Part shown: in pieces, positions 1 to 64,000 of the stretch
Position numbering within the stretch: the stretch's first letter is position 1
Layout: every line of letters starts with the position of its first letter
Virus record (IMG/VR): IMGVR_UViG_2846178487_000001
Location: 4,978 to 68,977 of that record
Origin: a virus
Lineage: Duplodnaviria; Caudoviricetes
Strand: one strand, 5' to 3'
Length of the DNA: 64,000 nt
The notes under the pieces: generated by a model
What the model was told of the DNA's origin: nothing
The model's input: only the letters and a program-made list of their open reading frames with translations
Databases searched by the model: none
Program-made: the position numbers and the translations under genes

Positions 1-2
1 AA

Positions 3-2738
3 GGCTGCACGAAATCAGTTGCCACACTTATGACAGATGGCAACGGGAATACGGATACGGTGGAGTTGAGAGCTTCTACATACTATGTAAAAGAAATCGA
101 AGCTCCAAAAGGATTCCAGTTAGATAACAACGTCTATACCCTTACGGTAAAGGCTGGTGAAACTTCCATATTGAAAGTCAGCGATACACCAAAAGTCACA
201 GACACTTTGGTTGAGCTTTTCAAGATTGATATGGAAACAGGAAAAGCAACCGCACAGGGTAACGCTTCTTTAGAGGGTGCGGAGTTCGTCTGGAAGTATT
301 ATGACGGTTATTACACAAAAGATAATCTTCCATCAGAACCAACACGCATATGGACGACAAAGACAAAAGCGGAAAAAGGCAGCGATAACACTATCCACTA
401 TATCACAAGATTGGCAGATTCTTATAAGGTATCTGGTGACAGCTTCTATACACAAAACGGTACTATCTGTTTACCGCTTGGTACTATCACTGTAGAAGAA
501 AAAGCTGCTCCAAACGGTTACTTGTTAGATGGTGCTTATATGCAAGCCGCTGGAAGTTCTGAACAGATAAAAGGCGTGTATGTGGCACAGATTACAGAAG
601 ATAGCGAACTTGCAGCATTAAGCGGCAGCAACCAGTATTCCGTATCGGACAAGATTATCCGTGGAGGTGTGAGAATCCAAAAGCGTGACCTTGAAACAAA
701 AGACACAAAACCACAAGGCGGTGCAACATTGAAAGATACTGCCTTTGAAATCATTTCCTTAAATGATAATGCGGTATTGGTAGATGGCAAATTATACAAC
801 AAAAATGAAACAGTCAAGACAATCCATACAGGCGTTGACGGTATCGCTACGACTGCCGCAGATACTTTACCTTATGGAAAATACCGCTTAGAAGAAAGCA
901 ACGCCCCAGAGGGATATTTGACGGACGGTGCAAAACCGATTGAGTTTGAAATCACAGAGAATGGAAAAATCGTTGACTTAACTGACGAAGCACATTCCAT
1001 CTACAATCAGATTAAACGTGGTGACTTGGAGGGTGTGAAAATCGGTGACGGTACTCATAAGCGACTTGCGAATGTTCCGTTCAGGATCACAAGCAAGACC
1101 ACAGGCGAAAGCCACATCATTGTGACGGACGCAAACGGTCAGTTCTCTACCGCTGCTGACTGGGTATCTCATACACAGAACACCAACGCTGGCGAAAACA
1201 GTGAGGACGGTATCTGGTTCGGTACTTCCACACCAGACGACAGCAAAGGTGCGTTGCTCTACGATACCTATACAATCGAGGAATTACGCTGTGATTCCAA
1301 CAAAGGAATGACACTGATTCCTGCTTTTGATGTGATAGTTTCAAGAAATAAGACTGTCATTCATTTGGGTACATTGACAGATGATTATGAACCAGAAATC
1401 TCTATCCATACTACCGCTGCTGATAAGGCAACAGGCGAAAAATCAATTGTCGCTGGTAAAAGCGTGACTATCGTTGATACCGTCACTTTAGACGGACTTA
1501 CAAAAGGTACGAAGTATCAACTAAAAGGCTGGCAGATGGTGAAGTCTGAAAACGCACAGCTTCTTATTGATGGTGAGCCTGTGGAAAGTGATTACACTTT
1601 CACTGCAAAAAAATCAGAGATGGAAGTTGAGGTTTCTTATACATTCAATGCTTCTGCTCTTGGTGGTAAAGATCTTGTAACTTTTGAGGAATTGTACGAT
1701 TTATCCAATCCAGACGAGCCTATCAAGGTGGCAGAACATAAGGACATTGAGGACGACGGGCAGACTGTGAGAATCGAGGAAAGAATCATCACCATTCATA
1801 CCACAGCTACCGACAAGGCAACAGGTGAAAAGATGATTGTTGCTGGTAAAGAGGTGACTGTCATTGATACGGTCACTTTAGATGGCTTGGAAAAAGGAAC
1901 AAAATATCAGCTTAAAGGTTGGGAAATGGTGAAATCTGAAAATGCAGAGCTTCTTGTGGGTGGTGAGCGTGTGGAAAATGACCTTGCTTTCACCGCTACG
2001 GACACGAAGATGGAAGTTCAGATTACATTTACATTCAATGCCAGCGAGCTTGCAGGCAAGGAGCTTGTGACATTTGAGGAATTGTACGATTTATCCAATC
2101 CAGACGAGCCTACAAAGGTAGCAGAACATAAGGACATTGAGGACGACGGACAGACTGTGACAATCACAGAGCGTATCATTACCATGCATACAACCGCTAC
2201 CGACAAGGCAACAGGGAAAAAGACAATCGAAGCTGGTAAAGATGTGACTATCGTTGATACCGTCACTTTAGATGGACTTGAAAAAGGTGTGAAATATCAG
2301 CTCAAAGGCTGGGAAATGGTGAAGTCTGAAAATGCAGAGCTTATCATAAATGGTAAACGTGTAGAAAATGACCTTACTTTCACCGCTACCGATACGAAGA
2401 TGGAAGTTCAGAGTGCATTTACATTCAATGCCAGTGAGCTTGCAGGAAAAGAGCTTGTCACATTTGAGGAATTATATGACGTGACAAATCCAGACGAGCC
2501 TATCAAAGTAGCTGAACATAAGGACATCAAGGATAAGGGGCAGACGGTGACAGTCAAAGAAAAACCAGAATTCCCTGCCACATCAGAAGAACCCAGCACA
2601 CCAACAAGAACAGGCAATTCACCAAAGACAGGTGACAATACACCATTTGCCGCATTGTTCGCTATGATGGGGATTTCCGCTGCTGGTCTTATTTTTGCAG
2701 GATATAAGAGATTTCGCAAAGTAAAGAAAGTTAAATAA
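3..2738 (+). CDS. Sortase-anchored adhesin with SpaA/Cna-B-type and VaFE-type repeat domains (5' truncated by window)
   Basis: Frame open to window edge; YYVKEIEAPKGF, YRLEESNAPEGY pilin-type motifs; three ~130-aa repeats; SPKTG + hydrophobic helix + KRFRKVKKVK tail. Confidence 0.85.
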   Translation, partial: GCTKSVATLMTDGNGNTDTVELRASTYYVKEIEAPKGFQLDNNVYTLTVKAGETSILKVSDTPKVTDTLVELFKIDMETGKATAQGNASLEGAEFVWKYYDGYYTKDNLPSEPTRIWTTKTKAEKGSDNTIHYITRLADSYKVSGDSFYTQNGTICLPLGTITVEEKAAPNGYLLDGAYMQAAGSSEQIKGVYVAQITEDSELAALSGSNQYSVSDKIIRGGVRIQKRDLETKDTKPQGGATLKDTAFEIISLNDNAVLVDGKLYNKNETVKTIHTGVDGIATTAADTLPYGKYRLEESNAPEGYLTDGAKPIEFEITENGKIVDLTDEAHSIYNQIKRGDLEGVKIGDGTHKRLANVPFRITSKTTGESHIIVTDANGQFSTAADWVSHTQNTNAGENSEDGIWFGTSTPDDSKGALLYDTYTIEELRCDSNKGMTLIPAFDVIVSRNKTVIHLGTLTDDYEPEISIHTTAADKATGEKSIVAGKSVTIVDTVTLDGLTKGTKYQLKGWQMVKSENAQLLIDGEPVESDYTFTAKKSEMEVEVSYTFNASALGGKDLVTFEELYDLSNPDEPIKVAEHKDIEDDGQTVRIEERIITIHTTATDKATGEKMIVAGKEVTVIDTVTLDGLEKGTKYQLKGWEMVKSENAELLVGGERVENDLAFTATDTKMEVQITFTFNASELAGKELVTFEELYDLSNPDEPTKVAEHKDIEDDGQTVTITERIITMHTTATDKATGKKTIEAGKDVTIVDTVTLDGLEKGVKYQLKGWEMVKSENAELIINGKRVENDLTFTATDTKMEVQSAFTFNASELAGKELVTFEELYDVTNPDEPIKVAEHKDIKDKGQTVTVKEKPEFPATSEEPSTPTRTGNSPKTGDNTPFAALFAMMGISAAGLIFAGYKRFRKVKKVK
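1404..2573 (+). repeat. Three 390-bp coding repeats (VaFE-type domains)
   Basis: Units begin at 1404, 1794, 2184 (I/M-H-T-T-A-x-D-K-A-T-G). Confidence 0.85.
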
Positions 2739-2981
2739 TACGGGAGGTCACAGTATATGAAAACTTCCCGTTCACCGCCCACCATAAAGAAGTCAGTCTG
2801 TAACTGACAGCTTAACCAAATTCTGCTTGATTATCATTTATCTTTCTGAATGGGAATTGTCAAGGGTGCTTCAAGCACAACGCTTGCCCTTGATGATTCA
2901 CAGGCAGACAGATACTATCCAGACAGCAGAATGACACTATCAATCATTATAAATATAGAAAGAAAAGAGGTAAATACATTT

Positions 2982-3296
2982 ATGGAATTAAAACACGTTA
3001 TCCCTAACATGGAAAGAACATTCGGGAATTTGGAATTTGCAGGTGAGAATAAGGTGGAACAGCGTAGGATCAACGGACGTATGACGGTCGTTTCCCGTAG
3101 CTTCAACCTTTATTCGGACGTGCAGAGAGCAGATGATATTATCGTGGTGCTGCCTGCTTCTGCTGGTGAGAAGAACTTTGAATCAGAGGAAAAAGTAAAA
3201 CTTATCAATCCAAAAATCACCGCAGAGGGTTACAAAATCGGTACAAGAGGATTCACAAACTATATCCTGTCAGCGGACGATATGGTGAAAGCATAA
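2982..3296 (+). CDS. Tn916 Orf23-like conjugation protein (YdcP family)
   Basis: MELKHVIPNMERTFGNLEFAG; YSDVQRADDIIVVLP; RBS gagg upstream of ATG 2982. Confidence 0.85.
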   Translation: MELKHVIPNMERTFGNLEFAGENKVEQRRINGRMTVVSRSFNLYSDVQRADDIIVVLPASAGEKNFESEEKVKLINPKITAEGYKIGTRGFTNYILSADDMVKA

Positions 3297-3311
3297 GGAG
3301 GAAAAATTTAT

Positions 3312-3698
3312 ATGAGATTAGCAAATGGAATCATTATTGATAAGGAAAAGACATTCGGAGTGTTGAAGTTCTCGGCGTTGCGTCGTGAGGTACATATCCA
3401 GAATGAGGACGGTACGGTTTCTGAAGAAATCAAGGAACGTACCTACGACTTGAAGTGTAAGGAACAGGGACGCATGATACAGGTAAGTATTCCCGCCACT
3501 GTTCCATTAAAGGAGTTTGACTACAACGCAGAGGTGGAAATCATCAACCCTGTGGCAGACACGGTGGCAACCGCTACATTTCAAGGTGCAGACGTGGACT
3601 GGTACATCAAGGCAGATGATATTGTTTTAAAGAATAAGAATGGTCAGCCAGCAGGAAATCCACAGCACCATAACCAGCAATCACAGAATAAAAAATAA
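3312..3698 (+). CDS. Tn916 Orf22-like conjugation protein (YdcP family)
   Basis: MRLANGIIIDKEKTFGVLKFSALRRE ... WYIKADDIVL. Confidence 0.88.
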   Translation: MRLANGIIIDKEKTFGVLKFSALRREVHIQNEDGTVSEEIKERTYDLKCKEQGRMIQVSIPATVPLKEFDYNAEVEIINPVADTVATATFQGADVDWYIKADDIVLKNKNGQPAGNPQHHNQQSQNKK

Positions 3699-3712
3699 GT
3701 CATGTCGTTTTG

Positions 3713-3741
3713 TTGCTTGCAATATTGGAATAGGATATAAT
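3713..3741 (+). promoter_or_regulatory. sigma-A-type promoter of inserted gene
   Basis: TTGCTT(3713)-17 bp-TATAAT(3736). Confidence 0.6.
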
Positions 3742-3798
3742 TTCCTCATAAAGTAAGATTTGTGATATACTAAAATTTAATAACGAGGAGGAGTTTAA

Positions 3799-4359
3799 GT
3801 GTCAGAAATTTTGCAACTACTAAATGATTTTCAAGGAATTATCGGTACAATTCTTGGTAGTGTTACAACACTGATTGTTACTGATATATTAAAAAAAAGA
3901 GGACAATTAAAAAATTATCTTGTTTCATACGAAGCCAAGTTTCAAACATTTCGAGATGTCGGTTGCAGTATGGGCGGCAAAAGGGATGAAGATTTTTATG
4001 GTTATTCTATAAAATATATAATTCAAATATACAATCAGAGTGATACTCCCAAAATAATGAGAGATTTTAGGCTAATATTCTATAAAAATGCAAAAGAACA
4101 ATATTCCCTTATCCCTGATAATGAAGAAACCAGAAGATATTCTGCTCATATCTCACATATTGATGAGATGGAAGTTGCCAATATTGCTCCAAAAGAAATA
4201 CAGGTATTAAAACAATCAATCTATGTTATGTATGATATGTTAGATAAAATTCAAGGTGCTGATAAAGTAGAATTGCAATATAAAGATGAAAAAGATAAAA
4301 ATAGAAAAATTATATTATCAAATAAAGTAATTACAACAGATGATTATGTGCAAGAATAA
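3799..4359 (+). CDS. Hypothetical AT-rich accessory protein, N-terminal membrane anchor
   Basis: GTG start after gaggagg; hydrophobic GIIGTILGSVTTLIVTDIL then soluble domain; much more AT-rich than flanks. Confidence 0.75.
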   Translation: MSEILQLLNDFQGIIGTILGSVTTLIVTDILKKRGQLKNYLVSYEAKFQTFRDVGCSMGGKRDEDFYGYSIKYIIQIYNQSDTPKIMRDFRLIFYKNAKEQYSLIPDNEETRRYSAHISHIDEMEVANIAPKEIQVLKQSIYVMYDMLDKIQGADKVELQYKDEKDKNRKIILSNKVITTDDYVQE

Positions 4360-4402
4360 TATCATTTAATACTTGATTAAAACTTAATATTCTATATTGC
4401 AT

Positions 4403-4436
4403 AAGCAGTAAATCTATAAGGTTTGCTGCTTTTTTT
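4403..4436 (+). terminator. Intrinsic terminator
   Basis: agcagtaaatc / ggtttgctgct stem followed by T6. Confidence 0.7.
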
Positions 4437-4456
4437 CATGGAAAGGAGATTTTTAT

Positions 4457-5860
4457 ATGCCACAATTCAAAAAATGGGGAAAACATATCAGAGCCAGCGA
4501 CAAATCACTGGTTTTTCGTTTCTCGGCTGGTTCACTGCTCCTGCTGTTTCTTGCTATGATTATACTGTTGAACCTAAAGGCAATTGTAACAACGGACTGG
4601 GAATCGGTTAGCTTTCTACAAGATGGCAGTGTCCATTTTTCAGTTACGCCATATAGGATAGTTACGGTCATAGTGTCAGCTCTGGTCTGTGTGATTGCTG
4701 CCTTTTTGTATCAGCGTTTCCAGTATGACAGGGTGAAGCAGCTCTTCCACCGTCAAAAGCTAGCAAAGATGATACTTGAAAATGGCTGGTATGAATCGGA
4801 AACAACACAGGAAAGCGGATTCTTCAAGGATTTACCAGCGTCCAGTAAAAAAGAGAAAATCACCTATTTTCCTAAACTGTATTACCGTATGGATAACGGA
4901 CTATTGTATATCCGTACAGAAATCACGCTGGGAAAATATCAAGACCAGCTCTTACACTTGGAAAAGAAGCTGGAAACAGGCTTGTACTGTGAGTTGGTGT
5001 CAAAAGAATTAAAGGACAGCTATGTGGAGTATGTCTTACTTTATGACACTATCGCAAATAGAATCACTATCAATGAAGTACAGGCGGAACATGGCAGCCT
5101 GCGTCTGATGAAAAATGTCTGGTGGGAGTATGACAAGCTCCCCCATATGCTGATTTCTGGCGGCACTGGTGGAGGAAAGACCTATTTTATTCTCACTATC
5201 ATTGAAGCTCTGCTCCGCTGCAATGCGGTCATGTATGTGTTAGACCCGAAGAACGCCGACCTTGCGGATTTATCCGTCGTCATGCCAGAAGTCTATTACA
5301 AAAAGGAAGATATAACTGCCTGTATTGACAGATTTTATGACGGTATGATGGCAAGAAGTGAAGCTATGAAACTCATGGAGAACTACAAGACGGGTGAAAA
5401 CTATGCCTATCTTGGTCTTGCTCCGCATTTTCTCATTTTTGATGAATATGTGGCGTTTATGGAAATGCTGACGACAAAGGAAAACGCCGCTGTTTTAAAT
5501 AAGCTTAAACAAATAGTCATGCTCGGACGACAGGCAGGTTACTTTCTCATTCTCGCCTGTCAGCGACCAGACGCAAAATATCTCGGTGACGGAATCCGTG
5601 ACCAGTTTAACTTCCGTGTTGCATTGGGGCGTATGTCAGAGCTTGGCTATTCCATGATGTTTGGTGAGGTAGACAAGGACTTTTTTCTGAAACAGATCAA
5701 AGGACGTGGATATGTCGATACGGGAACGAGTGTCATATCCGAGTTTTACACTCCCCTTGTACCCAAAGGACACGATTTCCTAAAAGAAATAGGCAGATTG
5801 TCACAAAACAGGCAGGACGGACAGGCGGCGTGCGAAGCGAAAGCCGCAGGTACGGACTAG
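4457..5860 (+). CDS. FtsK/SpoIIIE-type coupling protein (Orf21/TcpA-like)
   Basis: Two N-terminal TM segments, Walker A GGTGGGKT, FDEYVAFM, LGRQAG, QRPDA. Confidence 0.93.
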   Translation: MPQFKKWGKHIRASDKSLVFRFSAGSLLLLFLAMIILLNLKAIVTTDWESVSFLQDGSVHFSVTPYRIVTVIVSALVCVIAAFLYQRFQYDRVKQLFHRQKLAKMILENGWYESETTQESGFFKDLPASSKKEKITYFPKLYYRMDNGLLYIRTEITLGKYQDQLLHLEKKLETGLYCELVSKELKDSYVEYVLLYDTIANRITINEVQAEHGSLRLMKNVWWEYDKLPHMLISGGTGGGKTYFILTIIEALLRCNAVMYVLDPKNADLADLSVVMPEVYYKKEDITACIDRFYDGMMARSEAMKLMENYKTGENYAYLGLAPHFLIFDEYVAFMEMLTTKENAAVLNKLKQIVMLGRQAGYFLILACQRPDAKYLGDGIRDQFNFRVALGRMSELGYSMMFGEVDKDFFLKQIKGRGYVDTGTSVISEFYTPLVPKGHDFLKEIGRLSQNRQDGQAACEAKAAGTD

Positions 5861-5894
5861 CCTGTGTTGGTGTGGCTTGCCACACCAACCATTC

Positions 5895-5918
5895 GCCCCC
5901 GTTATCTAACAGGGGGGC
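5895..5918 (+). promoter_or_regulatory. oriT/nic hairpin (MOBT type)
   Basis: gCCCCCgttatCTAACaGGGGGGc between orf21 and orf20, as in Tn916/ICEBs1. Confidence 0.85.
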
Positions 5919-6046
5919 ACAAATTATCTGGAAACAGTCAATTACATATCAAAAAGTCCTTGAAAACAGAGGACTTTTCAAACATTCAAAGGAGTGTGAC
6001 AAAATCGGTAACTGTCACATTCCTTTTTCGATTGGAGGGATTGAAA

Positions 6047-7246
6047 CTGAATGATACCGATTGGATAAACGATTTTAAGGAAAAACGGACGCAATACGGC
6101 GTTTCCCAGAATCGTCTTGCGGTCATGGCTGGTATCAGTCGTGAGTATGTCAGCAGGATTGAATCTGGAAAAGTAGCCTTGACAGAAGAAATCAAGGGGA
6201 AATTCACGGACGCTCTGGAAAAGCTGAATCCAGAGAATCCGTTGGAAATGGTCTTGGATTACGTCAGAATCCGATTCCCCACACAGGACGTTCGGCACGT
6301 TGTTGAAGATATTCTGCAATTAAAGCTGGATGTAATGATACATGAGGACTACGGATTCTACTCCTATGCGGAATATTATGTGCTTGGTGATGTGTTCGTA
6401 CTAACATCACCTGATAAAGAGAAAGGCACACTGCTGGAGCTGAAAGGCAAAGGCTGTCGGCAGATGGAAAGTTATCTGCTGGCACAGCATAGGAGCTGGT
6501 ATGACTTTCTCATGGACGCTCTGGTGGAAGGAGGTGTGATGAAACGTCTTGACCTTGCCATCAACGATATGGCAGGAATCTTGGATATTCCAGAGCTGAC
6601 AGAGAAATGCAACCGTGAAGAATGTATTTCCGTATTCCGCAGCTTCAAGAGTTACCGCAGCGGTGAGCTGGTGAGAAGCAATGAACAGGACAGATACGGA
6701 ATGGGAAATACGCTTTATATCGGTTCGCTCAAATCAGAGGTTTATTTCTGTATCTATGAAAAGGACTATGAGCAGTATGTGAAATACGATATTCCGATTG
6801 AAGATGCGAAAATCAAGAACCGTTTTGAAATCCGGCTGAAAAATGAGCGAGCCTATTATGCGGTGCGTGACCTGCTGACCTACCATGACGCAGAGCGTAC
6901 CGCTTTTGACATTATCAACCGTTATATGCGGTTCGCTGACAAGGAGGTGGAGAAAAGACGCAGCGAATGGCAGACCAATGAGAAATGGGCGTACTTTATC
7001 GGCGCTGATCGTGGGCGTTTGAAATTGACGACCAAACCAGAGCCTTATACGCTCACTCGGACGCTGAACTGGATAAGCAGACAGGTAGCTCCCACTTGGA
7101 AAGTCTTACAGAAGATTGACAGTGCCAATGGCACAACTTATCTCAAAGACATTTTAGACCATGCGAAGCTCACCGAGCGTCATAAAAAGCTGATTGAACA
7201 GCAGACAACTTCCACAGAGGAAATGATTACAGAAACGGAGGAATGA
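6047..7246 (+). CDS. MOBT relaxase (Orf20/NicK-like, Rep_trans family) with N-terminal HTH
   Basis: HTH SQNRLAVMAGISREYVSRIESG; LELKGKGCRQ, RLDLAIND, YEKDYEQ, NRFEIRL; likely CTG (6047) or TTG (6041) start after ggagg. Confidence 0.92.
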   Translation: MNDTDWINDFKEKRTQYGVSQNRLAVMAGISREYVSRIESGKVALTEEIKGKFTDALEKLNPENPLEMVLDYVRIRFPTQDVRHVVEDILQLKLDVMIHEDYGFYSYAEYYVLGDVFVLTSPDKEKGTLLELKGKGCRQMESYLLAQHRSWYDFLMDALVEGGVMKRLDLAINDMAGILDIPELTEKCNREECISVFRSFKSYRSGELVRSNEQDRYGMGNTLYIGSLKSEVYFCIYEKDYEQYVKYDIPIEDAKIKNRFEIRLKNERAYYAVRDLLTYHDAERTAFDIINRYMRFADKEVEKRRSEWQTNEKWAYFIGADRGRLKLTTKPEPYTLTRTLNWISRQVAPTWKVLQKIDSANGTTYLKDILDHAKLTERHKKLIEQQTTSTEEMITETEE

Positions 7247-7250
7247 CAAC

Positions 7251-7382
7251 ATGAAGCATATCTTATTTGATTTATTCCTGTTCTCACTTGGAGCAGGTGC
7301 AGGTGTGGTGTTGATGTGTCTGGTACAGGCAGGAGCAGCCGCAGAAAGAAAAATTGAAATGATGGAAAGGAGCAGAAAATAA
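7251..7382 (+). CDS. Small membrane protein, DUF3789-like (43 aa, not in ORF track)
   Basis: MKHILFDLFLFSLGAGAGVVLMCLVQAG; RBS ggagg; stop overlaps next ATG. Confidence 0.65.
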   Translation: MKHILFDLFLFSLGAGAGVVLMCLVQAGAAAERKIEMMERSRK

Positions 7383-7603
7383 TGAATTTCGGACAGAACT
7401 TATACAACTGGTTTTTATCTAACGCACAGAGCTTGGTACTCATGGCAATCGCTGTTATCGGCGTGTATCTTGGATTCAAGCGTGAGTTTTCCAAACTTAT
7501 CGGATTCTTGGTGATTGCTTTAATCGCTGTCGGCTTGGTGTTCAATGCTTCTGGCGTGAAAGACGTACTGTTGCAGTTATTCAATAAGATTATCGGGGCG
7601 TAA
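7382..7603 (+). CDS. Orf19/TcpD-like small membrane conjugation protein
   Basis: MNFGQNLYNWFLSNAQSLV; two TM helices. Confidence 0.88.
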   Translation: MNFGQNLYNWFLSNAQSLVLMAIAVIGVYLGFKREFSKLIGFLVIALIAVGLVFNASGVKDVLLQLFNKIIGA

Positions 7604-7620
7604 TGCTCTGATAATCGGAA

Positions 7621-7878
7621 ATGGAGGACAACATGAAAACAGATATTTTTGAGGATATGAAAGACTGTATCGGCTGCAATGATGTTTCCGACCTGCCTTA
7701 CCGCAAGCGTGAAGTGTGGGAAGAAATCAAACGACAGCTACCGCTTAAATATCCTAAAGAACAGTTAGAAAAGTTTTCTCATTATGTATTCGGTGTAGAT
7801 TATGCTGTTATAATGGGAATACTGGATATGATGAAAGGAAGTGACAGACCATGCAGGAAATGCGAATCTACCTGTTAA
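7621..7878 (+). CDS. Hypothetical ICE protein (start possibly 7634)
   Basis: ORF in conjugation operon, RBS ggagg before ATG 7634. Confidence 0.6.
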   Translation: MEDNMKTDIFEDMKDCIGCNDVSDLPYRKREVWEEIKRQLPLKYPKEQLEKFSHYVFGVDYAVIMGILDMMKGSDRPCRKCESTC

Positions 7879-8354
7879 ACAATACAAAACCGTATCGTGA
7901 GGGTGAGGAAGAATATTCCGGTGCTTGGTTCAACTGCCCTGTGGACTTTGAGGAAGTCCGAGAAAAAATCGGTGTGGAGCATGAAGAAAAGATTGAAATT
8001 GCAGACTATGAGCTGCCCTTTGACCTGCACAGCGATATGCCACTCTGGGAAATCAACGCCAACTGCCGCATGGTGCTGGAATTGGAGGGTACGCCTATCG
8101 GCAATGAAATGAAAGCCATTCAGCAGAAATGGTTTTCCAGCTTCGAGGAATTTATCGACCACAAGGACGAGATACGCTACTATGATGTGGGTGACGGTGC
8201 AGCTCTGGCAGAATACCTTATCCGTGAAGAATATGTTTTTGGTGAGATTCCTCACGAACTGTTGAAACATATCGACTATCACTCCTATGGTAGTGAGCTG
8301 GAAATGGACGACAGATACTTATTTACCACAAGCGGCGTATTCCGCTATCAGTAA
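7851..8354 (+). CDS. ardA: Antirestriction protein ArdA-like, copy 1
   Basis: Highly acidic; GAWFNCPVD, IADYELPF, IDYHSYG. Confidence 0.75.
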   Translation: MQEMRIYLLNNTKPYREGEEEYSGAWFNCPVDFEEVREKIGVEHEEKIEIADYELPFDLHSDMPLWEINANCRMVLELEGTPIGNEMKAIQQKWFSSFEEFIDHKDEIRYYDVGDGAALAEYLIREEYVFGEIPHELLKHIDYHSYGSELEMDDRYLFTTSGVFRYQ

Positions 8355-8377
8355 AGGGGTGATGTGGTATCGAAGAA

Positions 8378-8866
8378 ATGCGAATCTATATCGCCAATCT
8401 TGGGAAATACAACGAGGGTGAGCTTGTGGGTGCGTGGTTTACGCCGCCCGTTGATTATGACGAGATGGCAGAACGTATCGGCTTGAATGACAGATACGAA
8501 GAATACGCAATCCATGATTATGAGCTACCCTTTGAGATTGACGAGTACACACCCATTGAGGAAGTCAACCGCCTGTGTGAAATGGTGGAGGACTTACCAG
8601 AGGACATACAGGACGAATTATCGGAACTGCTAGGCTATTACAGCAGCTTGGAAGATTTGTGCGAACATGCAGACGATATTATCCATTATCCCGATTGTGA
8701 CGATATGACAGACGTTGCCTATTACTTCATAGATGAATGTCAAAGTCTGGGTGAGATACCAGACAGAATCCGCAGTTACATAGACTATGAAGCCTACGGG
8801 CGTGACCTTGATTTAGAGGGGCGTTTTGTCGTCACCAATCATGGCGTGTTTGAATGTCCGTATTAA
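8378..8866 (+). CDS. ardA: Antirestriction protein ArdA (Orf18), copy 2
   Basis: MRIYIANLGKYNEGELVGAWFTPP, YAIHDYELPF, YIDYEAYGRDL. Confidence 0.92.
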   Translation: MRIYIANLGKYNEGELVGAWFTPPVDYDEMAERIGLNDRYEEYAIHDYELPFEIDEYTPIEEVNRLCEMVEDLPEDIQDELSELLGYYSSLEDLCEHADDIIHYPDCDDMTDVAYYFIDECQSLGEIPDRIRSYIDYEAYGRDLDLEGRFVVTNHGVFECPY

Positions 8867-8981
8867 CAATTACAACTGAATATTTTTTATCTGCCAGTGA
8901 AATGACACTGGTTATTTTTTTGCAGCAGCCTTGAAACATAGGCTGCTGTTTCCATTTTAGAACAGAAAGGAGCTGTGAAAA

Positions 8982-9371
8982 TTGAAGAAAATCAAAAGCT
9001 ATACAAGCATATGGAGCGTGGAAAAAGTCATTTATGCAATCAACGACTTTCAACTCCCGTTCCCGCTCACATTCAGTCAGATGGCTTGGTTCGTGGTGTC
9101 GCTGTTTGTGGTGATTCTCTTTGGGGAGCTGCCGCCCTTTAACATGATTGACGGTGCATTTCTCAAATACTTTGGAATCCCTGTGGCGTTCACTTGGTTT
9201 GTATCGCAAAAGACCTTTGACGGAAAAAAGCCTTTTGGATTCCTAAAATCCTGTGTGAGCTTTTTCCTCCGACCAAAAGTGACCTATGCAGGAAAAGCTA
9301 TCAAACTGAAAAATCAGAAATTCAATACAAGCGTGACCGCAGTTAGGAGTGTGATGTATGTTCCCGATTAA
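8982..9371 (+). CDS. Orf17/TcpE-like (VirB3-like) protein
   Basis: KKIKSYTSIWSVEKVIYAIND, FDGKKP; TTG start. Confidence 0.88.
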   Translation: MKKIKSYTSIWSVEKVIYAINDFQLPFPLTFSQMAWFVVSLFVVILFGELPPFNMIDGAFLKYFGIPVAFTWFVSQKTFDGKKPFGFLKSCVSFFLRPKVTYAGKAIKLKNQKFNTSVTAVRSVMYVPD

Positions 9372-11808
9372 GTACATAGAAAACAATCTGGTGTTCAATC
9401 ATGACGGTGAGTGCTTTGCCTACTATGAGCTGACACCTTACAATTATTCGTTCCTGTCACCAGAAGAAAAATACATGGTGCATGACAACTTCCGTCAGCT
9501 TATCGCCCAGAACCGTGACGGAAAAATCCATGCCCTACAGATTGCCACAGAGGACAGCCTGCGTGCAGTACAGGAGCGTTCCAAAAAGGGAATCACAGGC
9601 AGATTAAAAGAGATTGCCTGTAAAAAGGTAGATGAACAGACAGAAGCGTTGGTTGAGATGATTGGTGAAAATCAGATTGACTACCGCTTTTTTCTTGGCT
9701 TCAAGCTGCTGGTAAATGAGGAAGAAATCAGCTTCAAGGGTATGCGAAAATCAGCAGCTATGACCTTTGCGGATTTTATCTATGAAGTCAATCACAAGCT
9801 GATGGGTGACTTCGTTTCCATGAGTAATGATGAAATCAACCGTTTCCTAAAGATGGAAAAACTCTTGGAAAGCAAAATCTCACGCCGCTTTCAGTTCCGC
9901 AGACTAGATAAGAACGACTTCGGCTACCTCTTGGAACATATCTACGGGAATATCGGCGTTGCCTACAGTGATTACAGTTATGACCTCCCGATAAGAAAGT
10001 CAAAGCGTGAAACACTGGTGAAGCGATATGACCTTATCCGTCCGACACGCTGCATGATTGAAGAAAACCAGCGATACCTAAAGATTGAGCGTGAAGATCA
10101 GACAACTTTTGTTGCCTACTTCACGATTAACAATATCGTGGGTGAGCTGGATTTTCCGTCAAGCGAGATATTTTATTATCAGCAACAGCAATTCACGTTC
10201 CCCGTTTCCACTTCTATGAATGTGGAAATCGTCACCAACAAAAAGGCTCTGACGACTGTTAGGAACAAAAAGAAAGAGCTGAAAGACTTGGATAATCATG
10301 CTTGGGAATCCAACAACGAAACAGGAAATAACGTCATTGAAGCTCTGGATTCAGTCAATGAGCTGGAAACGAACTTAGACCAGTCCAAAGAATCCATGTA
10401 TAAGCTGTCCTACGTTATCCGTGTGGCGGCTAATACTCTGGAAGAACTGAAACGCCGCTGTGATGAAGTCAAGGACTTCTACGACGATTTGAATGTGAAG
10501 CTGGTACGCCCATTCGGTGATATGTTGGGGTTGCATGGTGAGTTTATCCCGTCCAGCAAAAGATATATCAATGATTATATCCAATACGTCACTTCTGACT
10601 TTCTGGCTGGACTTGGATTCGGTGCGACACAGCAGCTTGGGGAAACGGACGGTATCTATATCGGCTATAACCTTGATACAGGAAAAAATGTATATCTGAA
10701 ACCCAGCCTTGCGGCACAGGGCGTTAAGGGTTCCGTCACCAATGCGTTAGCTGCCGCTTTTCTTGGTTCTCTTGGCGGTGGCAAGTCATTTTGTAACAAC
10801 CTTATCATCTATTATGCGGTGCTGTTTGGAGGAAAAGCGGTCATTGTAGACCCTAAATCAGAGCGTGGCAACTGGCAGGAAACACTACCCGACATTGCAC
10901 ATGAAATCAAAATCGTCAACCTTACCAGCGAGAATAAGAACAAAGGACTTCTTGACCCTTATGTGATTATGAAGCGTACAAAAGACGCTGAAAGCCTTGC
11001 GATTGATATTTTAACATTCCTTACAGGTATTTCTTCCCGTGACGGTGAGAAGTTCCCTGTATTAAGGCGTGCAATCCGTTCTGTTACCCAGAGCAAAAAA
11101 AGAGGACTGCTCCGTGTCATTGATGAACTCCGCAAAGATGGTTCACTCGTGGCAGAGAATATCGCAGACCATATTGAGAGCATGACGGACTATGATTTTG
11201 CACACCTGTTATTCTCGGACGGTGATGTGGAACAATCCATCAGTTTAGACCGACAGCTTAACATCATACAGGTGGCTGACCTTGTATTGCCAGACAAGGA
11301 CACAAAATTTGAAGAATATACCACAATGGAGCTGCTTTCCGTGGCAATGCTTATCGTTATCAGTACCTTTGCCTTAGATTTTATCCATTCGGATAGGAGC
11401 ATTTTCAAGATGGTGGATTTGGACGAAGCGTGGACGTTCTTGCAGGTAGCACAGGGAAAAGCACTCTCTAACAAGCTGATTCGTGCTGGTCGTTCCATGA
11501 ATGCTGCTGTGTACTTTGTGACACAAAACTCTTGTGATGTGGACGACGAAAAGATGAAGAACAATATCGGCTTGAAGTTTGCCTTTCGTAGCACAGATAT
11601 AAAAGAAATCAAAAATACCCTTGAATTTTTCGGTGTGGATAAGGAGGACGAGGTCAACCAGAAACGACTTAGGGATTTGGAAAACGGACAATGCCTGTTT
11701 CAAGATTTGTATGGGCGTGTGGGCGTTATCCAGATTCACCCTGTATTCTCTGACCTGTTCCATGCCTTTGATACCAGACCGCCAGTACAGACAGAAGAAA
11801 CGAGGTGA
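9358..11808 (+). CDS. VirB4-like conjugation ATPase (Orf16/TcpF)
   Basis: Walker A GSLGGGKS, DPKSERG, DLDEAW. Confidence 0.93.
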   Translation: MFPIKYIENNLVFNHDGECFAYYELTPYNYSFLSPEEKYMVHDNFRQLIAQNRDGKIHALQIATEDSLRAVQERSKKGITGRLKEIACKKVDEQTEALVEMIGENQIDYRFFLGFKLLVNEEEISFKGMRKSAAMTFADFIYEVNHKLMGDFVSMSNDEINRFLKMEKLLESKISRRFQFRRLDKNDFGYLLEHIYGNIGVAYSDYSYDLPIRKSKRETLVKRYDLIRPTRCMIEENQRYLKIEREDQTTFVAYFTINNIVGELDFPSSEIFYYQQQQFTFPVSTSMNVEIVTNKKALTTVRNKKKELKDLDNHAWESNNETGNNVIEALDSVNELETNLDQSKESMYKLSYVIRVAANTLEELKRRCDEVKDFYDDLNVKLVRPFGDMLGLHGEFIPSSKRYINDYIQYVTSDFLAGLGFGATQQLGETDGIYIGYNLDTGKNVYLKPSLAAQGVKGSVTNALAAAFLGSLGGGKSFCNNLIIYYAVLFGGKAVIVDPKSERGNWQETLPDIAHEIKIVNLTSENKNKGLLDPYVIMKRTKDAESLAIDILTFLTGISSRDGEKFPVLRRAIRSVTQSKKRGLLRVIDELRKDGSLVAENIADHIESMTDYDFAHLLFSDGDVEQSISLDRQLNIIQVADLVLPDKDTKFEEYTTMELLSVAMLIVISTFALDFIHSDRSIFKMVDLDEAWTFLQVAQGKALSNKLIRAGRSMNAAVYFVTQNSCDVDDEKMKNNIGLKFAFRSTDIKEIKNTLEFFGVDKEDEVNQKRLRDLENGQCLFQDLYGRVGVIQIHPVFSDLFHAFDTRPPVQTEETR

Positions 11809-13943
11809 AGCCTATGAGAAAACGAAAAATCCTACGATTCTTCGGTATCGCTCTGTGTGTGATTCTCGGCGTGCTGATGATTTTATCCATCACAGGAACG
11901 GTGACTTATGCGGCTGGACTGGTGGATAATACGGTGAGCGACAGCAACGCCTACTCTAAATATCCCCTAGAGAATTATCAGCTTGATTTCTATGTGGATT
12001 CAAGTTGGGATTGGCTACCGTGGAACTGGCTTGATGGAATTGGGAAAAGTATTCAGTATGGCTTGTACGCTATCACAAATTTTGTCTGGACGGTGAGCCT
12101 TTATATCTCCAATGCGACAGGCTATGTAGTACAGGAAGCCTATAAGCTGGACTTTATCTCTGATACTGCAAGCTCTATCGGAAAGAACATTCAGACATTA
12201 GCTGGTGTGACTTCCAATGGCTTTTCCAGTGAGGGATTTTATGTAGGATTCCTGCTTATCCTCATTCTGGTAATGGGAATCTATGTGGCATACACAGGAC
12301 TGTTAAAAAGAGAAACCACAAAAGCCATTCATGCGGTTATCAACTTTCTTGTGGTATTTATTCTGTCAGCGTCCTTTATTGCCTATGCCCCAAACTATAT
12401 CAGCAAAATCAATGACTTTTCCGCAGATATAAGCAGCTCGGCATTATCGCTCGGTACAAAAATCGTGCTGCCCGATTCCAACAGCAAAGGAAAAGACAGC
12501 GTAGATTTAATAAGAGACAGCCTGTTTTCCATACAGGTGAAACAACCGTGGCTGCTTTTACAGTACGGGGAATCGGATATAGAAACGCTCGATTCTGAGC
12601 GTGTGGAAAGCCTGTTATCGGAAAGTCCAGACACGGACGACAGAGAGGACGTTGTGATTGAGGAAATCGAGGATAAGGACAATGACTATTTGAGCGTCAC
12701 AAAGACCATGACCCGTTTAGGTATGGTAGTGTTCCTGTTTATCTTCAATATTGGTATCTCGGCATTTGTCTTTCTGCTTACCGGCATGATGATTTTCTCG
12801 CAGGTGCTATTCATCATTTACGCCATGTTCCTGCCGATTAGTTTTATCCTCTCCATGATACCGACTTATGAGGGCATGGCAAAAAAGGCTCTTACGAAGC
12901 TGTTCAATACCATTATGATGAGAGCCGGAATCACACTGATTATTACCACAGCCTTTAGTATCTCGACTATGTTTTATTCCATTTCCTCCGGCTATCCGTT
13001 TTTCATGGTGGCATTTCTACAGATAGTCACCTTTGCCGGAATCTATTTTAAATTAGGTGACTTGATGGCAATGTTCAGCCTGCAATCTTCCGATACACAG
13101 CAAGTCAGCAGACGAATCATGCGACACCCGTATATGTTCCTCAACCGCAGGGCAAGACGCTTGGAGCGTAAAATCGGTAGGACAATGGCGGCTGGTGCTG
13201 CTGGCGGTGTAGCTGGTGCTGCTGCGGCTTCTGCTTCTACGAAAAAGGCAGACAATACCAAACAGACAGGTAATACGCATACCAGAGCAAATCACAATAC
13301 TTCTGCTTCTTCCAGTGGAGGTAACAGCAAGCCGCCAGCTCTGCCGGATTCCAAATCACAGAAGCCGCTTGCATTGCCGGATAAGAAAAGTCAGACGGAT
13401 TCCTCACAGACCGTACATAGTTCACAAAGCAATACACAGGAATCACAGTCTACCTCAAAGCGTGGAATTGTGGATAAAAAATCGGTATCGAAACAGCCGC
13501 AGTCAGACAAAAAGAATCCGCAGCGTCCGATTGTGGATAAGGAGCGACAAAGCAACGGATCAGCGACAAAGAGAGCTGCCCCGGTGCATGAGCGACCAGC
13601 CACAACGCCTGTTCCTGTAAAATCGGATTCACAGGCGTCAGCTTTAAAGCCGGAGCAGAAAGTCAAAGAGCGTCCTGTCACAGTGACAAAGGAGCAGCCG
13701 CAATCAAGCAAGAGTAAAGAGCCCGTGACAAAATCACAGGAGAATGTAAGAACACAGGTTGTCAGAGAATCCCGTCCGGCAGATAAACAGACTTCATCAG
13801 CAGTAAATAAACATTCACAAGCTACCACAGATATTTCAAGGCAAACGGTACAACGTCAGAAGCAGACAAAGACGGTTCAGAAAAAGACCACAAATCAATC
13901 AACAATGAAGAAATCTACCAGTAAGAAAGGCGGCAAGAAATGA
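11805..13943 (+). CDS. Orf15-like polytopic membrane protein (VirB6-like) with long polar C-tail
   Basis: YPLENYQLDFYVD, QPWLLLQYG, multiple TM segments. Confidence 0.88.
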   Translation: MKPMRKRKILRFFGIALCVILGVLMILSITGTVTYAAGLVDNTVSDSNAYSKYPLENYQLDFYVDSSWDWLPWNWLDGIGKSIQYGLYAITNFVWTVSLYISNATGYVVQEAYKLDFISDTASSIGKNIQTLAGVTSNGFSSEGFYVGFLLILILVMGIYVAYTGLLKRETTKAIHAVINFLVVFILSASFIAYAPNYISKINDFSADISSSALSLGTKIVLPDSNSKGKDSVDLIRDSLFSIQVKQPWLLLQYGESDIETLDSERVESLLSESPDTDDREDVVIEEIEDKDNDYLSVTKTMTRLGMVVFLFIFNIGISAFVFLLTGMMIFSQVLFIIYAMFLPISFILSMIPTYEGMAKKALTKLFNTIMMRAGITLIITTAFSISTMFYSISSGYPFFMVAFLQIVTFAGIYFKLGDLMAMFSLQSSDTQQVSRRIMRHPYMFLNRRARRLERKIGRTMAAGAAGGVAGAAAASASTKKADNTKQTGNTHTRANHNTSASSSGGNSKPPALPDSKSQKPLALPDKKSQTDSSQTVHSSQSNTQESQSTSKRGIVDKKSVSKQPQSDKKNPQRPIVDKERQSNGSATKRAAPVHERPATTPVPVKSDSQASALKPEQKVKERPVTVTKEQPQSSKSKEPVTKSQENVRTQVVRESRPADKQTSSAVNKHSQATTDISRQTVQRQKQTKTVQKKTTNQSTMKKSTSKKGGKK

Positions 13944-14944
13944 AGTTAAGGCATTTTGCTGTGTTCGGTGGGATTTTCACAGTGATTATCTGTCTGCTTC
14001 TGTTCCTGTTTATCGTGACCGCAGATGATGAAGAAAGCGGCTCTTCCAGCTTGGATTTTTCTGGACTGAACCTGTCAGCAGAAGTCTTGAAACATCAGCC
14101 TACGGTAGAAAAATACGCAAAGGAATACGGGATTTCTGACTATGTGAATTACCTGCTTGCGATTATGCAGGTGGAATCCGGCGGCACTGGCACGACAGAC
14201 GTTATGCAAGCCAGTGAATCACTTGGTCTACCGCTTAATTCCTTGTCTGTGGAGGATTCCATCAAACAAGGGTGTAAATACTTCTCGGAGCTTTTGAAAT
14301 CCGCAGAAGCGAAAGGCTGTGACATCAATACAGTGGTACAGTCCTATAACTATGGCGGCGGCTTCATTGATTACGTTTCCAGTCATGGGAAAAAGTACAC
14401 CTTTGAGTTGGCGGTCAGTTTCGCAAAGGACAAGTCCGGCGGTGTCAAAGTCACCTATAAGAATGAGATTGCCATAAAAGAAAATGGCGGCTGGCGTTAC
14501 AAGTACGGGAATATGTTCTATGTGAAATTAGTCAGTCAGTATTTGGCTGTGCCTAGTTTCAGTGACGCTACCGCACAGGCAATCTTCAATGAAGCGTTGA
14601 AGTATCAAGGCTGGAAATATGTGTATGGCGGCAGCAATCCCAACACTAGCTTTGACTGTTCTGGTCTTACGTCTTGGTGCTATGGAAAAGCTGGTATCAG
14701 CTTACCTCGTACCGCACAGGCACAGTATGACGCTACACAGCACATACCGCTGTCACAGGCAAAGGCTGGTGACTTGGTGTTCTTCCATTCAACCTATAAC
14801 GCTGGAACATACGTCACTCATGTAGGAATCTATGCTGGAAACAACAGAATGTATCATGCTGGCGACCCTATCGGATATGCAGATTTAACAAGCTTGTACT
14901 GGCAGCAACACTTGATTGGTGCCGGACGAGTGAAAACCAATTAG
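13940..14944 (+). CDS. Bifunctional lysozyme-like/NlpC-P60 hydrolase (Orf14)
   Basis: LAIMQVESGG, DVMQASES, SYNYG; FDCSGLT, HVGIY. Confidence 0.93.
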   Translation: MKLRHFAVFGGIFTVIICLLLFLFIVTADDEESGSSSLDFSGLNLSAEVLKHQPTVEKYAKEYGISDYVNYLLAIMQVESGGTGTTDVMQASESLGLPLNSLSVEDSIKQGCKYFSELLKSAEAKGCDINTVVQSYNYGGGFIDYVSSHGKKYTFELAVSFAKDKSGGVKVTYKNEIAIKENGGWRYKYGNMFYVKLVSQYLAVPSFSDATAQAIFNEALKYQGWKYVYGGSNPNTSFDCSGLTSWCYGKAGISLPRTAQAQYDATQHIPLSQAKAGDLVFFHSTYNAGTYVTHVGIYAGNNRMYHAGDPIGYADLTSLYWQQHLIGAGRVKTN

Positions 14945-14958
14945 AAAGGAATGGTGCT

Positions 14959-15864
14959 ATGCTATTTAAGAAAAAGGATAAGGAATCAAAACCAAAAAAG
15001 GAAAAGAAAGTGCCTGTGATGAAAGTTGGCACGCATAAGAAAACCGTGATTGCCTTATGGCTGGTGCTGATTGCCAGTGTCAGCTTTGGGGTGTATAAGA
15101 ATTTCACCGCCATTGATATGCACACGGTACATGAGAAAGAAGTCATTGAGCAGCGTATTGTTGATACCAACAAGATAGAGAATTTCGTCAAGGCATTTGC
15201 GAAGTCCTACTATTCTTGGAGCAACACGCAGGAATCCATTGAGAAACGAACCGCAGCCATCAACCAATATCTGACAAAGAGCTTACAGGATTTGAATGTT
15301 GATACCGTCCGTATGGATATACCTACAAGCTCTACGGTAACAGACGTTAAGATTTGGGAGGTTGAAGCGGCTGGAATGAACGACTTTACCGTTGTCTACT
15401 CGGTAGATCAAACGGTAACGGAGGGAGAAACTACTATCGGCTACACTTCCGCTTATATGGTGGTAGTTCATGTAGATGGTGACGGAAATCTGGTTATTAC
15501 ACAGAATCCGACCATCAGCAGCATACCAACAAAATCCGGCTATGAACCAAAAACAAAAGAATCGGACGGAACAGTGGACGCTGCCACTACGGAGGAAGTT
15601 ACAGAGTTCTTGGAAACATTCTTCAAGCTATACCCTACCGCAACAGAAAAGGAGCTTGCCTACTATGTATCGGGGAATGTGCTGGAACCTGTGAATTGTG
15701 AGTATGTGTTCTCGGAGCTGGTAAATCCTATCTTTACACAAGATGGTGAACAGGTGAAAGTGTCCGTATCAGTGAAATATCTCGACCAGAGGACAAAGGC
15801 AACACAGATTTCACAGTTTGATTTGACACTGGAAAAAGATAGTAACTGGAAGATTGTAAAATAA
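14959..15864 (+). CDS. Orf13/TcpC-like (VirB8-like) protein
   Basis: SVSFGVYKNFTAID, FLETFFKLYP. Confidence 0.9.
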   Translation: MLFKKKDKESKPKKEKKVPVMKVGTHKKTVIALWLVLIASVSFGVYKNFTAIDMHTVHEKEVIEQRIVDTNKIENFVKAFAKSYYSWSNTQESIEKRTAAINQYLTKSLQDLNVDTVRMDIPTSSTVTDVKIWEVEAAGMNDFTVVYSVDQTVTEGETTIGYTSAYMVVVHVDGDGNLVITQNPTISSIPTKSGYEPKTKESDGTVDAATTEEVTEFLETFFKLYPTATEKELAYYVSGNVLEPVNCEYVFSELVNPIFTQDGEQVKVSVSVKYLDQRTKATQISQFDLTLEKDSNWKIVK

Positions 15865-16009
15865 TGAAGATGGGGAATGGACATTAAAAACCGTTCCCCT
15901 TTAATCATTTTCATTCACGTTTAATTTTTTTAACTGCTATTGCTTATTGTGCTACAAAAAATGCCATTCTTAATTTGGAAGATTAGTTCCAGAAAAATTT
16001 GAAAGAATA

Positions 16010-16057
16010 TTGACATATAAGTGATGTGTGTATATAATGTGCATGTATAAACATCAC
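16010..16057 (+). promoter_or_regulatory. sigma-A promoter overlapped by YtrA-type operator
   Basis: TTGACA(16010)-17-TATAAT(16033); inverted repeat gtgatgtgtgta-N13-tataaacatcac (16021-16057). Confidence 0.8.
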
Positions 16058-16076
16058 ACTAAAGGAGGAAAGATAT

Positions 16077-16454
16077 TTGAAGATAGTAATATCTAATACA
16101 TCTGAAAATCCTCTTTACCAGCAAATCAAAGACCAAATAAAAGACGCTATCTTAAGAGAGGAATTAGTGGAGGGCGACGCCCTTCCGTCTATCCGTTCCT
16201 TTGCAAATGATTTAAAAGTCAGCGTCCTAACAATACGGAGGGTATATGATGAATTGGAAAAAGAGGGATTTATTACAAGTCAAGTCGGTATCGGGACTTT
16301 TGTTTCTACAAGTAATATTGAATTATTAAGGGAGTCCAAACGGCGACTTGTAGAGAAAAAAATGCTTGATATGATACAGACAGCTAAATCACTAAATATC
16401 AGCAAAGAGGAATTAAATGCCATGATGGACATTCTATACGAGGAGGAAAACTGA
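16077..16454 (+). CDS. GntR-family (YtrA subfamily) repressor
   Basis: PLYQQIKDQIK, LPSIRSFANDLKVSVLTIRRVYDELEKEG, GIGTFV; TTG start. Confidence 0.92.
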   Translation: MKIVISNTSENPLYQQIKDQIKDAILREELVEGDALPSIRSFANDLKVSVLTIRRVYDELEKEGFITSQVGIGTFVSTSNIELLRESKRRLVEKKMLDMIQTAKSLNISKEELNAMMDILYEEEN

Positions 16455-17324
16455 ATGGACAATATTTTAGAAGTATCTGGAATCAATAAAAGTTACGATG
16501 ATTTTTCCTTGAAGGACATCTCATTCTATTTACCAGAGGGATGTATCACTGGATTTGTGGGAATTAACGGGGCAGGTAAGACAACCACTATACGAAGTAT
16601 TTTAGGGCTTACCAACAATGTATCGGGGAAAATAAATTTTTTTGGTATGGACATAAAGGGAAATGAAAGCGAAATAAAAGACCGTATCGGTATTGTGCTT
16701 GATGATGGTTGTTTTTATGATGAATTAACCATTTCAGAAATGAAAAGCATCATAGCACCTGCCTATAAAAACTGGTGTGAACAAGATTTTATTGATTACT
16801 TAGAACGTTTCGAGCTTAACCCAAAGCAAAAAATCAATACACTGTCGAAAGGTATGCGTATGAAATATGCTTTGGCATTAGCTCTTTCACATAAAGCGGA
16901 GCTACTTATTATGGACGAACCGACAAGCGGACTTGACCCACTGGTACGAAGCCAGCTTTTGGATATATTAAAAGATTATATGAACAAAGATGGAAAAGGT
17001 GTATTTTTTTCTACGCATATTACCTCTGATTTAGACAAAATTGCAGATATGCTGATTATGATTGATAGTGGGCAGATTGTTTTTCAAGAAGAAAAAGACC
17101 AGTTGCTTGACAGCTATCGAATTATAAAAGGAAGTGCAGAGAAACTGAATTCAGATACACGAAAGATGTTTCTTTGCACAGAAGAAAGTGCATTTAATTT
17201 TACGGGAATTACAAAACAGGCTTCTGTTGTTATGGAATGTATGCAGGATGTTCTTATAGAACGACCAACGATTGAAGACATTATGCTTGCGAATGTGGAA
17301 AGGAGAAAAAAGAATGTTATTTAG
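16455..17324 (+). CDS. ABC transporter ATP-binding protein
   Basis: GINGAGKTT, LSKGM, IMDEPTSGLDP, STH. Confidence 0.95.
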   Translation: MDNILEVSGINKSYDDFSLKDISFYLPEGCITGFVGINGAGKTTTIRSILGLTNNVSGKINFFGMDIKGNESEIKDRIGIVLDDGCFYDELTISEMKSIIAPAYKNWCEQDFIDYLERFELNPKQKINTLSKGMRMKYALALALSHKAELLIMDEPTSGLDPLVRSQLLDILKDYMNKDGKGVFFSTHITSDLDKIADMLIMIDSGQIVFQEEKDQLLDSYRIIKGSAEKLNSDTRKMFLCTEESAFNFTGITKQASVVMECMQDVLIERPTIEDIMLANVERRKKNVI

Positions 17325-17955
17325 CTTAGTAAAAAAAGATTTTCTAATTGTAAAGAAATATGTGGGTATTATGCTTATTGTATCCTTTTTAATTCCGCCT
17401 ATTATGCTTTGGCGTACACCTGAAGCGGCTGGAGCTATGGGTTTCACACTTACTATTATTTTCAGTATTTTCATGTTGACACAATATGTTTCCTTAAAGG
17501 AACATCAATATCCGAACGCAGCTACTCTGCTTTGTGCAACGCCATATCCCCGTAGGCTGATTGTACTTTCAAAATATTTATTTTGTCTGGTTATTTATGT
17601 GGTATGCTGTTTGATTTTTGGAATTGACACACTTATTTTTCCGAAACTGGGAACGTTTGATATTAGGATGGCGGTTATCATTTTTTTTACGGTCACTGTA
17701 TTTTTATCTGTTTATTTTCCTGCTTTATATAAACTGGGATATGAAAAAACAAAATTTGTCTTTGTCTTAGTTATTATGGCATCCCCTATTTTGTTTGCAG
17801 CTCTGTTTAAACCAGAAAATAAGATAAAGTTTGATTTCTTAAATACGGTTTCCACAACAATGCTCATTATTTTTGGTATTGTAATTAGTCTTATCATTTT
17901 TTCAATATCCGCTATTCTGTCAATTAAGTTTTTTGAAAAGAGCGATTTGGCATAG
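17314..17955 (+). CDS. ABC-2-type permease
   Basis: Six hydrophobic segments; LVKKDF start; overlaps ATPase stop. Confidence 0.88.
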   Translation: MLFSLVKKDFLIVKKYVGIMLIVSFLIPPIMLWRTPEAAGAMGFTLTIIFSIFMLTQYVSLKEHQYPNAATLLCATPYPRRLIVLSKYLFCLVIYVVCCLIFGIDTLIFPKLGTFDIRMAVIIFFTVTVFLSVYFPALYKLGYEKTKFVFVLVIMASPILFAALFKPENKIKFDFLNTVSTTMLIIFGIVISLIIFSISAILSIKFFEKSDLA

Positions 17956-17965
17956 GAGGTATCGT

Positions 17966-18352
17966 ATGGAACATGATGTAATTATTTTGTATTTGATAGC
18001 AGGAGTATCGGTTACTTTCGTCTTGTTTAATTGTATTTTGTTTGCCTTGAAACATGGAAAGACAATGAAAACAGATGGAATAATTGTTTCAATAAAGTCT
18101 ACAAACCCGACAAACGAAAAATGGCGTAATGCAAAACTGGCAGAGGTTTCCTATCTGGTAACTGGCAAGCGGATTGTGTCAAAAAATCGCATACAGGTTT
18201 CTCTTGCCTCCGAGATAGGAACGCATATTCCTATCCGATATGACCGAAACCAGCCAGACAAAATATACAGTTATTCAGTAAAACGAATTATTATAGGATT
18301 TTTAATTGGTGTAGGTAGCATACTTATAGCTGTGTTTATGCAAATTCATTAG
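17966..18352 (+). CDS. DUF3592-like membrane protein
   Basis: TM - beta-rich domain (IGTHIPIRYDRNQP) - TM. Confidence 0.65.
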   Translation: MEHDVIILYLIAGVSVTFVLFNCILFALKHGKTMKTDGIIVSIKSTNPTNEKWRNAKLAEVSYLVTGKRIVSKNRIQVSLASEIGTHIPIRYDRNQPDKIYSYSVKRIIIGFLIGVGSILIAVFMQIH

Positions 18353-18370
18353 AGAAAGGGGATATAGGAT

Positions 18371-18463
18371 ATGCCACATTTTCCAGAATGGTTTATAGTC
18401 ATTTGTGTGTTGTTCCCTATTGCCAACTTGATTTATAAGGCATGGAAAAACAGAAAGAAATAG
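18371..18463 (+). CDS. 30-aa hydrophobic peptide (not in ORF track)
   Basis: MPHFPEWFIVICVLFPIANLIYKAWKNRKK; gaaagggg upstream; fills gap in operon. Confidence 0.5.
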   Translation: MPHFPEWFIVICVLFPIANLIYKAWKNRKK

Positions 18464-18476
18464 CAAAGTGGAGGTA

Positions 18477-18668
18477 ATGATGAAAAAAACGGAATGGATA
18501 CGCTGCCCTGTTTGTGGCAACAAAACCCGTGACAGAATTAGAGAAGATACGGTTTTAAAAAATTACCCGCTCTATTGTCCGAAATGTAAACAGGAAGCCT
18601 TAATAGAAGCCAAAAATCTACAAATAATAGTAATCAAAGAGCCAGACGCACAGACGCAGAGCCGATAA
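18477..18668 (+). CDS. Cysteine-rich KTR zinc-ribbon protein (Tn916 Orf6-like position)
   Basis: WIRCPVCGNKTR...PLYCPKCKQE...EPDAQTQSR. Confidence 0.9.
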   Translation: MMKKTEWIRCPVCGNKTRDRIREDTVLKNYPLYCPKCKQEALIEAKNLQIIVIKEPDAQTQSR

Positions 18669-18710
18669 CACCGAGAATAGTTTTATCTTGGGTTATCGGC
18701 TTATTTTATT
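18660..18710 (+). terminator. Intrinsic terminator whose 5' arm starts in a GAGCC repeat
   Basis: agccgataac(18660-69)/gttatcggct(18692-701) perfect stem, inner ccgaga/tcttgg stem, then tattttatt. Confidence 0.8.
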
Positions 18711-18731
18711 GGAAAGCTAAAAAGCAGAGGG

Positions 18732-19085
18732 TTACTCCTCCACTTCCTTAGACTTGATGATTCCGTCAACAACGCTTTCCATGATAACTAAATCTTTGTC
18801 GGACAGATTATCAAGCTGCTTTTCTAACTGTATTCTTCTGGTGCTTTTCACCAGATCAGAAGCAGGCAAGAAAAAAGCGTCTGTTGATACATTCAATAAA
18901 TGAACAAGGTCATAAAATACTTGTAAACTTGGGTGCTGCCCTTTGTTTTCAATATTCGTCAAATAGCGTGGGTCAATCTCAATCATTGCTCCCACTTGTT
19001 CACGGGTAAGACCTTGTTTCATGCGAGCTTCTTTGATTGCAAGACCAAAGGCTCTAAAATCATACTTATCTTCTTTTTTACGCAT
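18732..19085 (-). CDS. XRE-family repressor (Orf9-like)
   Basis: [29 protein letters not shown]. Confidence 0.9.
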
Positions 19086-19653
19086 ATGTAATCACCTCAT
19101 TACATTTTACTGTTCCTGTTGATTTTCTAACAGGTATAGAAAAACGCATAGTATGGTTTGTAAGTTCCTATCTGCGTAAAAGGAACATTAAAAAAGTGCT
19201 GCATTGCGGTAAATAAAAAAAACCGCTATTGTCAGTAGCATTTTTGCATGTTAAAAATTTTCTTTGTTTAGATGGCGGTTGACAAGCCGCCTTTTTTTCA
19301 TCCCCGAAAAACAGTATATAGGTTTGGGGTTAGCGGCTTTAGGAGGTAGCCGCATTGAGAAACCTACATAATCGACAATCTTTGATATATCCGATATTGT
19401 CAAAAAAATCTTAGCCTTTAAAGCGGTACAATATACCCTTAAATATGGTTTTTCACATTACATAGCAGGAACAACTATAAAAGCACAAGAACAGCATTCA
19501 TTTTATGCTCTTGTGCTTTTTTGCTGCTTAAAAAAATTTTTTGACTTTTTTCTGATTTGGGTTACAAATCGCCCCTCCGTGTTGAGTGTTAGTGCGGAAA
19601 GAGGTAAAAAGCCTTTTCGCTTTAGCAACGTCAACTTGAAAGGAGGTGAGATT

Positions 19654-20076
19654 ATGAAACCTTCTTCATTTGAGAACGCTATAAGACTTCAATTTGACTG
19701 TCTGGCTCGTAAGGTGATTGGCAGAACTGTAAAGAACTACAACAAAGAACTTGCCAGACGTGCAAAGCATGAAATATCTTTCTGTGAAATACCAGAGCTG
19801 GAATTAAACCAGTTGGGTGTATCGGACGAATACCCGATTGAATTTACTTCCTTTGATGTGTTCGGTACAGAAGTTCGTGTCTATGATGAGAAATTATGTG
19901 AAGCAATCAAAAAATTAAGCGAAAGACGACGTAATGTTATGTTGATGTTCTACTTTCTGGAATTACCAGACGCAGAAATCGCAGAGATTTTGGATATTTC
20001 CAGAAACTCTGTTTATAGAAACAGAATGTGTTCACTAAAGCTCATTAGAGATATGTACGAGGAGGAATTATTATAA
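19654..20076 (+). CDS. Sigma-70 region 4-type activator (Orf7-like)
   Basis: MKPSSFENAIRLQFD, LELPDAEIAEILDISRNSVYRNR; RBS aggagg. Confidence 0.88.
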   Translation: MKPSSFENAIRLQFDCLARKVIGRTVKNYNKELARRAKHEISFCEIPELELNQLGVSDEYPIEFTSFDVFGTEVRVYDEKLCEAIKKLSERRRNVMLMFYFLELPDAEIAEILDISRNSVYRNRMCSLKLIRDMYEEELL

Positions 20077-20077
20077 C

Positions 20078-20317
20078 ATGATGAAGTCTACAAAAAAGTG
20101 TCCTCTATTCTCCACAATCAGTTTAGCTACTGATGGTGACGAAGTGGCAATAGAGAAAATATTAAATCACTATGACGCTTATATATCAAAAGCAAGTTTA
20201 CGCCCGTTCTATGATGAACACGGAAATATGTATATTGTGGTCGATATGGAACTGAAAGGCAGAATCAGAGCTGCTCTTATTAAAGCAATTCTAGGTTTTG
20301 AAGTCAGAGTGAAATAA
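20078..20317 (+). CDS. Orf8-like HTH protein
   Basis: GDEVAIEKILNHYDAYISKAS. Confidence 0.85.
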   Translation: MMKSTKKCPLFSTISLATDGDEVAIEKILNHYDAYISKASLRPFYDEHGNMYIVVDMELKGRIRAALIKAILGFEVRVK

Positions 20318-20409
20318 GCGAATATATACGGAGTGTTCTACCACCTCATTCCAGCTCCGTTTTACAAGTGTTCTTTGAAAACTGAATAAAGTAATCAGAT
20401 ACGTTTGAT

Positions 20410-20612
20410 ATACGGTGAGCCGACGGACTGGAACGCCATGACCCACGAAAGGAGGGCTAGCGAAGCGAGCGACCACGCCAGTGATCCGTAAGCGACTGTT
20501 GGAAAAGTTGCTGCCATGACCCGTATATCAGAATAATGATACACCCGTATGACACGGTTCACCCATCAGAATGGGAATGGTGAAATTCCAGTGGAGCTTT
20601 CCAAAGCCATCT
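20410..20612 (+). other. Candidate structured cis RNA between orf8 and recombination genes
   Basis: No ORF on +; GCCATGACCC at 20435 and 20513; hairpins cccat-caga-atggg, tgg-tgaaatt-cca, gcttt-cc-aaagc. Confidence 0.4.
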
Positions 20613-20698
20613 GATTACTTCTTATTTATAGACAAATTCTTTCATAACGTACAAGCATTTTTGCATACTTTGTAAATATATTGTAGTGAGGTGGTTCA

Positions 20699-20842
20699 AT
20701 GGCAAATGACGCAAAGGTAGTTTGCAAGAATGTTTTTAAAAATTGTGATAAAGTGGCGTTTACAAAAGCATTTACTCTAAAATGGATAGAGTTGATAAAT
20801 CAATATGAAAAAAATAAAGGAAAGGCAACTCCTGCCAGATGA
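20699..20842 (+). CDS. 47-aa basic protein upstream of recombinase, candidate RDF (not in ORF track)
   Basis: MANDAKVVCKNVFKNCDKVAFTKAFTLKWIELINQYEKNKGKATPAR; RBS gaggtgg. Confidence 0.6.
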   Translation: MANDAKVVCKNVFKNCDKVAFTKAFTLKWIELINQYEKNKGKATPAR

Positions 20843-20923
20843 TAGACAAACTATCCTACAAGATGTTATAATAACATTATGTAGAGATAGTTTGTTTCGT
20901 CTTCTTTAAAAGGAGAACGAAGC

Positions 20924-22492
20924 ATGATAGAATCAAAATCAAGAGTTGCTATTTATTGCCGCTTATCAGAGGAAGATAGAAACAAACAATCAGAAACAGA
21001 CGACAGTAACAGTATTCAAAATCAAAAGTCAATGTTACTTCAATACTCATTAGAGCATGGTTGGGAAGTCTACAACATATACAGTGATGATGATTACACT
21101 GGTTCTGACAGACGACGACCAGAATTTAACAGGTTGTTGGAGGACGCAAAGAATCGCAAATTTGATATTGTCCTTTGTAAGACACAATCCAGATTTACCA
21201 GAGAACTAGAATTAGTGGAAAAATATATCCACGGTCTTTTTCCTATTTGGGGTATTCGCTTCATCAGTATTGTTGATAATGCAGATACAGCTAATAAGGG
21301 AAATAAGAAATCAAGACAGATTAACGGTCTGGTGAATGAGTGGTACTTGGAGGATATGTCAGAGAACATTAAAAGTGTTCTCACTGACAGAAGAAAGAAC
21401 GGACACCATATCGGTGCTTTTGCCCTGTATGGTTACAAAAAAGACCCTGACGTAAAAGGGCATTTGATTATTGATGAAGAAGCTGCGGAAGTTGTCAGAG
21501 AAGTTTTTACACTGTTTTCACAGGGATATGGAAAGACCGCCATTGCCCGTATGCTGAATGACAGAGGAATACCAAACCCTACGGAATACAAACGACTTCA
21601 TGGCTTGCGTTACAAGCAGCCTAAAACGAAAAACAGTACCCTATGGAAATATTTTGCCATATCAGATATGTTGGTGAATGAAATCTATATCGGGAATATG
21701 GTTCAAGGGAAATATGGCAGCGTTTCTTATAAGACAAAGCAAAACAAACCCAGACCAAAAGACGAGTGGTACAGAGTTGAGGGTACACATGAACCGATTA
21801 TTGACCGTGAGTTATGGGATAGGGTTCAAGCATTGGTAGCTCAAAAGGCAAAACCTTTCACGGTTGGCACAATCGGCTTATTTGCCAGAAAAGCTCGCTG
21901 TATGAATTGTGGTTATACAATGCGTTCATCAAAGAATCGTGGTAAGCATTATTTACAATGTTCTAACCGCCATGTAGCAAAGGACGCTTGTATAGGTTCT
22001 TTCATTTCAGTAGACAAATTGGAAAAAGCTGTGATTGACGAACTTAATAAGTTATCCGCAGAATATCTGGATAAAGATGAGCTTGAACAAAATGTGCAAT
22101 TCAATAATGACTTGCGAGGTCAAAAAGAAGCTCTGGAAACGGAGATTGCTGCTTATCAAAAAAAGATTGCGGAATACACAAAAGGAATCCGTGAACTATA
22201 TTTAGATAAGGTAAAGGGTATTCTTTCCGAACTTGATTACTTGGATTTATCTAAAGACTTCTCAACACAAAAAGAAAGGCTCGAAAAACTGGTAATTGAT
22301 ACGCAGAAACAGCTTGATGTTATTGAAAGAAAAATGCTGATTGGCGATAACAGACGACAGTTAATCGAGCAATATACAAATCTTGAACACTTAGACAGGG
22401 AAACGGTTGAAAAGCTGATTGATTATGTATTGGTCGGTAAGAAAGACCCTGTAACTAAGGAAGTACCTATTGAAATACATTGGAATTTCTAA
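20924..22492 (+). CDS. Large serine recombinase of the ICE
   Basis: AIYCRLS catalytic motif, SRFTR, recombinase domain, CMNCG...C zinc ribbon, coiled coil. Confidence 0.96.
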   Translation: MIESKSRVAIYCRLSEEDRNKQSETDDSNSIQNQKSMLLQYSLEHGWEVYNIYSDDDYTGSDRRRPEFNRLLEDAKNRKFDIVLCKTQSRFTRELELVEKYIHGLFPIWGIRFISIVDNADTANKGNKKSRQINGLVNEWYLEDMSENIKSVLTDRRKNGHHIGAFALYGYKKDPDVKGHLIIDEEAAEVVREVFTLFSQGYGKTAIARMLNDRGIPNPTEYKRLHGLRYKQPKTKNSTLWKYFAISDMLVNEIYIGNMVQGKYGSVSYKTKQNKPRPKDEWYRVEGTHEPIIDRELWDRVQALVAQKAKPFTVGTIGLFARKARCMNCGYTMRSSKNRGKHYLQCSNRHVAKDACIGSFISVDKLEKAVIDELNKLSAEYLDKDELEQNVQFNNDLRGQKEALETEIAAYQKKIAEYTKGIRELYLDKVKGILSELDYLDLSKDFSTQKERLEKLVIDTQKQLDVIERKMLIGDNRRQLIEQYTNLEHLDRETVEKLIDYVLVGKKDPVTKEVPIEIHWNF

Positions 22493-22547
22493 AGTTCTCA
22501 TATCTGGCAGCTAGTATGCCAGATTATCGGGAACTATCTTTTAAAAC

Positions 22548-22600
22548 CTCAATGTTGTCTTTACACAATCGTACCATCTGCTGCAAGGTCTTCATGTAGA
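22548..22600. other. ICE/cotJC attachment junction
   Basis: cotJC reading (minus) EDLAA then diverges to DGTIV-stop instead of EQKAR; crossover inferred at GA, 22577-22578. Confidence 0.75.
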
Positions 22601-22791
22601 TCTGTGATAGGATCACCTTTTGATTGAAATGTTGTTGCGCTCCACGGTGTGCCGCTGGCTGCCTGAGGCCAAAGTGCTAACGTGTGGTCAACATAATATT
22701 GGTCGAATCCAGATTCCTTTAATTGTTCAGGTGTCAGGTCGCGGGTAAGCTGGTGCACAATGGCGCAGATCATCTCGAGATGGGCAAGTTC
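22577..22791 (-). pseudogene. cotJC: Internal fragment of spore-coat manganese-catalase gene cotJC
   Basis: ELAHLEMICAIVHQLTRDLTPEQLKESGFDQYYVDH...SKGDPITDLHEDLAA matches the CotJC/Mn-catalase middle (recalled B. subtilis TEEFAHLEM...KGDPIADLYEDIAAEEKAR); both ends missing. Confidence 0.9.
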
Positions 22792-22815
22792 GTGAGTCCA
22801 AAAATGTTGTCGCTA
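22775..22815. other. Prophage/cotJC attachment junction
   Basis: Expected DIGTEELAH reads F-W-T-H-ELAH; homology lost within 22789-22800, ~30 bp from integrase stop. Confidence 0.7.
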
Positions 22816-22827
22816 ATAGAAAAGCCC

Positions 22828-24384
22828 CTAAATACGCGGGATTCGGGGCTTGAGATTTAATGTAAAAGTGGGATTGTCTTTATCTCCATATTTATTTCTT
22901 TTGGTTTTAGTATATTCCACGCTCTCTAAAAGCATCTTAAGAGCCTTATTCCGGTCTTGAGCAGATAATTCCCAATAGCAGGAGAGAAGCTCCTTACAGG
23001 AAGGAATAAAGTTCTCAACATTTGTTATTTTTTCTTTTTCATATTCCAGATCCTTTTTCAGAACTTCAATGTGTGCTTCGGATTCCTTGATACGTTTCTG
23101 CAGTTCATGAGAACGTTCCAGGAAGATTTCTGTCGTGTAGACTCCCTGTTCCAGCAGATCATACAAGTTTCCGTTTTGCTTCAATAACACATCATGATTG
23201 CTAATAGCGGAAGAGAGGAGTTGTTCTTTTTCCGGAACTTTGTTCTCAACTTCTAGTGTCGGATCCAACTGGTATCCGGCTACCCAGTCAGACAGCGCCT
23301 GTATGACCTCACGTTCCACCAAATCGAGTGCAGAGCCAATGGTGGGACAATTCCTGGTATTACACTTTAAAACGTCATATGGAGCACCTCCGGGTGTTTT
23401 AGAGGCTGGTCTTCGCATCATCTTCTTACCGCAGCAGGAGCAGACAACAATGCCGGCAAGCGGATTTTTGATTCCGTAGGATTCCGGGAGCTTGTGAGAG
23501 TTCTTTCCAAGATGTGTCTGAGCTTCCAGAAATACATCATGGTCAATTAATCGTGGCTGCAGTCCCGGAGCAGTGAAATCATAATCACTGTGGGGACGTA
23601 CTTTACTGACTGAGCCATTCTGGACCTGTTTCACAATTTTTCTTCGTCCAATACCAACTCTCTGGTCGTTGACAATGTTTCTTAGGATTCCCATGATACT
23701 ACATTCTGTCCAGGTGTCCCCATTCCTTGGCTTGACTCCCCGGTTATCCAGATATCTGCAGATGTTGGTGATGCCAATCCGATCAGGACCGGTGTAGAGC
23801 TGAAAGATAAGTTTGACGACCGGAGCTTCTTCTGGATCCGGTGCAAGTACCCAGCCACGGGCATGCTCCAACTTCACTCTCTGCCAACCGTAAGGTGCCT
23901 TATTGAATGGCCATTTACCTTCTTTGACAGCAGCAGTCACACCGGCACGCATTCGGCGTCGGATTGTCTTATATTCCCGCCGGCTCATGAAAAGTCCAAA
24001 CTCGAAATACTCTTCATCGAATTCATTGTTCGGATTGTATGTTTTGGCCGGAGTTACAATCTGGGTGCCGGAATACTGGAATGCCCGTTGAACAATTCCC
24101 TGATCAATGGTATCACCTCTGGCCAGACGTTCGACCTCCATGACAACAACACCTTTCCAGCGTCCGGCTTCCACTTCTGATAAGAGTCTTTGCATCTCCG
24201 GCCTTGCAGAAATAGACTCGCCGGAGACGACCTCACGGTAGATACCGCCAATAGATAAGTTCATGCGCTTGGCGAGGTCAAGTAAAATCTGTTCATGCCG
24301 TTCCAGGACATCAACGCCCATAGCTTCCAGTGAGGCATCACTTCGGGATTTCCGGAGATAGATAAGATATTCTTCGTATTGCAT
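22828..24384 (-). CDS. Large serine integrase of the prophage (518 aa from ATG 24384)
   Basis: YLIYLRKSRSD, ERLARGD, CSCCG...C zinc ribbon; RBS aaggaagg before MQYEE. Confidence 0.95.
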   Translation of the reverse strand: MQYEEYLIYLRKSRSDASLEAMGVDVLERHEQILLDLAKRMNLSIGGIYREVVSGESISARPEMQRLLSEVEAGRWKGVVVMEVERLARGDTIDQGIVQRAFQYSGTQIVTPAKTYNPNNEFDEEYFEFGLFMSRREYKTIRRRMRAGVTAAVKEGKWPFNKAPYGWQRVKLEHARGWVLAPDPEEAPVVKLIFQLYTGPDRIGITNICRYLDNRGVKPRNGDTWTECSIMGILRNIVNDQRVGIGRRKIVKQVQNGSVSKVRPHSDYDFTAPGLQPRLIDHDVFLEAQTHLGKNSHKLPESYGIKNPLAGIVVCSCCGKKMMRRPASKTPGGAPYDVLKCNTRNCPTIGSALDLVEREVIQALSDWVAGYQLDPTLEVENKVPEKEQLLSSAISNHDVLLKQNGNLYDLLEQGVYTTEIFLERSHELQKRIKESEAHIEVLKKDLEYEKEKITNVENFIPSCKELLSCYWELSAQDRNKALKMLLESVEYTKTKRNKYGDKDNPTFTLNLKPRIPRI

Positions 24385-24408
24385 ATGTATCACCTTCCTT
24401 AGTATATA

Positions 24409-24424
24409 TGCGCGACGTCGCACA
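24409..24424. promoter_or_regulatory. 16-bp palindrome upstream of integrase RBS
   Basis: TGTGCGACGTCGCGCA on minus strand; 14/16 identical to 63218-63233. Confidence 0.5.
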
Positions 24425-24470
24425 AAAATGGGTATAAAAATAACAGCCAAGCACAGAACAACAGTTCCGC

Positions 24471-24499
24471 TTGCAAGACTGCTCCGAAGATGATACAAT
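24471..24499 (+). promoter_or_regulatory. sigma-A promoter, antisense to integrase leader
   Basis: TTGCAA(24471)-17-TACAAT(24494). Confidence 0.65.
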
Positions 24500-24505
24500 A
24501 TGACT

Positions 24506-24578
24506 TGAACAATCAGATATAGTATATCTTCGGATATGCGAGCCACCCTGAGCCAACGGGGTGGCGATTTCTTTTTTT
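24506..24578 (+). ncRNA. Candidate ~70-nt antisense sRNA
   Basis: Promoter above plus terminator gccaccct/ggggtggc and T7 tract on + strand; no ORF. Confidence 0.5.
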
Positions 24579-25053
24579 ATTCAGCTTTTGTCAATTTTAC
24601 TTTCGTAGTTGTACCGGCCATAGAGACTTGATAGGAAAGTTCTTTATCTGCATCAGAGTATGAGAAGTCTTTTGTATCATCAGTTGATGCAAGCATAGCA
24701 TTATCAGTCTGCTCTTTATTTCTATCAGATGTCCAAGTGTAGTCAGCTGAGTACTCTGTTGGAGCGGTATAGGTTCCTACCCAGTAGATAGAAGTCGTGT
24801 CACCGTTATCAGATACCCAATTGACAGTAATTGTATCGTCGGCAATAACAGCCTCCATCCAGGAACCGTCATTATCTTCTGATTTCCATGTCCCAGCTAA
24901 ATCAACAGGTGCTTTTTCCTCTTCTTTTTTTGTTTCCTGTGTAGTTTCGTTTTGTTTGGAATCAGATTTATCAGATGAACTTCCGCCTCCACATGCAGAC
25001 AATGACAGCGCCATTGTTCCGGCAATTAATAATGCTACAATTCTTTTCTTCAT
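24577..25053 (-). CDS. Prophage lipoprotein (superinfection-exclusion position)
   Basis: MKKR + hydrophobic stretch + lipobox LSAC, Ser/Lys linker, beta-rich domain. Confidence 0.8.
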   Translation of the reverse strand: MKKRIVALLIAGTMALSLSACGGGSSSDKSDSKQNETTQETKKEEEKAPVDLAGTWKSEDNDGSWMEAVIADDTITVNWVSDNGDTTSIYWVGTYTAPTEYSADYTWTSDRNKEQTDNAMLASTDDTKDFSYSDADKELSYQVSMAGTTTKVKLTKAE

Positions 25054-25136
25054 AATTATTCCTTTCTTTCTTCATTTGTAATTTGAGAATAAGAAAATCT
25101 AAGTAAGTTTTATATATAAACGCCGAAGCGGTTATA

Positions 25137-25355
25137 TCAATCCTTATTATGCTCTTCATACTGACTCATTTCTTCATCATGAGCCAATTGAGCATTACAC
25201 TCAATCATGAACTGATTCAACACATCTTTCTTAAGCGGTGTTTCAGATACTATGTGTCCACATTTGTTGCAAAAGGTATAGGTAGTATCGATTTTATGCC
25301 CACAGTTGGTGCAATAAATAGTCTTTTTATATTTGTTTAATATGTATGATGCCAT
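25137..25355 (-). CDS. Zinc-ribbon protein
   Basis: YCTNCG...FCNKCG; co-oriented with cI. Confidence 0.6.
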   Translation of the reverse strand: MASYILNKYKKTIYCTNCGHKIDTTYTFCNKCGHIVSETPLKKDVLNQFMIECNAQLAHDEEMSQYEEHNKD

Positions 25356-25389
25356 ATAATTTCCTCGAATATTGTGTGATTATATCCGT

Positions 25390-26016
25390 TTAAAATTTCC
25401 GTCTCAACTCTACAACTTTTCCAATAATCTTCACCGGCTTTTCTTCAATTTCTTCCTGACTAAAATACATTGGTTCATAATTAGGATTCAATGAGATAAG
25501 AGCAATACTGTCTGCATATTTCTTTAATCTTTTACATACCCCATCATTACCATTCACAAGAGCAATTACAATTTCATCTGATTCCGCATCGTTCTGTCTT
25601 TTTACAATCACAGTATCTCCATTATGAATATCAGGCTCCATAGAATCACCGCTGATTCGAAGTCCGAAGAACTCACCGGTCCGTGCCAGTTCCTCGGGAA
25701 TCTCTTCTTCGTCGATAACATCTTCAATTGCCTCCAGCGGAATGCCTGCAGCAACTCGACCATATATTTTAATTTTGATACCTTCAGATAAACTTGATTG
25801 ATCAACTGAAGTTCCATCAAGTCCCATTAATATACCAGGAGCGGTATTTAAAACTTTTGCAAATGCAATAATTTTAGATTGAGGAAGATCTATGACGCCT
25901 TTCTCGATTTTAGCAATCATACTTTTATCGGCATAACCCATTTTAGAAGCCAAATCGGATTGAGTCATATTTAATTCAATTCTTCTTGATTTTATATTTT
26001 TATACAGTTGTAACAT
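25390..26016 (-). CDS. cI: CI-like repressor (XRE HTH + S24 autopeptidase)
   Basis: HTH, GRVAAG Ala-Gly cleavage site, GDSM, CKRL. Confidence 0.93.
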   Translation of the reverse strand: MLQLYKNIKSRRIELNMTQSDLASKMGYADKSMIAKIEKGVIDLPQSKIIAFAKVLNTAPGILMGLDGTSVDQSSLSEGIKIKIYGRVAAGIPLEAIEDVIDEEEIPEELARTGEFFGLRISGDSMEPDIHNGDTVIVKRQNDAESDEIVIALVNGNDGVCKRLKKYADSIALISLNPNYEPMYFSQEEIEEKPVKIIGKVVELRRKF

Positions 26017-26040
26017 TCATTCACCTCATTTCATAATCCT

Positions 26041-26140
26041 ACAATAGCATATGATTGAAAATAATTCAACATTTTTGTGCAAATAGGTTGACAGAAATGC
26101 AACAGAGTGATATAAAAGAGATAGTTGAATTAAATGCAAC
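26041..26140. promoter_or_regulatory. Divergent cI/cro promoters with three 17-bp operators
   Basis: Minus: TTGAAT-17-TATTGT (26069-26041); plus: TTGACA(26088)-17-TATAAA(26111); operators at 26054, 26087, 26124 (GTTGA-N4-AAT-GCAAC consensus). Confidence 0.8.
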
Positions 26141-26158
26141 TAGAAAGGAGTGGATAAA

Positions 26159-26362
26159 ATGCCGGATATAAAGATGCTAAAGGATAAAATAACAGATAGT
26201 GGAATGACAGTAAAAGCAGTTGCTGAAAAATCAGGTATTTTGAGAGAAACATTATACAATCGACTTAAGGGAGTGGGCGAATTCACGGCTTCGGAAATAG
26301 TATCGTTGTCAAATGTTTTGAATTTATCTCAAACAGAACGAGATGATATTTTTTTTAAATAA
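26159..26362 (+). CDS. cro: Cro-like repressor
   Basis: GMTVKAVAEKSGILRETLYNRL, EFTASEI; RBS aaaggag. Confidence 0.88.
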   Translation: MPDIKMLKDKITDSGMTVKAVAEKSGILRETLYNRLKGVGEFTASEIVSLSNVLNLSQTERDDIFFK

Positions 26363-26364
26363 AA

Positions 26365-26381
26365 GTTGAATGTAATGCAAC
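26365..26381. promoter_or_regulatory. Fourth operator downstream of cro
   Basis: GTTGAATGTAATGCAAC. Confidence 0.7.
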
Positions 26382-26408
26382 TAAAATAGAGAAAGAGAGG
26401 TGAAAGAG

Positions 26409-26600
26409 ATGAATGAAGTTGGAAGAACAGTGTATACCATTAGCGGGACGACACTTGAAAACGATAAAAGAAAAACGGCCGCAAAAGAGGCATTAGCGGC
26501 CATAAAAAATGAGTTACCAGAAAACTGTTTTACTTGCGAAATCATAAAAGATATTTTGGAGCTTGCGAAGGATATCGCATACACAACTACATTACATTAA
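26409..26600 (+). CDS. Hypothetical early protein
   Basis: ATG after gagaggtg RBS. Confidence 0.6.
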   Translation: MNEVGRTVYTISGTTLENDKRKTAAKEALAAIKNELPENCFTCEIIKDILELAKDIAYTTTLH

Positions 26601-27125
26601 AATGTCAGAGATATCCTGCAAAGTTTTTGCTATTACTTGTTGAGCATTTTCCTGGTTTACAGTTGGACGGATAGCGGCATGATCAGCATATGAATTCAGA
26701 TTAATTTCTATATGCTCTTTATAGAGCTTTCCAGATGCTTCATATGTTATGTCAAATATAAGAAAATCATATTTCTTACATAATTTATATGCCTCATCGA
26801 TTGCCGAAAGAATTCGTTCACCAGGATGGAGATAAGTGCCAGCAGCATGAGAAAATGGCAAATGAAAATCGTCATCAAAGCATATACGAAAATCCACGTT
26901 GGTTTCAAGTGAAATAATCTTGGCAGTGGAATTTCCGAAGTTTTTTAGTATCAAATAGTCGAGACTAAATAGCGGGTGAAAAGAGATAGAAATATACGGT
27001 CTGGTGGAATTTTCAATCATTTTTGAGTTTTGACGGAGTGTTATAACGACAGTTATGATAGAAATTACTGCCAAAATGAATGAGAGAATGCAAAGAATAG
27101 TATTAATTAAAGTTGGTAAATCCAT
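26592..27125 (-). CDS. Counter-oriented accessory protein with N-terminal TM helix
   Basis: ILCILSFILAVISIITVVITL; own promoter TTGCAT-17-TATACT (27203-27175); RBS aaaggag. Confidence 0.75.
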   Translation of the reverse strand: MDLPTLINTILCILSFILAVISIITVVITLRQNSKMIENSTRPYISISFHPLFSLDYLILKNFGNSTAKIISLETNVDFRICFDDDFHLPFSHAAGTYLHPGERILSAIDEAYKLCKKYDFLIFDITYEASGKLYKEHIEINLNSYADHAAIRPTVNQENAQQVIAKTLQDISDILM

Positions 27126-27213
27126 AAAACGCGCTCCTTTCATAAATACTCGGCATGGCAGTGCCTGTATCTAAAGTATAGGAGAGATTGAGGAAAGATG
27201 CAATAGAAGAGAG

Positions 27214-27414
27214 GTGGACGAAATGAAGCGGTTATGTCCAGTATGTTTTGCGGAATTACCCGCACAAGCAAATTACTGTCCGATATGCGGAAAATGCATG
27301 AGAGATACCGTGGAGCAGATTAGTCAGTATATAGGAGAAGCACCGATAACAACAGTAGTTAAAATAAAGGATTGTGCGATTCGCATTGGCATGAAGAAAC
27401 AGGAAGGTGAGTAG
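27214..27414 (+). CDS. Zinc-ribbon early protein
   Basis: LCPVC...NYCPICG. Confidence 0.7.
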   Translation: MDEMKRLCPVCFAELPAQANYCPICGKCMRDTVEQISQYIGEAPITTVVKIKDCAIRIGMKKQEGE

Positions 27415-27642
27415 ATGAAACTGAGAAAGATAATTGGCTGGATACTTGTTTTTACACCAGTAGTTCTTACGACTGTTGGGTTACGTTGTTTACCAACAGA
27501 AATTAGTGTCAGATTAATGCAGATATTGGCAGTGTTTGGTTTGATAAGTGTTAATTTTACAGGAACATGCCTTGTGTCAAATGAGTTACCGATAAAAATA
27601 ATTATTGAAAAAGGTGATAGTGATGTGGGAGGGAGTAGATGA
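27415..27642 (+). CDS. Small two-TM hypothetical protein
   Basis: Two hydrophobic segments; abuts previous stop. Confidence 0.6.
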   Translation: MKLRKIIGWILVFTPVVLTTVGLRCLPTEISVRLMQILAVFGLISVNFTGTCLVSNELPIKIIIEKGDSDVGGSR

Positions 27643-27809
27643 AGGGACCAAGAGGAACGGATTCTGCAAGAGTAGTTTCCGTAATTGAGACGCAGGCTCT
27701 TAGAGGAACCGGTAAAGAAGAGGATAAATGCAGGATAGTTACACAATATTGGGATTTTGATGGGAATTTACTTGCTGAAAATGATCCATGCGAAAAAGAA
27801 AAAGAGTAG
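27639..27809 (+). CDS. 56-aa hypothetical phage protein (not in ORF track)
   Basis: MKGPRGTDSARVVSVIETQALRGTG...QYWDFDGNLLAE; ATGA overlap. Confidence 0.6.
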   Translation: MKGPRGTDSARVVSVIETQALRGTGKEEDKCRIVTQYWDFDGNLLAENDPCEKEKE

Positions 27810-27813
27810 TTTC

Positions 27814-28485
27814 CTACTCAGTTTTCTTTCGTTCCTGTTGTTTTGCTTGATCAATGCCGATTATATCAGCAAAGAGTTCTTGTTGATTATGTCGTTCAAT
27901 ATACCATTGTTGGAGTAAAAGTTCGATTAACTTTATAAGTTTTTGAGCTTCATCTGGTTCGATATCGACAATAAGATTTATATCTTTTTCCATGTGGGCA
28001 CCAATATTCCCGATACGACGAACACCGTCTAAAACAGCCCATTGATCTGCCGGAATTTTATCTTTAATAGCGTTAATTTCTTCGAAAAGATTGCTTTTAG
28101 AAATTTGGAAGAAATCACGAATCATACCTTGTAGACAACGGCGTGATAAAGTCGCTGATGCTTTGGGACTTAAATGAAGAATGGCAGATGCTTCTTCGTA
28201 GTCAGACCTAATTGCCAATGGTATGTAATCAGGATACTTGCGAGCCAGTGATTTGGGGCGAATGGCAATTTCGACATCCTTAACAGTACGTCCAACTCCG
28301 GTGGCAAAAATTGTGTATTCTTTGCAATTTGGGCATTGGTAAAAGGTCATATTTAAACATGAGTCAGATGGCTTGTCCGAATTAAACGATTCATTTGAGC
28401 TAAAAAACGATGGTCGATAAATCCTGCGAGTATCAGATGTTACAGCCATTACTGCTGAACAAAAAGGGCATTGAAAACCAGACAT
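27814..28485 (-). CDS. DUF4145-domain (HEPN-like) protein with N-terminal Zn motifs
   Basis: CPFC, CPNC; DYEEAS..LSPKASATLSRRCLQGMI; VRRIGNIGAH; own promoter TTGTAC-17-TATAAT (28547-28519). Confidence 0.85.
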   Translation of the reverse strand: MSGFQCPFCSAVMAVTSDTRRIYRPSFFSSNESFNSDKPSDSCLNMTFYQCPNCKEYTIFATGVGRTVKDVEIAIRPKSLARKYPDYIPLAIRSDYEEASAILHLSPKASATLSRRCLQGMIRDFFQISKSNLFEEINAIKDKIPADQWAVLDGVRRIGNIGAHMEKDINLIVDIEPDEAQKLIKLIELLLQQWYIERHNQQELFADIIGIDQAKQQERKKTE

Positions 28486-28592
28486 AATTAATCATTCCTT
28501 TCACTATTTGATAGGACGATTATACCAGAAAACTGCAACAAGTACAAACCGTACCACATAACATGAAATAAGAAACACAGGAGGGCAGGAAG

Positions 28593-28748
28593 ATGATTGT
28601 AGAGACAATAACCAACAATGGCTGTACCTGCCATATCTCAGACGATGCGTACCGGGATAAGACCCCGGAAGAAGTGAGCCGGATTGTCCGGAACTTCTCG
28701 GATTTCATTGTTGGGAGATTAAAGGACTTAAAGGAGAAAACCGCTTAG
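28593..28748 (+). CDS. 51-aa hypothetical phage protein (not in ORF track)
   Basis: MIVETITNNGCTCHISDDAYRDKTPEEV; RBS aggagg. Confidence 0.6.
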   Translation: MIVETITNNGCTCHISDDAYRDKTPEEVSRIVRNFSDFIVGRLKDLKEKTA

Positions 28749-28771
28749 GCGGTAGAAAGGAGGACAAGCCC

Positions 28772-28861
28772 ATGAGAGTTAGAGACTGGATAGTGGTAGG
28801 ACTGCTGATGAACGGACTGCCAATGGTTATGTTTCTTCATTGGCTGGTCGTGGGATATTAG
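28772..28861 (+). CDS. 29-aa hydrophobic peptide
   Basis: MRVRDWIVVGLLMNGLPMVMFLHWLVVGY; RBS aaaggagg. Confidence 0.5.
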   Translation: MRVRDWIVVGLLMNGLPMVMFLHWLVVGY

Positions 28862-28863
28862 AC

Positions 28864-29016
28864 ATGAAAAGAAAATGGACAATGAAAAGGATTGTGGACA
28901 CGTTATTCGTGCTGGTAATCCTGGGAGACATTGCAACAGTGATAATGTTCGTGATGATCTCCATCAAGATTCTGAAAATGCAGGAGGTGATCACATGGCT
29001 GATACAGCAAGCTTAA
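28864..29016 (+). CDS. 50-aa membrane peptide
   Basis: MKRKWTMKRIVDTLFVLVILGDIATVIMFVMISI. Confidence 0.45.
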   Translation: MKRKWTMKRIVDTLFVLVILGDIATVIMFVMISIKILKMQEVITWLIQQA

Positions 29017-29192
29017 AAGAAATCTTATTCCGGCATAGTGCGGAGCAGTGCAAGGTGTGTGAAGCTATTCCATTTGACCAGATTGGACATCAAATCGAGT
29101 ATGAAAAGTTCAAAATGCTCCATGAGGTTATTGAGGAAGCTGACCTGGAGGACGAGTACCAGGAATGGAGACGGGCTTACGGATATGTATAG
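28995..29192 (+). CDS. Hypothetical early protein
   Basis: RBS aggaggtga before MADTASLKE. Confidence 0.6.
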   Translation: MADTASLKEILFRHSAEQCKVCEAIPFDQIGHQIEYEKFKMLHEVIEEADLEDEYQEWRRAYGYV

Positions 29193-29207
29193 GAAGGTGG
29201 CGAGGAT

Positions 29208-29411
29208 ATGGAAGATAAGCAGAAGATTCTGGATTTGCTGTTACCTGCTCTTCAGGCGACTCGTAATCTGGCTGATCTGGTAGAACTGGAGTACCGGGAA
29301 GACCGAGAGCTGGTGTATGCGAAGTTTGCAAGCGGGAATCAGAAGATTGCCAATGTTGCAATGGATTCCGGAACAGCACTGATCAGAGACGTGATCGGGC
29401 AGATTATATAA
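29208..29411 (+). CDS. Hypothetical phage protein
   Basis: MEDKQKILDLLLPALQATR...NVAMDSG. Confidence 0.65.
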   Translation: MEDKQKILDLLLPALQATRNLADLVELEYREDRELVYAKFASGNQKIANVAMDSGTALIRDVIGQII

Positions 29412-29462
29412 AAAAGAGCGCTCATAAAAGCCGGCAAGCTTTAAGCGCTCAAGAAATAAGTC
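29410..29462 (-). ncRNA. Candidate ~53-nt antisense sRNA
   Basis: Minus-strand TTGACT(29497)-17-TATAAT(29474), then gagcgct/agcgctc hairpin and T6. Confidence 0.6.
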
Positions 29463-29497
29463 AATTATATTATAAGAAAATAGGAGAAATAAGTCAA

Positions 29498-29764
29498 ATG
29501 GCAATTAGAGACGTAGAAGTAAAAATCCAGTTGTCTGAACTGGAAAATGTAGTTATGGTCGCACATTCTGAGGCAATGAAGGCAGCAGGACTGTCACCAG
29601 AAGGAAATATGAAAGCCGCTAATATAACTGCTGTAATGGTAAGTAAGATGAGGAATCATCTGACAGGGGTGGAGTTGCTTCCAGAAAAGAAGATGAGACG
29701 GGCAAGAATATTCGATGCATTGACTGATATTATATTTGAAGGAGGCAGTGATAATGGCAGATAG
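29498..29764 (+). CDS. Hypothetical protein heading the replication cluster
   Basis: RBS aggag, ATG 29498. Confidence 0.65.
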   Translation: MAIRDVEVKIQLSELENVVMVAHSEAMKAAGLSPEGNMKAANITAVMVSKMRNHLTGVELLPEKKMRRARIFDALTDIIFEGGSDNGR

Positions 29765-31064
29765 TATTAAAATCAACAAGCTTGAAATTGAGAATGTAAA
29801 GCGTATCAAGGCTGTGAAGATTGAGCCAACCAAAAACGGCCTGACAATCGTTGGTGGAAATAATAACCAGGGGAAGACTTCTGTATTGGATTCTATTGCA
29901 TGGGCGCTTGGTGGAGACAGATATAAACCGTCTGAGGCGACCAGGAATGGTTCTGTAGTACCGCCAAACTTACATATTGTGATGAGCAATGGGTTAGTGA
30001 TAGAGCGCAAGGGCAAGAACAGCAGTTTAAAGGTAACGGACCCGAATGGAAACAAGGGAGGTCAGCAGTTGCTTAACGATTTTGTGGAGCAGTTAGCTCT
30101 CGATCTTCCCAAATTCATGGATGCTTCTGGAAAAGAAAAAGCTCAGACTTTGTTAAAGATCATTGGTGTGGGAGACCAGTTGACTGCTTTAGAACAGCAG
30201 GAAAAAGAGCTTTACAATGAGAGATTGTATGTCGGACGTACTGCAGATCAGAAAATGAAGTATGCAAAAGAACAACCATATTATCCGGAAGCACCAAAGG
30301 ATTTGATATCTCCATCAGATCTGATTAAACAGCAGCAGGAAATTCTTGCAAGAAACGGAGAAAATCAGAAGAAACGTGAGCGTGCAGATCATTTCAAACA
30401 ATCTGTATTATTTCTCAATCAAGAAGTTTATGCGATGAGAGAACAGCTTGAGAAAAAAGAAAGTGAGCTGAAAGAAGCTCAGAATAATTTGCAGATTGCA
30501 TTAACATCAGCGGAGGGATTACAGGACGAATCAACAGCAGAACTGGAAGAAAGTATTGCCAATATCGAAGAAATCAATCGCAAAGTCAGAGCCAATCTGG
30601 ACAAGGACAAAGCGGAAGAGGATTTCAGAACGTATCAGGATCAGTATACAGAACTGACAAAGAAAATTGAATCAGTACGGGATGAAAAAACGAATCTTTT
30701 AAATACTGCTGACCTGCCACTTCCAGAGCTGTCTGTAAAAGACGGTGAGCTGGTGTACAAAGGACAGCAGTGGGATAACATGTCAGGTTCTGACAGACTT
30801 AAGGTATCCACTGCGATTGTCCGGAAACTGAATCCAAAGTGTGGATTCGTGTTATTGGACAAGCTGGAGCAGATGGATCTTGATACCCTACATGAGTTTG
30901 GCCAGTGGCTAGAACAGGAAGGGCTCCAGGCAATTGCTACAAGAGTCAGCACTGGAGACGAATGCAGCATCATTATCGAGGATGGATATGTCAAAGGCGA
31001 AGAAGCCGGTAATACAAATCCGGAACATCAGACAGCTCCGACATGGAAAGCAGGTGTATTTTAA
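29754..31064 (+). CDS. SMC-like AAA ATPase with coiled coil
   Basis: GGNNNQGKTS, long coiled coil, MSGS, LLDKLE. Confidence 0.85.
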   Translation: MADSIKINKLEIENVKRIKAVKIEPTKNGLTIVGGNNNQGKTSVLDSIAWALGGDRYKPSEATRNGSVVPPNLHIVMSNGLVIERKGKNSSLKVTDPNGNKGGQQLLNDFVEQLALDLPKFMDASGKEKAQTLLKIIGVGDQLTALEQQEKELYNERLYVGRTADQKMKYAKEQPYYPEAPKDLISPSDLIKQQQEILARNGENQKKRERADHFKQSVLFLNQEVYAMREQLEKKESELKEAQNNLQIALTSAEGLQDESTAELEESIANIEEINRKVRANLDKDKAEEDFRTYQDQYTELTKKIESVRDEKTNLLNTADLPLPELSVKDGELVYKGQQWDNMSGSDRLKVSTAIVRKLNPKCGFVLLDKLEQMDLDTLHEFGQWLEQEGLQAIATRVSTGDECSIIIEDGYVKGEEAGNTNPEHQTAPTWKAGVF

Positions 31065-32200
31065 TGGAGATAACAAAAGGAAAGATTCAGAAAGCAAAAA
31101 AAGTTGTGATTTATGGTCCAGAAGGAATTGGTAAATCAACGTTTGCAGCACAGTTTCCAGGAGCGGTATTTATTGATACTGAAGGCAGTACAAATGATAT
31201 GGATGTGGCAAGACTTCCACGCCCTACCAGTTGGAATATGCTTCTGGACGAGATTAATTATATAAAAACACATCCGGCGGAATGCAAGACTTTAATTATC
31301 GATACAATTGACTGGGCGGAATCACTTTGCGTGGAACATATCTGTGCAATTCACGACAAGAAAGGTATTGAAGATTTTGGCTATGGAAATGGATATGTGT
31401 ATGCTAAGGAAGAATTTGGACGTTTTCTGAATAAGCTGTCTGATTTGATAGAGATTGGTATCAATGTAGTTTTAACGGCACATGCACAGCTTCGGAAATT
31501 CGAACAGCCTGATGAACTTGGAGCTTATGACCGTTGGGAGCTGAAGCTTGGGAAAAAGACACAGTCCCAGACTTCCCCATTGGTGAAGGAATGGGCAGAT
31601 ATGCTGCTCTTTGCGAATTACAAAACATTTTCTATTGCTGTGGGGAAAGACGGTAAGAAGCATAAGGGACAAGGTGGAAAACGTACCATGTACACACAGC
31701 ATCACCCATGTTGGGATGCTAAGAACCGGTACGGATTACCAGAAGAATGTGAGTTTGATTACTCTGTAATTGCAGACATCATTGGAGGTACGAACACCGT
31801 AGCGCCTGAACCGGTAAAAGAAGGGAAACAGCAGATTGAGATTCAGAAGCCAGCTAAAGATAATGACTTCATGAATATTCCAAAAAACATAGATGAAAAG
31901 GTTGATTTTGACACCGGAGAAAAAATTGAAGAAACCAAGAAAGAACCTAAAGTTGAAGATTCTGTATTCCATATCGCGGACTATATTCCAAAAGCATTGA
32001 GAGATTTAATGTATCCGAATTTGGTTTCGGAGGAGGAACTTATGGAAGCTGTGTATCAGAGAGGATTTTTCCCAAGAGGGACGCCTTTTCAGAATCTGCC
32101 ACAGGAGTTTGTGGAAGGCTGCCTGATTGGAGCGTGGCCACAGGTATTAGATGTAATCAAGACAATACGGAGCAGTTATGAAGTTCCGTTCGATAAATAG
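31064..32200 (+). CDS. AAA_24 / Sak4-like ATPase (phage recombination)
   Basis: YGPEGIGKST, IIDTIDWAE, AKNR. Confidence 0.85.
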   Translation: MEITKGKIQKAKKVVIYGPEGIGKSTFAAQFPGAVFIDTEGSTNDMDVARLPRPTSWNMLLDEINYIKTHPAECKTLIIDTIDWAESLCVEHICAIHDKKGIEDFGYGNGYVYAKEEFGRFLNKLSDLIEIGINVVLTAHAQLRKFEQPDELGAYDRWELKLGKKTQSQTSPLVKEWADMLLFANYKTFSIAVGKDGKKHKGQGGKRTMYTQHHPCWDAKNRYGLPEECEFDYSVIADIIGGTNTVAPEPVKEGKQQIEIQKPAKDNDFMNIPKNIDEKVDFDTGEKIEETKKEPKVEDSVFHIADYIPKALRDLMYPNLVSEEELMEAVYQRGFFPRGTPFQNLPQEFVEGCLIGAWPQVLDVIKTIRSSYEVPFDK

Positions 32201-32213
32201 GAGGTAAATGTAA

Positions 32214-32657
32214 ATGAGTGATGAAGTAAAAGGAAGAGAGTTAGGCTGGGATGATGAAGTTGATAAAGGAGCGGACTATGTGCTCCTCCCGGAAGGAGAA
32301 TATGATTTCACGATTGAGAGCTTTGAGCGTGGACGTTTCGAGGGTAGTGATAAAGCACCAGCGTGTCCAAGAGCAGAGTTGAAAGTAAAAGTGGAGACAC
32401 CGGAGGGAGTGTGTCTCATGAATGAGAGCCTGTTGCTGTATGACCGCATGCAGTGGAAGCTTGCTGAGTTCTTCTTATCCATTGGGGCAGAAGAAGTCAA
32501 TGGCAAAGTGAAGATGAACTGGAACATTGTTCCGAGAGCCACAGGGCGTGCAATTATTGAACAGCGTGCAGACCGCAAGGATCCTACCAAGAAGTATAAC
32601 CATGTGAAGAAGTTCCTCCCGAAAGCAAAGAAAGAATATAAGGCAGGATCGTTCTAA
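32214..32657 (+). CDS. DUF669-like ssDNA-binding protein
   Basis: LLPEGEYDFTI; position after Sak4-like gene. Confidence 0.7.
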   Translation: MSDEVKGRELGWDDEVDKGADYVLLPEGEYDFTIESFERGRFEGSDKAPACPRAELKVKVETPEGVCLMNESLLLYDRMQWKLAEFFLSIGAEEVNGKVKMNWNIVPRATGRAIIEQRADRKDPTKKYNHVKKFLPKAKKEYKAGSF

Positions 32658-34243
32658 TGGAACTTAGACCATATCAACAGCAAGCAAAAGATGCCATTTT
32701 TTCTGAGTGGGGAAATGGCATTAAAAAAACTCTGCTTGTGTTGCCGACTGGATGCGGAAAGACCATTGTCTTCGCAAAAGTTGCGGAAGAATGTGTTAAG
32801 GGAGGAAGCCGTGTCTTGATATTGGCACACAGAGGCGAGCTGCTTGACCAGGCGGCAGATAAGATCGGTAAATCAACAGGACTTGGCTGTGCAACTGAAA
32901 AGGCAGAGCAGACTTGTATCGGTAGCTGGTTCCGGATCGTAGTAGGGTCCGTACAGAGCATGATGCGGGAAAAGCGATTGAATCAGTTCCCGAACAATTA
33001 TTTTAATACGATTATTATTGACGAAGCGCACCATTGTATTTCAGAAAGTTATCAGAAAGTATTGAGACATTTTCCGGATGCCGAGGTGCTGGGAGTAACA
33101 GCTACACCGGATCGTGGCGATATGCAGAACCTTGGTACTGTGTTTGAAAGTTTGGCTTACGAGTATACGTTACCAAGAGCTATCAAAGAGGGATATCTAT
33201 CCCCGATCAAGGCGGTAACGATTCCACTTAAGATTGATATGTCTGCAGTAGGAGTCCAGGCAGGAGATTTTAAGAGCGGTGATATTGCTACAGCATTAGA
33301 TCCATATCTGGAGAGCATTGCAGAAGAAATGGAGAAATACTGCAGTGATAAGAAGACAGTTGTTTTTCTTCCGCTTGTAAAGACCAGTCAGAAGTTCCGG
33401 GATATCTTGAATAACCATGGGTTTCGTGCTGCAGAGGTAAATGGAGACAGTAAAGATCGTGCTGAGATCTTAGAGGCATTCGATAAAGACCAGTACAATG
33501 TCCTGTGTAATTCGATGCTTCTTACAGAAGGCTGGGATTGTCCGAGCGTAGACTGCATTGTGGTATTAAGACCTACAAAAGTCAGAAGCTTGTATTGTCA
33601 GATGGTGGGACGCGGAACCAGATTGTCTCCGGAAACAAATAAGGACCACTTGTTATTATTGGATTTCTTATGGCACACAGAACGTCATGAACTTTGTCAC
33701 CCAGCGTCATTAATCTGCGAAAGTGCAGAAGTAGCGCAGAAAATGACAGAAAATATGGAAAAAGATGCCGGCTGCATTATGGATATCGAAGAAGCAGAAA
33801 GAACAGCATCAGAGGATGTGGTCGCTCAGAGAGAAGAAGCGCTTGCAAAACAGCTCTCAGAAATGAAACGGCGCAAGAAAAAGCTGGTGGATCCATTGCA
33901 GTTCGAAATGAGTATTCAAGCGGAAGATCTCTCTGGGTACGTGCCGGCTTTTGGCTGGGAAATGGCACCGCCTTCTGATAAGCAGAAGCAGACACTTGAG
34001 AAGCTGGGAATCCTTCCTGATGCAATTGAAAATGCAGGAAAAGCGTCAAAAATCTTAGATCGATTGGATAAGCGTAGACGAGAAGGGCTTACAACACCAA
34101 AGCAGATACGCTTCCTGGAAAGCAGAGGATTCCAGCATGTAGGGACTTGGCAGTTCGAAACAGCAAAGAACATGATTGACAGAATAGCTGGTAATGGCTG
34201 GAGAGTACCAAATGGTATTAATCCGGCAGAATATAGAGGATAA
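32657..34243 (+). CDS. Superfamily II DEAD/DEAH helicase
   Basis: LRPYQ, PTGCGKT, DEAHH, TATP, QMVGRGTR. Confidence 0.93.
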   Translation: MELRPYQQQAKDAIFSEWGNGIKKTLLVLPTGCGKTIVFAKVAEECVKGGSRVLILAHRGELLDQAADKIGKSTGLGCATEKAEQTCIGSWFRIVVGSVQSMMREKRLNQFPNNYFNTIIIDEAHHCISESYQKVLRHFPDAEVLGVTATPDRGDMQNLGTVFESLAYEYTLPRAIKEGYLSPIKAVTIPLKIDMSAVGVQAGDFKSGDIATALDPYLESIAEEMEKYCSDKKTVVFLPLVKTSQKFRDILNNHGFRAAEVNGDSKDRAEILEAFDKDQYNVLCNSMLLTEGWDCPSVDCIVVLRPTKVRSLYCQMVGRGTRLSPETNKDHLLLLDFLWHTERHELCHPASLICESAEVAQKMTENMEKDAGCIMDIEEAERTASEDVVAQREEALAKQLSEMKRRKKKLVDPLQFEMSIQAEDLSGYVPAFGWEMAPPSDKQKQTLEKLGILPDAIENAGKASKILDRLDKRRREGLTTPKQIRFLESRGFQHVGTWQFETAKNMIDRIAGNGWRVPNGINPAEYRG

Positions 34244-34246
34244 AAT

Positions 34247-36499
34247 ATGGAGCAACATACAGATTTGCAGGAAATAATTGAATATCTGAATCCATCAGAG
34301 CTTGATTACCAGGACTGGGTCAATGTGGGAATGGCATTGAAACATGAAGGGTATTCCGTAGAGGTATGGGATGCCTGGAGTAAGAATGACCATCGGTATC
34401 ATGCCGGGGAATGTGAGAAAAAATGGAATACTTTCCATGGTTCAAATTCTCCGGTCACGGCTGGAACGATTGTCCAGCTTGCTATGGATCACGGTTGGAA
34501 GCCGTCATATACAGCTTATGAGCTTGGCTGGGATGATGAAATCAGTGCAGAGGGTGTTGTAGTAGACTGTTCATGGGTCGAAGGAAAGGAAATCCATGAG
34601 CCGAGAAATTGGAATCCAGTAAATGAAATCATCAGGTATCTGGAAACATTATTCGACCCTAGCGAGAATGTAGGATATGTAACTGGAAGCTGGGAGAGAA
34701 CTGACGAGAAAGGTACAAAGTATTTGCCACAGAAAGGTTGTTGGGACCGTACTGCAGGTCAGTTGATTGAAGCGTTAAACGGATGTAATGGTGATGTAGG
34801 TGCGGTACTTGGTGATTATAAGGAAGAAGCAGGAGCATGGATCCGGTTTAACCCATTGGATGGAAAAGGCTGCAAGGGTGAAAATGTAACAGAATTCCGT
34901 TATGCATTGGTAGAGTCTGATGCCATGGATCTGGAACAGCAGAATGCAATTATCCGGGAGCTGGAGCTTCCGGTCGCATGCCTGGTTTTTTCCGGCAAGA
35001 AAAGCTTGCATGCTATCGTTCGTGTGGAAGCTACAGATTATAAAGAATATCAAAAACGTGTGGAGTATCTGTATGATATCTGTAAGAAAAACGGTTTGAT
35101 TATTGACACTCAAAATAAGAATCCGTCACGACTGTCAAGACTTCCGGGAGTGATGCGTGCAGGAAAAAAGCAGTATATTATTGACACGAATATTGGAAAA
35201 AACAGCTGGCAGGAGTGGTATGAGTGGATAGAATCCGTGAATGATGATCTGCCAGATACAGAGTCTCTTGAGAATGTTTGGAACGATTTGCCGGAGCTTG
35301 CACCGCCACTTATTGAGAACGTATTGAGACAGGGACATAAGATGCTGATTGCCGGTCCGTCTAAAGCTGGTAAGTCATTTGCACTGATAGAGCTTTGTAT
35401 TGCCATTGCAGAGGGGCGCAGATGGTTCAGTTGGAACTGCAGTCAGGGACGGGTATTATATGTGAATTTGGAATTGGACAGAGCGTCCTGTTTACATAGA
35501 TTCAAGGACGTATATGAAGCATTGGGCTGGTCAGCGAGAAATCTTTCCAATATCGATATCTGGAATCTGAGAGGTAAGTCGATACCGATGGACAAGCTTG
35601 CACCGAAGCTGATCAGACGAGCCGCAAAAAAGAATTATATGGCTATCATTATAGATCCTATTTACAAGGTCATTACTGGTGATGAGAACAGTGCTGATCA
35701 GATGGCTAATTTCTGTAATCAGTTCGATAAGGTATGTACAGAATTAGGTTGTGCAGTCATCTACTGCCATCATCACAGCAAAGGAAGCCAGGGCGGAAAA
35801 CGTTCTATGGACCGTGCATCTGGTTCCGGTGTATTTGCCAGAGATCCGGATGCTATGCTTGATCTGATTGAGCTTGACGTGACCGATGATTTGCGAAAAC
35901 AGGAACAGAATAAGACGGTATGCGCTGCATGCCAGCGATATTTGGACAGTCATTTTGAATGGGAAGACGACCTGTCACAGGATGATTTATGCAGCCAGGT
36001 ACAGATGATGAGCTACTGTAAGGAGCATCTGTCACCGATGCAGATGAGAGAGCTGCAGGAACACATAGACGCAGATCTGGCGGTGGCGAACACGAAGACA
36101 GCATGGAGAATCGATGGAACGTTGCGTGAGTTCCCGAAGTTCAAGCCAGTCAATTTGTGGTTCGATTATCCGATACACCATACGGATCAGTCGGGTGTAC
36201 TGGACGATATTCAGCCAGAAGATGAAAAGCCGAACTGGAAAAAAGGACTGGAAGCAAGAAAGAAACAGGGCGAGTCTCAGAGGAAGAACAAGCAGGCAAA
36301 AGTAGACATGGCAATCGAAAGTTTTAAGTTCGAACATCATGATACATACCCAACTGTGAAGGAGTTATACGAGCAGATCAAGAGCAGTTCGGAAGCAGTT
36401 GGAGAGAAATATCCGGCAGAAAAAACGCTTTGGAACTCATTAAAAAAGTATGGGTATACGACAGACAAAGAGACAAAAAGGATTATCCCGTTACCATAA
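34247..36499 (+). CDS. Primase-helicase (PriCT-2-like N-terminus, AAA_25 helicase, C-terminal HTH)
   Basis: YQDWVNVGMALK, ALVESD, SGKKSLH, GPSKAGKS, IIDP, HHHSKG. Confidence 0.88.
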   Translation: MEQHTDLQEIIEYLNPSELDYQDWVNVGMALKHEGYSVEVWDAWSKNDHRYHAGECEKKWNTFHGSNSPVTAGTIVQLAMDHGWKPSYTAYELGWDDEISAEGVVVDCSWVEGKEIHEPRNWNPVNEIIRYLETLFDPSENVGYVTGSWERTDEKGTKYLPQKGCWDRTAGQLIEALNGCNGDVGAVLGDYKEEAGAWIRFNPLDGKGCKGENVTEFRYALVESDAMDLEQQNAIIRELELPVACLVFSGKKSLHAIVRVEATDYKEYQKRVEYLYDICKKNGLIIDTQNKNPSRLSRLPGVMRAGKKQYIIDTNIGKNSWQEWYEWIESVNDDLPDTESLENVWNDLPELAPPLIENVLRQGHKMLIAGPSKAGKSFALIELCIAIAEGRRWFSWNCSQGRVLYVNLELDRASCLHRFKDVYEALGWSARNLSNIDIWNLRGKSIPMDKLAPKLIRRAAKKNYMAIIIDPIYKVITGDENSADQMANFCNQFDKVCTELGCAVIYCHHHSKGSQGGKRSMDRASGSGVFARDPDAMLDLIELDVTDDLRKQEQNKTVCAACQRYLDSHFEWEDDLSQDDLCSQVQMMSYCKEHLSPMQMRELQEHIDADLAVANTKTAWRIDGTLREFPKFKPVNLWFDYPIHHTDQSGVLDDIQPEDEKPNWKKGLEARKKQGESQRKNKQAKVDMAIESFKFEHHDTYPTVKELYEQIKSSSEAVGEKYPAEKTLWNSLKKYGYTTDKETKRIIPLP

Positions 36500-36500
36500 A

Positions 36501-36764
36501 TTTTTAGGTGGTGGGAACATTCCCAGTTTCTAAAAAATCAAGGTAGTGGGAATCTTCCCGATTTTCTTCCCATTTTCTAGTTTTTAGGTGGTGGGAACAT
36601 TCCCAGTTTCTAAAAAATCAAGGTAGTGGGAATCTTCCCGATTTTCTTCCCATTTTCTAGTTTTTAGGTGGTGGGAACATTCCCAGTTTCTAAAAAATCA
36701 AGGTAGTGGGAATCTTCCCGATTTTCTTCCCATTTTCTAGTTTTTAGGTGGTGGGAACATTCCC
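36501..36764. repeat. 3.3 identical copies of an 80-bp unit, probable replication-origin iterons
   Basis: Units at 36501, 36581, 36661, partial at 36741; each has GGGAA-NN-TTCCC twice; followed by AT tract 36775-36800. Confidence 0.9.
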
Positions 36765-36946
36765 TCCCGGCACCTATATATACTACGTATATATCTATAT
36801 CGGGAATGGGAATGTGCGGGCACCCCCTTTAAAGTGTGGGGCGATTGAAGTACGCCCCCACACACAGGCGGGAGCCCACCCAGCACAGATCAGGGTTCAG
36901 GGATGAAGAAAAAGATTTAACACTTTAAAGAGGTGAAACGAATAAA

Positions 36947-37336
36947 ATGACAGAGTTTTTTATGGCAATGGAACCGCCAACAGTAACACACCAGGAACAC
37001 AAGGTCACAATCGTGAATGGCAGACCCGTGTTCTACGATCCGCCGGAATTGAAAGCTGCTAAGGAGAAATTGATTGGCAACCTATACAAGTATCGTATCA
37101 TGGAACCGTACAGAACAGGCGTGAGGTTGATTACAAAGTGGTGCTTTCCGAAGAAAAATCATAAGGACGGAGAATACAGGATCACAAAGCCAGACACAGA
37201 CAATCTGCAGAAGATGTTAAAAGACTGCATGACGTTGGTAGGCTTTTGGAAGGACGATGCACTGGTGGCGTCTGAGATTACTGAAAAGTTCTGGGCGGAG
37301 AAGCCTGGTATCTATATCCGGATAGAGGAGCTGTGA
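36947..37336 (+). CDS. rusA: RusA-family Holliday junction resolvase
   Basis: KPDTDNLQKMLKDCM, WKDDALV. Confidence 0.9.
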   Translation: MTEFFMAMEPPTVTHQEHKVTIVNGRPVFYDPPELKAAKEKLIGNLYKYRIMEPYRTGVRLITKWCFPKKNHKDGEYRITKPDTDNLQKMLKDCMTLVGFWKDDALVASEITEKFWAEKPGIYIRIEEL

Positions 37337-37557
37337 TGAAAGTAAAAGTAATGGCATTCCGAGAAGTGTATAAATTGTTCGTAGATGCCTGGATGTTGTA
37401 CAGGAAGTACAGTGCAAGAAAAGTAACTGATGCGGAATGTGAAGAAATGATACAAGAGGTGGATATGCTCCGGGAGCATTACCAATCAGAATTTGCAGAA
37501 GATTTGTTGGTATGTGTTCTGAGGGAAATATCCAAAAGTCAGAAGGGGGCGAAGTAA
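37333..37557 (+). CDS. Hypothetical phage protein
   Basis: Coupled ORF after rusA. Confidence 0.6.
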   Translation: MMKVKVMAFREVYKLFVDAWMLYRKYSARKVTDAECEEMIQEVDMLREHYQSEFAEDLLVCVLREISKSQKGAK

Positions 37558-38184
37558 ATGTATACAGAAATGAGCTTAAAAGAAGCACTTAAGTATTTCA
37601 TGAAAGGGCGAAAGGTCCTTGTGCTGAATGAATATGATGACAAGAGTATATCGGCAGAAAGGATAGAAGATTGTTTGCCGAAAGAAGCTAAGTATTTGGT
37701 AGATGTTCCTGTAGTACCAAATCCGGAGTTTGAACAGGCCGTACAGGATATGGTTGAGCCTGATCAGAATGAGAACGATGCTGAAGGGGACGAACAGCTC
37801 CCCCCCCCAGACCAACCGGAGAAGAAACTGGAAAAAGAAACGGTAGCAGCTCCGGGGAAGATGAGCAGGGAAGAAAAAAGTAAGATCATTCGTCCGTTGA
37901 TCAAGAAAGGCTTGAAGAATAAAGAGATTGCTGAGCGCACAGGAATTCCACTTGGAACGGTCAACGGCTTATCAGGACCTATCAGGAAAGAGCTAAAGAA
38001 TCCGGTAAAGGCGGAAATGATTAAGTCCGGAGATAATTCTGACCGTCATAAATGCAGGACATGCCAGTACCGCCATAGTGATGCGGGTGGTTGTGATTAC
38101 TGTATCCATACCGGTAAAGAACGTGGTTGTGATGTGGAAGTGTGCGATAAGGCAGTGGCAGGAGCGAGGTTGACTAAGAAATAA
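37558..38184 (+). CDS. Hypothetical protein with HTH and Cys-rich C-terminus
   Basis: LKNKEIAERTGIPLGTV; CRTCQY...CDYC...C...C. Confidence 0.65.
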   Translation: MYTEMSLKEALKYFMKGRKVLVLNEYDDKSISAERIEDCLPKEAKYLVDVPVVPNPEFEQAVQDMVEPDQNENDAEGDEQLPPPDQPEKKLEKETVAAPGKMSREEKSKIIRPLIKKGLKNKEIAERTGIPLGTVNGLSGPIRKELKNPVKAEMIKSGDNSDRHKCRTCQYRHSDAGGCDYCIHTGKERGCDVEVCDKAVAGARLTKK

Positions 38185-38197
38185 GGAGGAAAAGTAG

Positions 38198-38437
38198 ATG
38201 ACGAAAGAGCAATATAAAAAATACGATAAAATCCTGGAAGAGTTGCGACCAGTGAAGTGGTTCTTGAACTGGTGTGGTGACAGGTATAAGGACAAAAGCG
38301 TAAGTAAATATAGATTTAGAATCATTACAAAAGCGAAACAGTTCTTTTTGTATAAAGATATTTATTTTGCAAGAGATAAAGAAGTTGAGATTCCCAAAGA
38401 TTTACAAAAGCGAATTGTGGAAGTAATTGAAGATTGA
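38198..38437 (+). CDS. Hypothetical phage protein
   Basis: RBS aaggagg. Confidence 0.6.
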   Translation: MTKEQYKKYDKILEELRPVKWFLNWCGDRYKDKSVSKYRFRIITKAKQFFLYKDIYFARDKEVEIPKDLQKRIVEVIED

Positions 38438-38482
38438 GTAAATGAAAAAGAACAGGAATTGAAAAATATATAAGGCGGGAGA

Positions 38483-38716
38483 ATGATGAATAATACAGAG
38501 CTTATAGAGCGTTTGGTGGAACTGGAACGCTCAATGGTTGAAAAAAGAGATGTTGATGTAAAAGCATTTGAGGAGAAACAAAAGCGAGAGCTTGTAGATT
38601 ACGAGCTTAAGAAAACATGGGAATCAAACGGTTATAGCCAGGCATTAGTAGATGTCAGAGATATTTTGAGAGAAGAATCACAAAACGACGAAGGGATTGA
38701 GGACGATGCTCATTAA
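38483..38716 (+). CDS. Hypothetical phage protein
   Basis: RBS ggcgggag. Confidence 0.55.
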   Translation: MMNNTELIERLVELERSMVEKRDVDVKAFEEKQKRELVDYELKKTWESNGYSQALVDVRDILREESQNDEGIEDDAH

Positions 38717-38870
38717 ATTAATATATAAAATCCTGAAAAAACTTATTGATAATTGCGATAAATTCTACTTGGAGGAAACAGATCCGGACGTGATAGAGGC
38801 GAAAGAACTTCTTGGTAGAGTGGAAAAAGCTATGAAAGCAAAAGGAGATGATGCTAATGCACATCAGTAA
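38706..38870 (+). CDS. 54-aa hypothetical protein (not in ORF track)
   Basis: MLIKLIYKILKKLIDNCD; RBS gagga; overlaps neighbours. Confidence 0.45.
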   Translation: MLIKLIYKILKKLIDNCDKFYLEETDPDVIEAKELLGRVEKAMKAKGDDANAHQ

Positions 38871-39081
38871 AGACCAGCGCCTCGATGCTATATCAGGTCG
38901 TGACCAGATGGCAGAGCGTGAACCTTGTGAGCACGCGAAGAGATTTATGAGACGGCCAGCGTATTATGGAGTGCTGGGATATCTGAGGCACAAGAATATT
39001 AATACAGGGGAGGAGATAGGACGTGGACAAAGAATGCTTGAAAAGGTATCAGAAGAATCAGAAGGAATTACAGAGCCTTGA
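38848..39081 (+). CDS. Hypothetical phage protein
   Basis: ORF with RBS aaggag. Confidence 0.45.
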   Translation: MMLMHISKDQRLDAISGRDQMAEREPCEHAKRFMRRPAYYGVLGYLRHKNINTGEEIGRGQRMLEKVSEESEGITEP

Positions 39082-39439
39082 AAGAATTCTGGAAAGATTA
39101 TATCAGCAGTTAGAGGACGTTCCTGAAATATCGGGTAAAGTAAGTAAGTCTTCAGATGACTTTCCCTACATAGAACAGCATGTTACAGTCAGTATGCAGG
39201 AGCCCAAAAGCGCTTCCAGGATCAAGGATAAGATCCGGGAGAAGGAAAACAGAAAGAAAGAGGTGCTGTCTGATATGGCACGAGCAGAAAGGATTATCGT
39301 AGGAATACCGGAAGGATTGACACGACAGATTATGGAACAGGTGTATTTGGAAGGAATGAGCCAGCAGGAGGTTGGAGAAGCTATTGGATATACACAAGGA
39401 AGGATAGCACAGATCATAAAGGCAGTAACAAAAGATTAA
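39023..39439 (+). CDS. Late-gene transcriptional activator (RinA/ArpU-like, sigma region-4 HTH)
   Basis: YLEGMSQQEVGEAIGYTQGRIAQI; last early gene. Confidence 0.8.
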   Translation: MDKECLKRYQKNQKELQSLERILERLYQQLEDVPEISGKVSKSSDDFPYIEQHVTVSMQEPKSASRIKDKIREKENRKKEVLSDMARAERIIVGIPEGLTRQIMEQVYLEGMSQQEVGEAIGYTQGRIAQIIKAVTKD

Positions 39440-39571
39440 TAACATTAATAATTTAGATATGTTATTATTATACTGAACTTAGTGAAAAGACAATTTTCAT
39501 TATGGTTTCTCTTCCTCAAGAAGTACATACAAAACCTAGAAGGGACGGCTTGGCAACAGGCCGTTCTTTTG

Positions 39572-39600
39572 TTGCATAATGACGAAAAATGGGATATTAT
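39572..39600 (+). promoter_or_regulatory. sigma-A promoter of two-gene moron
   Basis: TTGCAT-17-TATTAT directly after terminator-like hairpin 39541-39570. Confidence 0.6.
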
Positions 39601-39633
39601 GAAGGTAGGATTTTGTATGTACGGAGGTAAGGC

Positions 39634-40581
39634 ATGAAACTTATTGGATTGACTGCATATGGATTAAATGTGCGAAATGAGAAACATCAAAATTTAGAAT
39701 TGCATGATATTTATGGAACAACATTACTGGAATATTTGCAAAGCATTGCGGAAGCGTCTGTGGATGAATATGCAAAAGATCAAATATTGGAGAATGTATT
39801 TACATACAATATTGTGGATCTTCAGACAATAAGGAATGATGCGGAACAGGATATGTATCAGATACTATATCTTAGAATAAAAACTGGGGATTATGGAGAG
39901 GAATCAGAAATTGTAGATAGTGAGACTGGAAAAACTACACATAATAAAAGTGCGGGGGAGGCAGATGTCTTACCGTTTGGGTGTTGTGTAATTGTACCAT
40001 GTGGAAAGTATACAGAAGGAGTCATTTTAATACAATCTTTAGGAAGGAATGGGATTACCAGTACAATAAAAAAGAAATTTAATGAATATATAAAGGAATT
40101 GGATAGTCAATTAAGAGTTGTATTAAGTCCGATGGTACCACGGCATTATATGGAAAGATTATTGAAAGATGGGGTATTGAAATCTATAAGGCTTTTGAGT
40201 TATGGAATTCCAGATGATGACGCGGAAAGATATGGAATCGATAGAGGAGTTGCCAAAGTTGTTCAAGAAAGAGTAATTAAGAAGCCTACTGGATTTATAA
40301 GAAATAAATATGAGCAACTTATGGAATGCATTAGAGGAGAACGAGCATATAACACAATTGTTGAATTGGATGATTTTGAAATCGATGATTTTAAACTGGA
40401 ATTTTCATTTGGAAAAAGAAATAAAACAATTAGTATGAAAGGACTTGATCAATTGGTTGTAAATGAAGATATTACGGATGATGTCGTTATTGAAAAAGGA
40501 CATCCAACATTTGAAAGTCTTTGTAATGTGATGCGCGAAATTGGGGAAGAGTATCTAAGAGCAAAAGGTGCAATAGATTAG
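39634..40581 (+). CDS. Soluble accessory protein, 315 aa (moron gene 1)
   Basis: AT-rich; IKTGDYGEESEIVD, DVLPF, IQSLGRNG; no virion or replication motif. Confidence 0.8.
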   Translation: MKLIGLTAYGLNVRNEKHQNLELHDIYGTTLLEYLQSIAEASVDEYAKDQILENVFTYNIVDLQTIRNDAEQDMYQILYLRIKTGDYGEESEIVDSETGKTTHNKSAGEADVLPFGCCVIVPCGKYTEGVILIQSLGRNGITSTIKKKFNEYIKELDSQLRVVLSPMVPRHYMERLLKDGVLKSIRLLSYGIPDDDAERYGIDRGVAKVVQERVIKKPTGFIRNKYEQLMECIRGERAYNTIVELDDFEIDDFKLEFSFGKRNKTISMKGLDQLVVNEDITDDVVIEKGHPTFESLCNVMREIGEEYLRAKGAID

Positions 40582-40591
40582 AGATGAGTGT

Positions 40592-41185
40592 ATGAAAAAG
40601 ATAATAATCAATTTTATAGATAATCCATATGGCTTGTTAATAGCATCGTTATTGATATTATTAATAGGTCGCATTGTTTTTAAAAAGAGGTATCTTGATT
40701 GTACCAGTATTATTCAGAACCATTTGGTATGCTTCAAAAAACAGAATGGAAAGTATTCAAAATCATCACTATTTTTATATTTTGGAGTTCCGGCTATGAT
40801 TTCTATTTCCCTTGTAAGGATAAAAAATATAGATAGCGATGTAATTAATATTGTTACAATTATTATTTCAATATTAACATCAATGCTATTTACAATGTTA
40901 ACATTGGTATTGGATATGCGAAAACGAATAATGAGTGATAAAGAATATAATGCAAATGAGGCAGGGATATCAACAAAGCTATTAAAAGAAACATATTATT
41001 CCATTATGTATGAAATATTGAATAGTATAATTATTTTGATCATGTGTTTTATAGATATCTTTTCTGGAAAATATTTTTGGCTCAGCAGTTTAGTTATTTA
41101 CTATTTAACATTTACATTAGTAATGAACTTATTTATGGTTTTAAAGAGAATATTTAAAGTGATAGATGAAGATATGAAAAAGTGA
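40592..41185 (+). CDS. Polytopic membrane protein, 197 aa (moron gene 2)
   Basis: 4-5 hydrophobic segments ending MVLKRIF; very AT-rich. Confidence 0.8.
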   Translation: MKKIIINFIDNPYGLLIASLLILLIGRIVFKKRYLDCTSIIQNHLVCFKKQNGKYSKSSLFLYFGVPAMISISLVRIKNIDSDVINIVTIIISILTSMLFTMLTLVLDMRKRIMSDKEYNANEAGISTKLLKETYYSIMYEILNSIIILIMCFIDIFSGKYFWLSSLVIYYLTFTLVMNLFMVLKRIFKVIDEDMKK

Positions 41186-41279
41186 AAAATTGTTATTAAA
41201 AGAATAGGCTAATGGCAGGCACCCTCCGGGGTGTCTTTTCTAATGCGACAAAACAAACGAAGAAGAGAGAGGTGGTGAC

Positions 41280-42047
41280 GTGGCTGATGTAAAAGAGCAG
41301 ATTAAGAAAGATTACTTGTCTGGTATCCCGCCCAAGAAATTGGCGGAAAAGTATGATACCAGTTTGAATACGATAAAGAGTTGGATTAAGCGGTATGGTT
41401 GGTCTGAGATAAAAAAACTGGGTGCACTCTCAAATACGCAGGGTGCACCCTCTGTTGCATCCAGAAAAAGGAAGCAGGGTGGTCAGCCAGGCAACAAGAA
41501 TGCCGAAGGTAGCGGAGCACCGGAACAAAATAAGAACGCAGAGAAGCACGGATTCTTTTCGAAGTATCTTCCGGAAGAAACATTGTCAATCATTCAGGAG
41601 ATGCCGAAGAATCCGCTGGATGTTCTGTGGGATCAGATACAGATTGCTTACGCTGCCATTATCCGGGCACAGAAGATCATGTATGTCCGTGATCAGAATG
41701 ACAAAACTAAGGAAATGACCTTGGATGGAAGTGAAGCTACCGGATATGATGTACAGCAAGCCTGGGATAAACAGGCGAACTTCTTAGCAGCTCAAGCGAG
41801 AGCTCAGAAGACTCTTGAGGGCATGATCAACAGGTATGGGGATCTGCTGCATAAGAACTGGGACCTTGCTACGGAAGAACAGAGAGCTAGAATCGAGCAA
41901 ATTAAGGCTAATACAGACAGGTTAAAATCTGGCGGAAATGATGATGGAGAGGACGGTGTGGTGATTGTCAACGACGCCCCAACAGGTGAAGATATCGGAT
42001 ATTGTGATACCGAAGTATCTGGCAATATTCAACAACAGGAAAGTTAA
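41280..42047 (+). CDS. terS: Terminase small subunit
   Basis: N-terminal HTH ([23 protein letters not shown]), [19 protein letters not shown]. Confidence 0.88.
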
Positions 42048-43368
42048 GCACATCATCCTGACTTCCGGACGTGCCGGCACGAAATCCAGTTATGCAGCTA
42101 TTCGGACAGATTATCAGGTTGTATCAGATTCGCATGGTTCTGCAGTTGTTCTTCGTAAACACCACAATAAGCTACGGAAGACTGTGTACAAAGAAATGAT
42201 TCGAGGAATCAACCGTCTTGGTATTTCTAAAAACAAATTTGCGATTACAAAGTCTCCAATGGAGATCACGTACAAAAAGTATGGCACCACCATTTATTTT
42301 TCCGGTTCAGACGGCATTGACGATACCAAGGGTATTATCGATGAGGATAAGCCGATCAAGCTGGTTGTACTGGATGAGCTGACAGAGTTCTTTGATGATG
42401 GGGAAGGCGAAGATGAACTAAGCAATATCGAGGCGACATTTGTTCGAGGAAATGACAGTGATTTCCAGATGATATACCTTTATAATCCGCCAAAGAATCC
42501 AAATGCAGCCATTAATCAGTGGTGCAAAAAGATGGAGAAGCGTGAGGATTGTATTCATATCCACACAGATTACAGAGATGTTCCGGTCAGCTGGCTTGGA
42601 CAGGCGCTGGTTGATTCTGCAGAAGCTATGAAGCGGGCAGATGAAAAGATGTACCGCTGGGTATGGCTTGGACAGGCAGTTGGTGTAGATGAGCTTATCT
42701 ATTACATGTTTGGAGACCGGCACAGACAGAAGCCTGATCCGAACAGAAGATATGACAGAATTTATATTGGCGGCGACTATGGACAGCAGAATGCGACGAC
42801 ATTCCAGGCGTTTGGGTTAGACAGCTACAGAAAGAAGTTTCCTGGTCTGGGTGAATATTATCACAGCGGTCGGGAGACAGGCAAACAGAAGAGCCCATCA
42901 GAATATGCGCAAGACTTGGTTGAGTTCATGAATGAATTGCATGAGCAGTATGACAACCGGGTCTTTTATATTTTCCTTGATCCATCTGCAAAAGGGCTTG
43001 CGGAGGAAATCAAACGGGCGACCAGAGCAGTGAGCCTGGATTATCAGGTATTTCTAAGAGATGCTGAAAATGATGTGGCACTTGGAATCAGCCGTGTGCA
43101 GAAGGTGCTGAGTTTTGACATTATGAGCATAGCGCCCAAACAGGAATATGCGGTAAGTGAGTTCGGTACTTATGAGTACGACAAGAAATCCATTGAAAAA
43201 GGTAAGGAAGTACCTGTAAAAGAAGATGATCACTGCATGGACGCAATCCGATATTGTGTTATGGGAGCTTGGAAGAGGTTGAAATATTGGTTGCCGAAAG
43301 ACGAAACGGAAGAAATAGATGTATGCGATATTAGCAGGAAGGAGGTAGAGGACGATGAATATCTTTAA
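41965..43368 (+). CDS. terL: Terminase large subunit (PBSX-type)
   Basis: [40 protein letters not shown]. Confidence 0.95.
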
Positions 43369-44764
43369 TTATTTCAAAAAAGCTGGAATCGATACGATAG
43401 ATGCATCATTTTACCGGAAGATAGCAGAGTGGGTGTCCTGGTATGAAGGAAATGTCAGAAATTTCTCTTTTTACAAGGTGTATGGCGGACGTGGAACATA
43501 TAAGCGCTGCCGGAGAAAAAGTATGGGAATGGCAAAGAAACTGAGTGAAGATATTGCTGATCTCCTGCTCAATGAAAGGGTTACAATTACTCTGGATGAT
43601 GAGGCTACGCATAATTTTGTGCATCAGATCCTTGATGATAACCGTTTTCTTGTTATGGGAAATGATTACCAGGAACGGAAAGCATTCACCGGGACGGTTG
43701 CGTATATCCCGTATTTGGACAACGCTGAAATCACGGAGGAAGGTACAGTGATTTCCGGAAAGATTAGCATCAATTATGTGGACGCACCGAACATTTTTCC
43801 AGTCAGTTGGAACAACGGCAAGGTGACAGAATGTATTTTTGTATTTCCACATACCGTAGCGAGAAAGAAATATGTCCAGTTGCAGTCGCATCTCTTAGAG
43901 AATGGTGAATATGTAATTAAAAACACAGTGTTACGGTGTGATTCTGGAAGCCAGGAGGGTACGGAGTTACCTGAGAAAGAGTGGAAACAGTTAAAACCAT
44001 TCAAGGAGCTTGCAAAAGAAGTAAGAACGGGATCCAGCGAGGCGCAGTTCGTGATTGACAGGCTGAACATTACGAACAATGCTGATGAAAACAATCCGAT
44101 GGGCGTTGCAATCTTCGCAAATGCAATTGATACGCTCAAGAAGTTGGATATTGAGTATGATTCATATTGCAATGAATTTGAGCTTGGCAGAAAGCGTATT
44201 TTTGTACGCCCGGAGATGTTGACTAATGCAGATGGTACACCAGCATTTGATCCGGACGACAGTGTATTTTATGCACTGCCAGAGGATGATGCAAATGGAG
44301 AAGGCCTTCTGAAAGAAATTGATATGTCTCTCCGGGCAGAGCAGCACAGCAAGGCAATCAATGATGATCTGAATTATCTGTCGCTAAAATGTGGATTTGG
44401 TACAGACCGATATCAGTTCGGGGCGACTGGAGCTAAGACAGCCACAGAGATTATTTCGGAAAACTCAGATATGTATCGAATGATTAAAAAGCATGAAATA
44501 CTTTTGGAAGATGCTCTGAGGCAGTTGATTCAAATTATAATCCGTTTGGGAATGATACTGGGGAACACACTGAATCCTGAATGCGAAATCACCATTGACT
44601 TTGATGATTCAATTATTGAGGACAAAGAGACAGAGCGGAGCAGAGACCGACAAGATGTCAGTATGGGAGTCATGAGTCTGGTAGAGTACCGTGCTAAATG
44701 GTATGGAGAATCAGAAGAAGATGCTGCTAAGAATCTCCCAGAACAAAATCAGGTGATGGAGTAA
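43355..44764 (+). CDS. Portal protein (A118-like)
   Basis: MAKKLSEDIADLLLNE, IDFDDSII; follows terL. Confidence 0.9.
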   Translation: MNIFNYFKKAGIDTIDASFYRKIAEWVSWYEGNVRNFSFYKVYGGRGTYKRCRRKSMGMAKKLSEDIADLLLNERVTITLDDEATHNFVHQILDDNRFLVMGNDYQERKAFTGTVAYIPYLDNAEITEEGTVISGKISINYVDAPNIFPVSWNNGKVTECIFVFPHTVARKKYVQLQSHLLENGEYVIKNTVLRCDSGSQEGTELPEKEWKQLKPFKELAKEVRTGSSEAQFVIDRLNITNNADENNPMGVAIFANAIDTLKKLDIEYDSYCNEFELGRKRIFVRPEMLTNADGTPAFDPDDSVFYALPEDDANGEGLLKEIDMSLRAEQHSKAINDDLNYLSLKCGFGTDRYQFGATGAKTATEIISENSDMYRMIKKHEILLEDALRQLIQIIIRLGMILGNTLNPECEITIDFDDSIIEDKETERSRDRQDVSMGVMSLVEYRAKWYGESEEDAAKNLPEQNQVME

Positions 44765-44765
44765 T

Positions 44766-46436
44766 ATGAAAGATGATTACAAGAATAAGCTTGCAAGTAA
44801 GATCGCTGCGAGGTATCAGGATTTGGAAGAGCGTATCATGCAGGATATTGTCCGGAGGATTGTGAAAGCTGGTGAGATAACCAGCACCGCAGACTGGCAG
44901 ATCAACCGGCTTCGGATTCTGGGGTATTCCTCAGAGGATATCGAAAAAGAAATCAAGAAGGTGCTCAACGCTTCTTATCCGGAAATGTTTGAGTTATACG
45001 ACAAGGTGATCAACTGGGAATATGTTCGGAATAAGGGTATATATGAACAGATTAACGCCGAGTACATACCATTCGAAGAGAACGGACAGCTCAAGCAGAT
45101 TACAGAAGCAATCATTGACCAGAGTTTTGATGATTTGGAGAATGTGACCAACTCCCTTGGCTTCTACCTGGACTACGGCAATGGTCAGAAGGTATTGACG
45201 CCACTTTCTCAAGTGTATACCAAATACCTTGATGCAGCATGTTACGATATTGTAACTGGTGCATTCGATTATAACAGTGTGTTGCGTAGAGTTGTGACAC
45301 AACTTACCAACAGCGGACTTCGGCAGATTGATTATTCTTCCGGGAGAGCTAACCGGGTTGATGTGGCTGCAAGAAGAGCGGCCATGACTGCAGTCAGTCA
45401 AATTACCGGAAAGATATCTGAGTACAACGCACAGAAGCTTGGAACAGAGTATTTTGAAGTGGAGTGGCACGCCGGAGCACGTCCCACTCATTCAGTATGG
45501 CAGGGGCGCATCTGGTCAAAGGAGCAGTTATATTCAGTCTGTGGACTTGGTACCGTGACCGGACTTCTGGGAGCTAACTGTTATCATACCTATTATCCTT
45601 TCTTTCCTGGCATTTCACAGCGCAACTGGACAGATGAATGGCTGGATGCGAAGAACGAGGAAGAGGCAGAACCTAAGACGTTTGACGGTAAAGAGTATAC
45701 CCTGTATGAAGCAAAACAAAGGCAACGCCAGATGGAGACAGCCATGAGGGCACAGCGTGAAAAAGTCAAATTATTGCAGGCTGGTGGTGCTGATCAGGAC
45801 GAAGTCATTCTGCACAAAGCGAAATATCAAGGGCAGCTTAACGAGTATTCCCGGTTCTGCAGGAAGATGAGTCTCACGGAAGAGCGTGAGCGTATCTATT
45901 ATGACATGCGCGGAATGGTTGCGACGAACAATAAGACGCAGAACGCCATGTTTCATCCGGAAATGATTAAAAATGCAACCAAAGACATAGCTCAGTACAA
46001 GAGATACAAAGAAGTTCTTGGAGATTCTGTTGGTTCACTTGCTAAGTTCGGGCGGGTGAAATATAATGATAGTGAACAGTGGAAAAAGCTTCAAAATAGA
46101 TTTTCCACATATCTTGAGATTGACAAGAAAGATTGGACCGAAGAATTCAAGAACGCGTCCAAACAGGCATATGATAGATTCACAAAAGAGAATATTACAA
46201 TGTCCGTACACGCACTTAGTCGGCTCCCTCGATTAAATAAGCCTGGATTGCCGGAAGTGTCAGAAGAAATGCTGATAAAAATAATTAGAGGTGAGCCTAA
46301 TTATGCAGAGGGAGAAGATAGGCAAATCTATTTTATTCAAGAATTACAGTTGTTAATTGTGAGAAATAAAGGAACTGGAGATATTGTATCTGTTGTGAGA
46401 AGAAACAATCCGAAGGAGGTATGGAAAAATGTTTGA
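44766..46436 (+). CDS. Minor capsid (MuF/Phage_min_cap2) protein with C-terminal extension, candidate toxin
   Basis: VDVAARRA, HAGARPTH, GANCYHTYYPF, QRQRQMETAMR; extra ~170 aa ending SVHALSR...IVRNKGTGDIVSVVRR. Confidence 0.85.
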   Translation: MKDDYKNKLASKIAARYQDLEERIMQDIVRRIVKAGEITSTADWQINRLRILGYSSEDIEKEIKKVLNASYPEMFELYDKVINWEYVRNKGIYEQINAEYIPFEENGQLKQITEAIIDQSFDDLENVTNSLGFYLDYGNGQKVLTPLSQVYTKYLDAACYDIVTGAFDYNSVLRRVVTQLTNSGLRQIDYSSGRANRVDVAARRAAMTAVSQITGKISEYNAQKLGTEYFEVEWHAGARPTHSVWQGRIWSKEQLYSVCGLGTVTGLLGANCYHTYYPFFPGISQRNWTDEWLDAKNEEEAEPKTFDGKEYTLYEAKQRQRQMETAMRAQREKVKLLQAGGADQDEVILHKAKYQGQLNEYSRFCRKMSLTEERERIYYDMRGMVATNNKTQNAMFHPEMIKNATKDIAQYKRYKEVLGDSVGSLAKFGRVKYNDSEQWKKLQNRFSTYLEIDKKDWTEEFKNASKQAYDRFTKENITMSVHALSRLPRLNKPGLPEVSEEMLIKIIRGEPNYAEGEDRQIYFIQELQLLIVRNKGTGDIVSVVRRNNPKEVWKNV

Positions 46437-46695
46437 GAAAATAATGAATTATATTAAAGATTTTTTGGAAAATACTCCAGAGGATATCTATGATTTTTCT
46501 TGTGAACTGGAAGGAATGTTAATTATTCATTATGACGAAATGTATAAGGAACAGCCAAGGGCTACAAGAATATTGAATGAAGAAACGCCTGATATTTGCG
46601 CATCCGGAGAACCGGGAATGAAACCAGAAGAGATTGAAAAATTTAAACGTGAGTTGGAAATTGAATACAACAAAGCGTTAAAAGCAGTTGTGTAG
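46429..46695 (+). CDS. Small acidic protein, candidate immunity
   Basis: 88 aa, Glu/Asp-rich, 8-nt overlap with upstream stop. Confidence 0.7.
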   Translation: MFEKIMNYIKDFLENTPEDIYDFSCELEGMLIIHYDEMYKEQPRATRILNEETPDICASGEPGMKPEEIEKFKRELEIEYNKALKAVV

Positions 46696-46696
46696 T

Positions 46697-46730
46697 TACC
46701 ACCAGTTGATAAGACCGGTGGTATTTTTAT
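46697..46730 (+). terminator. Terminator-like hairpin
   Basis: taccacc/ggtggta stem plus ttttt. Confidence 0.6.
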
Positions 46731-46748
46731 ACTTATTTAGGAGGTATC

Positions 46749-47036
46749 ATGATAACTGTAACAGTAAAAGATAAAAAAATTAGTATGTCTGGTCATGCCT
46801 GTCGGAAGGATTCAAGCGGTATCGATCGGGCATGTGCTGCAGTATCAGCTCTGACATACAATCTGATTAATTCGTTAAGAGATCTGACTGGTGACAGAAT
46901 CCGTGCAGATACAGGCAGTGGTATGACGGTAATTGAATGGGAGAATCTTTCAGATGGTGGAAAACTTCTGATAGATTCATGGTTCTTGGGACTTACAGAT
47001 ATCAACCGGGAATACAATTGTATAGAATTTCAGTAA
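46749..47036 (+). CDS. prp: Prp-family cysteine protease (DUF464)
   Basis: SGHA and DRACAAVSAL catalytic His/Cys motifs. Confidence 0.88.
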   Translation: MITVTVKDKKISMSGHACRKDSSGIDRACAAVSALTYNLINSLRDLTGDRIRADTGSGMTVIEWENLSDGGKLLIDSWFLGLTDINREYNCIEFQ

Positions 47037-47126
47037 CAAGCACCTGAGAGGGTGTTTTTATTATGTCCAAAACGTGAAGACAAGAAAAGCTCGGGAGCCT
47101 GTCGAGGCAAAACGGAGGTAAAAAGC

Positions 47127-47735
47127 ATGAGATACAGAATGAATTTACAGCTCTTTGATGACGGCGCAGGAGCTGGCTCTGGTGGGCAGGGTGGAAATGC
47201 CGGGGCTGGAAACGGCGGTCAGGGATCTGCTGGGAGCGCATCCGGAGCGCATAATACCGGAACATATACCTATGAACAGCTGGAAGAGATCGCGAGTGCA
47301 AGGGTAGAGCGTTCAGAGAGAACAGCACTTGCAAATTTTTTTCGGACGCAGGGAATGACAGAAACTGAGGTCACACAGGCAATCAATAATTTCAAAGCAG
47401 AACGTGCTGCCAATCAGCCGGACGCTGCAAAGCTCCAGAAGGAGCGTGACGATGCTTTGAATGAGGTGCAGCAGATGAAGAATGAAAAATTCTTATCTGG
47501 GAAAGGCGTGAAATCAGAAGATTTTGATTATGTCATGTTCAAGGTATCGAAACTTGTAGACGATAAGACAACATTTGAGAAAGCTGCAGAAAGATTCCTG
47601 AAAGAGAATCCAAGATTTGCAGGTGGTACGAACAGTTATCGTATTTCAACATCTGCAGGGAACACTTCGGAGGGTTCTGGTGGAGACATAAGTGCTTCCA
47701 TCAATGATCGTATCCGTGCTGCGGCTCGAAGATAG
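47127..47735 (+). CDS. Capsid scaffold protein
   Basis: MRYRMNLQLF N-terminus, Gly-rich linker, coiled coil, FLKENP; RBS ggagg. Confidence 0.85.
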   Translation: MRYRMNLQLFDDGAGAGSGGQGGNAGAGNGGQGSAGSASGAHNTGTYTYEQLEEIASARVERSERTALANFFRTQGMTETEVTQAINNFKAERAANQPDAAKLQKERDDALNEVQQMKNEKFLSGKGVKSEDFDYVMFKVSKLVDDKTTFEKAAERFLKENPRFAGGTNSYRISTSAGNTSEGSGGDISASINDRIRAAARR

Positions 47736-47746
47736 TGGAGGTAAAG

Positions 47747-48727
47747 ATGAATAAAAATAGAATGAATTTAAGACTGTTCGATAATGATGTGGACATTATC
47801 GACCGTACTGGAGCGGAGTCTCTGATTCCGATACAGGAATCTAATGAGATTATCCAGGGCGTAATTGCTCAGTCAGCAGTTCTTTCAAGAGGACGAAAGC
47901 TGGCAAATATGACAAGCAAGCAGTACAAGATGCCAGTTCTTGATATGCTGCCGATTGCCTATTTCGTAAATGGTGATTCTGGACAGAAAAAGACAACAAA
48001 GCAGGCATGGGATAAGAAATTTATCGTTGCAGAGGAAATTGCAGTAATCGTACCAATTCCAGAAGCCGTACTGGATGATTCCCAGTATGATATTTGGGGC
48101 GAAGTAAAACCAAGGGTCACAGAGGCATTTGGAAATAAGATTGATGGAGCTGTACTGTTTGGTACAGATAAACCGTCTACTTGGAGAGACGATGTTGTTG
48201 CGACAGCCACAAAAGCTGGATCCGTGGTAACACTTGGCTCAGCGGATCCGCTGTATGACAAAATCATGGCAGAAGACGGTGTGATTGCAAAAGTCGAGAA
48301 TTGTGGATACATGGTCAATGGTCACATGGCTGATATTTCCATGAGAGCAAAACTCCGTGGATTAAAAAACGCTAATGGTGATCCATTGTTCAAAGCAGAT
48401 ATGCAGGGGTCTACACAGTATGCACTGGACGGTTCTCCAATGAACTTCCCAAACAATGGTTCATTCGATAAGACTAAGGCGCTGATGATTTCTGGAGATT
48501 TCTCACAGCTTGTATATTCCATCAGACAGGATATTACATTTAAGCTGTTTACTGAGGGTGTTGTTCAGAACACAGATGGATCTATTGCATACAACCTGAT
48601 GCAGAATGACATGGTTGCACTTCGTGCAGTAATGCGTCTTGGCTGGGAGATTCCAAACCCAATCAATGCACTTGCAAAAGATAAAACCAAAAGATGTCCG
48701 TTCTCAATTCTGAAAGCAGGGGAGTAG
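47747..48727 (+). CDS. Major capsid protein (HK97 fold)
   Basis: LIPIQESNEII, MPVL, EEIAVIVPIPE, GDFSQ, QNDMVALR. Confidence 0.93.
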   Translation: MNKNRMNLRLFDNDVDIIDRTGAESLIPIQESNEIIQGVIAQSAVLSRGRKLANMTSKQYKMPVLDMLPIAYFVNGDSGQKKTTKQAWDKKFIVAEEIAVIVPIPEAVLDDSQYDIWGEVKPRVTEAFGNKIDGAVLFGTDKPSTWRDDVVATATKAGSVVTLGSADPLYDKIMAEDGVIAKVENCGYMVNGHMADISMRAKLRGLKNANGDPLFKADMQGSTQYALDGSPMNFPNNGSFDKTKALMISGDFSQLVYSIRQDITFKLFTEGVVQNTDGSIAYNLMQNDMVALRAVMRLGWEIPNPINALAKDKTKRCPFSILKAGE

Positions 48728-48733
48728 GAGTAA

Positions 48734-49138
48734 ATGTACGCAGATTATTCATATTATGCGGATCACTATGGCGGGGATATTCCTGAAAGGGAATATCCAT
48801 CTGCTGAGCGCAGGGCTGAAGCTTATATCAGGAAACTGACTTATGTCAGAGGAGATATTTTTGCAGTTGAAAATACTGTGGTAAAAGATGCAGTGTGCGC
48901 TGTGGCTGACGTGTATTATTCCTGTAAAAAGAAGCAGGAAGCAGGTACGGTCAAGTCCGAGAATAACGATGGATACAGTGTATCATATGCGGTAGAACAG
49001 ATTGACGGTCAGACAATGGAAGAGCTGATCAGAAAGAAAGCGTATGAAGCTGCATCTACATATTTGCTTCCGACCGGGTGGTTATCAAGAAGGGTAGGGT
49101 GTTGTCATGCTGACGAATGCAACGATTACAATCTATAA
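48734..49138 (+). CDS. Head-tail connector
   Basis: YADYSYY, VKDAVCAVAD, SENNDGYSVSY. Confidence 0.8.
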   Translation: MYADYSYYADHYGGDIPEREYPSAERRAEAYIRKLTYVRGDIFAVENTVVKDAVCAVADVYYSCKKKQEAGTVKSENNDGYSVSYAVEQIDGQTMEELIRKKAYEAASTYLLPTGWLSRRVGCCHADECNDYNL

Positions 49139-49511
49139 CCGAATTCCCGGAAAAAAGAACACATGTGACGCCTGGCACAGAACAGTGATTAGAGATGTAC
49201 ATGTGTACGTGAATCACAAGGCATCTGTTGGAGATTCCGGACTTAACAGCGCGGAAGTGTACAAGATTCGTATTCCTACAGATGTGGAGAATGCAGATCA
49301 GTATCTTCCACCAGAGGAATTTGTGAAGAAAGATAATCCGGGGAATTACTGGACGATTCAGATTGATGATCATATTGTCCTGGAAGAATGTATTAAGGAG
49401 ATTGAGAAGCCGGCAGATCTAAAAGATGTACGACTGAGACACTGTAAGGTGTTGTCCTGGTCAGACAACCGGTTCGGGGGACTTCCGCACTGGAGAATTG
49501 GAGGTGCTTAA
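49107..49511 (+). CDS. Head-closure-type protein
   Basis: ITIYN...LPHWRIGG; position. Confidence 0.7.
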   Translation: MLTNATITIYNRIPGKKNTCDAWHRTVIRDVHVYVNHKASVGDSGLNSAEVYKIRIPTDVENADQYLPPEEFVKKDNPGNYWTIQIDDHIVLEECIKEIEKPADLKDVRLRHCKVLSWSDNRFGGLPHWRIGGA

Positions 49512-49514
49512 GGA

Positions 49515-49898
49515 ATGGCATCAAAGAAAAATTTCAGCATTACGACTCCGAGAGGAAGCGTATTCACAGAGGTAACGGCGAACGGTTCTGTCCAAGCGAG
49601 GTTTGAATGGAACCCGTCATTTGCCCGGACAAAAGCAGAGAATTTTTCGAAAGCTCAGGAGTTTGTCGATTCCGAATGCTTGAGATACATGAATCCGCTT
49701 ACGCCAAGACGGACCGGCATGATGATTAAGTCAGCAACACTTGGAACTGTGATAGGTTCTGGATCCATTGAGTACTTGACACCTTACGCCCGCCGGAAGT
49801 ATTACGAGCATAAGTCTAAAGCGAGATGGTTCGAAAAGATGAAGGCAAGCAACAAGGAGGCTATTCTGAAAGGAGCAGAGCAGATTGCAGGACGGTAA
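49515..49898 (+). CDS. Neck/tail-completion (minor capsid family) protein
   Basis: PLTPRRTG, YLTPYARRKYY, WFEKMK. Confidence 0.72.
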   Translation: MASKKNFSITTPRGSVFTEVTANGSVQARFEWNPSFARTKAENFSKAQEFVDSECLRYMNPLTPRRTGMMIKSATLGTVIGSGSIEYLTPYARRKYYEHKSKARWFEKMKASNKEAILKGAEQIAGR

Positions 49899-50304
49899 GA
49901 AACCGATTATCCAGAGTATCCGGGATTATGTTATGACGTACCCGGATATCGATGACCGGAAAATTAATATTGATTATCTTGGCAATGGAATGGAATATTC
50001 TATAGACCCAATTGGGGCAGATCCTATATATAAAAGATATGTAGATGGGAGCTGCCTGAAACAATTCCAGTTCGCATTCACTTCGAAAGAAGCTTATGAT
50101 GGTGACGCCAGAACAGGCATTGCCAACAGTGGTTTTTATCAGGATTTTGCGGAATGGACAGAACAGAACAATTTAGACGATATCCTCCCGGAGCTGGACG
50201 GTCACGATGCTATACGGGTAGACGTGTTGCAGTCCGGCTATTTATTTAGCACAGAGGAAGATCTGGGGCGGTATCAGATGATTTGCAGATTGATTTATAA
50301 GTAG
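49885..50304 (+). CDS. Tail terminator-type protein
   Basis: YSIDPIG, YVDG..KQFQFAF, RYQMICRLIY. Confidence 0.72.
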   Translation: MQDGKKPIIQSIRDYVMTYPDIDDRKINIDYLGNGMEYSIDPIGADPIYKRYVDGSCLKQFQFAFTSKEAYDGDARTGIANSGFYQDFAEWTEQNNLDDILPELDGHDAIRVDVLQSGYLFSTEEDLGRYQMICRLIYK

Positions 50305-50314
50305 GAGGTACAAA

Positions 50315-50824
50315 ATGTCAGGAGCAGATACAAAAAAGAAATTAGTCGGAAGACATAGAAAAGTTGCGTTTATGGACGCGACCGGAGATGGCAAGACATT
50401 TACTCGCATGACAGGATTTACAAGTATGTCAGAGAGCAAAAACTCTTCAGAGTATAGCCGTCATTATGTGGATGAGGAAAGCGAGAGAACAGATGTGGTC
50501 GGATATGCACCGGCGGTTGAGTATGAATTTGACCGTTACACGAACGATCCAGTACAGGCAAAAATTGCCGAGATTGCAGATGATGAGCTTCTTGGTTCTG
50601 ATGCACAGGTAACTGTTGTGAGCGTGGATCTTTTTGATGTTAAAGCCGACTCTCCAAATACATGCGTTGCCAGAAAACGTGACTGGAGTGTTGTTCCGGA
50701 TTCTTCCGGAGATGGAACCGATGCCTTGATCTACAAGGGTAGCCTGAAAGCTAATGGAGAACAGGTTAAGGGTACCGCCACAACGACAGACAACTGGCAG
50801 ACATGTACATTTACAGCAGAGTAA
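50315..50824 (+). CDS. Major tail (tube) protein
   Basis: TRMTGFTSMSESKN, YSRHYVDE, VVGYAP. Confidence 0.82.
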   Translation: MSGADTKKKLVGRHRKVAFMDATGDGKTFTRMTGFTSMSESKNSSEYSRHYVDEESERTDVVGYAPAVEYEFDRYTNDPVQAKIAEIADDELLGSDAQVTVVSVDLFDVKADSPNTCVARKRDWSVVPDSSGDGTDALIYKGSLKANGEQVKGTATTTDNWQTCTFTAE

Positions 50825-50834
50825 AGATAGGAGA

Positions 50835-50849
50835 GTGAGCCGATGAGCC
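50835..50849 (+). promoter_or_regulatory. Tandem-GAGCC motif overlapping chaperone start codon
   Basis: GTGAGCCGATGAGCC, ATG at 50843, immediately after RBS aggag. Confidence 0.65.
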
Positions 50850-51268
50850 TTTTTAAATACGGAAATCTCGAAGTTGAGATGGATTTTACAGATGTTGATT
50901 TTTTAGAAAATCTGGACGAAGCAAAGAAATTAATGGCTGATGAAGCAGCACAAGTACCGAAAACCGGAAAGACAGCGGATATTATTCGCGCGCAGTGTCA
51001 GTGTTATTTTAACTTTTTCGACCGGGTGATCGGAGAGGGAGCACACGAGGAGATGTTCCAGGGTAGAACCAGCCTTAATTCATGTCTCGATGCCACAGAT
51101 GCACTTCTTAAGTTCGAAAATGATGAGGCGCTTAAACTGAATGAGAAATATAGTGATTATATGGTTCAGCAGCATGGGAACAGGCAGCAGAACCGTAATT
51201 ACAATAAACAGCATGGAAAGAAGCACAATAAAGGAAATGTTAGTTATTATCCTAATGGTAATAGGTAG
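50843..51268 (+). CDS. Tail assembly chaperone 1
   Basis: Position after tube gene; FFDRVIGEG; basic low-complexity tail. Confidence 0.75.
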   Translation: MSLFKYGNLEVEMDFTDVDFLENLDEAKKLMADEAAQVPKTGKTADIIRAQCQCYFNFFDRVIGEGAHEEMFQGRTSLNSCLDATDALLKFENDEALKLNEKYSDYMVQQHGNRQQNRNYNKQHGKKHNKGNVSYYPNGNR

Positions 51269-51274
51269 CATGCT

Positions 51275-51838
51275 ATGAACATTCTGATTGATAAGTTCCC
51301 CGATACGGTATGCGTAAACGGGAAAGACTATGAGGTCGAGACAGATTTCCGGGAATGGATACGATTCACGAAGTTGGTGGAAGACGAGGACGTTCCGTGG
51401 CAAATTAAGTGCCGGCTATTATTGCAGTGGTATATAGATGAAATTCCGGACGATTTGGAAGAGGCAATTGAGGCTCTGGGAGATTTTCTTGCAATGAGGC
51501 AGGATGGCGAAGAATCCGATGAGCCAATGCTCCCACCAAAACAAGTGTATTCTTTTGACGAGGATATGGTTTGGATTTACAGTGCATTTCGCGAAGCGTA
51601 CGGAATCGACCTGCAGTCTGTTCCGTATATGCATTGGTGGGAGTTTCAAACGCTGTTCATCGGACTCCCAGACAATACAGAAATCAAACAGCGCATTTTG
51701 TATCGGAACACAGACCTCCGGGATATTAAAGATAAGGACGAGCGCAAGAGAGTGAAAAAGATTCAAGAGGCAGTCGCTCTCAAGAAAAAGAAGCGCAGGA
51801 AAATGACAGATTATGAGATTGGAGATATGTTCGCGTGA
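51275..51838 (+). CDS. Tail assembly chaperone 2 (A118 Gp15-like)
   Basis: ETDFREWIRF, YSFDED...IYSAF...YGIDL, MHWWEFQTLF. Confidence 0.85.
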   Translation: MNILIDKFPDTVCVNGKDYEVETDFREWIRFTKLVEDEDVPWQIKCRLLLQWYIDEIPDDLEEAIEALGDFLAMRQDGEESDEPMLPPKQVYSFDEDMVWIYSAFREAYGIDLQSVPYMHWWEFQTLFIGLPDNTEIKQRILYRNTDLRDIKDKDERKRVKKIQEAVALKKKKRRKMTDYEIGDMFA

Positions 51839-51990
51839 TGAAACATATGATTAAGATCCCGACAGAACGAAAATGGTACAGATGTCCTTATTGTGGTAAG
51901 AAGTTATTGATTTACGAGGATACAGCCAAATGTAGTGGAGTGTATCTAAACTGTCGGGAATGTAAAAGAGAAATAAATATTAAGATTTAA
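51838..51990 (+). CDS. 50-aa Com-like/KTR-like zinc-ribbon protein (not in ORF track)
   Basis: MKHMIKIPTERKWYRCPYCGKKLLIYEDTAKCSGVYLNCRECKREINIKI; TGATG coupling to gp15-like gene. Confidence 0.8.
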   Translation: MKHMIKIPTERKWYRCPYCGKKLLIYEDTAKCSGVYLNCRECKREINIKI

Positions 51991-51998
51991 AAGCACAT

Positions 51999-52041
51999 GT
52001 GAGCCGTTGAGCCGTGCTATCAGAAAGGATGATAGTATGGC
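51999..52041 (+). promoter_or_regulatory. Tandem-GAGCC motif plus hairpin sequestering tape-measure SD/AUG
   Basis: GTGAGCCGTTGAGCC (51999-52013); stem gccgtgctatca/tgatagtATGgc (52011-22/52030-41, two G-U pairs), loop gaaagga. Confidence 0.75.
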
Positions 52042-54742
52042 AGACGGATATTTGAATTTTGATACCAAGATAAATGAAAAAGGTTTTAATGAGGGCGTTA
52101 GCAAACTAAGCGCTCTCGGAAAAAGCGGACTATCCATAGTGTCTAAGGCAATGACTGGAGCTGTGGCAGCTGTAGGAACCGCTGCCGGCGTAATCATTAA
52201 GTCTTCACTTGGTGTTGTTGCGAATATGGAGCAACAGGTAGGCGGTGTCGAAACACTGTTCAAGGATAGTGCGGACACCGTAATCAAGAATGCTAACCGT
52301 GCATATAAAACAGCGCAGATATCTGCAAATGATTACATGTCTACAGTCACGAGCTTTTCTGCATCCTTGCTGCAGGGACTTGGTGGGGATACGGCTAAAG
52401 CAGCAGAGATTGCAGATATGGCGCTCATCGATATGGCGGATAATGCCAATAAGATGGGTACCAACATGCAAGATATCCAGAACGCCTATCAAGGCTTCGC
52501 TAAGCAGAATTATACGATGCTCGACAACCTAAAGCTAGGTTATGGCGGTACTCAATCGGAAATGATTCGATTGATTAATGATTCTGGAATCCTCAACGAG
52601 AAGATAAGTGATCTGGACAATGTCACATTTGACCAGATGATCCAGGCAATTCATGTAATTCAGCAGAATCTTGGAATTACAGGCACGTCAGCAGAAGAGG
52701 CTGGAGAAACTATTGAAGGATCTGTTAATTCTGCTAAGGCAGCATGGGAGAATTTCCAAGGCGGAGTAATAACAAGTCAGGAGCTTGTAGAAACATTTGG
52801 AACAGCAACTCAGAATATTCTCAAGAATCTTGGTGAGATAGTCCCAAGATTGGGAAAAACCGGACTTGAAGTCGTTGGGGCAATTGCTGATAAAATTGGC
52901 GATTCCGTTCCAGCGGCGAAAGGTTTTGCTGATGCAGTTGAAAACATTACTGATAAGCTCGGCAGTATGGATACCGGACAACTTGCAAACCTCGGTAAGA
53001 TGTCCGCAGTTCTGATTGGTGCAGTTCCTGCTTTTTCGCTGATTGGCAAGAGTGCCGGAACATTTTCTGATGTCCTCGGCGGATTAGGGGAGGTTAGCGG
53101 TGGAGTTACCGCTAAGTTTCAGAAGATTCCGGGAGGAATCAAGAGTCTTGGGACAAGTATGCAATCCGGGGCGAAGGTATTTCATAACATTAAGGATGCC
53201 ATACTACTTCCGTTTGAAGATTTGTCTCCAAGTCTAACTAAGATATTTGGAAAAGTAAGTAGCTCCGTTAGTTCTGGCCCCCTTGGTAAGCTTGTAAATG
53301 ATTTCTCAGAAATTCCAAAAGGAATTGCAGCTTCATTTGGAAAAATCGGACCTGCTATTTCCAGAAAATTTCCAAAGATAACAGGCGTTGTTAAATCCAT
53401 TGGAAGTAGTATATTCGGAACGTTTACGACCATAGCGAATGGGGCAAAGGGATTTGGTTCATTGCTAGGAGGGGCACTTAATTCGGTATTACCAAAGATA
53501 TCCGGATTTGCAAATAAATTCATAGGCTATCTTGGAGTAGCAGGAGATGCATTTGCACCAGTCTTATCAAAAGCAGCAAGTTTTGTTCCTCAGTTATTGG
53601 GATTTATGAATATAGCAGCGGTAGTTGCTCTTGTAGCCGTGGGGCTTGGCTTATTATACAGCCAGTTCGGTACACAGATAGACCAGATCCTGCTTATGAT
53701 GCAGACTAAGGGACCGGAGGTTATTACCAATTTCTGTAATGGAATTGTAGCAGCATTACCGAATTTGATTGCGCAAGGCGCTACGATGCTGAATAACCTC
53801 ATGCTTGCGATTACAGCAAACCTACCGGCAATTATTCAAGGTGGTATTGCAATTGTATCTACTCTGATTACAGGCATTGCGCAGCAATTACCTACATTGA
53901 TTCCAACAGCGCTCATGATGATTTTGACGTTGGTCAGTTCCTTACTATCTAACGTTGGACAATTGGTAGACGCAGGCATTAACCTATTGGTTGGACTGGC
54001 TCAGGGAGTTGTGAATGCACTTCCACAGCTAATTAATAAGGCACCGACGATTATCGGGCAGTTAGCAACGGCAATTATTTCCAATCTGCCGAAAATTTTG
54101 CTTGCTGGAATCAAAATTATAACGATTCTGGGAACCGGACTTATACAGGCAGTGCCACAGCTTATTAGTAAGATTCCATCGATTATCAGCCAAGTAAAGA
54201 ACGCATTTACAACAAGTGTTGATTGGGGCAGCGTCGGAATGAACATCATTAAAGGAATTGCGAACGGGCTCAAGGGTGCCGCAGGAGCAATTGTAGAAGC
54301 TGCCAAAGGTGCAGCGGAAAGCGCACTGAATGCGGCCAAGAATGCATTGGGTATTCATTCCCCGTCACGTGTATTCCGTGATCAGGTTGGAAAGATGATG
54401 GCTCTTGGAATGGGAATAGGTTTTGAAAAGAACATCCCGATTAACATGATGCAAGCAGGATTGAAAAATGTAGTATCGTCATTGCAGGCGAGATCTGTTG
54501 CGGTTCAATCTGCTGCATATGCAGGAGCTGGAACTGGATATGCGGGAAGCAATACGGAAACGCAGAATGTCTGCCAAATGTTGTCAAAAGTGGCAGCCTT
54601 ATTAGAAAAGTATACTGACAGACCAGTCGAGGCTAACCTGTATCTAGACAAGAGAGTTGCAGCGAAGGCATTGGCGAAACCAATCAAAGAAGAAAACGAT
54701 AAGATGCAGAGAGAAAATAGCAGAAAGGCGGGAATAAGATGA
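52037..54742 (+). CDS. Tape measure protein
   Basis: MADGYLNFDTKI, EQQVGGVETLF, TMLDNLKLGYGG, Ala/Ile-rich repeats, GIHSPSRVF. Confidence 0.93.
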   Translation: MADGYLNFDTKINEKGFNEGVSKLSALGKSGLSIVSKAMTGAVAAVGTAAGVIIKSSLGVVANMEQQVGGVETLFKDSADTVIKNANRAYKTAQISANDYMSTVTSFSASLLQGLGGDTAKAAEIADMALIDMADNANKMGTNMQDIQNAYQGFAKQNYTMLDNLKLGYGGTQSEMIRLINDSGILNEKISDLDNVTFDQMIQAIHVIQQNLGITGTSAEEAGETIEGSVNSAKAAWENFQGGVITSQELVETFGTATQNILKNLGEIVPRLGKTGLEVVGAIADKIGDSVPAAKGFADAVENITDKLGSMDTGQLANLGKMSAVLIGAVPAFSLIGKSAGTFSDVLGGLGEVSGGVTAKFQKIPGGIKSLGTSMQSGAKVFHNIKDAILLPFEDLSPSLTKIFGKVSSSVSSGPLGKLVNDFSEIPKGIAASFGKIGPAISRKFPKITGVVKSIGSSIFGTFTTIANGAKGFGSLLGGALNSVLPKISGFANKFIGYLGVAGDAFAPVLSKAASFVPQLLGFMNIAAVVALVAVGLGLLYSQFGTQIDQILLMMQTKGPEVITNFCNGIVAALPNLIAQGATMLNNLMLAITANLPAIIQGGIAIVSTLITGIAQQLPTLIPTALMMILTLVSSLLSNVGQLVDAGINLLVGLAQGVVNALPQLINKAPTIIGQLATAIISNLPKILLAGIKIITILGTGLIQAVPQLISKIPSIISQVKNAFTTSVDWGSVGMNIIKGIANGLKGAAGAIVEAAKGAAESALNAAKNALGIHSPSRVFRDQVGKMMALGMGIGFEKNIPINMMQAGLKNVVSSLQARSVAVQSAAYAGAGTGYAGSNTETQNVCQMLSKVAALLEKYTDRPVEANLYLDKRVAAKALAKPIKEENDKMQRENSRKAGIR

Positions 54743-56208
54743 GCTTATCTGTAAGATTCAACGGCAGTGAATTAAATAAGTATATTAATGTGCTAAGAGG
54801 ATTTACGCCAAGAAAAGGCGTAAGCTGGGCCCCACAGGTGACTGAGCTATCTGCGGGTACGCGAGGTGCAAAATACAAAACGACAGCATACAAGTCCAAA
54901 ACAATACCAATGCCGTTTTCCATAGAGGGCAATATAGAAGAAAAATATAATGAGTTGGAGCGTATCCTGAATGTAAATGAACCAAAAGAACTTATATTTG
55001 GTAGCACACCGAGCAAGGTATATTATGCGATTCCAAATGGCGATCTTGACCTGGAGGAAATGTTGTATTTCGGGGAAGGAACTATAGAATGGGTCGTGCC
55101 GGAAGGTGTGGCGTATTCTTTGGCAGAAACAACCGCGACAAACAATGGAACGACCACGGAAATCACACTAAAAAATAATGGAACAGAATCTGTTCCAATC
55201 AATGTTGCAGCCCTCATGAAGTCCGAGAATGGATATCTTGGACTGACTCTGGACGATCGATTCTATCAGATCGGGCATCCAGAAGAGGTAGATGGTGTGA
55301 GTTATGAGGCATCCGAGCGGTTATTTGATGACCACTTATACAGGGACTGTGGCTGGGCGCTTAACCAGGGAATCACGCCTCCGGTCACGCCGGAGAGACT
55401 GCAGTCGGGTACAGTGGCTTATGTTAAGGAGTCTGGAACAGAAGGATACGCGAAAGTTTCCAATTATAAGACTGGCGACAGCTGGCATGGAGCAGCATTG
55501 ACTAAGACGGTGCCGGCGGACGCAAACGGCGAATACCCGGAGAACTGGCGTTGTGACTGGCGTTTTGATTTCAACACAGTTGGGGCTGGATCTGATGCAG
55601 GAAAGCAGGTCGGACACAATTCTGTAACATTCTCGGATGCAGATGACAACATCATCGTGTCTGTGGTGTTTGAAGACAACAATGCGTCTCTTGAAAGGTC
55701 AGATATGGCAATCTATATTGGTCAGAAGCGCGTTTGGGATACCAAGAACACTACGAAGTTCTACGTGACAGGACGTGAAGGCGATGGCGCTAGCATTCGA
55801 GTAGAAAAAATCGGAGAGAACATTACGGTCAAATTCAGTTACGCCGGAATCAGCAAGACTTTTAAGGCAGAGGATTCTTCCGCGAAGCTGCGAAAGATTA
55901 CCTGGTACGGTGCCGGATACAAAACGAACCCGACGATCCGGAATAATCTGTTAAGAGCAATCAATGTAGTAAAACACAATGTCCAGAAGTACGACGATAT
56001 TCCAAATTATTTCCAGCCGGATGATGAGATTTATTTGGATGGAAATTCAAACAAGCTATACATTAACGGGATCCTTGATTGGGATACCGTAGACATTGGA
56101 AGCCGGCCGTTACTTCTTCCTCCAGGAGAACATACACTTGGCATTGTAACATCAACATTTTCGCAAATACCAGAAGTTACAGTAACTTATAGAGAGAGGT
56201 GGTTATAG
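54739..56208 (+). CDS. Distal tail protein (evolved Dit with inserted domain)
   Basis: VRFNG, KELIFG...YYAIP, NNGTESVP, VTYRERWL; 489 aa. Confidence 0.82.
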   Translation: MSLSVRFNGSELNKYINVLRGFTPRKGVSWAPQVTELSAGTRGAKYKTTAYKSKTIPMPFSIEGNIEEKYNELERILNVNEPKELIFGSTPSKVYYAIPNGDLDLEEMLYFGEGTIEWVVPEGVAYSLAETTATNNGTTTEITLKNNGTESVPINVAALMKSENGYLGLTLDDRFYQIGHPEEVDGVSYEASERLFDDHLYRDCGWALNQGITPPVTPERLQSGTVAYVKESGTEGYAKVSNYKTGDSWHGAALTKTVPADANGEYPENWRCDWRFDFNTVGAGSDAGKQVGHNSVTFSDADDNIIVSVVFEDNNASLERSDMAIYIGQKRVWDTKNTTKFYVTGREGDGASIRVEKIGENITVKFSYAGISKTFKAEDSSAKLRKITWYGAGYKTNPTIRNNLLRAINVVKHNVQKYDDIPNYFQPDDEIYLDGNSNKLYINGILDWDTVDIGSRPLLLPPGEHTLGIVTSTFSQIPEVTVTYRERWL

Positions 56209-58662
56209 ATGGAATGGTTTATCATCGGGCGTGACATGCATGTACTGTGCAATCCGTCTACAGATACTCCGGACAGTCTTCAAATTGATGATAGTGGGTC
56301 TAATCAAGGTCAGATAATTTCACTCACTAACAATGTAGCGATCGGAACTTATGATTTTACGACATTTCCCGCCCATGAAGATGTTAAGTATATTACGGAA
56401 GGAAATTATATTGCTTTTAAGGATAAATACGGAAAAGACCGTCTATATACCATCATGACAGTTGAAGGAGACGATGAATTAGATGTGCATTGTGAGGATA
56501 TTGGTCTAGACCTTATCAATGAGGTTGCGGGAGCCTGGAATGTGTCGGCAGAATCTGTAGAAAATACCATGAATCGATGCTTACATGATACAGGTTGGGA
56601 AATCGGTATCAATGAGATTCCAGATCGCAAGAGAGCCACAAAATACGAAAGCAAGACGGATAGTCATCTTGCCAGAATCGGTATGATCATGAATGCATTT
56701 GATGCAGAGTGCGAATTTGTGATTGAGATGAATGGGGCAACTGTAACAAAGCAGATCGTGAACATCTACAAGACAATTGGCGAGGATAAGGTTCAGCAGA
56801 CATTTATTGATAACATCAACTTAGTTGCCTTGACCAGAAGCGGAAGCATCGAAGACTTGTGTACCTGTCTGATCTGTTACGGCAAGGAGCTGGAAGATGG
56901 GAAGGTTACAAACATTTCTTCCATCGAATATGATGACGGAAGATATTACAGTCCCAAAGGTCATATCCGAATCTACGACCGAGAGGCACATCAGAAATGG
57001 TCCAGATTCCGAGCTTATGATTATGTAGGACAGGGAGAATTTGACGGATATATCAATGGAGCATTCCAGTATGATACGGATTCTCCACAAGAACTATTTA
57101 ACAGAGGGCTGTCAGAACTCAAGAAGCGGAATGATAAGAAAGTATCCTATGAGGCGGAGTTATATGATTTACAGGCGGATATCGGGGATACCATTCAGAT
57201 CGCAGACAACAGATATCAAGAAAAAATATACCTGTCTGCCAGAGTGCAGGAAGTACAGAATCATTACACGGTTGTCGGAGAAGATACCGGGAAACTTGCT
57301 AATTATACATTAATGGAATCCAAGAAGACGCAGGATGTCGATGCCATCATGAAAGAGCTGCAAGGCAAGATTGTATCTGTGGATCACAGCGAAGTAAGTT
57401 ATCAGGTCGGAGATTCCGGGACAGAACCACCAGAAGGAGAATGGAGCTCCGAGCCAGTATCTGCAGAGTCGGGAAAATATCTCTGGACTAGAACAATTAC
57501 CTATTATACGAACGGCAGTAGCAACACCGCTTACTCGGTTGCGAAGAGTGGAACTAACGGAGAGCCGGGAGAGGATGGTTATTCCCCGACCGTGGACATC
57601 GATAAGAAAGAAGGTGAGACTACGATTACAGTAACAGATAAGAACGGTGCGAAATCTGAAACTATCAAAGATGGGACTCCGGGCAAGGATGGAGATTCCG
57701 GAATCATTGTGTCTGAGACGGCGCCGGAAAATCCAGAGGTGAATCAGTTATGGACGACTGGATCAAAACAGCCGATTAAAAGATGGGATGGAAAAGAGTG
57801 GGTACTGTATTACATCTCCATTGAAAATCTTGATGTTGAGACGCTGAGTGCCATTACTGCGAAACTTGGAACAGTAACTGCAGGAATCATACAGAGTGAA
57901 GATGAGCAGTTCGTAATTAATACCCTTGAACAGTTGATTTCATTATATTCCAAGACAAATGGCTACACCCTCGATATGGAACGTGGTGAGTTACAATTTG
58001 GTGGAATGGATTACTCGACCGGATACCAATTGCCAACGATACTATCGCCTATCGGGTGGTTTGGGGATGTGAACGGGGACAGGGCCAGGTATTTTCTTCG
58101 GCACAAGTCTGATGATGTATATGTCGGATTGACTAAAGACTATTTTACAAATTGTCAGGAACTTCCGATCTACAAGACGCTCAAAGAATATAAGAACATG
58201 AAGCAGAATATCAACCGGATGACGGCGGGAACGAAAGTCGTACAGACCTCTAATAGTGCCACATCGGTAGCGGTTCTAACTAGCGCAGAGCTAAATACTC
58301 TGTTTGACGTGGACGATAGTTCAAACAGCAATACAACCGTGTCATTCGTAAATGGTGACGGCTCTGTTCAGACTGTGCATGTGCAAGGAGCGACATATCT
58401 GAATGGAGTCTGGTACGCGACGTTGGCATCTGGCGCGAAAGCTGGCTCTATTAAAATCAATTATATGGCTATGTATTTCGGTGAAAGCTCGGGGGCGTCT
58501 GGAACTATGAAAGCGCAAGCTAAGACGGTGACGCCAAGAGTTGCAGAACAAGTAGTCACACCGGATGAAGGTTATGATTGCCTGTCCAGTGTAACGGTCC
58601 GGGAAATCCCATATGTAGAGTCCGACGGAGAATCCGGCGGAACAACTGTCAATATCGGATAG
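56209..58662 (+). CDS. Tail-associated (Tal/spike) protein with collagen-like segments
   Basis: N-terminal hub-type domain; GKYLWTRTIT module; GTNGEPGEDG, DGTPGKDG. Confidence 0.82.
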   Translation: MEWFIIGRDMHVLCNPSTDTPDSLQIDDSGSNQGQIISLTNNVAIGTYDFTTFPAHEDVKYITEGNYIAFKDKYGKDRLYTIMTVEGDDELDVHCEDIGLDLINEVAGAWNVSAESVENTMNRCLHDTGWEIGINEIPDRKRATKYESKTDSHLARIGMIMNAFDAECEFVIEMNGATVTKQIVNIYKTIGEDKVQQTFIDNINLVALTRSGSIEDLCTCLICYGKELEDGKVTNISSIEYDDGRYYSPKGHIRIYDREAHQKWSRFRAYDYVGQGEFDGYINGAFQYDTDSPQELFNRGLSELKKRNDKKVSYEAELYDLQADIGDTIQIADNRYQEKIYLSARVQEVQNHYTVVGEDTGKLANYTLMESKKTQDVDAIMKELQGKIVSVDHSEVSYQVGDSGTEPPEGEWSSEPVSAESGKYLWTRTITYYTNGSSNTAYSVAKSGTNGEPGEDGYSPTVDIDKKEGETTITVTDKNGAKSETIKDGTPGKDGDSGIIVSETAPENPEVNQLWTTGSKQPIKRWDGKEWVLYYISIENLDVETLSAITAKLGTVTAGIIQSEDEQFVINTLEQLISLYSKTNGYTLDMERGELQFGGMDYSTGYQLPTILSPIGWFGDVNGDRARYFLRHKSDDVYVGLTKDYFTNCQELPIYKTLKEYKNMKQNINRMTAGTKVVQTSNSATSVAVLTSAELNTLFDVDDSSNSNTTVSFVNGDGSVQTVHVQGATYLNGVWYATLASGAKAGSIKINYMAMYFGESSGASGTMKAQAKTVTPRVAEQVVTPDEGYDCLSSVTVREIPYVESDGESGGTTVNIG

Positions 58663-58673
58663 GAGGTGAAAAA

Positions 58674-59792
58674 GTGGGAATCAACAAGGTAATGTATGGC
58701 TCAAAGACGGTCATAGACCTATCGGGCTCTACGGTAGCTCCAGATAAGATGTTGAAAGGAATCATAGGGTATAACGCTGCGGGCGAAGAGGTTATTGGAA
58801 CACATCAGTGCCAGGCAGGCATCGGAACTGGTGCTTATGTATGGGCAATTTACGATACAAAAGAAGAGTGGAATTATACAACAAAAAGTTTGACAAGTAC
58901 ATCCTTTCCAGATGGTTATGATAGCACAACATATGTTGGTTGGACTATAACGAATGACGGATATTTTGAATTGAATAAAGGGACAACAAGTGGTGACACA
59001 TATTATCTACCGGAAGATTCGGTGGGCAGGAAAGCGAAGAAAATTCTGAGAAAGGGTAGGTACTCGGTTATCAATCCGTATACGGTTATGACAATCAAGG
59101 ATATGCCAGATACGGTGAAAGGTGACAATCTGCTTGGATATGTATCATCAGACACAGAGGACGCATATCCATTAAAAGGTGTCCAAGATAATAAGTATTA
59201 TATCCGTATATCTGGTTCAGATGCCGATGTTACAGCAGGTAAGATGCTATCGGGAATTGTTGGTTATACAAACAATGGAAAAGTAACAGGTTCCATTCAG
59301 AGCCAGGCTGCACAAACAATAACACCAGGCGCATCAGATAAGACCATAGCGTCTGGAAAGTATCTGTCAGGTACGCAGACAATCAAAGGTGATGCAAATC
59401 TGTTAGCGGAAAATATTAAAAACGGTGTATCCATTTTCGGAGTTGCCGGAAGTTTCGCAGGGGGCAGTTCTGGTGGAAGCAAGACAGCACAAGGGACTGT
59501 TACGGGTGCAGGCGCAGATCCAGTTACGATAGATACGGGACTTGATAATGTTAGCACTTTTGTGTTATTTTGCCACAAAAGCGCCTCGACAAGTGGAGTG
59601 ATAAGTGCGGCATATGCAGATGGAACTACAACAGTTGTCGGTGTAAGTTATAGCCAGTACTTTAAGACTGTTGGATATAGTTCGGGGACAATTGCTGTCG
59701 AAGGCGGAACGGTTTCGTATACACCAAAAGATAATACGGCAATAACAAAACTAATGCAGGGCGCGGAATATACCTGGATAGCAATAGAATAG
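58674..59792 (+). CDS. Tail fibre protein 1
   Basis: GTG start after aggaggtg; VAPDKMLKG, DVTAGKMLSG, ENIKNGVSIFGVAG. Confidence 0.75.
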   Translation: MGINKVMYGSKTVIDLSGSTVAPDKMLKGIIGYNAAGEEVIGTHQCQAGIGTGAYVWAIYDTKEEWNYTTKSLTSTSFPDGYDSTTYVGWTITNDGYFELNKGTTSGDTYYLPEDSVGRKAKKILRKGRYSVINPYTVMTIKDMPDTVKGDNLLGYVSSDTEDAYPLKGVQDNKYYIRISGSDADVTAGKMLSGIVGYTNNGKVTGSIQSQAAQTITPGASDKTIASGKYLSGTQTIKGDANLLAENIKNGVSIFGVAGSFAGGSSGGSKTAQGTVTGAGADPVTIDTGLDNVSTFVLFCHKSASTSGVISAAYADGTTTVVGVSYSQYFKTVGYSSGTIAVEGGTVSYTPKDNTAITKLMQGAEYTWIAIE

Positions 59793-59802
59793 GAGGAAAA
59801 TT

Positions 59803-60306
59803 ATGAGAAAAATGAAAAAATTAATAGCAGTTGTATTAATGGCAGTATTAACACTTGCCTGTGCAGTGCCGACAATGGCATGTACGCCACCACTCAAACC
59901 ACCACACATTGATATACCGGAAATCGAAGTTAAGATTGACGATAAACTGCAAGCCGGAATTGATGCTGCGGCAAAGAAGTTTATTGAAAAGAATGTATTG
60001 AGCAAGCCTGTAATCAATAATGTAACATATATCCAGAAGACAACCAGATATGGAACATATAGATGCTTGAGTGCAAGTTGGAATAAAGTAGATAATGCAA
60101 CAAGCTATGAAGTTGAGGTCACAAAAAGTGATGGAACACAAAAGACGTACAAAACGTCATACGCAGTTCTTGTTAAGTCGAATTATGCGGATGAATTTCT
60201 TGATGACGGAATGGACGGTGCAACTGTTAAGGTGAAAGCTTACGGTGTGGATGAGACATTCAGCCTGTGGTCGGACGAAGTTGATGTAGACCAATATAAT
60301 TTCTAA
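59803..60306 (+). CDS. Signal-peptide protein with Fn3-like domain
   Basis: MKKLIAVVLMAVLTLACAVPTMA; SWNKVDNATSYEVEV...VKVKAY...WSD. Confidence 0.75.
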   Translation: MRKMKKLIAVVLMAVLTLACAVPTMACTPPLKPPHIDIPEIEVKIDDKLQAGIDAAAKKFIEKNVLSKPVINNVTYIQKTTRYGTYRCLSASWNKVDNATSYEVEVTKSDGTQKTYKTSYAVLVKSNYADEFLDDGMDGATVKVKAYGVDETFSLWSDEVDVDQYNF

Positions 60307-60328
60307 GATAAGAAAGGAGAGATATTAC

Positions 60329-60547
60329 ATGGCAGTAAAACTGATTGATATTAAGCGCACGTACTCAGGCGTAGGCATGTGCTTGGAACTTCTGGCGGAC
60401 AGCAAGGAAGATACGCTTCCGACGCTTATAGCAGATGTTCCGGGGCTTACCGGAGCCGGAAGTATTACTCCTGGTAGTATCTGCTATACACCGGCATTAG
60501 ATATGTGCATCATGGGGAACAATGGACAATGGGGAGCGTGGGTGTAA
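60329..60547 (+). CDS. Small tail-region protein
   Basis: LLADSKEDTLP, PGSICYT; RBS aaaggag. Confidence 0.65.
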   Translation: MAVKLIDIKRTYSGVGMCLELLADSKEDTLPTLIADVPGLTGAGSITPGSICYTPALDMCIMGNNGQWGAWV

Positions 60548-62562
60548 TGGACAAGGTATTGCTATACAAGGTACTGGCTAAAAACGGGGCGGAGAAATCC
60601 GCCTCAGGAAATCCAGTAGTGTTGACGGATACCGTTGAAGGAAAGTCGTTGAAAGACCTTAAGCTATACGGATGGAGTAAGCAGGAGCGTACCACAGGAG
60701 CGCAGCTATTCCCAACCATAACTCCAAGTATAGAAGAGAAAAACGGTATAACTGTAGAATACATGGAGCATGGAAAAATACACATCAGTGGGACAGCGGA
60801 AAAGACGGTGGATTTTATGACACCGACATTTGAGCTTTTGGCTGGAACATACACGCTTTCGATGGGAGTTAATATTAATAATACTCTTATGAGATGCACA
60901 TTGAGTACGACAGAAGGATTACCATATTTCAATATACTTGATAATGGGGCAAGCAAGACAGAAACAATAGGAGATAATAAGATACTATATCTTTTGTTAC
61001 GTGTATACGGTGGAAAAACGATAAATATAACCGTTCAGCCTATGCTTAACACGGGCACATCTCCGCTCCCGTGGGAGCCTTACACTGGCGGACAACCAAG
61101 TCCATCGCCAGATTATCCGCAGGAGATTGTAAGCGCTGGCATGAAGTGGAGCACTGGAGCACAGTTATACGATATGGATACCAGGCTGAATGTTGACGGC
61201 ATTGAATATAAAAAAAATGGAACATCTTATACAGTTAATATTGTGAAAATGTCTGGAAATTTGCTTTATGGAGTTCCGTTTCAATTTTCTAAAGAGGATG
61301 TATACGCAACGTTGAGCGTTTCTCAATTTTTCAATCTGGAACAGGCTGGTGTCAGAATTAATTTAATGGACTCGGAAAGTAATATTGTTGGTACGCTATG
61401 GGCAGATAAGGCTGAAAAAGAGCTTAGTGCAAAATGCTCAAAAATAAGATTTGACTGGTCAAGAGGTGGCAAATTCATAGTATCAGACTTGATGCTGAAT
61501 TTTGGAAACACCGCTCTCCCATACGAACCGTATACAGACGGTGTACCGAAGCTCTATGGAGATAAGGTTAATGTAGAGGTGTGTGGAAAAAATTGGTTGC
61601 ATGTTACTCCGTTCAGAACCAAATTCCAAAACGGAGTAACATTTGAGTATGTCAAACCTGGTGGAATTAAGGTTACTGGAACGGCAACCACAAATACAGA
61701 TAGCCCGGTTTTCCCGATAGAATTAGAGCCAGGAGATTACTATACTGATAGAACAACAGTGAAACAAGCTGTAGTGGTAGAACGAAATGGAAAGCGTACA
61801 TGGATTTCTGGTAAAAAATTTAAGATACTGCAAAATGATGTGCCTAAATACTGGTACTTTCCGATATTACAAGGCGATACTGTAAACGCTACAATCTATC
61901 CACGTATCTACAAAAAGGAAGAGACGCCACGATCCCTCTCCATCAGCACCCCAACCGGACTTCCAGCTATTCCAGTAGACACAGATGGAAACTACACCGA
62001 TGCCAATGGTCAGCAGTGGATAGCGGACTATGTGGATTTGAAGCGAGAAAAGTATGTGCAGAATATATGTGACTTACCGCTAAAAGATATCAGCCTCGAA
62101 TGGAATACCTGGGGAGTGAATGTTAATGCCAGTAATAGTACTGGATTTTTTGCATACGTAAAGAAATATGCGCATGTAGGAAATACAAAAGCATTAGCTA
62201 CTATATGCCGGCATCATACTGACGCCTGGGGAGGGAGAAAAGTTGGTTGCAGTGCAAATGTAAATAATAGTTATATTACAATTTCATTGTATACAAGTGA
62301 TTTAGATGATGCATCGGATAACAAAAAGGCAATAGAATCTTTCAAAAAGATTGTTGAGCAGACGGATACACACGTATTATATGTTCGTGCAGAGCCGATC
62401 GAGCGCGACCTCACACCAGAAGAAATCCAGGCATATAAGAATCTTGTAACTTATGCAGGAACAACCATCGTGGAGAATGATGCAGAATGCTATATGGAAG
62501 TAAGTGCCGGTGGAGGAGACGGCCTTAGAGCCAAGAAGCTGGCGTTGATACTGGGAGAGTAG
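60547..62562 (+). CDS. Tail fibre / receptor-binding protein 2
   Basis: SGNPVVL, repeated TGAQL and PWEPY/PYEPY modules, PSPDYPQEI. Confidence 0.75.
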   Translation: MDKVLLYKVLAKNGAEKSASGNPVVLTDTVEGKSLKDLKLYGWSKQERTTGAQLFPTITPSIEEKNGITVEYMEHGKIHISGTAEKTVDFMTPTFELLAGTYTLSMGVNINNTLMRCTLSTTEGLPYFNILDNGASKTETIGDNKILYLLLRVYGGKTINITVQPMLNTGTSPLPWEPYTGGQPSPSPDYPQEIVSAGMKWSTGAQLYDMDTRLNVDGIEYKKNGTSYTVNIVKMSGNLLYGVPFQFSKEDVYATLSVSQFFNLEQAGVRINLMDSESNIVGTLWADKAEKELSAKCSKIRFDWSRGGKFIVSDLMLNFGNTALPYEPYTDGVPKLYGDKVNVEVCGKNWLHVTPFRTKFQNGVTFEYVKPGGIKVTGTATTNTDSPVFPIELEPGDYYTDRTTVKQAVVVERNGKRTWISGKKFKILQNDVPKYWYFPILQGDTVNATIYPRIYKKEETPRSLSISTPTGLPAIPVDTDGNYTDANGQQWIADYVDLKREKYVQNICDLPLKDISLEWNTWGVNVNASNSTGFFAYVKKYAHVGNTKALATICRHHTDAWGGRKVGCSANVNNSYITISLYTSDLDDASDNKKAIESFKKIVEQTDTHVLYVRAEPIERDLTPEEIQAYKNLVTYAGTTIVENDAECYMEVSAGGGDGLRAKKLALILGE

Positions 62563-62586
62563 AGGTGATCATATGGAAATACGTGC

Positions 62587-62611
62587 AAGACCCTAGAGGT
62601 CTTTTTATTTT
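62587..62611 (+). terminator. Intrinsic terminator
   Basis: aagacc-ctaga-ggtctt followed by tttatttt. Confidence 0.65.
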
Positions 62612-62640
62612 ACGCAAAATTAAGAATCGAGGTACATAGA

Positions 62641-62919
62641 GTGTATGTAGACGTAAACACAATCATTATGGCCGGAAGTCTTTTGACAGCCGTAGTGGTT
62701 ATTTTTTCTGCTATTTTTGCGGTGTACAAGTGGTACTTAAAGCAAAATCAGCAGGACATAGAAATTGAAAGAGTAAAGTCAGAACAATGCTTGCTGACTT
62801 ATGGAATTCTCGCTTGCTTGAAAGGACTTAAGGAGCAGGGGTGCAATGGTCCAGTAACTGAGGCAATAGACAAGATTGAGAAGCATATAAATAAGCAAGC
62901 GCATGATCAGGAGGATTAG
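62641..62919 (+). CDS. Holin-like single-TM lysis protein
   Basis: One TM segment, LACLKGL...GCNG.V; GTG start. Confidence 0.65.
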   Translation: MYVDVNTIIMAGSLLTAVVVIFSAIFAVYKWYLKQNQQDIEIERVKSEQCLLTYGILACLKGLKEQGCNGPVTEAIDKIEKHINKQAHDQED

Positions 62920-62924
62920 ATGAT

Positions 62925-63188
62925 ATGGATATTACAACATTAGGAACAGTAGTTGGAATCGTAGCAATCTGCTATGTGATTGGACTTGGCTGTAAGGCTT
63001 ATGAGAAAATTCCGGACAAATGGATTCCGGTCATCATGGCTGTATGTGGCGGAGCTCTGGGCGTTGCCGGACTCTACACAATGCCGGATTTTCCGGCCGG
63101 AGATGTGATTAATGCAATTGCGGTCGGAATGGCGAGTGGGTTGGCAGCGACCGGAGTAAATCAGTTGTATAAACAGCAGTGTAAGTAG
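62925..63188 (+). CDS. Holin (Dp-1-like)
   Basis: DKWIPVIMAVCGGALG, AIAVGMASGLAATG. Confidence 0.85.
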   Translation: MDITTLGTVVGIVAICYVIGLGCKAYEKIPDKWIPVIMAVCGGALGVAGLYTMPDFPAGDVINAIAVGMASGLAATGVNQLYKQQCK

Positions 63189-63216
63189 AGGGCGAGTAAT
63201 CGTCCTCTTATTATTT
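63187..63216 (+). terminator. Terminator-like hairpin between holin and endolysin
   Basis: agagggcga-gtaa-tcgtcctct plus tattattt. Confidence 0.55.
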
Positions 63217-63217
63217 A

Positions 63218-63233
63218 TGTGCGATGTCGCACA
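63218..63233. promoter_or_regulatory. 16-bp palindrome upstream of endolysin RBS
   Basis: TGTGCGATGTCGCACA directly before ggaaggag. Confidence 0.5.
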
Positions 63234-63247
63234 GGAAGGAGAAGAGT

Positions 63248-64000
63248 ATGAACATTATCGAAACAAATCTTAAATTCGGAGCATTATCCACACGTAAATC
63301 AACCAAGAGAGCAATTCTGCATCATGCGGAAGCTTCTAAGTGTACTGCAGAGGATATCCACCGCTGGCACAAACAGAATGGATGGTCCGGTGCTGGTTAT
63401 CATTTTCTGGTCCGCAAGGATGGAACCATCTACAGACTCCGGCCAGAAAACGCAGTCGGTTCCCATGCAAAGGGTAGCAATTCAGACAGTATCGGAATCT
63501 GCTTTGAGGGGTCTTACATGACGGAGACCATGCCACAGGCACAGATCAACGCCGGCCGAGAGTTGTTAGGCTACCTGAAAGGCAAGTATGGATTCAGTAA
63601 GGTCCAGGCTCACAGAGATGTATGCTCTACCAATTGCCCGGGCACGAATTTCCCGTTCACGGAAATCGCCGGAGCAACTGCAACTGCATCAGCGCCGACT
63701 ACAACTCCAGCACCAACACCAACACCGGCTCCAAGTGGACCATCTTACCGAGCAGGAACAGTATACACTTTACTGGCTGATCACCTTAGAGTACGTACCG
63801 GTCCGGGAACAGGATATGCGACCAAGTCACGCAAGCAACTGACAGTCAATGCCAGGGGACATGCTTACAGCAACGGCACACTCAAGAAAGGTACTCGTGT
63901 AACCTGCAAGGACGTCCGCAAGGTCGGTAGTGACATCTGGATTAAGATTCCAAGTGGTTGGATTGCTGCATATTATGGCGGAAAAAACTATGTAGGATAG
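63248..64000 (+). CDS. Endolysin: Amidase_2 + Pro/Thr linker + SH3-like domain
   Basis: ILHHA, GYHFLV, VGSHAKG, IGICFEG, HRDVCSTNCPG; LRVRTGPGTGY; stop at 63998-64000. Confidence 0.93.
   Translation: MNIIETNLKFGALSTRKSTKRAILHHAEASKCTAEDIHRWHKQNGWSGAGYHFLVRKDGTIYRLRPENAVGSHAKGSNSDSIGICFEGSYMTETMPQAQINAGRELLGYLKGKYGFSKVQAHRDVCSTNCPGTNFPFTEIAGATATASAPTTTPAPTPTPAPSGPSYRAGTVYTLLADHLRVRTGPGTGYATKSRKQLTVNARGHAYSNGTLKKGTRVTCKDVRKVGSDIWIKIPSGWIAAYYGGKNYVG

What the first reader, a model, noticed from the sequence alone, without database searches (positions are those of the whole stretch)
18477..18710. ICE Cys-rich KTR gene shows the same tandem-GAGCC/hairpin layout at a terminator: a possible function for an orphan family
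Seen: the KTR protein aligns with the phage Zn ribbon (W-x-R-C-P-x-C-G-x-K...E-D-T...L-x-C-x-x-C-K-x-E-x-x-I). Its 3' end carries GAGCC at 18639 and 18659, and the AGCC of the second forms the base of a perfect 10-bp stem (18660-69/18692-701) followed by a U-rich tract. The geometry (second GAGCC = hairpin base) matches the phage site, but the hairpin is a terminator. Known: in Tn916, read-through from the tetM region into orf7/orf8 governs excision and transfer. Inference: KTR proteins are RNA-binding antiterminators coupling cargo expression to ICE activation; the conserved EPDA..QSR tail may be conserved for its RNA sequence rather than its amino acids.
Basis: partly seen in the sequence, partly recalled or inferred. 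Interest (0 to 1): 0.78.

Follow-up and report, generated by a model that had tools for sequence, protein, structure and literature searches.

The report
Frame-independent RNA element ending ICE orf6/KTR
The small zinc-ribbon gene (Tn916 orf6, "Cys-rich KTR") that closes the cargo operon of this conjugative element ends in a 28-base sequence plus terminator hairpin that is conserved as nucleic acid whatever the reading frame, which suggests a Com-like RNA-binding protein gating read-through from cargo genes into the element's activation genes, although no binding has been shown.

Summary
GAGCC stands at 18639 and 18659. The second copy opens a 17-bp hairpin (18659-18702, -26 kcal/mol) followed by a U tract, and the hairpin overlaps the KTR stop codon.

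In 56 diverged homologues, pairwise identity at third codon positions is 0.52 in the gene body. It is 0.91 in the KEPDA codons and 0.96 in AGACGCAGAGCCGAT. That stretch is read in two frames, or not translated at all. Tn916 orf6 carries the same element.

The 5' arm of the hairpin is invariant, while the 3' arm drifts by G-U wobble. The hairpin therefore acts as plus-strand RNA.

The unit always closes a co-directional cargo operon, upstream of sigma-like (orf7/sig7) or orf9-like regulators. Where a cargo gene separates KTR from the element, the element stays at the terminator.

KTR and the phage Zn ribbon share their best PHROG hit and resemble Mu Com, whose published RNA motif is GAG..CC.

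The interpretation (KTR binds this RNA and opens the terminator) fits the anatomy and the Tn916 read-through model, but it is not demonstrated. Confidence is about 0.4. Rivals are another outcome of binding, another binder, or a plain terminator. I found no Rfam family or paper describing the element.

The parts
16010..16038 (+). Sigma-70-like promoter (12 of 12 consensus positions) in front of the cargo operon
   Evidence: A consensus match only.
16077..18352 (+). Cargo operon. It holds a GntR regulator (16077-16454), an ABC ATPase (16455-17324), an ABC-2 permease (17272-17955) and a DUF3592-like membrane protein (17933-18352). All genes are co-directional with KTR.
   Evidence: the L003 twin of the permease is ABC2_membrane_5.
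18477..18668 (+). KTR gene, the Tn916 orf6 homologue. It encodes a 62-63 aa C4 zinc ribbon with a net basic core and a disordered tail.
   Evidence: Pfam PF14205, E 5e-33. The Tn916/tet(M) context is shown in L085. The AF2 model has pLDDT 83 and five strands, with residues 54-62 at low confidence.
18639..18666 (+). Conserved 28-nt element GAGCC-AGACGCA-C-AGACGCA-GAGCC-GAT. GAGCC #1 is at 18639-18643 and GAGCC #2 at 18659-18663.
   Evidence: Nearly invariant in 56 diverged homologues, whatever the frame or coding status. It is unique in the window. It is predicted to be unstructured before the 3' arm is transcribed.
18659..18702 (+). Terminator hairpin with a 17-bp stem and one bulge. GAGCC #2 and the stop codon lie in its 5' arm.
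   Evidence: In the comparison the lower stem is conserved and the upper stem covaries. Changes in the 3' arm are G-U wobbles.
18703..18712 (+). U-rich tract of the terminator
   Evidence: In homologues, 5.5 of the 8 bases after the stem are T, against a background of 27% T.
18732..19085 (-). Tn916 orf9-like HTH regulator (HTH_3 plus DBD_HTH), convergent with KTR
   Evidence: It is 74% identical to Tn916 Orf9 in L085.
19073..19312 (+). Rfam SQ2397 leader in front of orf7, including a second terminator at 19274-19291
   Evidence: (157 bits, gathering score 100). The same family is found in the Tn916 fragment of L085.
19651..20317 (+). orf7-like (Sigma70_r4) and orf8-like (HTH_16) genes, equivalent to Tn916 sig7/sig8. 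They are the presumed beneficiaries of read-through.
   Evidence: The function of Sig7-8 is taken from bioRxiv 10.64898/2026.10.01.756105.
51838..52042 (+). Comparator named in the finding. It comprises the phage Zn ribbon gene (51838-51990), the site GUGAGCCGUUGAGCC (51999-52013), and a 12-bp hairpin (52011-52042) whose base is the GCC of the second GAGCC. The hairpin hides the SD and AUG of the tape-measure gene.

Best explanation
**Shown**
- The 3' end of the KTR/orf6 gene carries a cis-acting nucleic-acid element. It is a 28-nt single-stranded tract with two GAGCC at its ends, and it runs into the 5' arm of a strong intrinsic terminator.
- The element closes the cargo operon. It stands between the cargo genes and the ICE regulatory genes (orf9, orf7/sig7, orf8/sig8).

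**Inferred**
- KTR is a Com-like zinc-ribbon RNA-binding protein whose cognate site is this tract.
- The nascent tract leaves RNA polymerase about 30-40 nt before the 3' arm is made. KTR made from earlier transcripts of the same operon can bind it then. Binding would hold GAGCC #2 and the rest of the 5' arm single-stranded, so the terminator would not form.
- Read-through would then scale with how strongly and how long the cargo operon has been expressed. It would produce antisense orf9 RNA and the first sig7/sig8 transcripts that trip the element's auto-activating switch.
- Without KTR the terminator insulates the toxic activation module from cargo transcription.
For: 1. **Conservation at the nucleic-acid level.**
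   - Pairwise identity at third codon positions is 0.52 in codons 1-47 and 0.91 in the KEPDA codons. It is 0.96 in AGACGCAGAGCCGAT.
   - That stretch is read in two frames or is non-coding: 16 of 56 genes stop after EPDA, 33 have the xTQSR-type tail (QTQSR and close variants), and 6 (plus L075, which adds an extra repeat unit) are read in the other frame as LDAEPMNV-type tails.
   - The same element is present in Tn916 orf6 and in tet(O) and tet(S) fragments.
2. **The hairpin is a plus-strand RNA terminator.**
   - Mean entropy is 0.12 bits in the 5' arm and 0.43 bits in the 3' arm. The changes are C>T and A>G, which give G-U pairs.
   - The upper stem covaries, and 5.5 of the 8 bases after the stem are T.
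   - The extra constraint on the 5' arm and upstream tract fits recognition in unpaired form.
3. **Gene-site linkage.**
   - 113 KTR genes have the element adjacent.
   - In L156, L175, L183, L188 (KTR, then an RlmN/Cfr-family gene, then the element) and in L077 (KTR, a 166-aa ORF, the element), the element stays at the operon terminator.
   - A KTR of 42% identity (L166) has the exact element after its stop codon.
4. **Position.** Upstream genes are diverse, co-directional cargo. Downstream genes are sigma70_r4 genes on the same strand or orf9-like HTH genes on the opposite strand.
5. **Likeness to Com.**
   - hhalign of the KTR profile against Mu Com gives 68% probability and E 4.9e-5, with the zinc ribbon in register.
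   - KTR has a weak hit to a PHROG annotated as translational regulator.
   - The nearest Atlas clusters outside the family are named Com; this is a lead only.
   - Com selects GAG(N)2CC repeats and binds CC(N)2-3GAG beside a hairpin. It binds weakly when the motif is in a duplex (PMC6483171).
6. **The related phage Zn ribbon.**
   - It has conserved GAGCC-N3-GAGCC sites at two translation starts. One GAGCC forms the base of a hairpin that hides the SD and AUG.
   - A third GAGCC pair sits in a phage terminator.
7. **Accessibility.** The tract is predicted to be unstructured in the nascent RNA.
8. **Published model.** Tn916 activation starts from read-through from Ptet (PMC5812530; bioRxiv 10.64898/2026.10.01.756105). 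Neither of the two Grossman-laboratory preprints read here mentions orf6, and the 2024 one mapped predicted terminators only between the left end and the conjugation genes.
Against: - There is no direct evidence that KTR binds RNA. Association of the gene with the site is the only link.
- In L011-type elements at least three further terminator-like hairpins lie in the roughly 470-nt gap before the sigma gene. Opening one terminator would not deliver transcripts to that gene unless the effect is processive.
- Some Tn916-like elements lack orf6 (CTn1, Tn5386, TT31; PMC7288454).
- L161 has the element with no KTR in the 2 kb upstream.
- The ICE tract does not fit Com's CC(N)2-3GAG spacing. Its conserved AGACGCA repeats are not explained by a GAGCC code.
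- KTR does not match Pfam Zn_ribbon_Com.
- The stop-codon position relative to the hairpin varies, so coupling to translation is not part of the design.
Confidence: 0.4

Rival explanations
1. KTR does bind the conserved RNA tract, but the outcome is not antitermination. Binding could protect the 3' end of the operon mRNA, feed back on KTR or cargo translation, or make termination more efficient and so tighten insulation of the toxic sig7/sig8 module.
For: The gene-site linkage and likeness to Com are the same as for the main explanation (PMC6483171). Multiple downstream terminators in many elements point to insulation as the priority. Sig7-8 is lethal when over-made (bioRxiv 10.64898/2026.10.01.756105).
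Against: GAGCC #2 and the invariant 5' arm overlap the stem. Com-type binding is weak on duplex RNA (PMC6483171), so binding and hairpin should compete rather than cooperate. A strong hairpin already protects a 3' end.
Confidence: 0.2
2. The 28-nt tract is read by something other than KTR. Candidates are an element regulator (Orf9-, Sig7/8- or Orf8-type) or a host factor acting on DNA or RNA. On this view KTR has an unrelated job and merely overlaps the site.
For: The element persists without an adjacent KTR in L161 and in the loci carrying the RlmN/Cfr-family gene. orf6 travels together with the 3' part of orf9 as a unit (PMC7288454). The AGACGCA direct repeats are not accounted for by the Com motif. 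The asymmetry between the arms is equally compatible with a site on double-stranded DNA that ends at the 5' arm.
Against: Downstream regulators differ between loci (sigma-type, orf9-type, AraC, MerR), while the element and KTR stay constant. KTR is in the same operon in all informative loci but one. An 8-nt repeat period is unusual for HTH dimers.
Confidence: 0.15
3. There is no trans-acting reader. The unit is simply a good terminator whose flanks are kept uniform because it is the recombination seam at which cargo modules are exchanged between related elements, so it hitch-hikes.
For: Arrays of two or three cargo-KTR-element units occur within 6 kb (L072, L074, L011, L055, L063). Breakpoints fall right after the 5' arm or in the loop (L004, L006/L053, L013, L018, L058). 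There are copy-number variants of the repeat (L026, L075). In gut metatranscriptome assemblies the 31-mer is a shared node of several elements.
Against: Homogenisation by recombination would not stop sharply at 28 nt. It would not leave the adjacent upper stem, loop and U tract free to vary while single positions stay invariant across Bacilli, Clostridia and Campylobacter plasmids. A 28-nt patch is short for RecA-dependent exchange (established knowledge).
Confidence: 0.15

Closest known systems
Bacteriophage Mu Com and the mom translation-inhibition structure (Pfam PF10122 Zn_ribbon_Com)
   Same: Both proteins are C4 zinc ribbons of about 62 aa with a disordered tail. In both, the target lies at the 3' end of the protein's own gene, immediately 5' of a hairpin. 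The published RNA motif is built from GAG and CC (GAG(N)2CC in two copies; CC(N)2-3GAG is bound). Binding favours the unpaired motif and remodels the neighbouring hairpin (PMC6483171; Mu locus). The KTR profile aligns with Com in register.
   Different: KTR is a separate Pfam family and does not match PF10122. The hairpin here is a transcription terminator, not a structure hiding a start codon. The tract is longer (28 nt), its two GAGCC are 20 nt apart, and it holds AGACGCA repeats. The host is an ICE of Bacillota, not a Mu-like phage. The phage Zn ribbon in this same window is much closer to the Com layout than the ICE gene is.
Protein-mediated antitermination at a single terminator (LicT/SacY-RAT, HutP, PyrR, TRAP type; named from established knowledge)
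   Same: An RNA-binding protein recognises a sequence that overlaps the 5' arm of an intrinsic terminator, and so decides between termination and read-through.
   Different: Those proteins belong to other folds (CAT/PRD, HutP, PyrR, TRAP rings). They sense a metabolite or a phosphorylation state and act in 5' leaders. Here the candidate is a bare zinc ribbon encoded in the transcript it would act on. The site is at the operon's 3' end, and no ligand is implied.
Tn916 canT and other processive antiterminators of conjugative elements (pLS20 ConAn1/conAn2)
   Same: They belong to the same element family and follow the same logic: terminators insulate harmful ICE genes, and an element-encoded device overrides them (bioRxiv 10.1101/2024.09.05.611371).
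   Different: canT lies between orf8 and xis. [quoted passage not shown] The element here lies upstream of orf9, is tied to a protein gene, and shows no evidence of processivity.
Rfam SQ2397 (RF03532), the cis-regulatory leader of the orf9/orf7 region
   Same: It is a structured RNA of the same regulatory module, 370 nt downstream in this window (19073-19312).
   Different: It is a different sequence and structure. The KTR 3' element has no Rfam match even at E = 10.

Membership tests
Pfam PF14205 Cys_rich_KTR (Tn916 orf6 family) | Match to the family HMM above the gathering score | tested here: met
   113.1 bits against a cut-off of 25.5, E 5e-33, covering the whole profile.
Pfam PF14205 Cys_rich_KTR (Tn916 orf6 family) | Two CxxC pairs and the K-T-R triplet after the first pair | tested here: met
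   CPVC...KTR...CPKC is present. These are invariant columns in alignments A1 and A5.
Tn916-type regulatory module | Gene order: cargo, orf6, orf9 on the opposite strand, leader, orf7, orf8 | tested here: met
   The same order is seen next to tet(M) in L085. Here the recombinase is a serine recombinase (20924-22492), not Tn916 Int/Xis.
Intrinsic (Rho-independent) terminator | Stable G+C-containing hairpin directly followed by a U tract on the transcribed strand | tested here: met
   -26.4 kcal/mol, followed by UAUUUUAUU. Conserved in 46 aligned homologues with 5.5 of 8 T. The simple scanner missed it because the loop is longer than 8 nt.
Intrinsic (Rho-independent) terminator | Transcripts end there in vivo | not testable with these tools
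   Only assembled RNA contigs were available, and they break at the repeat.
Mu Com family (PF10122 Zn_ribbon_Com) | Match to the Com HMM | tested here: not met
   PF10122 is absent from the KTR hits at E <= 0.01 and from the phage Zn ribbon hits at E <= 0.1. Mu Com itself scores 36.8 bits.
Mu Com family (PF10122 Zn_ribbon_Com) | Remote similarity of the zinc ribbon | tested here: inconclusive
   hhalign gives 68% probability over 32 columns. KTR hits the PHROG annotated as translational regulator at E 7e-4. Foldseek finds only generic zinc ribbons.
Mu Com family (PF10122 Zn_ribbon_Com) | Specific binding to an RNA with GAG..CC motifs next to a hairpin | not testable with these tools
   The motifs are present, but binding is not assayed.
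Protein-dependent antiterminator | Read-through of the terminator depends on the protein | not testable with these tools
   A reporter or in vitro transcription assay is needed.

The most novel reading that the evidence does not exclude
KTR/orf6 proteins and the related phage zinc ribbons (phrog_5602) form one widespread class of Com-like 'hairpin-opening' RNA binders that read GAGCC. ICEs use them to gate a terminator between cargo and the activation genes. That would be the missing device that converts cargo or antibiotic-induced transcription into Tn916-family transfer. Phages use them to gate translation starts and a terminator. Because the code is shared, a phage and an ICE living in the same cell could switch each other's hairpins.
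Probability: 0.2. Interest if true: 0.85.

Novelty: new variant of a known kind. Interest (0 to 1): 0.68.

Why it matters
Tn916-family elements are major carriers of tetracycline and other resistance genes. Their activation is known to start from read-through out of the cargo operon, and the activating sigma factor is lethal when over-made. The device that sets how much transcription leaks past the end of the cargo operon has not been described in anything I could find, and orf6 has had no function for 30 years.

A frame-independent, near-invariant RNA element fused to orf6 gives the family a concrete, testable role. It also gives a handle (one small protein, one 45-nt RNA) on the frequency of ICE activation. 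If the GAGCC reading is right, it extends the Com mechanism from one phage gene to thousands of mobile elements (3820 protein clusters at 90% identity; 2574 representative clusters).

Tried and rejected
- **Rfam.** Searched at E <= 10 over 18300-19700 and at gathering score over 20 related loci. No family covers the element; only SQ2397, pemK RNA and others elsewhere.
- **Own covariance model (R1).** It finds only the element itself in the window. The phage sites are not matched, so the two layouts are not one RNA family. A weak hit inside the sig7-like gene (19960-20021) encodes LPDAEIAE and occurs only in this element. I treat it as coincidence.
- **Long-range pairing.** The complements GTCTGGCTC (19700) and GCGTCTGT (18877) exist, but I did not find them to be a conserved feature and did not pursue them.
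- **ECF-type promoter on the minus strand** (CGTCT as -10). The -35 position would fall in the variable upper stem, so I rejected this by inspection.
- **Translation-coupled control of the terminator.** Rejected because the stop codon lies before, in the lower arm of, or in the upper arm of the hairpin in different homologues.
- **Solved structures.** Neither the sequence search nor Foldseek gave a significant or informative match: LysW, L33 and Trm112-type zinc ribbons at E > 0.5.
- **RNA evidence.** Four mouse-gut metatranscriptome runs from one study hold the region, but only as assembled contigs. The contigs break at the 31-33-nt element because several elements share it. They carry no information on transcript ends, strand or level.
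- **Distant relatives of the phage Zn ribbon.** Only 13 clusters were found, all close relatives. The representative search listed only canonical KTRs in its top 150. So I could not test the GAGCC rule on remote family members.
- **Earlier scan notes.** None exist for this genome or these words.

Full report
**1. What is at the coordinates**

- Window 18477-18668 (+) encodes a 62-63 aa protein that matches Pfam Cys_rich_KTR over the whole profile, E 5e-33.
- GAGCC occurs at 18639 and 18659.
- From 18659 to 18702 the RNA folds into a 17-bp hairpin with one bulged A. The energy is -26.4 kcal/mol, z = -3.65 against shuffles. UAUUUUAUU follows.
- The stop codon TAA (18666-18668) lies in the 5' arm.

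**2. The surroundings**

The window is part of an IMG/VR provirus record that holds both an ICE segment and a prophage. Around the KTR gene the order is:

- a consensus promoter (16010-16038);
- a GntR regulator and an ABC transporter;
- a DUF3592-like membrane protein;
- KTR;
- a convergent orf9-like HTH gene (18732-19085);
- the Rfam SQ2397 leader with a second terminator (19073-19312);
- an orf7-like sigma gene and an orf8-like HTH_16 gene;
- a serine recombinase.

In a tet(M) fragment of Tn916 (L085) the annotated order is leader peptide, tet(M), cysteine-rich KTR protein, then the orf9-type regulator. KTR is therefore Tn916 orf6.

**3.

Eighty genome loci with KTR homologues were fetched. 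More came from plasmids and viral contigs. After reduction to 56 genes that are under 93% identical in the body:

- Mean pairwise identity at third codon positions is 0.52 for codons 1-47 and 0.91 for the K-E-P-D-A codons. GAG is used in 56 of 56 genes, CCA in 52 and GAC in 54.
- In contrast, the invariant Cys, Pro, Thr and Leu codons of the body use their synonyms freely.
- The next stretch, AGACGCAGAGCCGAT, has 0.96 pairwise identity while its coding status varies:
  - 33 genes read it as xTQSR* or a close variant;
  - 16 have TAG or TAA directly after EPDA, so it is untranslated;
  - 6 carry one extra base and read it as LDAEPMNV-type tails, and L075, which has an extra repeat unit, also ends in that frame.
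- In L166 a KTR of only 42% identity ends earlier, and the exact element follows its stop codon.

The conservation is therefore of the nucleic acid, not the peptide. The AF2 model agrees: the zinc-ribbon core is confident and the tail is not.

**4. The hairpin**

In 46 aligned elements:

- The lower stem AGAGCCGAU(G/A) is kept and the upper stem changes with compensation.
- The bases after the stem are T-rich, 5.5 of 8 against 27% in the gene.
- The two arms are not equally constrained. Mean entropy is 0.12 bits in the 5' arm and 0.43 bits in the 3' arm.
- The 3' changes are C>T and A>G, which keep G-U pairs only in the plus-strand RNA.

Two things follow. The hairpin works as plus-strand RNA. 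The 5' arm, with the tract before it, is under a second, sequence-specific constraint. Before the 3' arm is transcribed, the tract is predicted to be unstructured.

**5. Where the unit sits**

- The gene upstream of KTR is nearly always co-directional and of very varied function: hydrolases, ABC transporters, acetyltransferases, resistance genes.
- Downstream come sigma70-region-4 genes on the same strand, or orf9-like HTH genes on the other strand.
- The unit therefore marks the boundary between cargo and the element's regulatory module.
- When KTR lacks the element at its own end, the element is found after one more cargo gene, at the terminator:
  - KTR, an RlmN/Cfr-family methyltransferase, the element, then a sigma gene in L156, L175, L183 and L188;
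  - KTR, a 166-aa ORF, then the element in L077.
- Only L161 shows the element with no KTR within 2 kb.
- Copy-number variants of the internal repeat exist: L026 has one AGACGCA unit and L075 has three GAGCC.

**6. The protein and its relatives**

- KTR and the phage Zn ribbon of this window (51838-51990) align at 43% over 40 residues. Both have phrog_5602 as best PHROG hit.
- KTR also touches a PHROG annotated as translational regulator.
- The KTR profile aligns with Mu Com in register: 68% probability, E 4.9e-5.
- The nearest non-KTR clusters in the protein atlas are named Com. The score is 0.91, which is a lead only.
- KTR is not a member of Pfam's Com family.
- Structure searches return only generic zinc ribbons.
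- The published work on Com is directly relevant (PMC6483171):
  - SELEX gives two copies of GAG(N)2CC.
  - The protein binds CC(N)2-3GAG in a loop next to the hairpin that hides the mom start.
  - It binds weakly when the motif is in a duplex.

**7. The phage side**

- In 39 distinct phage variants, the 25-nt GCACAUGUGAGCCGUUGAGCCGUGC has 0.996 identity, against 0.69 at third codon positions of the adjacent gene.
- It contains CC-GUU-GAG, the Com-bound form.
- The GCC of its second GAGCC is the base of a 12-bp hairpin that encloses the SD and AUG of the tape-measure gene.
- A near-identical GUGAGCCGAUGAGCC overlaps the start codon of gene 50843. Both sites are present in 55 of 66 related phage loci.
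- A third pair (24540/24550) lies in a plus-strand terminator next to the phage integrase. It is an exact match in six viral contigs.
- Close GAGCC pairs are enriched in the window, 4 against 0.67 expected, P about 0.013, although the word itself is not.
- In three of the four pairs, a GAGCC supplies the base of a strong hairpin.

This supports GAGCC as a recognition unit of this protein group. The spacing (8 nt against 20 nt) and the flanks differ, and my covariance model of the ICE element does not find the phage sites.

**8. Mechanism**

- The best reading is that KTR binds the single-stranded tract and the 5' arm as they emerge. This prevents the terminator from forming and passes cargo-operon transcription into antisense orf9 and sig7/sig8.
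- This fits the reviewed Tn916 model. Read-through from Ptet starts activation, Sig7-8 auto-activates, and Sig7-8 is lethal when over-made (PMC5812530; bioRxiv 10.64898/2026.10.01.756105).
[quoted passage not shown] - Shown: the conserved element, the RNA terminator, its position, and the gene-site linkage.
- Inferred: that KTR is the binder, and that the result is read-through.
- Against:
  - further terminators before the sigma gene in many elements;
  - elements without orf6 (PMC7288454);
  - the unexplained AGACGCA repeats;
  - no binding data.

**9. Rivals**

- KTR binds but stabilises the mRNA or strengthens termination.
- Another factor reads the tract, possibly as DNA.
- The patch is a recombination seam on a plain terminator. 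Support for this comes from multi-unit arrays and breakpoints at the hairpin.
- The sharp 28-nt boundary of conservation, next to freely varying loop and U-tract sequence, argues against the last rival.

**10. Novelty**

- No Rfam family matches the element.
- Literature searches found no function for orf6/KTR and no description of the element.
- I rate it a new variant of a known kind: a Com-type zinc-ribbon regulator with its RNA site, here placed on a terminator.
- Interest is about 0.68. The cis-element is solid and new. The function is a well-founded but untested hypothesis on a long-open point of Tn916 biology.

Noticed in passing
window 51838-52042 (+): The phage Zn ribbon gene lies between a Gp15-family tail gene and the tape-measure gene. 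It is followed by GUGAGCCGUUGAGCC and a 12-bp hairpin (-19.5 kcal/mol, z = -4.1) that holds the SD in its loop and the AUG in its 3' arm. This is the Mu com/mom layout, and the site fits Com's published CC(N)3GAG motif. The 25-nt site is 0.996 identical across 39 phage variants.
   Followed up: partly
window 50836-50849 (+): A second, near-identical site, GTGAGCCGATGAGCC, overlaps the start codon of the tail-region gene 50843-51268. It is present in 55 of 66 related phage loci. The phage protein may therefore have at least two targets.
   Followed up: partly
window 24540-24580 (+): A third tandem GAGCC (24540, 24550) lies inside a plus-strand terminator: a 9-bp G+C-rich stem, -20 kcal/mol, followed by a T-rich tract (GATTTCTTTTTTT). 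It sits between the phage serine integrase gene and a lipoprotein gene, both on the minus strand. The 26-nt core is an exact match in six viral contigs, two of which also carry the Zn ribbon gene.
   Followed up: partly
window 19073-19312 (+): Rfam SQ2397 (157 bits) covers the orf9-orf7 intergenic leader, including the terminator GGCGG...CCGCC-T7 at 19274-19291. The Tn916 fragment L085 matches at 230 bits.
   Followed up: no
window 18372-18464 (+): An unlisted 30-codon ORF (MPHFPEWFIVICVLFPIANLIYKAWKNRKK) lies between the last cargo gene and KTR. It looks like a small membrane peptide.
   Followed up: no
L072 and L074 (28-216, 3004-3201, 5009-5218); also L011, L013, L032, L055, L063: Two or three KTR genes lie within 6 kb, each closing its own cargo block with its own copy of the element and hairpin. 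The arrangement resembles a cassette array.
   Followed up: partly
L004, L006, L053, L011 (second copy), L013, L018, L058: Homology breaks right after the 5' arm or in the loop of the hairpin. In L006 and L053 an unrelated segment with its own inverted repeat starts there. The hairpin seems to be a hot spot for insertion or rearrangement.
   Followed up: no
L009, L011, L043, L051 (about 1.3-1.9 kb downstream of KTR): The Rfam pemK RNA motif is present. In L011, the one locus I inspected, a PemK/MazF-like toxin gene lies about 200 nt downstream of it, in the same regulatory region of related elements.
   Followed up: no
L011 3183-3555: After the KTR terminator, at least three more terminator-like hairpins with T tracts fill the 470-nt non-coding gap before the sigma-like gene.
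   Followed up: no
plasmid hits: KTR with the element travels with tet(O) on Campylobacter pTet plasmids, and with tet(M) or tet(S) on plasmids of Neisseria, E. coli, Salmonella, Enterococcus and Lactococcus (475 records). These are remnants outside any ICE.
   Followed up: partly

Follow-up and report, generated by a model that had tools for sequence, protein, structure and literature searches.

Elements intervening in sporulation genes are, to our knowledge, known as one per gene, mostly from Bacillus and a few clostridia. The TndX-type recombinase in Tn5397 reportedly needs no directionality factor. In the skin element, residing in sigK (SpoIVCA in B. subtilis; skinCd with CD1231/CD1234 in C. 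difficile), a large serine recombinase (LSR) element interrupts the sporulation gene. For SPbeta, residing in spsM, the 58-aa SprB was reported to possess a mother-cell promoter directly upstream and to be co-transcribed on induction as well (PMC4191935). According to bioRxiv 10.1101/2021.11.22.469490, which refers to Abe et al. 2013, cotJC is one of the sporulation genes into which phages or transposons integrate; several fixed sites, double occupancy by an ICE and a phage, and a case in gut Lachnospiraceae were not described in the open-access papers searched. Here a cotJC gene is described that is split by two unrelated LSR elements.

Structure of the split cotJC gene

The stretch analysed (64,000 nucleotides, hereafter the window) is part of a 69-kb record, C1, whose host was identified as a gut Lachnospiraceae bacterium. 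The original prediction, made from the window alone, had cotJC split into three parts by an ICE and an apparently intact phage, the parts being spread across >60 kb, and this arrangement is supported:

22581 to 22791, minus strand: internal cotJC piece, codons E65-A135 (Pfam Mn_catalase; 97.7% to the same-species genome G246; three synonymous differences)
22577 to 22580, no strand: right-hand ICE junction at codons A135/E136, with the common core TCTG (three-way comparison of left junction, right junction and empty attB)
22788 to 22791, no strand: left-hand phage junction at codons E65/L66, with the common core GTTC (attL versus empty attB, attR of loci L171/L172 and attP of phage DO134P1)

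The internal piece, located between two converging LSR genes, is the only host-derived DNA in the window and measures 211-215 bp against the empty site, ~215 bp having been predicted. The open frame around it (window 22564-22812, minus strand, 83 codons) reads ...WTH/ELAHLEM...HEDLAA/DGTIV-stop, as the prediction had it, and aligns to profile positions 64-150 of Pfam Mn_catalase PF05067 (E 1e-11). With family membership defined as a score above the curated cut-off of 27 bits, both the middle piece (44.8 bits) and the 3' piece (34.6 bits) belong to this family.

All junctions were set by alignment to the empty site in G246, where cotJC is intact and single-copy with cotJB and cotJA directly upstream; in C1 that side is cut off. 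The middle piece is 97.7% identical to the G246 gene at the nucleotide level. The 3' piece, anticipated to the left of position 1, was located at C1 3872-4071, ~1 kb left of the window, and when it is fused to the middle piece the reading frame stays open, free of frameshifts, with 0 amino-acid and 3 synonymous differences as compared to the intact gene; the ICE-side join yields 136 codons plus stop and a protein identical to intact cotJC. Towards the 5' end, the last letter of the record is that of the endolysin stop codon (window 64000), and the 5' piece of this host lies outside it; two near-identical phage ends elsewhere, L171 and L172, are joined to such a piece. The left phage junction is contained in the record and the right one is known only from these near-identical phages.

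Both breaks reside at metal-ligand motifs of cotJC, as had been noted from the letters: the phage break lies between E65 and L66, inside the first ExxH motif, and the ICE break between A135 and E136. The core TCTG is located 88 nt from the ICE recombinase stop, and GTTC precedes the stop codon of the phage recombinase by 37 nt, close to the ~85 and ~30 bp estimated previously. The order consequently is cotJA-cotJB-cotJC(1-65), phage, cotJC(65-135), ICE, cotJC(136-200), with two orthogonal LSR elements integrated in a single cotJC gene. As the LSRs are unrelated (~20% identity) and the cores differ, two independent precise excisions are needed to rebuild cotJC, which bears out the predicted requirement for two events.

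The two elements and their recombinases

The following features were assigned to the left element:

1 to 22580, plus strand: Tn916-family ICE, right-hand 22.6 kb (Pfam genes; both junctions versus empty site)
20699 to 20842, plus strand: 47-aa ORF just 5' of the ICE recombinase (conserved beside ICE-LSR homologues)
20924 to 22492, plus strand: 522-aa large serine recombinase of the ICE, distantly related to TndX (Resolvase, Recombinase, Zn_ribbon_recom and DUF4368 domains)

The whole ICE, 23,486 bp in length, spans C1 4072-27557, so that ~0.9 kb of it extends beyond the left edge of the window. Its Pfam content comprises FtsK_SpoIIIE, Rep_trans, AAA_10 (VirB4-like), Lysozyme_like with NlpC/P60, TcpC and Sigma70_r4, and hence Tn916-type conjugation genes are present (FtsK-like protein, Rep_trans relaxase, VirB4-like ATPase, NlpC/P60 hydrolase and TcpC), next to an ABC transporter as cargo. 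The best named relative of the ICE LSR is annotated TndX, with 30% identity over the full length; independence of the ICE LSR from a directionality factor would therefore be an extrapolation from TndX at this identity. Homologues of 99%, 93% and 76% identity were found at the same cotJC site and in the same convergent position in other hosts, whereas the one of L175 (82%) occupies the same site but is oriented away from the piece; ICE-LSR homologues at this site were also identified in the genomes G032, G409 and G435. The 47-aa ORF is 72-89% identical in L183 and L216 and 41% identical in L175, and a search against PHROG returned no match for it. No exact copy of the right-hand ICE junction was present in IMG/VR.

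The right element comprises the following features:

22792 to 64000, plus strand: prophage, siphovirus-like, ~41.3 kb (PHROGs; record cut at the endolysin stop)
22828 to 24384, minus strand: phage large serine recombinase, 518 aa, SprA family (Pfam domains; PDB 9dxh)
63224 to 64000, plus strand: endolysin (amidase), last phage gene (ORF stop TAG at 63998-64000)

PHROGs matches cover an S24 repressor, a Sak4-like protein, helicase, primase, terminase, portal, minor and major head proteins and tape measure; attR is expected ~62 nt past window position 64000. The phage LSR shares the Resolvase, Recombinase and Zn_ribbon_recom domains with the ICE LSR, and its gene converges with that of the latter on the cotJC piece, as predicted. 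It matches PDB 9dxh/9dxd (9dxh being SPbeta SprA/YokA; E 1e-42, residues 7-498) and is 91% identical to the LSR of the isolated Dorea phage DO134P1, a free phage in which the LSR of the same type is accompanied by an attP with the same GTTC core and of which no mention was found in the papers searched. Its homologues, ranging from 32 to 98% identity, are all co-directional and located just upstream of the cotJC distal piece, at the same site. The reconstructed phage attP, searched exactly in IMG/VR, revealed no excised form, and no isolated phage matched the structural half of the genome by megablast.

A candidate directionality factor with a cotJ-like promoter motif

A small gene of the phage early region was found to be linked to the LSR:

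28538 to 28565, plus strand: promoter-like motif of the mother-cell type before p51, AC, 17 nt, CATA..AT. (motif, weight matrix, module start)
28593 to 28748, plus strand: p51, a protein of 51 aa and candidate for the recombination directionality factor that serves the phage LSR (linkage to LSR)

The segments shared by the phage and DO134P1 are only the LSR with attP and p51, and p51 identity tracks LSR identity (98/98, 92/92 and 67-69/72% for p51 and LSR, respectively). No match for p51 was obtained in PHROG or among PDB sequences, and it possesses neither sequence nor significant fold similarity to SprB and no homology to known directionality factors. The strict promoter motif has six matches in the 69-kb record, and only that of p51 is followed by a ribosome-binding site and an ORF; loose matches number 58, the motif being of low information. 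Scored with a weight matrix derived from the promoters of 62 cotJ operons, the p51 site ranks 27 of 255,870 positions, and the sites ranked above it lie within genes or antisense to genes and were judged to be chance matches. The conserved p51 module begins exactly at the promoter motif, and in a second p51 group AC-N17-CATA is kept but the downstream T is not. Judged by its sequence context, p51 is thus a candidate directionality factor behind a cotJ-like promoter motif.

Neither recombinase gene was found to be preceded by the motif in the record: none was found upstream of the ICE LSR and none convincing upstream of the phage LSR, where conserved blocks and an antisense sigma-A-like promoter reside. 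Sequence support for developmental excision is confined to the phage, with its LSR-linked small gene and cotJ-like promoter of the mother-cell type; none was found for the ICE.

cotJC as a landing pad

The occupancy of cotJC was surveyed in 111 relatives (species representatives), ~78 of which possess the gene. It is split in ~34 of these (~40%), and at two or more sites in 7-9 genomes (~10%). The original prediction had regarded multiple interruption as best known from cyanobacteria; with ~7-9 of the 111 relatives carrying a cotJC broken at at least two sites, it is no speciality of that group. In G409, G435 and G026 the multiply split gene is contained in one contig that runs through the small elements from end to end. 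In ~31 genomes the split copy is the only cotJC, its pieces being mostly free of internal stops, and the interrupting elements are often reduced to 4-9 kb with the LSR kept. Pairwise dN/dS of split versus intact copies has no power, because the species probably diverged long before the elements inserted. The best 80 matches of a scan of genome contigs were all intact genes.

A total of 182 IMG/VR provirus stretches border cotJC pieces. In record G450, which stems from a different host species, the two sites are taken by the same ICE (LSR 99%) and by another phage (LSR 72%), and its cotJC piece shares only ~80% nucleotide identity with the one described here. Within near-identical cotJC genes several occupancy states were observed: empty in G246, an ICE-type break alone in P0002, a contiguous distal part in P0070 and other elements in P0003, P0005 and P0008, the P entries having been read from protein sequences alone. 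The break sites coincide with nucleotide-conservation peaks of cotJC. The gene is a general landing pad, whose most conserved 40-nt stretches, encoding metal ligands, serve as attB for several LSR lineages.

Excision models

The best explanation as a whole, tentative and at just short of an even chance, is that two LSR elements reside in cotJC, with the phage leaving in sporulation and the ICE at a background rate. The suggested mechanism assumes that the phage behaves in cotJC as SPbeta does in spsM, i.e., that its SprA-family integrase is constitutive and that excision would be triggered by p51, which may be read either together with the early lytic genes or from its own promoter during sporulation. 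As the p51 promoter resembles that of cotJ, departure of the phage from the mother-cell chromosome would coincide with cotJ expression. For the ICE, in which no sporulation signal was detected, excision would be limited to the background frequency of its TndX-like recombinase. Under this model, only mother cells undergoing both excisions would produce intact CotJC, and the forespore would keep both elements. The argument is weakened by the fact that both elements look fully mobile, so that retention of the recombinases needs no selection at the host level.

A tolerated insertion, with cotJC being silent and neither element under developmental control, would likewise account for much of the data; spores would lack CotJC until chance loss or induction of the elements themselves. 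We regard this as quite possible, if clearly short of an even chance. Breaks at conservation peaks would be anticipated if attB sites are chosen to suit a broad range of hosts, each element is complete and needs no other, no sporulation signal was found in the ICE, the presence of all occupancy states in near-identical cotJC suggests rapid gain and loss, and CotJC homologues were reported to be dispensable for gross spore formation (PMC11222575, PMC12122855). Arguments against such tolerance are the ~31 genomes whose only copy is split into mostly open and conserved pieces, the many elements reduced to 4-9 kb which kept their LSR as in skin, the p51 module and its cotJ-like promoter, and the fact that all intervening elements of sporulation genes tested so far excise in sporulation (PMC5595907, PMC4191935, PMC10747680).

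Two further readings concern the record itself. As the bridge is short (211 bp), the record comes from an assembly and single-occupancy forms exist in public data, phage-only and ICE-only haplotypes of one species could have been joined through the cotJC piece. This is very improbable, given that G450 presents the same layout of ICE, piece and phage although both its host cotJC and its phage are others, that multiply split genes occur on single contigs in three genomes, and that a mixed graph node would usually break a contig rather than extend it to 69 kb. Even less credible, to the point of being almost negligible, is that the fragment is cargo of one element with an intact cotJC elsewhere in the host, an objection the original prediction had itself raised. 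The record covers no host genome beyond its ends; however, the fragment and the left host flank align in exact register to one continuous G246 stretch, with an 8-bp overlap at the ICE core, G246 holds one intact cotJC and no other, and the related genomes G001, G003 and G004 also carry one copy each.

Returning to the reading of a phage that leaves in sporulation, a wider and rather doubtful generalisation would be that cotJC is a shared docking gene in gut Lachnospiraceae and relatives, where phages, ICEs and remnants at fixed sites would each couple excision to the mother-cell programme, p51 being one such device through a promoter copying the logic of that of cotJ. The gene would then act as a multi-input AND gate, and the terminal mother cell would release phages and conjugative elements at no germ-line cost. 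Irrespective of this, a non-regulatory coat gene is occupied in about four of ten species' genomes having it, at fixed sites and often by more than one element, which offers a system for testing if mobile elements of unrelated origin have arrived at mother-cell excision by convergence, and if one gene can depend on several independent excisions. If developmental excision does not take place, a large share of gut spore-formers would possess an inactivated chromosomal cotJC. The locus also supplies two LSR/att pairs that are orthogonal and whose cores are defined, as well as, in p51, a candidate directionality factor of 51 aa for an integrase of the SprA family with a cultured phage relative, DO134P1.

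Comparison with known systems

The locus shares with SPbeta in spsM an intact temperate phage within a mother-cell-expressed spore-envelope gene, an integrase of the SprA family (PDB 9dxh match, E 1e-42) and an early-region gene of ~50 aa that is preceded, here, by a motif like a mother-cell promoter and whose position would also allow read-through on induction. It differs in the target, cotJC, in the second unrelated element within the same gene, and in p51, which resembles SprB neither in sequence nor significantly in fold. As in skin, LSR elements interrupt a sporulation gene, and relatives of the cotJC locus hold 4-9-kb remnants keeping the LSR; here, however, both elements are complete and mobile, and as cotJC is no regulator, excision would not gate the sporulation programme.

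The ICE resembles Tn5397 of Clostridioides difficile (Tn916 backbone, TndX) in its Tn916-type conjugation module and in an LSR with DUF4368 as last gene, pointing outward, but its LSR is only 30% identical to TndX, the target is fixed in cotJC, an ABC transporter is carried as cargo and a conserved 47-aa ORF precedes the LSR. DO134P1 (OP172779.1) comes closest to the phage in LSR (91%) and p51 (~92%) and in an attP between LSR and lysin gene with the same GTTC core, whereas the remaining genome is unrelated (weak tblastx only, the structural half being without megablast match). Both LSRs score sub-threshold against XisF (NCBIfam), far below the family cut-off, and the cyanobacterial heterocyst elements of nifD, fdxN and hupL (XisA, XisF, XisC) belong to another phylum and are other elements, not conjugative or viral as here; the likeness consists in genes of terminal cells being interrupted, sometimes by several elements.

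Architecture of the split cotJC gene

The original prediction placed a fragment of the spore-coat gene cotJC between two converging serine-recombinase genes, and this was confirmed by an open reading frame, by its match to the Pfam family Mn_catalase (profile positions 64-150, 44.8 bits against a cut-off of 27) and by the domains of both flanking large serine recombinases (LSRs), which share about 20% identity. Phage-derived codons (...WTH) lead into the frame, and the ICE-derived codons DGTIV plus stop end it. The features concerned are as follows (C1 is the whole IMG/VR record).

Window 22564-22812, minus strand: open frame of 83 codons, the central 70 being CotJC (the middle piece)
Window 20924-22492, plus strand: LSR gene of the left element (ICE), with Resolvase, Recombinase and Zn_ribbon_recom domains
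Window 22828-24384, minus strand: LSR gene of the right element (phage), with Resolvase, Recombinase and Zn_ribbon_recom domains
C1 3872-4071, about 1 kb left of the window, same strand as the middle piece: 3' cotJC piece, Mn_catalase profile positions 146-197
C1 4072-27557: ICE, 23,486 bp, inserted between cotJC codons A135 and E136
Window 22788-22791: phage junction with core GTTC, within codons E65/L66; identity to attB ends after GTTC

The window comprises bases 4978-68977 of the 68,977-bp provirus record, and the 3' part of the gene, expected to the left of window position 1, was indeed located there, adjoining the host genes for glyA and a zinc-ribbon protein. When joined in silico, the middle and 3' pieces possess no internal stop and keep the natural stop codon. 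The last base of the record is the stop codon of the phage endolysin gene, hence the 5' cotJC piece of this host would lie beyond the record end.

The empty site was identified with the 3.9-kb host flank: of 401 family genomes searched, a single one, the same-species genome G246, matched it over the full length with 99% identity. Its only Mn_catalase-type gene is an intact cotJC of 200 codons at the corresponding place, directly preceded by cotJB and cotJA. BLAST comparison of this region with the record yielded two blocks, one consisting of host flank and 3' piece and the other of the middle piece, which overlap by 8 bp at the ICE core; the sequence TCTG is common to both ICE junctions and to attB. 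Joined by reference, the two pieces amount to 411 nt with three differences from G246, all of them synonymous. Indirect evidence for the 5' piece comes from the right junctions of two independent assemblies, an ENA metagenome contig (L171) and another IMG/VR record (L172), which contain the final part of a near-identical endolysin gene and, about 62 nt past its stop, the GTTC core followed by cotJC sequence upstream of codon 65; judged from these sequences, the 5' piece of this host would follow likewise. Altogether, the structural part of the earlier interpretation is supported.

The two elements

The left element is an ICE of the Tn916 family, encoding conjugation-type proteins (an FtsK-like protein, a Rep_trans relaxase, a VirB4-like AAA_10 ATPase, an NlpC/P60 hydrolase and TcpC); its cargo is an ABC transporter, and a protein with sigma-70 region 4 is also encoded. 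Its last gene is the LSR with a DUF4368 tail, for which TndX was found to be the best named relative (30% identity over the full length). Directly before it resides a small ORF:

Window 20699-20842: ORF of 47 aa without family match

This ORF is kept at 72-89% beside every close ICE-LSR homologue seen (41% in the relative G435) and could be an accessory factor of the TndX-like recombinase.

The right element is a complete siphovirus-like prophage with S24 repressor, replication genes, terminase, portal, head proteins, tape measure, holin-like genes and endolysin. Its LSR belongs to the SprA family (match to PDB 9dxh, E 1e-42) and shares 91% identity with its counterpart in DO134P1, an isolated Dorea phage whose attP lies between LSR and lysin gene and has an identical core. 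Blocks in the phage LSR leader (window 24385-24580) are kept in LSR homologues of 45-92% identity and include an extended -10 (TGATACAAT) on the opposite strand; this faces a hairpin with T-run, which suggests a small antisense RNA.

Recurrence and choice of insertion sites

The combination of both elements was found again in a different IMG/VR record, G450, where cotJC codons 63-136 stand between an ICE LSR of 99% identity and a phage whose LSR is 72% identical. While the ICE end is nearly identical, the cotJC piece shares only about 80% nucleotide identity and the phage 60-70%; the layout is the same, but the host species and the phage differ. The idea of an assembly chimera, in which the contig was joined through the 211-bp middle piece, is rendered very improbable by this recurrence with a different host cotJC and a different phage.

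Among 111 relatives of G246, 80 gave a cotJC match; as read from the survey table, about 31 genomes hold a split copy only, three an intact plus a split copy and about 42 an intact copy only. Breaks cluster near G30/G31, near E64-L66 (the phage site here), near A135/E136 (the ICE site here), and near codons 113-125 and 170-185. Seven to nine genomes have at least two breaks within one copy; in G444 these lie at the two sites used here, and the cotJC of G026 is in four pieces. In IMG/VR, 182 provirus stretches are bordered by cotJC pieces, and their break sites cluster likewise. The LSR lineages are site-specific, one per break site: homologues of the phage LSR (32-98% identity) always reside at the E65 site, co-directional with and just upstream of the distal piece, while phages at the G30 site carry another LSR group, and homologues of the ICE LSR occupy the same cotJC site in G032 (93%, element of about 26 kb), G409 (76%) and G435 (82%). 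Proteins 95-99% identical to the middle piece document other elements at the A135 site as well as breaks after REREIV and after HYQRFGE. The latter breaks are those of the frames of P0005 and P0008 (97% identical, apparently same species), and by sequence they would add two insertion sites within the second ExxH region.

Several individual loci deviate. In G435 (contig C241, L175:1-1320) the LSR at the A135 site is directed away from the cotJC piece, unlike here, which points to a Tn4451-like element whose recombinase gene comes first; cotJC on this contig is cut at two further places. A mini-element of 3.9 kb at the E65 site of G049:C18 (L173:1700-5560) encodes a Spo0A-like response regulator (L173 1762-2568, minus strand) beside an S24 repressor, one more ORF and an LSR with no more than 24-29% identity to those described here; a paralogue of the sporulation master regulator is an odd content for a cotJC-intervening remnant. 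In G056 (C11:1053-1645) two cotJC matches on one strand, 1-123 and 114-197, overlap without anything inserted between them, which suggests a frameshift in this copy and not the insertion of an element.

Information content, computed in 40-nt windows over 76 intact cotJC genes, has its internal maxima at codons 31-37, 64, 133-139 and 169-172. These coincide with the insertion sites and with the metal-ligand motifs, bearing out the earlier claim that the breakpoints lie at such motifs, and nucleotide conservation at these motifs explains the choice of target.

A candidate directionality factor

By tblastx, the phage (window 22792-64000) and DO134P1 (OP172779.1) share two well-conserved segments only, namely LSR with attP and window 28494-28770. 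The second segment contains:

Window 28593-28748, plus strand: p51, ORF of 51 codons, "hypothetical protein" in DO134P1, candidate recombination directionality factor (RDF)

Only the integrase/attP and p51 modules are shared, a clear case of a recombination unit exchanged between otherwise unrelated phages. Relatives of p51 were found at 30 IMG/VR loci. Six of these include the phage LSR, which is complete in five and truncated by the end of the locus in one; most of the others end within about 7 kb of p51 on the side where the LSR would lie, too short a stretch to judge its presence. L202, with 9 kb on this side, has no phage LSR. Identities of p51 and LSR go in step (98/98, 92/92 and 67-69/72). 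No sequence match to known RDFs was obtained in PHROGs or PDB, and the predicted fold, a hairpin plus long helix (pLDDT 77.5), matches SprB chains at a non-significant level only.

The conserved p51 block begins at AC, 17 nt and CATA, followed by RBS and start codon, whereas the DNA upstream of it is unrelated between phages. Of 77 relatives with cotJ operons of the Lachnospiraceae type (L003-L082), 64 have exactly one AC-N16/17-CATA match in the stretch about 100-330 nt before cotJA; about 0.16 would be expected by chance per 330-nt region, and the consensus is CATA..aT(A/G). The cotJ promoter of G246 reads CATAATATGA and that of p51 CATAACATGA. With a matrix derived from the cotJ promoters, this short motif ranks 27 of 255,870 positions at p51; the strict motif occurs six times in the whole 69-kb record, and only the p51 copy is followed by RBS and ORF. 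In the second p51 group, AC-N17-CATA is retained and the downstream T is absent. Scanning the record revealed no such motif upstream of the ICE LSR. The cotJ motif represents a clean family-wide logo of a mother-cell-type promoter, usable to scan for other sporulation-controlled genes.

Excision and comparison with known systems

We tentatively lean towards a mixed model, in which excision of the phage would be coupled to sporulation and that of the ICE would be stochastic. A silent cotJC that is simply tolerated is nearly as probable; conservation at the insertion sites accounts for target choice and is compatible with either tolerance or developmental excision. Against tolerance stand the LSR-linked p51 behind its cotJ-like promoter motif and the fact that all tested intervening elements of sporulation genes excise during sporulation (PMC5595907, PMC4191935, PMC10747680).

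Established targets of such elements are sigK, spsM, spoVFB, spoVR, gerE and yabG. CotJC is named as integration target in a preprint citing Abe et al. 2013 (bioRxiv 10.1101/2021.11.22.469490), and in C. difficile the phi027 prophage adjoins a CotJC homologue, from whose loss its authors expect little phenotype (PMC11222575, PMC12122855). The open-access papers searched contained no account of cotJC having several fixed sites or being occupied more than once, nor of any sporulation gene shared by an ICE and a phage. The layout of p51, a small ORF directly behind its own mother-cell-type promoter motif, resembles that of sprB in SPbeta, the prophage residing in spsM, where the 58-aa SprB is expressed from its own mother-cell promoter and, on induction, also by co-transcription with the phage genes upstream of it (PMC4191935).
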